From an uncultured Flavobacterium sp. (GTDB lineage Bacteria; Bacteroidota; Bacteroidia; Flavobacteriales; Flavobacteriaceae): a stretch of 37,341 nucleotides of DNA. The stretch spans positions 1 through 37,341 of the forward strand of contig CAYZBA010000001.1 in NCBI GenBank assembly GCA_964476555.1. The letters run 5' to 3'. A program made the translations under genes and the position numbers. The notes under the pieces were generated by a model, which saw nothing but the letters and a program-made list of their open reading frames with translations, had not been told where the DNA came from and did no database searches. This document shows positions 1-37,341 of this stretch, piece after piece; the first letter of the stretch is position 1, and each line of letters begins with the position of its first letter.

Positions 1-1
1 C

Positions 2-190
2 TACCATTCCTATAGGAGTTTCTTGCTGTTTGAATTTGGAGTTATACTTAAATGCCCCGTCCTTACCATCGATATTCCATCCGGTAGCAGTAGAAACATT
101 CTTTGAAGAACTCTTACTACAACTCGATACTCCCGCTGACAAAGCAGCAAGCATAAACACATTTAAAATTAGAACTCTGTTTGTTTTCAT
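2..190 (-). CDS. gldJ: Gliding motility lipoprotein GldJ, N-terminal part (runs off the window start)
   Basis: Translated by hand from ATG at 190: MKTNRVLILNVFMLAALSAGVSSC-SKSSSKNVSTATGWNIDGKDGAFKYNSKFKQQETPIGMV. Lipobox VSSC and the S-x-ATGW motif match the GldJ N-terminus; divergent from porU, the usual flavobacterial arrangement. Confidence 0.85.
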   Translation of the reverse strand, partial: MKTNRVLILNVFMLAALSAGVSSCSKSSSKNVSTATGWNIDGKDGAFKYNSKFKQQETPIGMV

Positions 191-301
191 ACGTTTTAAC
201 ACTACTGATTTTAGCGCTGCAAGATAATAATTAACTACCAATATGCAACATTTTTTAAAATTTTTTTCTTGCCCAAAAAATGGCTTTACGTTCAAAGAAC
301 G

Positions 302-309
302 CAAATTTA
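302..309 (-). promoter_or_regulatory. Bacteroidota -7 promoter box (TAAATTTG) for gldJ
   Basis: Exact TAnnTTTG match on the minus strand about 110 nt upstream of the gldJ ATG. Confidence 0.5.
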
Positions 310-395
310 AAAGTTTTATTATACAAAAATCGATTACAAAGAATTATTTTTACCCCTGAATAATATTTTTTGGAACGCCTCGTTATCGATAAGTG

Positions 396-3300
396 ATGAA
401 AACCTTATACACCCTTACTATTTCGTTAATTTGTCTGACATTGTTCGGGCAAAAATCGCAAACCATTGTTCTGGAATGGGACAATACACCTCTTGTATTT
501 TCTAGCAACATTCAATATTCTGTTCCACATTTTCAAACAGAATATTATTATTTTGACCCGTCTACTAATGAGATTTTCTTCAATTACGAATTTCCTGTTA
601 GTAACTTTATAACTTATAACGACCTTGAAGTATCTAATATTGTTTTTGAAACTATCAGAAAAGAAGATTTAGGAACACTGGAAGTAAACAACATCCCTCC
701 AAACACTAAAGCTTTAGTTAGAAAATCTGTTGGTCGGGATAAAACATCTCTTTATTTACAACTATCCCCTATTATTAAAGACGGAAACTCTTTTAAAAGA
801 ATTAAATCTTTACAAATCACTCCTCGAAACAGTCAAACTAATTTTCATACACTAGATGTCAACTCCGTTCCGGGAATTTCTAATTCCGTTCTAGCTACCG
901 GAGAGTGGTTCCGATTTTACGTAGAAAAATCTGGAGTTTACAGACTTTCGAAAAATTTCATTCAAAGTTTAGGGATGAATTTAAACAGCGTAGATCCTAG
1001 AAAAATTAAAATTTATGGTAACGGGGGGCGGATGCTTCCTCTCAAAAACAATGAGCCTTATCCGTTTGATCTTCAAGAAGTAGCCATTCAAGTCATTGGA
1101 GAAAATGATGGGAGTTTTGACAATCAGGACTATATTTTGCTATATGCGGAAGGAGTAGATACATATAACAGTGAAACCGACACTCACGTTAACATATATA
1201 GTGACAGAAGCTATTATTATATTACGGCCAATGGCTTTGAAAACGGAAAACGGATGACTGATATAGTAGAACCTACAGAAGCTCCTACCCTAACGGTTTC
1301 AGAGTTTGACGATTATCAATTTCACGAAAAAGACCTTTACAATTTTGCTTATTTAGGCAGAAAATGGTTCGGAGAGCAATTTATCGTTCAAAACGAACAG
1401 ACCTTTCAATTTGATTTTCCTAATTTAGTTACCTCTGTACCCATAAAGGCAAGAATTGTAACGGCCATCAATAACAACTTAGGCGCATCCTTTAAATTTA
1501 AAGCCAACAATACAGAATTTGGAACATTAATTTTCCCGAACGGAAGCCCAAACTCTGATATATTAGGAAAGGAAATGGCTTTAAATACTACCTTTACATC
1601 GACTTCGAATTCTGTATCCATCACTGTAAATTTCAATAATAATGGAGTTCCTACTCTAAACGGCTATTTAGATTATATTGCTCTTACTGCTCGAAGACAA
1701 CTCAAAGGTACAGGCAAGCAGTTTCTATTTCAACACGAAGAAGCTGCCTCAGACACAGGAGTAATAGCATATCAACTCTCTAACACGAACTCTATCACTC
1801 AGATTTGGGATGTTTCGGATATTTATAACGTAACTAAAAAAGAGAATCAAGGTGGTAGTACCATGAGTCTAAAAGCTCATATGGGAGAAATCCGTAAATA
1901 TGTGGTGGTAGAACCTTCTGACTATTATACTCCTAGCCGTGAGCAAAACTCGAGGGTAACCAATCAAAATTTAAAAGGGACTATCTTTAAAAACAATCAA
2001 GGGGCTTTCACTGATATTGATTACCTAATAATTACTCCGGCTTTTTTGAATGCTCAAGCCGAAAAATTAGCTTCTTTCCATAGGAGCAATTCAGGGTTAG
2101 TCGTTAAAGTGGTGAACTTAGAAAATATTTATCATGAATTTTCTTCCGGGAAACAGGATATAGGAGCTATCAGAAACTTCGTAAGGTATGTGTATCACAA
2201 TGCATCTACTCCCGAAAAAAGAGTAAAATATCTAAACTTATTCGGAGATGCTTCGTATGACTTTAAAAATAGAATTCAAGGCAACACGAATATTGTTCCT
2301 ATTTTTCAGTACTATATAAAAAATTCCGGAACTGGTCCTAATACTTTCAATGTAATCACCTACTACTGTTCTGATGATTATTTTGGAATGATGGATGATA
2401 GCGAAGGTTCAATGCTTGCGAGTGACAAAGCTGATGTTGCAGTAGGGAGAATGCTCGTAAGCACTACGCAACAAGCAGAAGAAATGATTCAAAAGGTTTT
2501 TGATTATTATGACGAAAAATCTTATGGAAGATGGCGAAACAATATCACACTAATTGCCGATGACATTGATGGAGGCAGTGACGTAGGGTTACAATTTAAA
2601 CTTAATGAGTTGGCTGATGCTATTCAAGCCAATAAACCTTTTTTTAACGTAAACAAAATCTATACGGATGCTTATGTTCAAGAAACATCTTCCGGAGGCG
2701 CTCGTTATCCTCAGGCCAGAAGAGACATTATCAGCGCTTTTGAATACGGTTCTCTTATGTTTAATTACTTAGGACATGGAGGCGAAGGAGGGCTAGCTCA
2801 TGAGCGAATATTTGAAGCAACAGACGGGCAAAACTTGTCTAATCGTTATAAATATCCTCTTTTCACCACAGTAACGTGTGAATTTACAAAGTTTGACAAT
2901 CCGTTGCACCCGACAGCAGGGGAATATGTGTATTGGAACCCACAAGGTGGCACGGTAAATATGATTACCACTACTCGTCAAATCGGAATTTCAACAGCAG
3001 AAAACTTCAATATTAAATTAGGAGAAGTATTGTTTTCTTATGGCAGCTATCAAGGTTTACCTTATCCAACCGTAGGTGAAGCTTTGCGATTAGCCAAAAA
3101 CGATGGATATATTACAGGTACTCGCATGGTAGCTTGTATTGGTGACCCGGCACTCCAATTGGCCATCCCAAAACCAAAAGTAGTCTTAACTCACGTAAAC
3201 GACATTCCTTTTCATGAATTTACAGGAAGCCTAGAGGCCTTGTCTTACGTAAAACTCAAAGGAGCTATTCAAACAGAAACCGGACAATTGTTGTCTAATT

Positions 3301-4274
3301 ATAATGGAGAACTTGCCGTTCAGATTTTTGACAAGAAAATTAACCGCACCACTTTAGGTAATGACGGTTACATGAACAACGGTCAACTCGTAACTATGGA
3401 TTTTGAAGTGTTAGGAGAAACCATTTTTAGGGGGAATGCTTCTGTTACAAATGGAAGGTTCGAATTCGGTTTTGTAGTTCCTAGAGATATTCGAATTCCG
3501 ATAGGCAATGGGAGAATTAGTTTTTATGCAAAAAGACTTTTCCCTAATCTAGAAGATCAAAGTGGGTTCTCTGATGAAATTAAAGTAGGGGGCATCAACG
3601 AAAACGCTCCGATAGACAACACACCTCCAACCGTAAAGCTCTACATGAACGATACAAATTTTATTTCGGGCGGAATTACCAATGACTCTCCTATTTTCTT
3701 GGCTTTTCTGGAAGACGAAAACGGGATGAACACTGCCGGAGGAATCGGGCATGACATGGTAGCTATTTTGGATGGTGACGAAACCAATCCGTACATCTTA
3801 AACGACTATTATCAAACAGAATTAGACAATTACAAAAAGGGAAAAATTTCTTATCCGTTCCGAAATTTATCTCCGGGATTACACACCATTACTTTTAAAG
3901 CTTGGGATGTATACAACAATATGGTTACGGCCGAAATTCAATTTGTGGTGGTTGGAGATGACAAAATCAAACTGGAAAACGTATTGAATTACCCAAATCC
4001 TTTTGTAAACTATACGGAATTTTGGTTCTCTCACAACCGACCTTTTGAACCTTTGGAAGTGCAAGTTCAAATCATGACCGTTACCGGAAAAGTGGTTCGT
4101 AGCATTAACCGCACGATTCTAACCGAAGGTTTTCTTTCTCGAGAAATCACTTGGGATGGTAAAGACGATTTTGGTGATAGAATCGGAAAAGGAGTTTACA
4201 TATACAAACTCACCGTCAAATCAACTTTTAGCGGAAAAAAGACAGAAAAATACGAAAAACTCGTTATACTTTAA
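396..4274 (+). CDS. porU: Type IX secretion system sortase PorU (peptidase C25 family)
   Basis: ~1290 aa with signal peptide; C25 catalytic His (NYLGHGG) and Cys (TVTCEF) present; C-terminal T9SS CTD (NYPNPF...GVYIYKL); directly upstream of porV. ATG 396 preferred over GTG 393. Confidence 0.95.
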   Translation: MKTLYTLTISLICLTLFGQKSQTIVLEWDNTPLVFSSNIQYSVPHFQTEYYYFDPSTNEIFFNYEFPVSNFITYNDLEVSNIVFETIRKEDLGTLEVNNIPPNTKALVRKSVGRDKTSLYLQLSPIIKDGNSFKRIKSLQITPRNSQTNFHTLDVNSVPGISNSVLATGEWFRFYVEKSGVYRLSKNFIQSLGMNLNSVDPRKIKIYGNGGRMLPLKNNEPYPFDLQEVAIQVIGENDGSFDNQDYILLYAEGVDTYNSETDTHVNIYSDRSYYYITANGFENGKRMTDIVEPTEAPTLTVSEFDDYQFHEKDLYNFAYLGRKWFGEQFIVQNEQTFQFDFPNLVTSVPIKARIVTAINNNLGASFKFKANNTEFGTLIFPNGSPNSDILGKEMALNTTFTSTSNSVSITVNFNNNGVPTLNGYLDYIALTARRQLKGTGKQFLFQHEEAASDTGVIAYQLSNTNSITQIWDVSDIYNVTKKENQGGSTMSLKAHMGEIRKYVVVEPSDYYTPSREQNSRVTNQNLKGTIFKNNQGAFTDIDYLIITPAFLNAQAEKLASFHRSNSGLVVKVVNLENIYHEFSSGKQDIGAIRNFVRYVYHNASTPEKRVKYLNLFGDASYDFKNRIQGNTNIVPIFQYYIKNSGTGPNTFNVITYYCSDDYFGMMDDSEGSMLASDKADVAVGRMLVSTTQQAEEMIQKVFDYYDEKSYGRWRNNITLIADDIDGGSDVGLQFKLNELADAIQANKPFFNVNKIYTDAYVQETSSGGARYPQARRDIISAFEYGSLMFNYLGHGGEGGLAHERIFEATDGQNLSNRYKYPLFTTVTCEFTKFDNPLHPTAGEYVYWNPQGGTVNMITTTRQIGISTAENFNIKLGEVLFSYGSYQGLPYPTVGEALRLAKNDGYITGTRMVACIGDPALQLAIPKPKVVLTHVNDIPFHEFTGSLEALSYVKLKGAIQTETGQLLSNYNGELAVQIFDKKINRTTLGNDGYMNNGQLVTMDFEVLGETIFRGNASVTNGRFEFGFVVPRDIRIPIGNGRISFYAKRLFPNLEDQSGFSDEIKVGGINENAPIDNTPPTVKLYMNDTNFISGGITNDSPIFLAFLEDENGMNTAGGIGHDMVAILDGDETNPYILNDYYQTELDNYKKGKISYPFRNLSPGLHTITFKAWDVYNNMVTAEIQFVVVGDDKIKLENVLNYPNPFVNYTEFWFSHNRPFEPLEVQVQIMTVTGKVVRSINRTILTEGFLSREITWDGKDDFGDRIGKGVYIYKLTVKSTFSGKKTEKYEKLVIL

Positions 4275-4284
4275 GTTAGAATCT

Positions 4285-4292
4285 TATATTTG
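4285..4292 (+). promoter_or_regulatory. -7 promoter box (TATATTTG) for porV
   Basis: Exact TAnnTTTG match in the porU-porV gap. Confidence 0.55.
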
Positions 4293-4342
4293 CAGGTTGC
4301 TAGTCGATATAGGGCAACACAGAAGTAAAATTAAATATGAAT

Positions 4343-5491
4343 ATGAAGAAAATCGGTTTATTTTTTATTTGTTTATTAGCTTTTCAAAGTTCTTTGGCTC
4401 AAGAAAGAGTAATTACAACAGCTGTTCCATTTTTGCTGATTCCGGCCGATGCTCGTGCTGCGGGTATGGGAGATGTGGGAGTAGCCACTACTGCAGATGC
4501 CTTTTCTCAGCAATACAATCCGGCAAAATTTGCTTTCTCTCTTGACGAACAAGGAGTCTTTCTGAGCTACACCCCTTACTTAACTGAAATTGTAAACGAC
4601 ATAAACCTAGGACAATTAGGATATTATTACAGACTTAACGAACGTAGTGCTGCGGCTGCTACTTTGCGTTATTTTGGGTTAGGAGATATTGTGCTTACAG
4701 AAGGTCCTAACGATCCAGGAAGAACCGTGAGTCCTAGCGAATTAGCCCTAGACCTTTCTTATTCTCTTCGCCTAAGCGAACGATATGCAATGGCGGTTGC
4801 GGCTCGATACATTCGTTCTGGTTTAAAAATTCCGGATGCTTATTCGGATGCTTCGGCAGCCAATACTTTTGCTGTGGATATCGCGGGATATTATCAATCA
4901 GAGCAAATTGCTTATAGTGATTTCGACGGTCGTTGGAGAGCCGGATTCAACATTCAGAACTTGGGTCCTAAATTGAGCTATGACAATGATGAATTCAGCT
5001 CGAACTTTTTACCTACAAACCTGAGATTAGGAGCAGGGTTTGATTTCATCATGGATGAATACAACACTATCGGATTCACTTTGGAGACAACCAAACTCCT
5101 TGTTCCGACTCCGCAATATGAAGAAGGAATGACAGCAAACGAAATTGCTCAAGCCTATGACGATTATCAAAAAACGAATTGGGTTTCCGGCGTATTTCAA
5201 TCATTCGGAGATGCTCCGGGCGGGCTCAAAGAAGAATTACAAGAGTTCACTATAGGAGCCGGAGTAGAATATATGTATCAAGAGTCTTTCGCGCTACGCT
5301 TAGGATATTTTAGTGAGCACGAAAACAAAGGAGCGAGAAAGTATTTTACTTTGGGAGCCGGTTTCAAATACAACATTATGAAAATTGATGTTTCTTATTT
5401 GATGTCAACTTCAAAAGTGCAAAACCCACTAGAGAATACCCTTCGTTTTTCTCTTACATTCAACTTTGGTGACAAATATGATGAGTATTAG
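4343..5491 (+). CDS. porV: T9SS outer membrane shuttle protein PorV
   Basis: Signal peptide then ITTAVPFLLIPADARAAGMGD, the PorV signature; C-terminal NPLENTLRFSLTFNF; follows porU. Start at 4337 or 4343. Confidence 0.95.
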   Translation: MKKIGLFFICLLAFQSSLAQERVITTAVPFLLIPADARAAGMGDVGVATTADAFSQQYNPAKFAFSLDEQGVFLSYTPYLTEIVNDINLGQLGYYYRLNERSAAAATLRYFGLGDIVLTEGPNDPGRTVSPSELALDLSYSLRLSERYAMAVAARYIRSGLKIPDAYSDASAANTFAVDIAGYYQSEQIAYSDFDGRWRAGFNIQNLGPKLSYDNDEFSSNFLPTNLRLGAGFDFIMDEYNTIGFTLETTKLLVPTPQYEEGMTANEIAQAYDDYQKTNWVSGVFQSFGDAPGGLKEELQEFTIGAGVEYMYQESFALRLGYFSEHENKGARKYFTLGAGFKYNIMKIDVSYLMSTSKVQNPLENTLRFSLTFNFGDKYDEY

Positions 5492-5510
5492 CATTTAAAA
5501 TCACTATAAC

Positions 5511-5549
5511 AAACCACAAATACCCACCTGAGTATTTGTGGTTTTTTTA
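5511..5549 (+). terminator. Intrinsic terminator after porV
   Basis: 13-bp stem AAACCACAAATAC/GTATTTGTGGTTT followed by a T tract. Confidence 0.85.
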
Positions 5550-5594
5550 TCTTTTTTCGTAACTTTCGTAAAACTTTAAACTTTGATTTTACAC

Positions 5595-6077
5595 TTGAAA
5601 AAAATAACAATCCATACCGAATTTTCAGTTTTTGAGTCTATCAATGAGCTAGACCAACAGACTCATGATTTAATGCTAAAAGCTATTGAAATCCGCAAGA
5701 AGGCCTATGCTCCTTATTCGAAGTTTCGAGTAGGTGCAGCGGTTTTGTTAGACAACGGTGAAATCATTTTGGGCAACAATCAAGAGAGTGCTGCATATCC
5801 GTCAGGATTATGTGCGGAGCGAGTAGCTGTTTTTCAGGCCGGAAGCTTGTATCCTGATGCTAAGATTCTGAAGATTGCGATTTCAGCTACTTCTGATATT
5901 CACCCGACTCAAAAGCCTACTCCACCTTGTGGCGCTTGCAGGCAAAGCATTTCGGAATACGAGCAGAAGCAAACTACTCCTATTGAGATTTATTTTATGG
6001 GAGAAACCGGAGAGATTTACAAATCGGATTCTTTAGAGAATTTACTTCCTCTGAGTTTTGACAAAGACTTTCTCTAA
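5595..6077 (+). CDS. cdd: Cytidine deaminase
   Basis: AYAPYSKFRVGAA, CAERVA and PCGACRQ zinc motifs. TTG at 5595 (MKKITI...) is the likely start. Confidence 0.93.
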   Translation: MKKITIHTEFSVFESINELDQQTHDLMLKAIEIRKKAYAPYSKFRVGAAVLLDNGEIILGNNQESAAYPSGLCAERVAVFQAGSLYPDAKILKIAISATSDIHPTQKPTPPCGACRQSISEYEQKQTTPIEIYFMGETGEIYKSDSLENLLPLSFDKDFL

Positions 6078-7933
6078 AATCTTTTATCCAACTCTTCGAG
6101 TTTCATGGTGATAAAAGTGGTTTTCCCGAAAGGTGAATAATCTGGCTCTTTACAAGCGAAAAGAGCATCCACTATATTGGTTTGTTCTTTTTCTGTAAGC
6201 AAAGTACCCTTTTTAACGGCCAGGCTTTTCGCCAATGATTTAGCTATGCTATCGTTTTGACAGAATCCACTCTCAGGGACACCTTCTTTTAAATCAGCGA
6301 TTAATTCTTCAAACACTTTTTGTGCTTGTTTTTCGTTGATATCAATTGGTAAACCAACCAATACCGTTTTATCTTTTTCGATGCTTTCAAACTCAAACCC
6401 AATCTGTTCTAAAACAGGCTGAAGCTCTTTCAGCAATGCGATTTCGTAACCCGAAAAATAATACGTAATCGGGAATAGTAACTTTTGAGTTAGTGTTTTA
6501 GATAAGGTAATATTTCTCAAAAACTCTTCATACAGAATTCGCTCATGAGCTCTTTGTTGATCAATTATCACGATTCCGGACTTAATTGGGCTCACAATAT
6601 ATTTCCGGTGGATTTGATAAGTCCTTACCGAATTTTCTTCTTCTTTTTCGTCAAAAAGCGAACCTAAAATTTGCTCGCTTTCCGGTTCTATCATAGGTTC
6701 ATAAACAGGTTCGTGAGTGATTTTTTCTTCCTTTAATCCCGTATACAAGCCTTCCCAACTTGCAGTACTCTTTTTATAAGAAGAGTTTGATGAGGTAGTA
6801 TATGATGACTTTGGTTTTGTTTCCTGCTGAAACGGATTAAAATCAGCACGAACTTGAATGGTTGGGAACTCCGTTTCTTTGTCTTTGTAATGATATGGTA
6901 TATCCAGTGTAGCATCCTTATCAAAATCCAAAACCGGAGCCACATTAAATTGTCCTAAACTATGTTTTACCGAAGAGCGCAAAATAGCATATAACGCTTG
7001 TTCTTCTTCAAATTTCACTTCGGTTTTAGTCGGATGAATATTGATATCTAGTGTATGAGGAGGTACTTGAAGGTAAATGAAATAACTAGGCTGAACACCT
7101 TCTTTCAAAAGTCCTTCATAAGCACTCATAACCGCATGATGCAAATAGCTGTTCTTTATGAATCTGTCATTTACGAAGAAAAATTGTTCGCCTCGGTTTT
7201 TCTTAGCAAACTCAGGTTTTCCGATAAACCCTTCAAGAGTAACAATTTCAGTTTGTTCGTTTATCGGAACCAGTTTTTCGTTGGTTTTTCCTCCGAAAAT
7301 ATTGACAATACGCTGTCTTAGGTTAGAGGCCGGAAGGTTAAATAATTCGTTTCCGTTCGAGAAAAGCGAAAAACTAATTTTCGGATGAGCCAGGGCCACT
7401 CGTTGAAATTCGTCAATAATATGTCGCATTTCGACCGTGTCTGACTTCAAGAAATTTCTTCGGGCCGGGATATTAAAAAAGAGGTTTTTTACTAAAAATG
7501 ACGTTCCTTTAGGCAACACTGCTACGTCTTGAGAAACGAATTTACTTCCCTCAATAACGATATGTGTTCCTAACTCGTCCTGTTCTTGTCTGGTTTTCAA
7601 CTCCACGTGGGCAACAGCTGCAATTGAGGCCAAGGCCTCTCCTCTAAACCCTTTTGTATGCAATGCGAAAAGATCTTCTGCTATTCGGATTTTGGAGGTT
7701 GCATGCCTTTCAAAACAAAGTCGAGCATCCGTAACACTCATTCCGGCTCCGTTATCAATCACTTGAATTAGTGATTTACCTCCGTCTTTGACGATGAGTT
7801 TGATATCGGTTGCTTTGGCATCCACGGAATTTTCCAGCAATTCCTTTACCACAGAGGCAGGTCTTTGCACGACTTCACCTGCTGCTATCTGATTGGCAAC
7901 ATGATCCGGAAGTAGCTGAATAATATTTGACAT
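6074..7933 (-). CDS. mutL: DNA mismatch repair protein MutL
   Basis: NQIAAGEVVQRP, KELLENS and GFRGEAL GHKL-ATPase motifs, DINIHPTKTEV, C-terminal DQQRAHERILYE. ATG 7933 (MSNIIQLLP). Confidence 0.97.
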   Translation of the reverse strand: MSNIIQLLPDHVANQIAAGEVVQRPASVVKELLENSVDAKATDIKLIVKDGGKSLIQVIDNGAGMSVTDARLCFERHATSKIRIAEDLFALHTKGFRGEALASIAAVAHVELKTRQEQDELGTHIVIEGSKFVSQDVAVLPKGTSFLVKNLFFNIPARRNFLKSDTVEMRHIIDEFQRVALAHPKISFSLFSNGNELFNLPASNLRQRIVNIFGGKTNEKLVPINEQTEIVTLEGFIGKPEFAKKNRGEQFFFVNDRFIKNSYLHHAVMSAYEGLLKEGVQPSYFIYLQVPPHTLDINIHPTKTEVKFEEEQALYAILRSSVKHSLGQFNVAPVLDFDKDATLDIPYHYKDKETEFPTIQVRADFNPFQQETKPKSSYTTSSNSSYKKSTASWEGLYTGLKEEKITHEPVYEPMIEPESEQILGSLFDEKEEENSVRTYQIHRKYIVSPIKSGIVIIDQQRAHERILYEEFLRNITLSKTLTQKLLFPITYYFSGYEIALLKELQPVLEQIGFEFESIEKDKTVLVGLPIDINEKQAQKVFEELIADLKEGVPESGFCQNDSIAKSLAKSLAVKKGTLLTEKEQTNIVDALFACKEPDYSPFGKTTFITMKLEELDKRF

Positions 7934-7960
7934 GAAAGGAATTTGATTTTTGAAAGAACG

Positions 7961-7968
7961 CAAATTTA
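7961..7968 (-). promoter_or_regulatory. -7 promoter box (TAAATTTG) for mutL
   Basis: Exact TAnnTTTG 27 nt upstream of ATG 7933; argues against the longer 7963 start. Confidence 0.6.
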
Positions 7969-8001
7969 ATCAATTCCGATTAGAATTTCGGCTTCACCAC
8001 T

Positions 8002-8028
8002 AAATAATTCCTTTACAAAAAAGGAATT
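8002..8028 (-). terminator. Probable terminator hairpin after the desaturase
   Basis: AATTCCTTT(8006-8014)/AAAGGAATT(8020-8028) inverted repeat just past the stop codon; weak U tail. Confidence 0.45.
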
Positions 8029-8038
8029 CTAAAACGTA

Positions 8039-9142
8039 TTACAACTCTCTTGCCTTAAAAATAGAGTGTGAACTACCTCCTCTTCCTGTATTTTTTAGGA
8101 GCACAAAATGCGAGCGAATCGCCTTTAGGACAGGATAGCATTTATACGGCAAATCGTATTCCTGCGCATATTTCCTAATAACAGGGGTAATTTTCGGGTA
8201 GTATAAATGTCCTACTGTCGGGAACAAATGGTGAGCCACATGATGTGTAAAGCCTCCGTACAAAAAATCTGCGACCGGATGTCCGGCACTAAAATCTTTA
8301 GTCACTAACATTTGGTGGTATGCCCAAGTCGTTCCCATTTGTCCGTCTTCCGGGACAACCGGGAAAATCGCATCTTCATCCACATGCGTTGAAATCAAAG
8401 CTACCACTCCGAACATACTCGAACTCAAATGCATCACTATCCAAGCCCAAAAGATGGTTCCGAAACTTTGATCTAAAACCAAATACGGAATCACCAACAT
8501 ATAAAATATATTAAATAACTTAGCTACAAATAGTTTTACGTATTCTTTTTTTGGAATGGTATAAATGCGTTTTAAGTAATTGTCTTTTGTTCCGAAAAAG
8601 TCTTTGAAATCGCGACTAAAGAGCCAGATAAGCGTATAAAACGGGTATAAAAACCACATATACACGTGTTGGTAACGATGGAATTTATACCATGGACTAT
8701 TCGGGAAAATACGAACCACATCACTTTGTTTGATGTCGCAATCCCAATCCTGAATGTTGGGATATGGGTGATGTAAGGCCGTATGTCTTCTGATCCAGAT
8801 TTCGCTGTTACTCCCGAAAAGTTCAAGGACATAACAAAACAAGCGATTTTGTTTTTCTGAAAAGAAAACGGCATTATGAGCGGCATCATGAAAAGAATTC
8901 ACAAAAATGACAATCATCGACAAGCCCATCAGTATATAAAACATGAAGAGCAGCGGTGTCGAATTCCCGAAATAGAGAATGCAGCCATAAAAAACAAAAT
9001 ACAAAGTCAACATTCCCAAAGCTTTAGCTATGCTTTTTCGCTGTATAGACTTGTCTTTGAGTATGTCTTCTTGTACTTCTTTTATTAGTTTTTTAAAAAA
9101 ATCATCTTTAGGTGGTCGGTTAAAAGTAGGCTTTTTGTTCAT
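8039..9142 (-). CDS. Membrane fatty acid desaturase (acyl-CoA desaturase family)
   Basis: Three His boxes HDAAH, HTALHH and HHVAHHLFP plus multiple TM segments. Confidence 0.9.
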   Translation of the reverse strand: MNKKPTFNRPPKDDFFKKLIKEVQEDILKDKSIQRKSIAKALGMLTLYFVFYGCILYFGNSTPLLFMFYILMGLSMIVIFVNSFHDAAHNAVFFSEKQNRLFCYVLELFGSNSEIWIRRHTALHHPYPNIQDWDCDIKQSDVVRIFPNSPWYKFHRYQHVYMWFLYPFYTLIWLFSRDFKDFFGTKDNYLKRIYTIPKKEYVKLFVAKLFNIFYMLVIPYLVLDQSFGTIFWAWIVMHLSSSMFGVVALISTHVDEDAIFPVVPEDGQMGTTWAYHQMLVTKDFSAGHPVADFLYGGFTHHVAHHLFPTVGHLYYPKITPVIRKYAQEYDLPYKCYPVLKAIRSHFVLLKNTGRGGSSHSIFKAREL

Positions 9143-9184
9143 TACAGTTGGTTTTTAATGAGAAAAAGTAACCGTTGATTTTGA

Positions 9185-9205
9185 CAAATTTAGAACTTCT
9201 AAATT
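9185..9205 (-). promoter_or_regulatory. Desaturase promoter -7 box (TAAATTTG, 9185-9192) overlapped by a 9-1-9 palindrome
   Basis: AATTTAGAA-C-TTCTAAATT at 9187-9205 is a perfect inverted repeat overlapping an exact TAnnTTTG. Confidence 0.55.
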
Positions 9206-9218
9206 AGAACGCCAAATC

Positions 9219-9263
9219 AAAAACATACCTGGTTAGCAGCAAAAATTTAGCCAAACAGGTATG
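9219..9263 (-). terminator. Probable terminator ending the metal-uptake operon
   Basis: CATACCTG(9224-9231)/CAGGTATG(9256-9263) arms followed by TTTTT on the minus strand, 15 nt past the lipoprotein stop. Confidence 0.55.
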
Positions 9264-9278
9264 CGAAAAATAATTCAT

Positions 9279-9728
9279 TTATTCATCTACATGATTATGA
9301 ACTTCTATTTCACTCCACACAACCTGCTGATTTCCGGAAGCATCGACCGCATATACTCCGAAGTGATAATGACCTTCTTCGGCGTCTGTCGGAATAAGAA
9401 TATCTATATGTATCGTATCTGAAGTTCCCGAAAGCGAACCTGTAGTTTCATAAGCCCATTGTTGATTCTCATCTTCCGACAAAGTTCTATGTTGATGACC
9501 ATCTCCGGCATAGTGAATGTCTATTTTATAAGATGCCAAAGCTACATTGTCTGTAAAGTTAGCTTGAACATGAATTTGCTCTCCTGCTTCAAACACTTGT
9601 TCGTCTTGAGGTGTTATCAATGTAATTGTTGGTTTTTGGGTATCTTTGTTGGAATCGTCATCAGAACAAGATACTGTAAATAAAGCTGTTACAACAGCCA
9701 AAACGGTAATAAACTTTATGTTTTTCAT
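9279..9728 (-). CDS. His-rich lipoprotein, DUF4625-like (Ig-like fold), putative metal-binding partner of the TonB-dependent receptor
   Basis: ATG 9728 gives MKNIKFITVLAVVTALFTVSC-SDDD (lipobox plus acidic export signal); D-x-x-KP-x-I, DNVALASYKIDIH..DGHQH and G-x-YHF motifs typical of DUF4625 proteins. Confidence 0.75.
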   Translation of the reverse strand: MKNIKFITVLAVVTALFTVSCSDDDSNKDTQKPTITLITPQDEQVFEAGEQIHVQANFTDNVALASYKIDIHYAGDGHQHRTLSEDENQQWAYETTGSLSGTSDTIHIDILIPTDAEEGHYHFGVYAVDASGNQQVVWSEIEVHNHVDE

Positions 9729-9779
9729 GATGTATATTTTTTTAATTAATAAAGGTTTGTGGTATTGTCTAAACAAGGA

Positions 9780-10142
9780 TTAGAAAACAACAGGCGGACC
9801 TTTGTTTTGGATGTTTTCAAGGAATATATTTTTATAAAACATCTTATATAAAGGAGTTTCTACTTCTTGGAAAATCACACATTTCTTAAGTTCTGAACAA
9901 CCAAAATCAAAAAGTTCCGTAAACGGAAGTTTATAAATACTCTGTTCACAATCATGGGTTTTGTGGTTTTTATGGAATTGTTTCGTATCGGAGTCAAAAA
10001 CTTCGAGATGATGTTCTATCACAAAATAGTGTAAAGCATTGTTGGCTTGTGGCAACCCAAACACCACAAACAACAACATCGCTCCTATTCTGTTGAATAA
10101 AAACTTTCTGTGCCCTTTTATTTTACATTTCTTATTTTTCAA
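9780..10142 (-). CDS. Small TM + His/Cys protein ending in KGPP; putative second DUF2946/CruR-like leader (arrest) peptide
   Basis: Hydrophobic segment, LHYFVIEHH, HKNHKTHDC, C-terminal NKGPPVVF. TTG start overlaps the TBDR TGA stop (TTGA); alternative ATG at 10079. Confidence 0.65.
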   Translation of the reverse strand: MKNKKCKIKGHRKFLFNRIGAMLLFVVFGLPQANNALHYFVIEHHLEVFDSDTKQFHKNHKTHDCEQSIYKLPFTELFDFGCSELKKCVIFQEVETPLYKMFYKNIFLENIQNKGPPVVF

Positions 10143-12466
10143 AACGTGTAACTAAACATGAGCTGTATGTTTCTTCCTTGCTCGGGAATTTCCAGAGCTC
10201 TATAAAAACTGGTGTGATTATAATATCGGGTATCAAAAATGTTTTGCACCATAAGTGTTGCTTCCAGCTGAGTTTTTCCCAGTGATAGTAATGACGAAAT
10301 TCCCGAATTAAATAGAGAAGCAGCCTTCGTAATTTCTTCGTTTTGAGCGATGCGTTTTTGTGCAGCAAAATATTTTCCGCTTAGGAAAACCTTAGTATCA
10401 TCTAAAATGGTATAATTTAGTTTAGTAAAAACATTCAAAGGCGGAGTAAACGGAAGCGGGTAGTTCTGCCCAATTTGTCTATTATAAATATACTCCAAAG
10501 CGATTTCGGTTGAAAAACGATTGACTTCCAACGTGTTTTCTACTTCAAAACCTGTCAGAAAGGCTTTGGTTTGCGAAAACTCATACAACTGGCCCGAATG
10601 TGGCAAAACCGAAAATTCTCCTGTAGGCTTTAGGAACAAATAATTCGAGAAATAATACAAATAAGAACTCACATTCCAACCTATCTTTCCTTTTTTATAT
10701 CGAATTTCAAAATCGACAGAGTAACCTTTTTCAGAATCCAATTCCGGGTTTCCTTTTTCGTGTCGGAAAGCGCCGTGGTGAATTCCGTTGGCTCCCAACT
10801 CAATCGCTGTTGGGTTTCGGAAACTGCTTCCGGTATTCAAAGCCAAATCTAAATACGGATTCCAACTGTATAAAATTCCAATTTTCATGTTGAAATTGCT
10901 AAAATTCCTTTTCAAATCCGGGCTTCGCAAAGCATAATGAGAAGCCAGATTTTCAGTATAATTTCTATCAATCAAATACTCATACAAAATTGGGTCGAAA
11001 TACTCTTTTATAGTAATGTCTGAAAAGTCAAATCGAACTCCTGCATTGCATCGAAGTTTATCTGAAAAACGAAAATGATGCAAACCGAAAACGCCATAAT
11101 TATTCCTTTTATATTCCGGGAGCAAGAAATTATAGCCTTTTATCGAATTCGCCTGATATTGAAGTTGAACACCAAAATCCGTATGATGTTTTTCATCGAA
11201 ATAATATCGAAGTTTCGCATTCGAGCTAATCGTATGAAGATTAAAATCAAGTTCTACATCCGGATTTTTTTCAGGTGGGGTTTGGTTAGAGAAATGCGTA
11301 TGAAATTCACTGATTTCTTGTCTGTGATTGGCCTGATAAGCCACATCAATACTAAAGTCTGACTTTGAAAATTTCCATTTATGAGAGTTATGAGCCGTAA
11401 AGTGATTGGTCTGCTGATACGGATATCCAATATTTCTTGAATTGCCATCGTCTTGTAGTCGATTCAGATCAGGAATTCCGTGCGAACCTGGGAAAAATCC
11501 GGTTTTATTTCGGTTATTAGTCAGCGTAACAATCGTTTGATAATTCTCTGACACGTATCCGATTTGCCCCAAAGCATTCCACTCAGTACCCGCAGTGTTC
11601 TTGAGTCTTCGATTGTAAGTCGGGATTTTTCGGGTTAAATAAATAATGGTGTCTGTCGGGATGTTAAAATCTCCGAAATCAGTAAAAAAGCCTTTAAGCT
11701 TATAGAACAACTTATTATCTCGTTTTCTAATATCGAGAGCTGTTCCTACACCATTGTTTACGGACTTTCCAAACAGAGTAACTTTTCCTGAAAAGCTATT
11801 TTCATTAGGAATCACATCATTTTTTACGTTCAAAACACCTCCTATAGCTTCGTTACCGTATTCGATGGATGCGGCTCCTTTAATAAGCTCAACCTGTTCG
11901 ACCGTAAAAGCATCTATCTCTAGCTGATGGTCTGCTCCCCATGGTTGCCCCTCGTGTTTGTTACCGTTTTGAGCCACCACGACCCTATTAAATCCAAATC
12001 CTCTGATAATGGGTTTAGAAGCTCCCGAACCAATCGTCATCGCATTAATTCCCGCCACATTCTCGAGAGACTGTATCAAAGAACCCGAATAGTTCTTCAA
12101 AATAACGTTACTGCCAATTGATTGTTTGTTTTCTACTTGTTTTACTACGCCGTGAATCTCTATGTTTTCAAGCAAGCTATTATCTTGTTGCAGAACAACA
12201 TTCAGCTGTTTATCTGCAGTCATATTTAATATTTCTTCGAATGGAATGAAGCCTAAATACGACACGAGTAGCCTATATTCAGAAGCTTTTAAGCCTGAAA
12301 CAGTATAATCGCCTTTGGCATCAGAAAAAGTATGGGTGTTTCCTAATCGTATGAGTGCTCCCGCTAATGGATTTCCACTTACATCTGTAATTTTCCCGGA
12401 AAGAGAATATTGGGGATGTGATAAAAATCCGATGAGCAAAAAAGCAATCGAAATGTATAATCGCAT
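10139..12466 (-). CDS. TonB-dependent outer membrane receptor, probable metal transporter
   Basis: Signal peptide, N-terminal carboxypeptidase-regulatory-like domain (SGKITD...VSYLGF), plug motifs (KPIIRGF; VELIKGAASIEYGNEAIGGVLN), terminal Phe, His motifs GSHG, FHTHF and GIHHG. Confidence 0.92.
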   Translation of the reverse strand: MRLYISIAFLLIGFLSHPQYSLSGKITDVSGNPLAGALIRLGNTHTFSDAKGDYTVSGLKASEYRLLVSYLGFIPFEEILNMTADKQLNVVLQQDNSLLENIEIHGVVKQVENKQSIGSNVILKNYSGSLIQSLENVAGINAMTIGSGASKPIIRGFGFNRVVVAQNGNKHEGQPWGADHQLEIDAFTVEQVELIKGAASIEYGNEAIGGVLNVKNDVIPNENSFSGKVTLFGKSVNNGVGTALDIRKRDNKLFYKLKGFFTDFGDFNIPTDTIIYLTRKIPTYNRRLKNTAGTEWNALGQIGYVSENYQTIVTLTNNRNKTGFFPGSHGIPDLNRLQDDGNSRNIGYPYQQTNHFTAHNSHKWKFSKSDFSIDVAYQANHRQEISEFHTHFSNQTPPEKNPDVELDFNLHTISSNAKLRYYFDEKHHTDFGVQLQYQANSIKGYNFLLPEYKRNNYGVFGLHHFRFSDKLRCNAGVRFDFSDITIKEYFDPILYEYLIDRNYTENLASHYALRSPDLKRNFSNFNMKIGILYSWNPYLDLALNTGSSFRNPTAIELGANGIHHGAFRHEKGNPELDSEKGYSVDFEIRYKKGKIGWNVSSYLYYFSNYLFLKPTGEFSVLPHSGQLYEFSQTKAFLTGFEVENTLEVNRFSTEIALEYIYNRQIGQNYPLPFTPPLNVFTKLNYTILDDTKVFLSGKYFAAQKRIAQNEEITKAASLFNSGISSLLSLGKTQLEATLMVQNIFDTRYYNHTSFYRALEIPEQGRNIQLMFSYTF

Positions 12467-12509
12467 TTTTGTTATCTTAAATGATTATTGAAAAAAACTC
12501 AGTGAATCA

Positions 12510-12830
12510 TTAAGATACAGGTGGTGCGCGAAGGGAAAAATACTCTACATAAGTTGTAGAGAATACAGTATTAGGGGTGACTGCTAACTTAGTATTTATA
12601 GGAAGTAGTTGAAAACTGTCAAAGGATAAAACAGCTACATCGGTAGCTGCACTAAAGGTAAAATCACAAATAGAACAATCTTCTTTTTCTGAAGTATGTT
12701 TATGTGTCGTACATTTGTGCTCTTGGTTGTCTTGCTGAAAATGCTCCACAACGTGAAGGGATTGAAATCCTATTACGAATAGGAAAATCCCAAGCAGAAA
12801 AACACTTATTTGTTGAGCTTTTGTTTTCAT
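12510..12830 (-). CDS. DUF2946/CruR-like upstream ORF with CxxC and C-terminal RAPP arrest motif
   Basis: ATG 12830: N-terminal hydrophobic helix, LHVVEH, HKCTTHKH, DCSIC, ending SLRAPPVS*, 43 nt before the TBDR ATG. Confidence 0.8.
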   Translation of the reverse strand: MKTKAQQISVFLLGIFLFVIGFQSLHVVEHFQQDNQEHKCTTHKHTSEKEDCSICDFTFSAATDVAVLSFDSFQLLPINTKLAVTPNTVFSTTYVEYFSLRAPPVS

Positions 12831-12844
12831 AGGCAAACTGAGTG

Positions 12845-12852
12845 CAAAGATA
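12845..12852 (-). promoter_or_regulatory. -7 promoter box (TATCTTTG) for the uORF-TBDR operon
   Basis: Exact TAnnTTTG 14 nt upstream of ATG 12830; no canonical -33 TTG seen. Confidence 0.6.
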
Positions 12853-12875
12853 GTAATTTTAATTCTAAAAAAGTT

Positions 12876-12905
12876 TTGGAGTTTAAAATCAAATGATTAC
12901 TTTTG
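12876..12905 (+). promoter_or_regulatory. rpsF operon promoter, TTG-N19-TACTTTTG
   Basis: TTG at 12876-12878 and TAnnTTTG at 12898-12905 with the canonical flavobacterial 19-nt spacer. Confidence 0.75.
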
Positions 12906-12937
12906 CACCCTCAATTAAACACATAAATAATATTAGT

Positions 12938-13279
12938 ATGAAACATTATGAAGCTGTTTTCATTTTAAATCCCGTTCTATCTGAGGCTCAGATAGAGGAA
13001 ACAGTAAGCAAATTTGAGAATTTTCTTACTTCCAGAGGGGCAAAAATGATTGCAAAAGAAAACTGGGGCTTGAAAAAGCTAGCTTATGAAATCCAAAACA
13101 AAAAAAGTGGATTTTATCATTTGTTTGAATTCCAAGTATCAGGTGATGTAATCGCTGATTTCGAAACAGAATTCAAACGTGACGAAAGAGTAATGCGTTA
13201 CCTTACTGTAGCTCTTGACAAACATGCTGTTGCTTGGGCTGAAAGAAGAAGAGAAAAACTTAAATCTAAATCAAACTAA
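12938..13279 (+). CDS. rpsF: 30S ribosomal protein S6
   Basis: [12 protein letters not shown]...[10 protein letters not shown]...GFY; true start ATG 12938 lies downstream of the promoter. Confidence 0.97.
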
Positions 13280-13281
13280 TT

Positions 13282-13578
13282 ATGTCAAACGTAGAACAAT
13301 CAGCAGGAGGAAAAAAAGGTGGAGACATCAGATATTTAACTCCGCTTAACATAGACACAAACAAACAAAAAAAATACTGTCGTTTCAAAAAAGCAGGTAT
13401 CAAATACATCGACTATAAAGATCCTGACTATCTTTTGAAATTCGTAAACGAGCAAGGAAAAATCCTTCCAAGACGTTTAACAGGAACTTCTTTGAAATAC
13501 CAAAGAAAAGTATCTGTAGCTATTAAAAGAGCACGTCACTTGGCACTTATGCCATATGTGGCAGATTTATTGAAATAA
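13282..13578 (+). CDS. rpsR: 30S ribosomal protein S18
   Basis: IDYKD...[10 protein letters not shown]...QR..AIKRAR.LALMPY. Confidence 0.98.
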
Positions 13579-13589
13579 TTAATAAACTC

Positions 13590-13637
13590 AGTTGTTGGTT
13601 TCTGCCTTTTGCAGAACCTAACTTCTCAATACAAGGA
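13590..13637 (+). promoter_or_regulatory. Intercistronic hairpin plus SD-like AAGGA upstream of rplI
   Basis: GGTTTCTGC-CTTTT-GCAGAACC stem extended by AGTT/AACT, no U tract; AAGGA at 13633-13637, 8 nt before the ATG. Confidence 0.4.
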
Positions 13638-13645
13638 CAACAACA

Positions 13646-14086
13646 ATGGAAATCATTTTAAAACAAGACGTACCAAATTTAGGATTCAAAGACGATATCG
13701 TAACTGTAAAACCAGGTTATGCTCGTAACTATTTGATTCCTCAAGGAATGGCAATTTTCGCTAGTCCGTCTGCTAAAAAAGTATTAGCAGAAAATCTAAA
13801 ACAAAGAGCTTTCAAAGAGCAAAAACTAATTGACGAGGCTAAAAAAGTTGCTGAGGCTCTTAAAGGACTTGACATTAAAATTACTGCTAAAGCAGGTGGT
13901 GATAAACTTTTTGGTTCTGTTACAAACATTGATTTGGCTGAAGCTCTAGAAAAAGCCGGTCACTCAATCGACAGAAAATTCATCACTAGCGGAACTGTAA
14001 AAAGAACAGGTAAGTATACTGCTAGCATCCGTCTTCACAGAGATGTTATCGTAGAATTACCATACGAAATTATTGCAGAACAATAA
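13646..14086 (+). CDS. rplI: 50S ribosomal protein L9
   Basis: MEIILKQDV.NLG...VKPGYARNYLIP, KLFGSVT. Confidence 0.98.
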   Translation: MEIILKQDVPNLGFKDDIVTVKPGYARNYLIPQGMAIFASPSAKKVLAENLKQRAFKEQKLIDEAKKVAEALKGLDIKITAKAGGDKLFGSVTNIDLAEALEKAGHSIDRKFITSGTVKRTGKYTASIRLHRDVIVELPYEIIAEQ

Positions 14087-14134
14087 TTGCTACGCAATAA
14101 TAAATAGTTTTTTTCATAATTATAAGTTTTAAGG

Positions 14135-14171
14135 CGGAAGAGCCTCCCTTTTTTTGGGGAGGCTTTTCTGT
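14135..14171 (+). terminator. Intrinsic terminator after rplI
   Basis: GAAGAGCCTCCC/GGGAGGCTTTTC GC-rich stem followed by a T-rich tail. Confidence 0.75.
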
Positions 14172-14188
14172 ATAAAAATACGTTTACC

Positions 14189-14662
14189 ATGAAATATACT
14201 CGACTTACGAAAGAACAATTTGAAGAACTTCATTTGGAATTTGCTCGTTTTTTGGCTTCTCAGAGCATTGATAAGGCAGAATGGGAAAAGCTCAAAGCTG
14301 AAAAGCCTGAAGTAGCCGAACAAGAACTGGATGTTTTCTCTGATTTGATTTGGGAAGGCGCTTTAAACAAAACAGAATATCTGGAGCATTTTTCAAAAAA
14401 CCACATTTTCTTATTCCGTTTTTTCGAGAAAGAAGCGGAATCTATAGTGATTTCTGCCTTAGATCAATCTATTGACTTTTTAAACAAAGATGGGCTAATG
14501 TGGTTGTCTGAAAATTTACAATCTGACCAAATAGAAATTCGAAAAGGAAAGAAAGTATTACAAGACAGAAACGAAGAAATTTTCAACCTAATCAAACAAG
14601 GAGCTTCAATCAGTAAAGGGGAGCTGTATGAAACCCTTAATTCAAGTCAGAACGCTCTTTAA
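14189..14662 (+). CDS. Conserved flavobacterial protein (DUF6495-like)
   Basis: MKYTRLTKEQFEELH.EF..FLA.QSID..EW...ELDVFSDLIWEG, recognised as the conserved hypothetical commonly found after rplI in Flavobacteriia. Confidence 0.7.
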   Translation: MKYTRLTKEQFEELHLEFARFLASQSIDKAEWEKLKAEKPEVAEQELDVFSDLIWEGALNKTEYLEHFSKNHIFLFRFFEKEAESIVISALDQSIDFLNKDGLMWLSENLQSDQIEIRKGKKVLQDRNEEIFNLIKQGASISKGELYETLNSSQNAL

Positions 14663-15323
14663 CTAATCGCAATATCTCTTCAAACTGTTGTTCCTTGGTC
14701 AAGTAAGAGTTATCGATTTCGATGGCGTCATCTGCCTTCTTGAGCGGAGAATCGGCTCTGTGAGTGTCTATGTAATCTCTTTGGTTTACGTTTTCGAGAA
14801 CTTCATCAAAGGATACTTGTTCTCCTTTATTTGTAAGTTCTTCAAAACGTCGTTGTGCCCTGATTTCCGGTTTTGAAGTTATAAAAAGCTTAAGCTCTGC
14901 ATCCGGAAAAACAACAGTTCCGATATCGCGGCCATCCATCACGATACCTTTGTTTTTCCCCATTTTTTGTTGCTCTTTCACGAGTTTAGCACGAACTTCA
15001 GAGATTTCGGCTACTTTACTCACGTAACCTGAGACTTCGAAAGAGCGAATTTCTTTTTCTACATTTTCTCCGTTTAAATACGTTTCAGAAATAGCTGTTT
15101 GAGGATTGTATTTAAAGCAAATTTCGATCTTATCCAAATTTGCCACGAGTTTTTCTACTTCGAAAAAATTCTCCCCAATAAAACCTTGGTTCAAAGCATA
15201 CAAAGCCACAGCTCTATACATTGCTCCTGTATCTACATATACGTAGCCTAAGTGTTTTGCTAATTGTTTGGCAATGGTACTTTTTCCGGTCGAAGAAAAT
15301 CCGTCTATGGCAATCGTAATCAT
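14637..15323 (-). CDS. cmk: Cytidylate kinase
   Basis: IAIDG.SSTGKST P-loop, DTGAMYRAVA, MDGRDIGTVVFPDA, RDYID..R..SPL. Confidence 0.97.
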   Translation of the reverse strand: MITIAIDGFSSTGKSTIAKQLAKHLGYVYVDTGAMYRAVALYALNQGFIGENFFEVEKLVANLDKIEICFKYNPQTAISETYLNGENVEKEIRSFEVSGYVSKVAEISEVRAKLVKEQQKMGKNKGIVMDGRDIGTVVFPDAELKLFITSKPEIRAQRRFEELTNKGEQVSFDEVLENVNQRDYIDTHRADSPLKKADDAIEIDNSYLTKEQQFEEILRLVKERSDLN

Positions 15324-15342
15324 GGGGTGTGAGTATTATTTA

Positions 15343-15392
15343 TTAGTCCTTAGTCCGAAGCCTTAAAAAGGCTAAGCACTAAGGACTAAGTA
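15343..15392. repeat. Heptamer-built palindromic element (REP-like hairpin)
   Basis: TTAGTCC x2 (15343-15356) and CTAAGnA x3 (15372-15392) form perfect 12-bp arms plus an inner AGCCTT/AAGGCT stem. Confidence 0.7.
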
Positions 15393-15410
15393 CTGATGTT
15401 TATAAAAAAT

Positions 15411-16670
15411 TTAACTTACGTCAACAGTTTTTTCTGAAGCTATTTTCAGATAAGTTCCGTTAGTAAGTTTTTCTCTAATTGCTTCGAAGGCCTCAAGTGT
15501 TTGTTCGATATCTTCCATAGTGTGTGACGCCGTCGGAATCATACGAAGCAAGATAATTCCTTTTGGAATCACCGGATACACTACGATTGAAAGGAAAATT
15601 CCGTAATTTTCACGAAGGTCATTCACCATCATCATCGCTTCAGGAATACTTCCGTTCAAATATACCGGAGTTACACAAGTATTAGTATCTCCTATATTGA
15701 AACCTCTTGATTTCAATCCGTTTTGAAGTGCATTTACGTTTTCCCAAAGCTTTGCTTTTAATTCCGGCATCGAACGCAACATATCCAAACGTTTTAGAGC
15801 TCCGATAGTTTGAATCATCGGAAGCGCTTTTGCAAACATTTGAGAGCGCAAGTTATACTTCAAGTACTCGATAATATCTTTATCCGCAGCTACAAAAGCT
15901 CCGATACTTGCCATGGATTTAGCAAAAGTTGAGAAATACACATCGATTTGGTCTTGAACACCTTGCTCCTCTCCTGTTCCGGCTCCTGTTTTTCCAAGAG
16001 TTCCGAATCCGTGAGCGTCATCGACCAATAATCTGAAGTTGTATTTTGATTTTAAAGCACAAATTTCTTTCAGTTTACCTTGTTGACCTCTCATCCCAAA
16101 AACTCCTTCAGTAATCACAAGGATTCCTCCGCCAGTTTCTTCTGCCATTTTAGTAGCACGTTGAAGGTTTTTTTCGAAACTCTCCAGGTCATTGTGCTTG
16201 TATGTAAAACGCTTTCCGTGGTGAAGGCGAACTCCGTCAATAATACAAGCATGAGAATCTACATCATATACAATTACATCGTTTTTAGATACCAAAGCGT
16301 CGATGATAGAAACCATTCCTTGGTAACCGAAGTTCAACAAATATGCTGCTTCTTTGTGAACGAAGGCAGCCAATTCTCTTTCTAACTGTTCATGAATGTC
16401 TGTATGACCACTCATCATTCTGGCTCCCATCGGGTAAGCCGCTCCGTATTGTTGAGCTGCTTCGGCGTCAACTTTTCTGATTTCAGGATGGTTAGCCAAT
16501 CCTAAATAATCATTTATACTCCAGTTTAGAATTTCTTTTCCGTGAAATTTCATTCTTGGTCCTAGCTCTCCTTCCAATTTTGGGAATACATAATATCCTT
16601 CTGCTTGTGAAGCCCACTTTCCTAACGGACCTTTATTTTCATGGATTCTTTCGAATAAATCTTTTACCAT
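15411..16670 (-). CDS. PLP-dependent alpha-oxoamine synthase, most like the cysteate acyltransferase SulA/CapB of sulfonolipid (capnine) synthesis
   Basis: AOS motifs NDYLGL, SHACIIDG, DDAHG, STFAKS. GYYVFPKLEGELGP, PMGARMMSG and YNLRSQMFAKALP match my recollection of the Alistipes SulA / F. johnsoniae enzyme better than BioF or Kbl. Confidence 0.8.
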   Translation of the reverse strand: MVKDLFERIHENKGPLGKWASQAEGYYVFPKLEGELGPRMKFHGKEILNWSINDYLGLANHPEIRKVDAEAAQQYGAAYPMGARMMSGHTDIHEQLERELAAFVHKEAAYLLNFGYQGMVSIIDALVSKNDVIVYDVDSHACIIDGVRLHHGKRFTYKHNDLESFEKNLQRATKMAEETGGGILVITEGVFGMRGQQGKLKEICALKSKYNFRLLVDDAHGFGTLGKTGAGTGEEQGVQDQIDVYFSTFAKSMASIGAFVAADKDIIEYLKYNLRSQMFAKALPMIQTIGALKRLDMLRSMPELKAKLWENVNALQNGLKSRGFNIGDTNTCVTPVYLNGSIPEAMMMVNDLRENYGIFLSIVVYPVIPKGIILLRMIPTASHTMEDIEQTLEAFEAIREKLTNGTYLKIASEKTVDVS

Positions 16671-16706
16671 AATCTGTGGAATTATTTGTTTTTATAGAAC
16701 TCGCTG

Positions 16707-16714
16707 CAAATTTA
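16707..16714 (-). promoter_or_regulatory. -7 promoter box (TAAATTTG) for the SulA-like gene
   Basis: Exact TAnnTTTG 36 nt upstream of the ATG. Confidence 0.6.
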
Positions 16715-16796
16715 GCAAAATGAAGAGTAAACTTTGGATATTCTTAAATATATTTTTAGTTGAATTATATAGTTTGAGACAGCTCTTTAAATCTTC

Positions 16797-16828
16797 TTTG
16801 CAAAATAAGTCGCTAATACTTATCTTTG
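16797..16828 (+). promoter_or_regulatory. Promoter TTTG-N20-TATCTTTG for the 2-oxoacid dehydrogenase
   Basis: Both Bacteroidota elements present; places the real start at ATG 16855 rather than 16720. Confidence 0.7.
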
Positions 16829-16854
16829 CGTGGTTTACACTTTATACAATAGTA

Positions 16855-19257
16855 ATGAGTACAGTACAAAATAAAGAGATTCTTTCCTTCGAAGATTTTA
16901 AAACCGAAGTCCTCAACGATTATAAATTAGCCTTAATCAGTAGAGAATGTAGTTTGCTTGGAAGACGTGAAGTGCTAACCGGTAAAGCTAAATTCGGGAT
17001 TTTCGGCGACGGAAAAGAAGTTCCTCAACTGGCAATGGCAAAAGCCTTTAAAGATGGGGATTTTCGCTCAGGATACTATCGTGACCAAACCTTTATGATG
17101 GCGATTGGTCAACTCAATATCGAACAATTCTTTGCCGGATTATACGGGCATACCGATATCAACTATGACCCGATGTCTGCCGGACGTCAGATGGGTGGGC
17201 ACTTTGCTACCCATTCGCTGGACGAAAACGGAAATTGGAAGAACCTTACTAAACAAAAGAATTCCAGTTCTGACATCTCTCCGACAGCCGGACAAATGCC
17301 GCGTTTGTTAGGGCTGGCTCAGGCTTCAAAAATATACAGAAACGTGCCCGGAATAGACACGACCAACTTTTCGGTAAACGGAAACGAAGTAGCTTGGGGA
17401 ACTATCGGAAATGCCAGTACATCTGAAGGGTTGTTCTTCGAAACCATCAATGCTGCCGGAGTACTTCAAGTGCCGATGGTGATGAGCGTGTGGGATGACA
17501 ATTACGGAATTTCGGTTCACGCCAAATACCAAACCACCAAAGAAAGCATTTCTGAAATCCTGAAAGGCTTTCAAAAAGAAGAAGGAACCAACGGTTTTGA
17601 AATCTTTACCGTAAAAGGTTGGGATTATGCAGATTTAGTAGCTACTTATCAAAAAGCGGCTGATATTGCCAGAGAGAAACACATCCCGGTACTTATCCAT
17701 GTTCAAGAGCTTACTCAACCTCAAGGGCACTCCACTTCGGGATCTCACGAGCGTTATAAAAACGAGGAACGCTTGAAATGGGAGGCAGAATTTGACTGTA
17801 TTCGCCAGATGAAACTCTGGATGATTGCCAGCGACATCGCCACCGAGGAGGAATTAAACGAATTACACGAACAGGTTAAAAAACAAGTATTAGAAGGCAA
17901 AAAAGCCGCTTGGAACAATTACCTGAACCCTATAAAAGAAGAACAAAAAGAAGCGATTGCTTTGCTTGAAAAAGCGGCTTCAACCAGTTCCAACAAAGTA
18001 TTTATAGAAAGTCTTATCTCTGAGTTAAAAGCTTCCAAAGAACCGATTCGCAAAGAAATTCTAAGTGCAGTTCGCAAGGCTTTGCGCCTTGTAATTGGAG
18101 AAGCTTCTCATAGTGAATTAGCTCATTGGATTGCCAATTACAAAGAAAAAATCCAACCTAAATTCAGTTCGCATCTATTCTCGAATTCAGATAAAAATGT
18201 TTTCTCTGTAAAAGAAGTAAAACCGGAATATGATGAGAATGCAGAGTTGGTGGATGCAAGACTCGTTATCCGTGATAATTTTGACGCTATTTTCTCGAAA
18301 TATCCTGAAAGTTTAATCTTTGGTGAAGATTCCGGACATATCGGAGACGTTAACCAAGGTTTAGAAGGGTTACAAGAAAAATACGGAGAGCTCCGCGTGG
18401 CAGATGCCGGAATTCGCGAAGCAACCATTTTAGGTCAAGGAATCGGAATGGCTATGAGAGGGTTACGTCCGATTGCAGAGATTCAGTATTTGGATTATCT
18501 GCTGTATGCTATCCAAATTATGAGTGATGATTTGGCTACCCTTCAATATAGAACCAAAGGAAGACAAAAAGCTCCGGTAATTGTCAGAACCCGCGGACAT
18601 CGTTTAGAAGGGATTTGGCACTCCGGTTCACCGATGGGAATGATTCTGAATGCCATTCGCGGAATCCACGTGTTGGTTCCTAGAAATATGACCAAAGCGG
18701 CAGGATTCTACAACGCTTTGCTACAATCTGACGAGCCTGCTCTCGTAGTAGAATGTTTGAACGGATATCGCTTGAAAGAAAAAATGCCTAAAAACTTAGG
18801 CGAGTTCACAACTCCTATCGGTGTGGTAGAAACTATCCGCGAAGGAAACGATATCACGATTGTCTCATATGGTTCAACTTTGAGAATTATCGAGCAAGCG
18901 GCTAAAGAGCTCTCAGAAGTGGGTATCGAAGCCGAAATCATCGATGTTCAGTCGTTATTGCCATTCGACATTCATAAAGATATCGTGAAAAGCATAGCCA
19001 AAACCAACCGTTTGCTTGTGGTGGACGAAGATGTTCCGGGTGGAGCATCGGCTTATATCCTACAACAAATCGTAGAAGAGCAAAACGCTTATCAATACTT
19101 AGACAGCAAACCGCAAACACTGACTTCTAAAGCCCACAGACCGGCATACGGAACCGATGGAGATTACTTCTCTAAACCTTCTTCAGAAGATGTGTTTGAA
19201 AAAGTATATGCAATTATGAACGAAGCGAATCCGACAAAATATCCGGATTTGTATTAA
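16855..19257 (+). CDS. Fused E1 alpha/beta 2-oxoacid (probably branched-chain) dehydrogenase
   Basis: 800 aa; SGYYRD, TPP-binding GNASTSEG...DDN, GHSTS, FGED, EIQYLDY, HSGSP and a transketolase-like C-terminal domain. Confidence 0.9.
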   Translation: MSTVQNKEILSFEDFKTEVLNDYKLALISRECSLLGRREVLTGKAKFGIFGDGKEVPQLAMAKAFKDGDFRSGYYRDQTFMMAIGQLNIEQFFAGLYGHTDINYDPMSAGRQMGGHFATHSLDENGNWKNLTKQKNSSSDISPTAGQMPRLLGLAQASKIYRNVPGIDTTNFSVNGNEVAWGTIGNASTSEGLFFETINAAGVLQVPMVMSVWDDNYGISVHAKYQTTKESISEILKGFQKEEGTNGFEIFTVKGWDYADLVATYQKAADIAREKHIPVLIHVQELTQPQGHSTSGSHERYKNEERLKWEAEFDCIRQMKLWMIASDIATEEELNELHEQVKKQVLEGKKAAWNNYLNPIKEEQKEAIALLEKAASTSSNKVFIESLISELKASKEPIRKEILSAVRKALRLVIGEASHSELAHWIANYKEKIQPKFSSHLFSNSDKNVFSVKEVKPEYDENAELVDARLVIRDNFDAIFSKYPESLIFGEDSGHIGDVNQGLEGLQEKYGELRVADAGIREATILGQGIGMAMRGLRPIAEIQYLDYLLYAIQIMSDDLATLQYRTKGRQKAPVIVRTRGHRLEGIWHSGSPMGMILNAIRGIHVLVPRNMTKAAGFYNALLQSDEPALVVECLNGYRLKEKMPKNLGEFTTPIGVVETIREGNDITIVSYGSTLRIIEQAAKELSEVGIEAEIIDVQSLLPFDIHKDIVKSIAKTNRLLVVDEDVPGGASAYILQQIVEEQNAYQYLDSKPQTLTSKAHRPAYGTDGDYFSKPSSEDVFEKVYAIMNEANPTKYPDLY

Positions 19258-19280
19258 TTCCGAATTACATCCTAAAAAAC

Positions 19281-19318
19281 AAAAAATCCTGATAAATAGG
19301 TTATCAGGATTTTTTATT
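19281..19318 (+). terminator. Intrinsic terminator (bidirectional-type) after E1
   Basis: AAAAAATCCTGATAA/TTATCAGGATTTTTT perfect arms. Confidence 0.85.
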
Positions 19319-19346
19319 GACGATAATTTAGAATGGTTAACCATAT

Positions 19347-19378
19347 AAAAAATCCCACTCTTTAGAAATGGGATTTTT
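19347..19378 (-). terminator. Intrinsic terminator, probably for the small membrane protein gene
   Basis: AAAAATCCCA/TGGGATTTTT arms with flanking A/T tracts. Confidence 0.7.
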
Positions 19379-19453
19379 CATTTTATAATTAAGAAAATTA
19401 TGTACGGTCTTGGCAATAGAAAATCATAATGTAGTAATCAGTCTGTTGACTTC

Positions 19454-19621
19454 TTATTCTTGCTCAGCTTTCTTTTTAGCTTTACGTTCTTTTAAAAGTT
19501 CTATTGATGTTCCTGTTACCCAATAAAAAGCAAATCCTGCTAAGAAGAGCAACAACCAAAAACCCATTGTAAAAATGGTTAGAAACAATAAAAAGCCTAA
19601 ATATTGTTGAAAGTCAAACAT
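19454..19621 (-). CDS. 55-aa small membrane protein, function unknown
   Basis: ATG 19621: MFDFQQYLGFLLFLTIFTMGFWLLLFLAGFAFYWVTG...KERKAKKKAEQE; own TACCTTTG -7 box (19652-19659) and downstream terminator. Confidence 0.75.
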   Translation of the reverse strand: MFDFQQYLGFLLFLTIFTMGFWLLLFLAGFAFYWVTGTSIELLKERKAKKKAEQE

Positions 19622-19797
19622 AACTGTATCTATTTTTTGTTCTTGAAAGCACAAAGGTAAAAAAAAATCTTTTATTTCCCATCACTATAAATGATTTTTT
19701 TTATACAAATATTTAGGTGTTTCTCTTCAACAATTAACAGTAAAAATTTCGGTAGCTCTTTTGGGTTTTATACTTTTATAGACCTAATTTTATTTTT

Positions 19798-20679
19798 ATG
19801 GATTATTCTCAAAAAATGCTTAGAGACGATGCTCTCAAAGGAAAAGTAATTGTGGTAACAGGTGGAGGTAGCGGACTTGGAAAATCAATGACTAAATATT
19901 TTCTGGAGCTTGGTGCCCAAGTAGCAGTTACTTCAAGAGATTTAGAAAAACTTCAGACTACGGCTCAAGAATTGGAAAGCGAAACAGGAGGAAAATGCCT
20001 TGCCGTTCAGTGTGACGTTCGTCATTATGACCAAGTAGAAACCATGTTAGAGGAGGTTTTGAAAGCCTTTGGCAAAGTAGACATACTACTCAACAATGCA
20101 GCCGGAAATTTTATTTCTCCAACCGAGAGATTATCTGCTAATGCCTTTGATACGATTATTGATATTGTATTGAAAGGAACCAAAAATTGTACACTGGCTT
20201 TCGGAAAGCATTGGATTAGCACGAAACAACAAAACACAAATATTCTGAATATCGTCACGACTTATGCTTGGACCGGTTCTGCTTATGTGGTGCCAAGTGC
20301 TGCGGCCAAAGCGGGAGTTTTAGCGATGACTCGAAGCTTGGCTGTGGAATGGGCAAAATATGGAATCAGAACCAATGCTATTGCCCCAGGTCCTTTCCCT
20401 ACTAAAGGGGCGTGGGACAGGCTACTTCCGGGTGATCTAAAAGATAAATTTGATTTGGCTCAGAAAGTTCCTCTTAAAAGAGTAGGTAATCATCAGGAAT
20501 TAGCTAATTTGGCAGCGTATTTGGTTTCTGACTTTTCAGCTTACATCAACGGAGAAGTCATCACTATTGACGGTGGAGAATGGTTAAAAGGAGCCGGGGA
20601 ATTTAATATACTCGAAGCGATTCCAGAAGAAATGTGGGATATGCTGGAGGCTATGATAAAAGCCAAAAAGAATAAATAA
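19798..20679 (+). CDS. SDR oxidoreductase, 2,4-dienoyl-CoA reductase (DECR)-like
   Basis: TGGGSGLG, NNAAGNF, SAAAK in place of YxxxK (typical of DECR-like SDRs), NAIAPGP, IDGG. Confidence 0.85.
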   Translation: MDYSQKMLRDDALKGKVIVVTGGGSGLGKSMTKYFLELGAQVAVTSRDLEKLQTTAQELESETGGKCLAVQCDVRHYDQVETMLEEVLKAFGKVDILLNNAAGNFISPTERLSANAFDTIIDIVLKGTKNCTLAFGKHWISTKQQNTNILNIVTTYAWTGSAYVVPSAAAKAGVLAMTRSLAVEWAKYGIRTNAIAPGPFPTKGAWDRLLPGDLKDKFDLAQKVPLKRVGNHQELANLAAYLVSDFSAYINGEVITIDGGEWLKGAGEFNILEAIPEEMWDMLEAMIKAKKNK

Positions 20680-20681
20680 GT

Positions 20682-21416
20682 TTATCTATTCCAGATCTCC
20701 CAAGCTTTTTCGGCTTGGTACATCAGCATTTGATATCCGTTTTGAATAGTGGCCCCCTGCTGTTTTGCCTTTCGAAGAAAAGCTGTTTCAGCAGGGTTAT
20801 ATATTAAATCAAATGCCAAGTGTTGGTCTGTAAAATAGTCATAATTAAGCTCCGGACATTGCTCCGTGTTTGGAGAGGTCCCTAGCGGTGTGCAGTTTAT
20901 CACTATCGTATATTCTTGCATCACTTCTTGAGAGATAGCATCATACGATAATTGATTTTCTATGGGGTTTCGGGAAACAATTTTATACTCTAAACCCAAT
21001 TTTTCTAAAACATAAATCACAGCTCTTGAAGCTCCTCCTGTCCCGAGTACTAAAGCTTTTTTGTGATGTGGTTTCAAAAGTGGTTTTAAAGACTTTTTAA
21101 AACCATATACATCGGTATTATAACCTTTTAATTTCCCTTTTTTTGTAACTTTTATCGTATTTACGGCTCCTACTTCTTCTGCTTTGCGAGAGAGTTTATC
21201 AAGATAAGGGATGATTTCTTGTTTATACGGAATCGTGACATTCAGACCTTTCAAGTCTTTGTGTTTTTTCAGGATTTGAAGAAAGTAAGTAATCTCAGGA
21301 ATATCAAAATTCTTATACAGAGCATCTGTAATACTTTCTTTTTGAAATTTTTCTGAAAAATAAGCTACCGAAAACGAATAGTTGATGTTTTTACCTATTA
21401 GCCCAAAAATCCTCAT
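20682..21416 (-). CDS. aroE: Shikimate dehydrogenase
   Basis: GLNVTIPYK, GAVNT, GYNTD..GF, LGTGGAS, NCTPLG, DLIYNP.ET. Confidence 0.95.
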   Translation of the reverse strand: MRIFGLIGKNINYSFSVAYFSEKFQKESITDALYKNFDIPEITYFLQILKKHKDLKGLNVTIPYKQEIIPYLDKLSRKAEEVGAVNTIKVTKKGKLKGYNTDVYGFKKSLKPLLKPHHKKALVLGTGGASRAVIYVLEKLGLEYKIVSRNPIENQLSYDAISQEVMQEYTIVINCTPLGTSPNTEQCPELNYDYFTDQHLAFDLIYNPAETAFLRKAKQQGATIQNGYQMLMYQAEKAWEIWNR

Positions 21417-21420
21417 ATTA

Positions 21421-22869
21421 TTACAACCATCCTTTTTTATTCTCGCCTAAACTTTTAAAGTTCCTCTTAATAACTCGTTGTACGTCTCTTCTCTTAAAAA
21501 CCTTCGGGAATAAATCTTCTAGAATTCCGCAGTCAAGCTCGCTTTCGCTCAACCATATAGAGCGAATCAGGTGATATTTACCGGTAACTATATTGTCTTT
21601 GCTCCCCATAGTAAAATACAATCCGGCCAAGCGATAGCCTATCTGAATGTTGTATTCATAAAAATTATTTGACTCTAATAACAACTGAGCTGCTGCTTCG
21701 TAGTTTTTGAGTTCCGTATAAATATCGGCCAAAGCAAGAATAGTGTTTAGCTCATAATCGCCATGCTCCATGGCTTTTTCGTAGCCTGTCAGCGCCTCGT
21801 TAATGTCTCCGAGTTCTTCATTGATTTGAGCATACTTTTTCCAATACTGATAATTTTCTTTATCCGTATCTAGAGCTTTTCCACAATAATGTAGTGCCTT
21901 TTGGTAGTTTTTGTCTTCGATATGCAGGTTAATAATCGAAAGCCACGCCTTATCCAACAAAGGGTCTTCTTGAACGGCTTTGTAATAATATTGCACAGCC
22001 ATTTCTTTGTTGTCCATTTTGTGATAACATCTTCCGATTCGATGTAATGCAAATGAAGTCGGGTCATCGAGCTCAATGGTGTAATTATAGCAAGCAATAG
22101 CCTCTTCATATCTTTTGAGATGCTCCAATGATTTTGCTTTCTCTAAATATGCTCCTAGAAAATACTCATCAATTACGATAGCATATTCAAAAGCTCTGAT
22201 AGCTTGTTCGTATTCTTTCAGTTCATAGTGTTGCACGCCAAGTTGATGCCAAGCCACCTCGCTATACGGATTTTCGTCTATAAACCAATTGAGGAATTCT
22301 ATAGCCTCTCTGTGTTGTTCCAAAAAGTCAAAACAATACACTACGTTATAGAGCGTAGAATAATCTTGCGGGTCTTCTTCTAAGCATTTGATAAAGTTAT
22401 CTTTTGCTTTTTCGAACTCGTCCATAAAAAGATATTCCATACCGAGAAATGAATATATCTCGGCTGTATCTTCAGCGGCATATTCTAAGGCTTGGGTTAA
22501 GAATTCTACAGCCTTATGATGTGCTCCTCTTTTTGAACACACATTAGCTCTAAGTATATATATATCTTCGTTTGTAGGTTCTATCAACTCCAATTCATCC
22601 AACAATTCGTCTGCCTTATCAAGTTTATTGTCATAAATCAATATTTCGACTTGCACCAACTTCAATTCTGTTGAATGCGGATGTTGCTCTAATCCAAGCT
22701 TTAATGCCTGTTTTGCCATGTTACTTTTTCCCGTATCCAAATAATAGAGAATGATATTCTCAAACTCTTCTGAATCAAAGAAAAAAACTTTATTCGTCTT
22801 GAGCATCGCTTCAAAACGAGTGAGAGACAACTCATAGTTATCTTCTTCTTCTTCTTGATTCCAATTCAT
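21421..22869 (-). CDS. Tetratricopeptide repeat protein
   Basis: Multiple TPR units (e.g. AWHQLG...YEQAIRAFEYAI); N-terminus FE.MLKTNKV.FFDSEEFE typical of the flavobacterial TPR gene upstream of aroE. Confidence 0.88.
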   Translation of the reverse strand: MNWNQEEEEDNYELSLTRFEAMLKTNKVFFFDSEEFENIILYYLDTGKSNMAKQALKLGLEQHPHSTELKLVQVEILIYDNKLDKADELLDELELIEPTNEDIYILRANVCSKRGAHHKAVEFLTQALEYAAEDTAEIYSFLGMEYLFMDEFEKAKDNFIKCLEEDPQDYSTLYNVVYCFDFLEQHREAIEFLNWFIDENPYSEVAWHQLGVQHYELKEYEQAIRAFEYAIVIDEYFLGAYLEKAKSLEHLKRYEEAIACYNYTIELDDPTSFALHRIGRCYHKMDNKEMAVQYYYKAVQEDPLLDKAWLSIINLHIEDKNYQKALHYCGKALDTDKENYQYWKKYAQINEELGDINEALTGYEKAMEHGDYELNTILALADIYTELKNYEAAAQLLLESNNFYEYNIQIGYRLAGLYFTMGSKDNIVTGKYHLIRSIWLSESELDCGILEDLFPKVFKRRDVQRVIKRNFKSLGENKKGWL

Positions 22870-22997
22870 AAGCAAAAAAGGTTTTTATACTTTTATAAAA
22901 GTACAGGTTTTTAAAAGCGTTTTGCGAGCAAAAACAAAGTTGTTTTAAACAATTTAATCAACAAAAACAACCTTTTAAACCACTACAAAACAAGGTC

Positions 22998-24521
22998 TTA
23001 CAATTCAAACAACAAGGTTAAGAAAATACTGTTAACCTTCGCATCGAGTTTAGGAGCTTCTACTAATCCTATATTGAAAAAACTTTGGTTATATTCTCTT
23101 TTTGCAGAAGAATAAGCCAAATCTACTTTTGTAGCTCCAAAATTATACCCTAAACCAAGGGAATATTGTCGCAAGTCACCTATAATATTTGTGTTTTTAT
23201 AAGGACTTTCTTCATAAGTATATCCTCCTCTGAATCTCCAGTTTTTTACTCTCCATTCCGTTCCTAATCTAATTTCAGAGGCGACACTTAAAACCTCAGA
23301 CATATATTCGTTTTGTGAAATAAAATATGGGTCGTCTGATGGCTTTAACTTTGCTGTAGAGTAGTCTTTTATACCGTAATCTACAGACACTAATCCTTTA
23401 CTTCCAAATACGTAAGCTCCACCTATTGTATACTTCATAGGCGTTTGAACTTTATATTCCGGATAAACATTGATGATTCCATCGTTAAAATAGGCCGGAG
23501 TAGTGGTGGATTCTCTAACCGTTCTTAATGACTGGCGAGTTTCATCAAACAATCTATACCAAGTAGGCGATTCAAAACTCAGCCCTAGGCGAAGTTCCTC
23601 AGTTAGTTTAGCAATACCTCCTAATTGAAACGAAAATCCGGAACCATATGTATACAATTCATTTCTGAATCTAACCTCTCTTATAGTTTCCCCGCTGGTA
23701 TTAGACGGGTTGTCGTTCGTTTCATAAAAAGTATGGACGGTATTATAATCAACAAAATGAGCATTCAGATTCAAGCCAAAATAAAAGCGATCATCATACT
23801 GAGTAGCTATATTAAACCCTAACTTTCCGTTGTATCCTTTTGAACTTACATAACTTGACTGTTCATAAGTTCCAGCGGGAATATTAGAGTAATAGGCCGT
23901 GTTATTCGGGGAGTTCTGAACCGCTTCTAATATATATGTATCATATCCTAAAAAGGCATTCTGATATCGACTCCCGAAGTTTTCACCTAAGTACATATAG
24001 AGTTGTCCTGCTGTTTCGTTCGGAAGGGTTTGCAAGTTTTCTAGAGCTACCCCATTGGCTTGATTCAAAAAGAAATCTCCGATGGAATGATATGGATTCA
24101 CGCCAGCAGCAAGAGTGTTATTGGTAAAGTTATTCTGAATATCATAGTTAATTCCCAACGTAAACTTCTGCCAAGGACTTGCGTGGTCATCGTTATAGAA
24201 AACAAATACTGCCCCTGCCTGATTCAAATCAAACACTGTCTCTTTAGAATCCCTATACGTATTAAAAAAACTAGATTCGTTTTTCTTGTTATAGTTAGAA
24301 AGTGTTACTCCAAACTGATTGTCATTAAATACAGCCGAGCTGGCAGGGTTGATAGAAATAGCTGACAAATCACCCCCTAAGGCAGTAAAAGCCCCACCCA
24401 TAGCTCTAAAACGAGCTGTTCCGTTAATATTGGATTGAGAATAGCGCAACACATCGGATATATCTTGAGCCGAAGCTCCTAAAGCTATTCCGAGCGCAGA
24501 CAAAAGGATATACTTTTTCAT
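22998..24521 (-). CDS. OmpP1/FadL-family outer membrane beta-barrel transporter
   Basis: Signal peptide then GTARFRAMGGAFTALGGD.SA...NPA hatch motif; amphipathic beta strands. Confidence 0.85.
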   Translation of the reverse strand: MKKYILLSALGIALGASAQDISDVLRYSQSNINGTARFRAMGGAFTALGGDLSAISINPASSAVFNDNQFGVTLSNYNKKNESSFFNTYRDSKETVFDLNQAGAVFVFYNDDHASPWQKFTLGINYDIQNNFTNNTLAAGVNPYHSIGDFFLNQANGVALENLQTLPNETAGQLYMYLGENFGSRYQNAFLGYDTYILEAVQNSPNNTAYYSNIPAGTYEQSSYVSSKGYNGKLGFNIATQYDDRFYFGLNLNAHFVDYNTVHTFYETNDNPSNTSGETIREVRFRNELYTYGSGFSFQLGGIAKLTEELRLGLSFESPTWYRLFDETRQSLRTVRESTTTPAYFNDGIINVYPEYKVQTPMKYTIGGAYVFGSKGLVSVDYGIKDYSTAKLKPSDDPYFISQNEYMSEVLSVASEIRLGTEWRVKNWRFRGGYTYEESPYKNTNIIGDLRQYSLGLGYNFGATKVDLAYSSAKREYNQSFFNIGLVEAPKLDAKVNSIFLTLLFEL

Positions 24522-24575
24522 GGTTTAATTTTTTAAATCTTAAAAATGTGGGAAGTAAAAGTCATAGGATTCTGA

Positions 24576-25580
24576 TTATCTTCTTCCTCCTCCTGACGAA
24601 CGCCCTCCTCCGGATGAACCTCCTGACGAACGCCCAGAGCCAAAGCTTCCACTTCCATAAGAAGAATTTCGGCTGGAGCCTGAACCAGAGTTTATATTTC
24701 TGGTTCTATTTGAATCTGAATTTCTGTTATTGTTAATTGTCCCTCTATCGTTCTGATTGATATTGGTGTTTCTACCCGTATTGATCGTTCCTCTAGTGTT
24801 GCTATTATTGCCTCGGTTTGTATTAATGGTCGAGTTTCTAGTACCTGTATTTAAGTTTCGGTTATCAAAACGACTACTACGAGTGGTGTTCAATTGATTG
24901 TTTCTGGTACTATTAGTTTGAACTTCTCGTCCTCTTACTTCATAAGCACCTCTTCTCGTATTCATTACATTTCTTGTATTCCCTCTATAATCAGAGCGAG
25001 TACCATATGATCGAGGACCGTTATTATAGACTACATTGTAATAATGATATCCGTAATACGGATAATATCCATAATAATAAGGGTAACCCCAACCATAGTA
25101 ACCCCAACCGAAGCCCCAATTCCAGCTCAAATAGTAGCTGGGATAATACCAAGACGACCAGCCCCAATAGGGTCTCCAACCCCAATAAGAACCATACCAG
25201 CCGTTCCAACCCCAATAAGAACCTCCGTAAATATTTACCGTTACATCACTAGTTTGGTTACCCCACCCGGCATAACCGCTGGAATAAGAACCATCTCCGT
25301 AATATGTATCTACATCAGTAAAGATTCCTATAGGTTCTCCGTTATCTTGCATGTAATCTATATCTTGGAATTGACTAAAATAGCTGCTTTGCACAGGCTG
25401 TGTTTCTTTGACTTCCGGAAGTTCTGTACGTTGAGCCGTATTACTTCGACCAGAATAAATGCCGTCATTGTCATAATACGAACTATTAGTGTATGAACCA
25501 CAGGAAACCATCAAAACTCCTAGTGTTAAGGATAGCACCACAAAGGCTATTTTTGATTTGATAAAGCATAAAGTTTTCAT
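24576..25580 (-). CDS. Low-complexity lipoprotein (Tyr/Trp/Gly-rich core, Asn/Arg/Ser/Gly-rich tail)
   Basis: Lipobox MVSC-G, DGIY motif, YWG/WG repeats, tail ending GGGRSSGGGRR; co-oriented upstream of the FadL-like gene. Confidence 0.8.
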   Translation of the reverse strand: MKTLCFIKSKIAFVVLSLTLGVLMVSCGSYTNSSYYDNDGIYSGRSNTAQRTELPEVKETQPVQSSYFSQFQDIDYMQDNGEPIGIFTDVDTYYGDGSYSSGYAGWGNQTSDVTVNIYGGSYWGWNGWYGSYWGWRPYWGWSSWYYPSYYLSWNWGFGWGYYGWGYPYYYGYYPYYGYHYYNVVYNNGPRSYGTRSDYRGNTRNVMNTRRGAYEVRGREVQTNSTRNNQLNTTRSSRFDNRNLNTGTRNSTINTNRGNNSNTRGTINTGRNTNINQNDRGTINNNRNSDSNRTRNINSGSGSSRNSSYGSGSFGSGRSSGGSSGGGRSSGGGRR

Positions 25581-25653
25581 ATCGTTAGGGGTTTTAATCG
25601 GTTTAAATCTGTCATAAATTCCTATAAATGAAAAGAAAGAAATATACCTATAA

Positions 25654-25704
25654 CAAATTTAAACGGTTACTTATTGTTATACATCACAAAAATAGTTAGT
25701 TTTG
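25654..25704. promoter_or_regulatory. Divergent promoters: TAAATTTG (minus, 25654-25661) and TTG-N20-TAGTTTTG (plus, 25674-25704)
   Basis: Exact TAnnTTTG boxes on each strand in the lipoprotein/proS gap. Confidence 0.6.
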
Positions 25705-25760
25705 CTGAACTTTTTTTGTAATTAACTTAACAACAACATTTGTGCCAAATACCCTCGTAT

Positions 25761-27239
25761 ATGAGCAAGAAACTTACCACTCGATCAGAAGATTATTCTA
25801 AATGGTATAACGAACTAATTGTAAAAGCCGATTTAGCTGAAAATTCAGCGGTTAGGGGCTGTATGGTTATCAAACCTTACGGTTATGCCATTTGGGAGAA
25901 AATACAAGCTCAACTCGACAAGATGTTCAAAGAAACCGGACATCAAAATGCTTATTTTCCGCTTTTCATACCTAAAAGTATGTTTGAAGCTGAAGAGAAA
26001 AACGCAGAGGGTTTTGCCAAAGAATGTGCTATCGTAACTCACTACAGGCTCAAGACTGATGAGCAAAACAAAGGAAAGCTCATGGTTGACCCTAATGCTA
26101 AGCTAGAAGAAGAACTCATCGTGAGACCTACTAGTGAAGCTATTATTTGGAATACATATAGAGGATGGGTACAATCTCACCGAGATTTACCTTTGCTGAT
26201 TAACCAATGGGCTAATGTAGTTCGTTGGGAGATGCGAACTCGACTTTTCTTGAGGACGGCTGAGTTCTTGTGGCAAGAAGGCCACACCGCTCACGCAACT
26301 CAAGAAGAAGCACTTGCCGAGACGAAAACCATGCTTGAAGTATATGCCGACTTCGTTGAAAATTTCATGGCTATTCCGGTTATAAAAGGCGTAAAAACCG
26401 AAAACGAACGTTTTGCCGGAGCAGTAGAAACATATTGTATCGAAGCCTTGATGCAAGACGGGAAAGCCCTTCAGGCAGGAACTTCACACTTCTTAGGTCA
26501 AAATTTTGCCCAAGCATTTGATGTGAAATTCGCTAACAAAGAAGGTAAATTAGAATACGTATGGGGGACTTCATGGGGAGTTTCAACTCGTTTGATGGGT
26601 GCTTTAATAATGACTCACTCTGACGACAACGGATTGGTTTTACCTCCAAACTTGGCTCCTATCCAAGTGGTAATTGTCCCTATATTTAGAAGCGACGAAG
26701 AATTAGAGGCTATTTCTGCAGAAGCAGACAAACTGACGAAAGAACTTCGTAAACTAGGCATCTCTGTAAAATATGACGACAGAACCAATCAAAAACCGGG
26801 ATTCAAATTCAACGAATACGAATTAAAAGGAGTTCCTGTTAGAATTGCTCTTGGTCCTAAAGATTTAGAAAACGGAACTTTCGAAGTGGCTCGAAGAGAC
26901 ACTTTGACCAAAGAAATTGTTGCTAAAGACCGAGTGGTAGCCCATATTCAAAACCTATTAAGCGAAATTCAAGACAATTTATTCAATAAAGCTTTACAAT
27001 ATCGTGATACTCATATCACAGAAGTTAACAATTTTGAAGAGTTTAAAGAAGTCTTAGAAAACAAAGGTGGGTTTATTTCGGCTCACTGGGATGGCACAAC
27101 AGAAACCGAAGAAAAGATTAAAGAATTGACCAAAGCCACGATTCGCTGTATCCCTTTGACTCAAAAACAAGAAGAAGGAAACTGTGTCTTGACGGGAAAA
27201 CCTTCTAAAGGAAGAGTGCTTTTTGCTAAGGCCTACTAA
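25761..27239 (+). CDS. proS: Prolyl-tRNA synthetase (archaeal/eukaryotic-like type)
   Basis: [51 protein letters not shown]-terminal FAKAY; no INS editing domain. Confidence 0.97.
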
Positions 27240-27288
27240 GTAGTTTTCGAGTGCAGAAAAGATTTTTAAAAAATTTTCACCAGAGGTA

Positions 27289-27318
27289 TTGCAGATATAA
27301 AAAATAGTCGTATTTTTG
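27289..27318 (+). promoter_or_regulatory. Promoter TTG-N19-TATTTTTG for tRNA-Glu-tRNA-Glu-rpsT(-rplS)
   Basis: Canonical flavobacterial spacing, 23 nt upstream of the first tRNA. Confidence 0.75.
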
Positions 27319-27341
27319 CACTCGCTTAACTAAAGAACAAT

Positions 27342-27413
27342 GGTCCGTTCGTCTAGGGGTTAGGACGCCAGGTTTTCATCCTGGTAACAGGGGTTCGATT
27401 CCCCTACGGACTA
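27342..27413 (+). tRNA. tRNA-Glu (TTC)
   Basis: Cloverleaf: acceptor GGTCCGT/ACGGACT, anticodon arm CCAGG-TT TTC AT-CCTGG, T arm AGGGG-TTCGATT-CCCCT; CCA not encoded. Confidence 0.97.
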
Positions 27414-27421
27414 CAAGGCTT

Positions 27422-27493
27422 GGCCCGTTCGTCTATCGGTTAGGACGCCAGGTTTTCATCCTGGTAAGAAGGGTTCGATTCCCTTACGGGCTA
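27422..27493 (+). tRNA. tRNA-Glu (TTC), second non-identical copy
   Basis: Acceptor GGCCCGT/ACGGGCT, same anticodon arm, T arm AAGGG-TTCGATT-CCCTT; CCA not encoded. Confidence 0.97.
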
Positions 27494-27529
27494 CAAAAAT
27501 TATTTTTTAAAGAAAATTCACAAAAAGAA

Positions 27530-27781
27530 ATGGCAAATCACAAGTCAGCTTTAAAAAGAATCAGAAGCAACGAAAAAAAGAGAGTGCTTAACAGATATCA
27601 GCATAAAACTACGCGTAATGCTATCAAAGCTTTGCGTCTAACGACTGATAAAGCTGAAGCAGCAGAGAGACTACCTCTTGTTATCTCTATGATTGACAAA
27701 CTTGCTAAAAAGAACGTGATTCACGATAATAAAGCGTCAAACCTAAAATCAAAACTTACAAGACACGTAGCTGCTCTGTAA
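27530..27781 (+). CDS. rpsT: 30S ribosomal protein S20
   Basis: [12 protein letters not shown]...[22 protein letters not shown]. Confidence 0.98.
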
Positions 27782-27796
27782 TCTTTGATAACCATC

Positions 27797-27838
27797 ACCG
27801 CACTAACCTCTGACGAAAATCGTGAATGTTGGTTCGGG
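27797..27838 (+). ncRNA. Probable L19 ribosomal-protein leader RNA (L19-Flavobacteria-type cis element)
   Basis: Nested hairpin upstream of rplS: outer CCG-C-ACTAAC/GTTGGT-T-CGG, internal loop CTCTG/GAAT, apical ACGA-AAA-TCGT. An L19 leader candidate class is described for Flavobacteria; match not computed. Confidence 0.55.
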
Positions 27839-27863
27839 TCTTAAATTTTATAAAACTAAAGCG

Positions 27864-28214
27864 ATGTCAAATTTAGTAAAATTCGTACAAGACGAGTTCG
27901 TAACAAAAAAAGATTTCCCTGATTTTGCAGCAGGTGATACTATTACAGTTTATTACGAAATTAAAGAGGGTGACAAAACTAGAACTCAGTTCTTTAAAGG
28001 AGTAGTTATCCAAAGAAGAGGATCAGGAGCGACTGAAACTTTCACTATTCGTAAAATGTCTGGTTCTGTAGGTGTTGAGCGTATCTTCCCTATCAATATG
28101 CCAGCTCTTCAAAAAATCGAAGTAAATCAAAAAGGTAAAGTTCGTAGAGCAAGAATCTTCTACTTCAGAGAACTTACTGGTAAAAAAGCAAAAATCAAAG
28201 AAAAAAGAAAATAA
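27864..28214 (+). CDS. rplS: 50S ribosomal protein L19
   Basis: F.AGDTITV...EG.K.R.Q.F.GVVI, TFTIRK.SG.VGVERIFP, GKVRRARIFY.R. ATG 27864 is the start. Confidence 0.98.
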   Translation: MSNLVKFVQDEFVTKKDFPDFAAGDTITVYYEIKEGDKTRTQFFKGVVIQRRGSGATETFTIRKMSGSVGVERIFPINMPALQKIEVNQKGKVRRARIFYFRELTGKKAKIKEKRK

Positions 28215-28235
28215 TTCTTTATTTCTCTCGCATAG

Positions 28236-28275
28236 AAGTCCTTCAAAACCTTGTTTTGAAGGACTTTTCTTTTTT
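28236..28275 (+). terminator. Intrinsic terminator after rplS
   Basis: 14-bp perfect stem AAGTCCTTCAAAAC/GTTTTGAAGGACTT followed by TTCTTTTTT. Confidence 0.9.
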
Positions 28276-28311
28276 AGACCTATTCTAAAAATTAACAAAA
28301 GTTTAAATTAC

Positions 28312-28348
28312 TTAGTTCGGTCAAAACCGAACTAACCTCCTATCTTTG
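28312..28348 (+). promoter_or_regulatory. Operator palindrome (10-4-10) and -7 box TATCTTTG of the efflux operon
   Basis: TTAGTTCGGT-CAAA-ACCGAACTAA (28312-28335) perfect inverted repeat, 5 nt upstream of TAnnTTTG (28341-28348). Confidence 0.75.
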
Positions 28349-28371
28349 CTGCTCGTAATTTTTATTAATCC

Positions 28372-28902
28372 ATGCAGGCAGGAAATATACAAGAAAAAGA
28401 GGAATTGATAGAAATGCTTTCTATTCATTTTCAAAATTCCCACAACCTCTCTCCGCTCGGGGCCAAGATTTGGGCGGTTTTAATTATGGATAGAAACGAA
28501 GACGGCCTTACGTTTGAATATCTCGTAGAGCGTTTAGGTGCCAGCAAAAGTACTATATCTACTAATTTAAACGAATTACTCCAAAAGGAAATCATCTATT
28601 TTGAAACTCGAGAAGGAGACCGAAAAAAATACTTCAAAGCAGCTCCTTTTAGTCAGCGCTTTACCCGTATTTTAAAAAACATGGCTTTCGAAAAGCAACT
28701 CGTAGAAAAAATGATTGATTACAAAAGCAAAAATACCTCTCAATGTGCTATGGAGCAATGTGCTATGGAAAATCTCAAGGCTTTCAAAACCCACTTAATC
28801 GAAATGGAAAGGCTAACTCAAAAAATCATAGCCGACCTACAAATCATAGAAAAGAAAAACATTTTAAAACTAAAAGCAAAACCCAACTATTATGAGCAAT
28901 AA
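28372..28902 (+). CDS. GbsR/MarR-family winged-helix transcriptional regulator
   Basis: LSPLGAKIWAVL...GLTFE.L.E.LGASKSTISTNLN.L...I.F....GDRKKYF wHTH pattern; first gene of the RND operon. Confidence 0.85.
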   Translation: MQAGNIQEKEELIEMLSIHFQNSHNLSPLGAKIWAVLIMDRNEDGLTFEYLVERLGASKSTISTNLNELLQKEIIYFETREGDRKKYFKAAPFSQRFTRILKNMAFEKQLVEKMIDYKSKNTSQCAMEQCAMENLKAFKTHLIEMERLTQKIIADLQIIEKKNILKLKAKPNYYEQ

Positions 28903-29998
28903 ATCCTTTTTCAGTATAGCAAGTGCTATGCTTTTATTAGTTTCTTGTAAAGATGCTCCTCAACAACAAGCTCCGGGAGCGTTACCTTTTACGGTAAGTG
29001 AAGTACCTGTTAAAACCGTAATCGGTTATGACACTTATCCGGCGATGATTGAGGGTACAAACAATAGTGCCATCCGAGCAAAAGTTTCGGGTTATATCAC
29101 CAAAGTTTTAGTTGACGAAGGTCAAAGGGTAAGAAAAGGCCAAATTCTTTTCACTCTCGAAACCCAAGCCATGAGTCAGGATGCAAGTGCTGCTCTAGCT
29201 AGTGTTCAGGCAGCGCAAGTTGAAGTGGATAGACTTATTCCGCTAGTTGAAAAAAACATTATCGGAAAAGTTCAACTCGAAACCGCCAAAGCAAGATTGG
29301 CTCAAGCTCAAAGTGCATACAACAGCATTCGTGCAAATATCGATTACGCGAACATCAGAAGTTCCATTGACGGTTATGTAGGGGCTATCAACTACAGAGA
29401 AGGAGCTTTAGTAAGTCCTAACGACCCTACTCCGCTCACCACAGTTTCTACTACAGAAGATGTTTATGTGTTCTTTGCGCTTAACGAGAGTGACTACATT
29501 GACTTCTTGAATAATACGGAGGGGAAAACTCGTGAGGAAAAGCTTAAAAACTTCCCTGAGGTAGAATTAGAGCTCATCAACGGAACGATTTATTCTGAAA
29601 AAGGTAAAATCGAAACCGTAACCGGACAAGTTGACAAAGCAACCGGAACCATAAAGTTCAGAGCTAAGTTTGCTAACCCGGCCGGAATCCTAGCCAACGG
29701 AAACAGCGGTAGCATCAGAATCCCAAAAATTTATAATGATGTAGTTGTAATTCCTGAATCTGCTACCTATGAGCAACAAGGTATCGACTATGTTTATAAA
29801 GTTAAAAACGATACAGCTTATGCTACGATTGTAGAAATCGAAGACCGTGTAAACAAATTAGCTATAGTAAAATCCGGAGTTGAAAAAGGCGATATCATCG
29901 TGGTAGAAGGTATTGTGAAACTCCGTAATCAAACTCCTATTCTTCCGAAAAAAGTCGATATGGACAGTTTGATCAATTCGGTAAAACCAACTTTTTAA
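28892..29998 (+). CDS. RND efflux periplasmic adaptor (membrane fusion lipoprotein)
   Basis: Lipobox LVSC, IRAKVSGYI..V.VDEGQ.V.KGQ.LF, IRS.IDG.VG, VDKATGTI.FRA.F.NP. Confidence 0.95.
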   Translation: MSNKSFFSIASAMLLLVSCKDAPQQQAPGALPFTVSEVPVKTVIGYDTYPAMIEGTNNSAIRAKVSGYITKVLVDEGQRVRKGQILFTLETQAMSQDASAALASVQAAQVEVDRLIPLVEKNIIGKVQLETAKARLAQAQSAYNSIRANIDYANIRSSIDGYVGAINYREGALVSPNDPTPLTTVSTTEDVYVFFALNESDYIDFLNNTEGKTREEKLKNFPEVELELINGTIYSEKGKIETVTGQVDKATGTIKFRAKFANPAGILANGNSGSIRIPKIYNDVVVIPESATYEQQGIDYVYKVKNDTAYATIVEIEDRVNKLAIVKSGVEKGDIIVVEGIVKLRNQTPILPKKVDMDSLINSVKPTF

Positions 29999-30010
29999 TT
30001 CGTTTCAGTT

Positions 30011-33000
30011 ATGCTAAAAACCTTTATAGAAAGACCGGTATTATCTACCGTTATTTCAATCATTATAGTCATCTTAGGAGGTTTAGGAATTGCCGTTTTG
30101 CCTGTTACGGAATATCCTGACATTGCTCCTACTACTATTCAGATTTCTGCCAACTATCCGGGAGCGAATGCTCAAACCATGTTGGAGAGTGTTATCATCC
30201 CGATAGAAGAGCAAGTAAACGGTGTAGAAGACATGGATTACATCACCTCTACCGGAACTAACAACGGTACGGCTACTATCAACGTAGTTTTCAAGCAAGG
30301 TGTAAACCCTGATATTGCGGCTGTTAACGTTCAGAACCGCGTAGCTAGGGCCACTCCGTTGTTGCCTGCAGAGGTAACGCGTTCCGGAGTTGTGGTTCAG
30401 AAACAGAACCAAAGTGCTTTGATGTTCGTTTCGTTTTATGACACCGACGGAAAATATGACCAAACTTTCATTCAAAACTATATCAACATCAATGTTGTAC
30501 CTCAGTTAAAAAGGATAAACGGAGTTGGTGATGCCAGTGCTTTCGGACAGCGAAACTACTCGATGCGTATTTGGCTTGATCCTGTAAAAATGGCCAGTTA
30601 TAGCCTAGTTCCTTCTGATGTTACAGCTGTTATCAACGAGCAAAGTTTGGAGGCAGCTGCCGGGCAATTAGGAGAAAACAATGCCGAGGCTTTTCAGTAC
30701 GTAATTCGTTATAGTGGAAAATACAGAACTCAAGAGCAATACGAAAACATCGTTATCAAAGCTTTAGATAACGGGCAAATGCTATATCTGAAAGATGTAG
30801 CCAAGGTTGAAATGGGGTCTCAAAGTTACTCGGGAATTTCTCGTTTCAACGGGAGACCTGCTGCAGCAATGGCTGTGTATCAAACTCCGGGTTCAAATGC
30901 TCAAGAGATTATTACCAACCTGAAAAAGGAGTTGAAATCTATAGAAAGCAACATGCCGGAAGGGTTGAAATACACCGTGATGTTTGACACCAACCAGTTC
31001 TTGGAGGCTTCTATCTCTAAAGTGGTGAACACTCTTATTGAAGCATTCATCTTGGTATTCTTGGTGGTGTTTATATTCCTACAAGATTTCCGTTCGACTC
31101 TTATTCCACTTATTGCCGTTCCGGTATCTATCATTGGTACGTTCTTTTTCTTGAACCTATTCGGATTCTCGATTAACCTACTAACGCTATTCGCTTTGGT
31201 ATTAGCCATCGGTATTGTAGTAGATGATGCCATTGTAGTGGTCGAGGCGGTTCATGCCAAAATGGAAAAGACTCATCTTTCGGGTAAAAAAGCGGCGATT
31301 AGCACTATGCATGACATTTCGGGGGCGATTGTGTCTATCACCTTGGTAATGGCTGCCGTATTCGTTCCGGTAACTTTTATTAAAGGAACCACAGGAGTAT
31401 TTTACCAACAATTCGGTATCACGCTGATTGTTGCCATTGGTATTTCTGCTATTAATGCGCTTACCCTCTCTCCGGCTCTTTGTGCGTTGTTACTAAAACC
31501 ACATAAAGAAGAAGAAAAAGGGAAAAAGAAAAACTTTATGAAGCGTTTCTTCTTCCACTTCAACCGTATTTTTGATGCCATGACCACTCGTTATACGAGA
31601 AGCTTCAAATTCTTGATTGCTCACAAATGGGTGACTTTTGCTATCCTTGGAGTGTGTGGAGTACTTATTTATTTTGCAAACAAAACCATGCCTACCGGAT
31701 TCGTTCCTAGCGAAGACCGAGGTTTTATCATGGCGAATATCGAATTACCCCAAGGAGCAACCGGAGACCGTGTGGTAGCCTTCCAAGAGAAATTCAGACA
31801 ACAGGCCATGCAAATTCCGGAAATCGAAGGAATCACTCTGGTGGCCGGATTCAGCTTCATTTCTGGTCAAGGTTCCAACTACGGGATGGGAATGATTCGT
31901 CTGAAACCTTTTGAACAACGTAAAGGCGAAGAATCATCTATTCAAACCGTAATCGGTAAGCTATTCGGAATTGCCTCACAACTTCCAGAAGGTAAGATGA
32001 TTTTCTTCTCGCCTCCTAGTATTCCGGGATTCGGACAATCTTCGGGATTTGACTTGAAATTGCTAGACAAATCCGGAGGAGACTTGAAAGAATTTGATGG
32101 CGTAGCAAGACAATTTATCGGCGAGCTCATGAAACGTCCGGAAATTCAATATGCTCAAACTTCGTTCAACACTTCGTATGCGCAATACGAGATCGAATTG
32201 AACATCCCGAGAGCAAAACAATCCGGGGTTTCTGTTAACAGCATCTTCTCTGCCCTACAAGGATATATCGGAGGAATCTATGCAGCGGATTTCACACGTT
32301 ACGGAAAACAATTCCGTGTGATGGTACAGGCTTTGCCAAAAGACAGGGCATCTCAAGAGGATTTGAATAAAATATTTGTACGAACCAATGAGGGCACCAT
32401 GACTCCGATTACGCAATTTGTGAACTTGAAGCGAATCTATGGTCCGCAAACTGTAGACCGTTTTAACCTCTTTACTTCGGCTAGTATTTCGGGAGGAACC
32501 AATCCGGGGTACAGTTCCGGTGATGCGATTAAAGCGATTCAGGAAGTAAGTCAAAACAACCTTTCGACCAGCTACGGAATCGACTTTGCCGGGCTTTCGA
32601 GACAAGAGATCAATGCTGGTTCACAAACGGCAATCATCTTCGTGTTGTGTTTGGTGTTCGTATACTTCATCTTATCGGCTCAATACGAGAGTTATTTGTT
32701 GCCGCTTGCTGTAATTCTTTCGTTACCGGGCGGTATGATGGGCGCTTATTGGGCTCAGAAATTAGCAGGATTAGAGAACAACATTTATTTCCAAATCGCT
32801 CTGATTATGCTCGTCGGGCTCTTGGCTAAGAATGCGATTCTGATCGTAGAGTATGCTGTTCAGGGTAGAAGACGTGGGCAAACCATTGCGCTTTCGGCCA
32901 TCTATGCGGCTAAGGCTCGTTTACGTCCGATTCTGATGACTTCGTTTGCCTTCATCTTAGGATTGATGCCATTGGTATTAGCAACCGGAGTAGGACAAGT

Positions 33001-33166
33001 AGGTAACCGTTCTATTGCTACCGGAGCCGCTTTCGGATTGCTTATCGGAACCATTATCGGAGTGTTTAATATTCCTGTATTGTATGTCGTTTTCCAATGG
33101 TTACAAGAAAAAGTAAAACCTATTGCTCCTAAAGCCGAAGGAAGCAAGCATACAGACGAAGTTTAG
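30011..33166 (+). CDS. RND efflux permease (HAE1, AcrB/MexB-like)
   Basis: 1051 aa; FIERPV, YPDIAP, GIVVDDAIVVVE, GLLAKNAILIVE, RLRPILMTS. Confidence 0.97.
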   Translation: MLKTFIERPVLSTVISIIIVILGGLGIAVLPVTEYPDIAPTTIQISANYPGANAQTMLESVIIPIEEQVNGVEDMDYITSTGTNNGTATINVVFKQGVNPDIAAVNVQNRVARATPLLPAEVTRSGVVVQKQNQSALMFVSFYDTDGKYDQTFIQNYININVVPQLKRINGVGDASAFGQRNYSMRIWLDPVKMASYSLVPSDVTAVINEQSLEAAAGQLGENNAEAFQYVIRYSGKYRTQEQYENIVIKALDNGQMLYLKDVAKVEMGSQSYSGISRFNGRPAAAMAVYQTPGSNAQEIITNLKKELKSIESNMPEGLKYTVMFDTNQFLEASISKVVNTLIEAFILVFLVVFIFLQDFRSTLIPLIAVPVSIIGTFFFLNLFGFSINLLTLFALVLAIGIVVDDAIVVVEAVHAKMEKTHLSGKKAAISTMHDISGAIVSITLVMAAVFVPVTFIKGTTGVFYQQFGITLIVAIGISAINALTLSPALCALLLKPHKEEEKGKKKNFMKRFFFHFNRIFDAMTTRYTRSFKFLIAHKWVTFAILGVCGVLIYFANKTMPTGFVPSEDRGFIMANIELPQGATGDRVVAFQEKFRQQAMQIPEIEGITLVAGFSFISGQGSNYGMGMIRLKPFEQRKGEESSIQTVIGKLFGIASQLPEGKMIFFSPPSIPGFGQSSGFDLKLLDKSGGDLKEFDGVARQFIGELMKRPEIQYAQTSFNTSYAQYEIELNIPRAKQSGVSVNSIFSALQGYIGGIYAADFTRYGKQFRVMVQALPKDRASQEDLNKIFVRTNEGTMTPITQFVNLKRIYGPQTVDRFNLFTSASISGGTNPGYSSGDAIKAIQEVSQNNLSTSYGIDFAGLSRQEINAGSQTAIIFVLCLVFVYFILSAQYESYLLPLAVILSLPGGMMGAYWAQKLAGLENNIYFQIALIMLVGLLAKNAILIVEYAVQGRRRGQTIALSAIYAAKARLRPILMTSFAFILGLMPLVLATGVGQVGNRSIATGAAFGLLIGTIIGVFNIPVLYVVFQWLQEKVKPIAPKAEGSKHTDEV

Positions 33167-33200
33167 GAATTAGATTAATAATTTAGGAATATTCGATATT

Positions 33201-34592
33201 ATGAAACATCATTTAAAATATATACTGGTTGTAGGGAGTGCCTTAACTCTACAATCGTGTTTTGTGGCAAAAAATTACGACCGTCCGAATATAGACACAG
33301 CAGACTTATATCGTACAGAAGTGGTTGCCAAAGACACTACTTCTATGGCCGATATGCCTTGGCAAGAGCTCTTTACAGACCCGATCCTACAAGAGCATAT
33401 TCAAAAAGGGTTAGAAAATAACTTCGACATCCGTACGGCTATCCAAAACATTGCTGCTTCTGAAGCCGCTTTGAAACAAAGAAAAGCGGGGTATTTACCT
33501 ACTTTAGGGGTTACTGGTACTTGGACACACCAAGAAATTTCCGGGAACAGCCAGTTTGGTAGTATGTTCAGTAGCCTAGACCAATATCAATTGGCAGCTA
33601 ACCTGTCTTGGGAGGCCGACATTTGGGGGAAAATTCGCAGCAACAAAAGAGCTGCGAATGCTCAGTTCCTACAAAGCGTAGCTGCCAATCAAGCAGTAAA
33701 AACTCAAGTGGTGGCTAATATTGCTTCGCTTTACTACCAGTTGTTGTCTCTTGATGCTCAATTGCAAATTGCAGAGCAAACCTTAATCAACAGAAATCGC
33801 AGCATCGAGACGATTGTGGCTTTGAAAGAGGCAGGTCAAGTGAACGAAGTTGCCGTGAAGCAAACCGAAGCTCAAAAGTATGCTACGGAGCTTATCATCG
33901 AGGATTTAAAATACAACATTGAGATTTTGGAAAACACTATGAGCATTCTTCTTGGAGAAAGTCCTAAGAAAATTGCTCGCAGCAGTTTTGATGCTCAAGT
34001 GTTGAATCCTGAAATTGATTTGGGTGTTCCTGCCTTGTTGCTATCTAACCGTCCGGATGTAATTGCTGCGGAATACGGTTTGGTGAATGCCTTTGAACTT
34101 ACGAATGTAGCTCGTAGCAACTTCTACCCTAGCCTTACGATTACGGCTTCGTCAGGATTTCAGAGTTTAGAGCTTTCGGAATTAATCAATGCGAATTCGT
34201 TTTTCGCCAATATCGTAACCGGACTTACTCAACCTATTTTCAATCAAAGACAACTTCGCACTCAAAAGGAAATCGCTTTATCAAACCAAGAAAAAGCGCT
34301 TATAGCATTCGAAAGAGCTTTGAAAACAGCAGGCAAAGAAGTCTCTGATGCTTTGGCGAATTACAAGAACGAAACCAAAAAACTAACTATCAGAACCCAA
34401 CAAGTGGATGCGCTGAAAAAAGCTTCAGAATATTCAGAAGAGTTGTTGAACTATGGATTGGCCACTTATTTAGAAGTGCTTACTGCCAAAGACAATGCGC
34501 TTAGCTCAGAACTTAGCTTGGTAGACAACAAATTCAAACAAATGAATGCTATCATCACGCTTTACAAAGCTTTGGGAGGCGGTTGGAAATAA
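33201..34592 (+). CDS. Outer membrane efflux lipoprotein (OprM/NodT family)
   Basis: Lipobox LQSC, SWEADIWGKIR, RPDV.AAE, LYKALGGGW terminus. Confidence 0.95.
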   Translation: MKHHLKYILVVGSALTLQSCFVAKNYDRPNIDTADLYRTEVVAKDTTSMADMPWQELFTDPILQEHIQKGLENNFDIRTAIQNIAASEAALKQRKAGYLPTLGVTGTWTHQEISGNSQFGSMFSSLDQYQLAANLSWEADIWGKIRSNKRAANAQFLQSVAANQAVKTQVVANIASLYYQLLSLDAQLQIAEQTLINRNRSIETIVALKEAGQVNEVAVKQTEAQKYATELIIEDLKYNIEILENTMSILLGESPKKIARSSFDAQVLNPEIDLGVPALLLSNRPDVIAAEYGLVNAFELTNVARSNFYPSLTITASSGFQSLELSELINANSFFANIVTGLTQPIFNQRQLRTQKEIALSNQEKALIAFERALKTAGKEVSDALANYKNETKKLTIRTQQVDALKKASEYSEELLNYGLATYLEVLTAKDNALSSELSLVDNKFKQMNAIITLYKALGGGWK

Positions 34593-34596
34593 AACC

Positions 34597-35319
34597 TCAA
34601 TCTTTTGATAGAATGAATATACAAGGTCGGTTGTGCAAATCGACCTTTGTTTTTTTCCACTCCGAAACTTTTTTGGTTTGAATGAATTCCGTTTCTAAGG
34701 TAATATCTGCAGCAATACAAAGCAACGTATGGGGTTGCAGGATTTGAAGCAAATCTTCAAAAAGCTTATTGTTGCGATAAGGCGTTTCGATAAATATTTG
34801 GGATTGGTTTTTCTCTGAAGCGAGTCTTTCGAAATACTTCAAAGCATTTTTCTTTTCTTGTTTGTCTATCGGAAGGTAACCATTAAAGGCAAAACTTTGT
34901 CCGTTGAAGCCCGAACCCATCATTGCCATCAAAATAGACGAAGGCCCAACCATCGGCACGACTTGAATGCCTTTTTGATGAGCTATTTTCACTATAGCTG
35001 CTCCAGGGTCTGCAATGGCGGGGCAGCCTGCTTCAGACATCAACCCTACGTTGATTCCTTCCAAGCAAGGCTGTAACATCTCTGAGAATTCTTTGCTATC
35101 GGTATGTTTATTCAACAAACGGATTTTAAGCTCAGGTTGTTTTTTTTCAGGGAGAATTTTTTTGATGTGTCGTCGAGCGGTTTTCTCGTTTTCGACTATG
35201 TAATGGTCTATCATTTCGATAGTTTTGGCTACACTTTCGGGCAACACATCTTTGGGGTTGCTCTCTTCTCCCATCATTACGGGAATCAAATATAATTTTC
35301 CTAAAACCTTGCTTTTCAT
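34597..35319 (-). CDS. SAM-dependent methyltransferase, RsmI-like tetrapyrrole methylase fold
   Basis: GKLYLIP, SEAGCPAIADPG, VGPSSI, F.GYLP, FIETPYRN. Confidence 0.85.
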   Translation of the reverse strand: MKSKVLGKLYLIPVMMGEESNPKDVLPESVAKTIEMIDHYIVENEKTARRHIKKILPEKKQPELKIRLLNKHTDSKEFSEMLQPCLEGINVGLMSEAGCPAIADPGAAIVKIAHQKGIQVVPMVGPSSILMAMMGSGFNGQSFAFNGYLPIDKQEKKNALKYFERLASEKNQSQIFIETPYRNNKLFEDLLQILQPHTLLCIAADITLETEFIQTKKVSEWKKTKVDLHNRPCIFILSKD

Positions 35320-35323
35320 AGGT

Positions 35324-35351
35324 CAAAAGTAGGCATTTTTCCGTAATTTTG
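35324..35351. promoter_or_regulatory. Back-to-back -7 boxes: TACTTTTG (minus, 35324-35331) and TAATTTTG (plus, 35344-35351)
   Basis: Exact TAnnTTTG matches on both strands within a 65-bp divergent gap. Confidence 0.6.
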
Positions 35352-35372
35352 TAGTCAATTTTTACCCTTTAA

Positions 35373-36353
<981 letters not shown>

Positions 36354-36391
36354 TTATATTTGTCAATAACCTAAACTCTTTTTAATAGTAT

Positions 36392-36907
36392 ATGAAAAAA
36401 ATCATCACTCCCCTACTTCTTTTCGGAAGTATCTTTTTTGCCTCTGCACAATATAAAAGCGAAGTAAAATTCAATGTGTTAAACACTATTGCAATAGCTT
36501 CTGTCGAAGTAGGCTACGAATACTTCTTAGATGACAACCAATCTATCGGAGCCGAAGTTCATATTAATGACCGCTTTTCGTATGCAGACGAGAACGACAG
36601 AAAAGAGTTTGACACCAATAGTATTTTGGTGAACTATAATTATTATTTCAGCCCGGAAGACACAGGTTCGTTTTTTGCTTATCCGTTTGTGAAATATCGC
36701 TTTGGGGAGCATAAAGATGAAGTAAAAGGAAATACTGATATGGATAGCTTTATCTTAGGACTTGGAATTGGTTATAAATGGGCTTGGAATGACAAATTTG
36801 CCATTGGGCCTTATGCCAGCATCGCTAGAAACTTTAATAAAGATGTAAGCGATCGTTTTTCGGCTATCGAAGCCAATGCCGGAATTAGTGTTGGATATCG
36901 CTTTTAG
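36392..36907 (+). CDS. Small outer-membrane beta-barrel protein (DUF3575-like)
   Basis: Signal peptide, alternating aromatic strands, C-terminal ISVGYRF; own TATATTTG box at 36355-36362. Confidence 0.75.
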   Translation: MKKIITPLLLFGSIFFASAQYKSEVKFNVLNTIAIASVEVGYEYFLDDNQSIGAEVHINDRFSYADENDRKEFDTNSILVNYNYYFSPEDTGSFFAYPFVKYRFGEHKDEVKGNTDMDSFILGLGIGYKWAWNDKFAIGPYASIARNFNKDVSDRFSAIEANAGISVGYRF

Positions 36908-36940
36908 AATATTAGAATCATTAATAATAAACATTTTGAT

Positions 36941-36975
36941 AACCCTGATTGGTTTTAACCTTCAGGGTTTTCTTA
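36941..36975 (+). terminator. Intrinsic terminator after the beta-barrel gene
   Basis: AACCCTGA/TCAGGGTT stem with inner GGTT/AACC, followed by TTCTT. Confidence 0.8.
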
Positions 36976-37026
36976 TGATTTTTAACATAGTAGTAGTACG
37001 AAAAAACTATCTTTGCTCTTTAACCT

Positions 37027-37341
37027 TGGATATACTAATTTAGCTTCCAGTCCAAGTTAAGAATAAAATCTTATTTTTAACATATGAAACGAGAAAGAAA
37101 AATTTACGATCCGGCTTTAAGATAAAAGCAGTTCAATTAAGTAACGAAAGAGACAATATTTCCGAACTGGCTAGAGAACTTGGTATAAAAGTCACCTTGC
37201 TTTACAAATGGCGAAAAGAATACGAAGAATTTGGAGAAGGCAGTTTTCCAGGAAAAGGGAATCTAAAACTGACACCAGAGCAAGAGAAGATTCACGAGCT
37301 TGAGAAAAAGCTGAAAGATGCAGAGTTAGAACGAGATATAT
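37027..37341 (+). mobile_element. Left part of an IS3-family insertion sequence (truncated by the window end)
   Basis: OrfA-like HTH coding sequence from 37084. Candidate 5'-TG left end at 37027 (TGGATATACTAATTTAGCTTCCA...); boundary unverified because the right end is outside the window. Confidence 0.75.
37084..37341 (+). pseudogene. IS3 transposase OrfA with a frameshift near codon 12
   Basis: Frame 0 reads MKRERKIYDPALR* (TAA 37123). The -1 frame from 37119 continues KIKAVQLSNERDNISELARELGIKVTLLYKWRKEY...EKIHELEKKLKDAELERDI (HTH_Tnp_1-like plus leucine zipper). One extra T in GCTTT restores ...DPAFKIKAV. Confidence 0.8.

What the first reader, a model, noticed from the sequence alone, without database searches (positions are those of the whole stretch)
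9279..12852. Two RAPP-type arrest-peptide leaders in series within one metal-uptake operon
Seen: the order is promoter > uORF1 (ends RAPPVS) > TonB-dependent receptor > uORF2 (ends KGPPVVF) > His-rich lipoprotein > terminator. The uORFs share little sequence but have the same layout: hydrophobic helix, LH..EH, His cluster, Asp-Cys, then exactly 48 residues to the [R/K][A/G]PP motif in both (counted by hand), a stop 2-3 codons later, and a 43-51 nt gap to the next gene. Established: Bordetella CruR (DUF2946; CxxC plus RAPP) is a copper-responsive uORF controlling a TonB-dependent transporter, and RAPP/RGPP motifs stall ribosomes in ApdA/ApdP. Inference: the fixed spacer positions the metal ligands outside the exit tunnel while the ribosome pauses, so each structural gene has its own co-translational metal checkpoint. 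I know of no described tandem cascade like this in Bacteroidota.
Basis: partly seen in the sequence, partly recalled or inferred. Interest (0 to 1): 0.88.

Follow-up and report, generated by a model that had tools for sequence, protein, structure and literature searches.

The report
Two stalling leaders in one operon
A predicted metal-uptake operon of a Flavobacterium-like bacterium carries two related small leader genes in series, an arrangement kept in dozens of relatives; the first likely switches on the receptor gene by stalling a ribosome that opens an mRNA hairpin, while the second lacks that hairpin, so it would have to act another way and may be weakened in this genome.

Summary
The anatomy is confirmed: promoter > uORF1 (RAPP) > TonB-dependent receptor > uORF2 (KGPP) > DUF4625 lipoprotein. 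The tandem is not chance. It occurs in 28 of 51 loci with an R[AG]PP leader before this receptor, in three genera, and once as a triple. uORF2 is under purifying selection, keeps His/Cys ligands, and usually ends RGPP. uORF1 is a distant DUF2946 (CruR/CutF) relative; its CxxC lies 45 residues from RAPP, as in CruR, so the spacer is a known family trait.

The two leaders are not equivalent. uORF1 is followed by a conserved hairpin from its stop codon to the receptor's initiation region (35 of 40 loci). uORF2 lacks it (3 of 27) and starts at the receptor's stop codon. This window's uORF2 has Lys for the Arg that other RAPP peptides need, and a close relative (86% receptor identity) has lost the gene.

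Verdict: a new tandem variant of a known leader family. Stalling, the metal (zinc most likely) and uORF2's mechanism are untested. This scan found single leaders of this kind before, on other DNA.

The parts
12845..12852 (-). Bacteroidota -7 promoter element (TAnnTTTG), 14 nt before the uORF1 ATG
   Evidence: Sequence; consensus from PMC6847099; a match lies 87-97 nt before the conserved His codon in 47 of 50 loci scored
12510..12830 (-). uORF1: 106-aa DUF2946-like leader; hydrophobic helix, H26xxxH30, C52xxC55, R101-A-P-P
12666..12677 (-). CxxC codons of uORF1; 45 residues between C55 and R101
   Evidence: invariant in 45 of 45 rows of alignment A3; spacing
12519..12530 (-). RAPP codons, predicted stall site 1
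   Evidence: RAPP 30 and RGPP 22 of 52 first leaders
12473..12517 (-). Predicted hairpin: 5' arm 12517-12505 (last codons and stop of uORF1) pairs with 3' arm 12486-12473 (A-rich initiation region, -20 to -7 of the receptor ATG)
   Evidence: z = -3.09, 0 of 200 shuffles fold as well; same position in 35 of 40 loci; cognate arms pair better than swapped arms
10139..12466 (-). TonB-dependent receptor, 775 aa (N-terminal extension, plug, barrel)
   Evidence: Pfam PF13620/PF07715/PF00593; only PDB match at E<=1e-10 is ZnuD, 1.5e-15; haem-receptor and ZnuD models score alike, all below cut-off
9780..10142 (-). uORF2: 120-aa internal leader whose start overlaps the receptor's stop; hydrophobic helix, H38, H44, H63-D-C65, K114-G-P-P
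   Evidence: close homologues with the same N-terminal extension support the TTG start
9792..9803 (-). KGPP codons, predicted stall site 2 (RGPP in most homologues)
   Evidence: KGPP also in P0007, P0009, P0019, P0023, P0027, and RGPP in the equally close P0008, P0020, P0021, P0022
9279..9728 (-). His-rich DUF4625 lipoprotein, 149 aa, putative lid of the receptor
   Evidence: PF15418 E 5.8e-35; the family is proposed as a TBDT lid in 10.1101/2023.03.17.533168
9223..9264 (-). Terminator-like hairpin followed by a short T run
   Evidence: RNA fold; not tested for conservation

Best explanation
The operon holds two related His/Cys-rich leader genes of the CruR/CutF kind, and they likely form two unlike checkpoints on one mRNA: a ribosome predicted to stall at uORF1's RAPP would open a hairpin and let the receptor be translated, and uORF2, likely translated by coupling to the receptor's stop codon, would gate the lipoprotein without a hairpin. 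Step 1 (shown in sequence): one promoter motif lies just before uORF1 and none before the lipoprotein. Step 2 (inferred): the hydrophobic helix takes the nascent uORF1 chain to the Sec translocon. When metal is scarce the ribosome stays at RAPP and covers the stop-codon arm of the hairpin. This frees the A-rich initiation region that Bacteroidota use in place of a Shine-Dalgarno sequence, and the receptor is made. When metal (most likely Zn) binds H26/H30/C52/C55, about 45 residues from the active site, folding pulls the chain free, the hairpin closes and receptor synthesis falls. Step 3 (position shown, coupling inferred): ribosomes finishing the receptor restart on uORF2, so it is read only when checkpoint 1 is open. 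Step 4 (weakest, inferred): stalling at RGPP, tuned by a His3Cys site, keeps the RNA running into the lipoprotein gene, most likely by blocking Rho as CruR does. In this genome the KGPP variant probably makes checkpoint 2 leaky.
For: Tandem in 28 of 51 loci with an R[AG]PP leader before this receptor, including two other genera (L059-L061), plus L121 and metagenome locus L101; a triple in L088. The uORF2 profile hits 27 of 401 genus genomes at E<1e-15, always right behind the receptor (26 of the 27 built the profile). dN/dS of uORF2 is 0.22-0.40 in the 9 of 12 pairs that could be computed, and the motif uses varied synonymous codons. Invariant H38, H44, C65, P116, P117. uORF1 set: 20 of 45 hit DUF2946 at E<=0.05, best 6.9e-6. 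uORF1 and uORF2 profiles match at 96.7%, E 4e-10, and the uORF2 profile also finds first leaders. Hairpin: 4 or more linking pairs in 35 of 40 uORF1 junctions against 19 of 150 control junctions; own arm -7.5 against swapped arms -4.1 kcal/mol, own arm in the top 3 in 26 of 51, no such effect in 60 controls. uORF2 starts within -4 to +3 nt of the receptor stop in 24 of 30 loci. Promoter motif before uORF1 in 48 of 50 loci and before the lipoprotein in 0 of 27. Literature: CruR and CutF mechanisms; structure and upstream adenines tune initiation in Flavobacterium.
Against: No stalling, metal or expression data. uORF2 has no hairpin over the next start (3 of 27; window z = -0.12), and no arm pairs specifically with it (p 0.19-0.51). 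The Rho step rests on little: the spacer is G-poor (7% against 12%) but not C-rich (13.6% against 16.0%) and only 67-127 nt separate the motif from the next ATG. This window has KGPP, and Arg could not be replaced in three tested peptides, though a natural QAPP variant does arrest. uORF2 is absent in 23 of the 51 loci, including the nearest receptor relative L001; the receptor tree needs 7 gains or losses. uORF2 has no DUF2946 hit (0 of 26), and the window's own uORF1 has none. RNAalifold on MAFFT alignments of 15 + 15 uORF1 junctions gave no consensus pairs. A promoter-like match lies in the receptor's last 125 nt in 8 of 29 loci, not in this window. The loci are kin, so p-values overstate.
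Confidence: 0.55

Rival explanations
1. Only uORF1 is a working switch in this genome. uORF2 was a checkpoint in the ancestor but is optional and is being relaxed in this lineage, so this window holds one active leader and one weak one.
For: In the six-member receptor clade of the window, three have lost uORF2 (L001, L003, L013), two carry KGPP and one stops right after RGPP. Contigs that skip 9740-10136 occur in two DNA runs. Arg is essential elsewhere. No hairpin.
Against: The window's uORF2 still shows dN/dS 0.25-0.27 against L100 and L015 and keeps every invariant residue. KGPP recurs in at least five other proteins of 41-82% identity, always as NKGPP, which looks like a tolerated variant.
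Confidence: 0.25
2. uORF2 stalls but does not gate the next gene by metal. It tethers the mRNA at the Sec translocon or shields it from decay, so that lid and receptor are made in step.
For: Start at the receptor stop; N-terminal helix predicted; the lipoprotein's start region looks open without any stall (median opening cost 4.5 against 7.7 kcal/mol in controls).
Against: It does not explain the invariant His and Cys residues or their fixed distance to the motif.
Confidence: 0.12
3. uORF2 works as a finished membrane-anchored metal-binding protein that helps the receptor, and its C-terminal GPP is incidental.
For: His3Cys ligand set; sits between two uptake genes; tails after the motif vary from 0 to 17 residues.
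Against: The second half of the protein is variable except for the motif; RGPP is among the most avoided four-residue words in bacterial proteomes (PMC12992588 passage); predicted models show no folded domain beyond the helix, at low confidence.
Confidence: 0.08

Closest known systems
CruR (Bp2923, DUF2946/PF11162) of Bordetella pertussis (PMC9426467)
   Same: Exported small leader before a TonB-dependent transporter; CxxC and C-terminal RAPP 45 residues apart; for an importer, the same expected logic (metal relieves the arrest and shuts uptake).
   Different: CruR is single, first in its operon, followed by a 162-bp gap, and acts through Rho. Here uORF1 has a short gap with a hairpin over the next start, extra conserved His residues, and a second, internal leader. 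No copper context was seen.
CutF of Rhodobacter capsulatus (PMC9973294; 10.1101/2025.02.05.636593)
   Same: DUF2946 leader whose stall melts a stem-loop over the next gene's initiation site; the paper's survey lists many Bacteroidota CutF-like genes and TonB neighbours.
   Different: In CutF copper causes the stall and turns on detoxification, the motif is a proline run that depends on EF-P, and the hairpin hides a Shine-Dalgarno sequence. Here the hidden element is an A-rich region and there are two leaders.
RAPP/RGPP arrest peptides ApdA, ApdP and the RQH family (PMC12992588, PMC10987492)
   Same: Localisation signal, C-terminal RAPP/RGPP, short tail; stem-loop read-out as shown for uDF_RQH_Enterobacterales.
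   Different: These control Sec/YidC genes and have no metal ligands. The survey treats each uORF singly: its source table lists RAPP uORFs before DUF4625 genes, two of them of the internal type, but the main text has no hit for 'tandem', 'same operon', 'in series' or 'DUF4625'.
BT1420-BT1419 (TBDT plus DUF4625 lid) of Bacteroides thetaiotaomicron (10.1101/2023.03.17.533168)
   Same: Receptor next to a DUF4625 lipoprotein, cofit and predicted to bind.
   Different: No substrate named and no leader peptide described in the passages read; orthology to this receptor was not tested.

Membership tests
DUF2946 / CruR-CutF leaders | Match to PF11162 | tested here: inconclusive
   Neither window protein hits it; 20 of 45 uORF1 homologues do at E<=0.05, best 6.9e-6; 0 of 26 uORF2
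DUF2946 / CruR-CutF leaders | CxxC motif (uORF1) | tested here: met
   C52 and C55 invariant in 45 of 45
DUF2946 / CruR-CutF leaders | CxxC motif (uORF2) | tested here: not met
   One Cys (HxC) in the window and 24 of 29; full CxxC in 5 of 29
DUF2946 / CruR-CutF leaders | About 45 residues between CxxC and RAPP | tested here: met
   uORF1: 43-45 after the second Cys (first Cys 46-48) in 51 of 52; uORF2: 47-49 from the first or only Cys
DUF2946 / CruR-CutF leaders | N-terminal export signal or membrane helix | tested here: inconclusive
   Hydrophobic N-terminal helix in both by sequence and in low-confidence models; no signal-peptide predictor was run
DUF2946 / CruR-CutF leaders | First gene of a metal-homeostasis operon | tested here: met
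   True of uORF1 (promoter motif); uORF2 is internal, which is the departure
DUF2946 / CruR-CutF leaders | Metal-dependent, cis-acting control of the next gene | not testable with these tools
   Needs reporters
RAPP/RGPP arrest peptides | R-[AG]-P-P near the C-terminus (uORF1) | tested here: met
   R101-A-P-P, 2 residues from the end
RAPP/RGPP arrest peptides | R-[AG]-P-P near the C-terminus (this window's uORF2) | tested here: not met
   K114-G-P-P; 27 of 29 homologues have Arg; Arg essential in tested peptides
RAPP/RGPP arrest peptides | Stem-loop over the next gene's initiation site (uORF1) | tested here: met
   35 of 40, cognate-specific; computational only; RNAalifold found no aligned consensus
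RAPP/RGPP arrest peptides | Stem-loop over the next gene's initiation site (uORF2) | tested here: not met
   3 of 27; window z -0.12
RAPP/RGPP arrest peptides | Ribosome arrest at the motif | not testable with these tools
   Needs toeprinting or ribosome profiling

The most novel reading that the evidence does not exclude
A serial, ribosome-based AND gate. Two metal-sensing arrest peptides with different ligand sets (His2Cys2, then His3Cys) act on one mRNA by two different read-outs. The second is switched on by translational coupling to the gene that the first controls, so the surface lid is made only after the receptor and only below a second metal threshold. The unit can be chained three times (L088).
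Probability: 0.3. Interest if true: 0.8.

Novelty: new variant of a known kind. Interest (0 to 1): 0.57.

Why it matters
The metal-sensing leader peptides in the papers read act singly at the head of an operon. A conserved internal leader, coupled to the gene before it, would show that arrest peptides can be chained into a cascade that sets the order and ratio of a receptor and its lid. The uORF1 hairpin would show how stall-and-melt control works in Bacteroidota, which do not use Shine-Dalgarno pairing. It may also extend the DUF2946 family from copper to zinc uptake. The natural series (RGPP, KGPP, gene lost) in close relatives gives ready-made controls, and tests whether Arg is really required on a Bacteroidota ribosome.

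Tried and rejected
RNAalifold on MAFFT alignments of uORF1 junctions: 0 pairs in both sets; the spacers differ too much in length and sequence, so an arm-swap test was used instead.

A second switch for uORF2 using the codons before RGPP: some pairing with the next start region in 9 of 27 loci against 34 of 150 controls, but not cognate-specific (p 0.51); not accepted.

Rho site: C>G skew of the uORF2 spacer is 0.33 against 0.14, but it comes from few G, not many C; fourfold sites in the last 40 codons show no C excess. An intrinsic terminator-like hairpin inside uORF1 (12561-12543) did not stand out in homologues (pairing before the motif is low); treated as chance.

AlphaFold models of both leaders: pLDDT 64-67, pTM about 0.35, only an N-terminal helix; no metal site can be read, and no fold search was run.

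RNA contigs from four metatranscriptome runs cover the operon in patches; uORF1 contigs are deeper than receptor contigs in three runs and uORF2 is thinly covered. Contig depth cannot rank genes and DNA may be present, so this is not used as evidence.

A recent local duplication of uORF1 as the origin of uORF2: not supported; in a low-resolution tree no uORF2 pairs with its own uORF1 on a resolved branch, and one origin is not ruled out.

Tandems outside Flavobacteriaceae: none seen in the 16 of 19 phylum-wide loci (some of them Flavobacteriaceae) where the script found a leader, several cut short by contig ends; the 9 weaker order-level and genus hits were first leaders. The search with the receptor in genome contigs gave one locus. 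The mixture-model tree did not finish; FastTree was used.

Rows left out: L012 (duplicate of L001) and L044 (contig edge) from the 51-locus count; loci whose leader ends in SRPPP-like words (24 of L059-L087) or whose lipoproteins come first are outside that count, and none had a second leader. The hairpin test kept uORF1 junctions of 115 nt or less (40 of 52); the arm-swap test used 51.
Full report
Observation. The receptor has plug and barrel domains and the last gene is a DUF4625 lipoprotein. A Bacteroidota -7 element lies at 12852-12845 (consensus in PMC6847099). Only 3 of 3130 small ORFs in this genome end in [RK][AG]PP, and two are these.

Conservation of the tandem. The receptor was found at E<=1e-100 in 73 of 401 genomes of the genus and at E<=1e-120 in 50 of 401 of the family, the own genome included. 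I read 58 loci and 29. Among 51 loci with an R[AG]PP leader before the receptor, 28 have a second leader between receptor and lipoprotein. Three of these are in two other genera (L059-L061). L121 and metagenome locus L101 add two more. L088 has three leaders: leader, receptor in two ORFs, leader, receptor, leader, lipoproteins. The uORF2 profile finds 27 strong hits in the 401 genus genomes, all directly behind the receptor; 26 of them built the profile, and weaker hits include first leaders. On a receptor tree the tandem label needs 7 changes; the simplest reading is an old tandem lost several times, for example in L001 (86% receptor identity), which keeps only the spacer before the lipoprotein. 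No tandem was seen outside Flavobacteriaceae in the samples read.

Both are real coding genes of one family. dN/dS is 0.22-0.40 for uORF2 (9 of 12 pairs computable) and 0.10-0.45 for uORF1 (12 pairs), and the motifs use varied synonymous codons. uORF1 keeps H26, H30, C52, C55, R101, P103, P104; uORF2 keeps H38, H44, C65, P116, P117, and nearly always H63. The two profiles match (96.7%, E 4e-10; both sets were chosen by motif, which helps the match). Twenty of 45 uORF1 homologues hit DUF2946 weakly; no uORF2 does. The distance from the second Cys to Arg in uORF1 is 44-45, the value published for CruR (PMC9426467).

The leaders differ in RNA anatomy. After uORF1's Pro-Pro codons a hairpin starts over the stop codon and pairs with the A-rich region before the receptor ATG. 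In the window its z-score is -3.09. Four or more linking pairs occur in 35 of 40 loci against 19 of 150 control junctions from this genome. Each arm pairs better with its own start region than with those of other loci (-7.5 against -4.1 kcal/mol; no effect in controls), which points to co-evolution and not composition. Masking a ribosome footprint lowers the cost of opening the start region by a median 2.3 kcal/mol, against 0.06 in controls. RNAalifold found no aligned consensus. Since mRNA structure and upstream adenines tune initiation in Flavobacterium, this is the SecM/CutF layout without a Shine-Dalgarno sequence. uORF2 shows none of it (3 of 27; z -0.12). Its start lies within -4 to +3 nt of the receptor stop in 24 of 30 loci (starts called as the first ATG/GTG/TTG), and no promoter motif precedes the lipoprotein (0 of 27).

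The KGPP caveat. In ApcA, ApdA and ApdP all 19 Arg substitutions raised read-through (PMC12992588 section 7), although a natural QAPP peptide arrests (PMC10987492 passage). Of 29 uORF2s, 27 have Arg. The window's lineage alternates between NKGPP and DRGPP, and half of its six members have lost the gene. The family is a good arrest candidate; this copy is a doubtful one.

Mechanism. See Best explanation. The anatomy, selection and hairpin are computed results. Stalling, metal binding, direction and coupling are inferred from CruR, CutF and the Apd peptides. For uORF2 I commit to CruR-like protection from Rho, by exclusion more than by evidence: the spacer is G-poor and open but not C-rich; a Rho-like ORF is present in the genome by a recalled motif. 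For the metal I favour zinc (about 0.5; Ni/Co, Fe/haem and Cu share the rest). ZnuD is the only PDB match, ZnuD and haem-receptor models score alike below cut-off, a CobW-family gene follows one related operon and a Fur-family gene faces another, and the published survey found the copper-gene class of these uORFs lacking in Bacteroidota.

What is in print. Seen: PMC9426467 passages; PMC9973294 passages and sections 10-12, with only 3 small supplements searchable, so its neighbour table was not seen; 10.1101/2025.02.05.636593 abstract; PMC12992588 passages, section 7 and supplement searches, with one file cut and one not searched; PMC10987492 passages; PMC6847099 abstract and passages; 10.1101/2023.03.17.533168 passages. 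Single leaders before TonB receptors in Bacteroidota are already catalogued. The EMBO J source table has 20 rows of RAPP uORFs before DUF4625 genes, two of them internal-type by sequence (rows 304 and 6201), without comment in the main text. Eight paper searches listed no paper that describes leaders in series; subscription journals are mostly outside this library. Earlier scan notes describe single leaders, one with a similar hairpin; a sequence look-up with uORF2 and a word look-up for the tandem found nothing.

Verdict. A real, conserved feature and a new variant of a known kind: a CruR/CutF-like leader with a hairpin switch, followed by an internal, receptor-coupled paralogue of unresolved action. 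Interest 0.57; 0.8 if the two-step gate is shown.

Noticed in passing
L088:6810-13946: Three leaders in series: leader, TonB receptor split into two ORFs (plug half 7249-8124, barrel half 8034-9449), leader, intact receptor, leader, two DUF4625 lipoproteins.
   Followed up: partly
L062-L087 (24 loci): In many other Flavobacteriaceae the single leader before the related receptor ends in SRPPP, CRPPP or NKPPP instead of R[AG]PP, with longer gaps (150-305 nt); likely a polyproline-type variant closer to CutF.
   Followed up: no
L089, L090, L091, L095: Operons with DUF4625 lipoproteins before the receptor have one RAPP leader 340-440 nt ahead of the first lipoprotein; the long gap suggests a CruR-like read-out.
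   Followed up: partly
L095:12921-13874; L009:82-492: A CobW-family GTPase follows one related operon and a Fur-family regulator gene converges on another, in line with zinc or other metal uptake.
   Followed up: partly
alignment A3: uORF1 homologues weakly match NCBIfam LIC10965 (8 of 45), CzcI (6 of 45) and LpqS (1 of 45), hinting that these families are leaders of the same kind.
   Followed up: no
L100:1800-1908: A 109-nt gap with an inverted-repeat element separates the receptor stop from uORF2, breaking the usual coupling.
   Followed up: no
window 12831-12852; first leaders generally: The start codon of uORF1 lies only about 6-14 nt after the -7 element in the loci printed, so these mRNAs would be nearly leaderless.
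   Followed up: no
L109, L113, L117: In distant members of the phylum a CxxC/R[AG]PP-type leader (KAPP in L109) directly precedes a lipoprotein gene, in two cases with the receptor after it.
   Followed up: no
window 8039-9142 and 12893-14086: The operon sits between a fatty acid desaturase gene with its own promoter-like motif and the divergent rpsF-rpsR-rplI operon (names recalled from the translations); L001 has the same neighbours.
   Followed up: no
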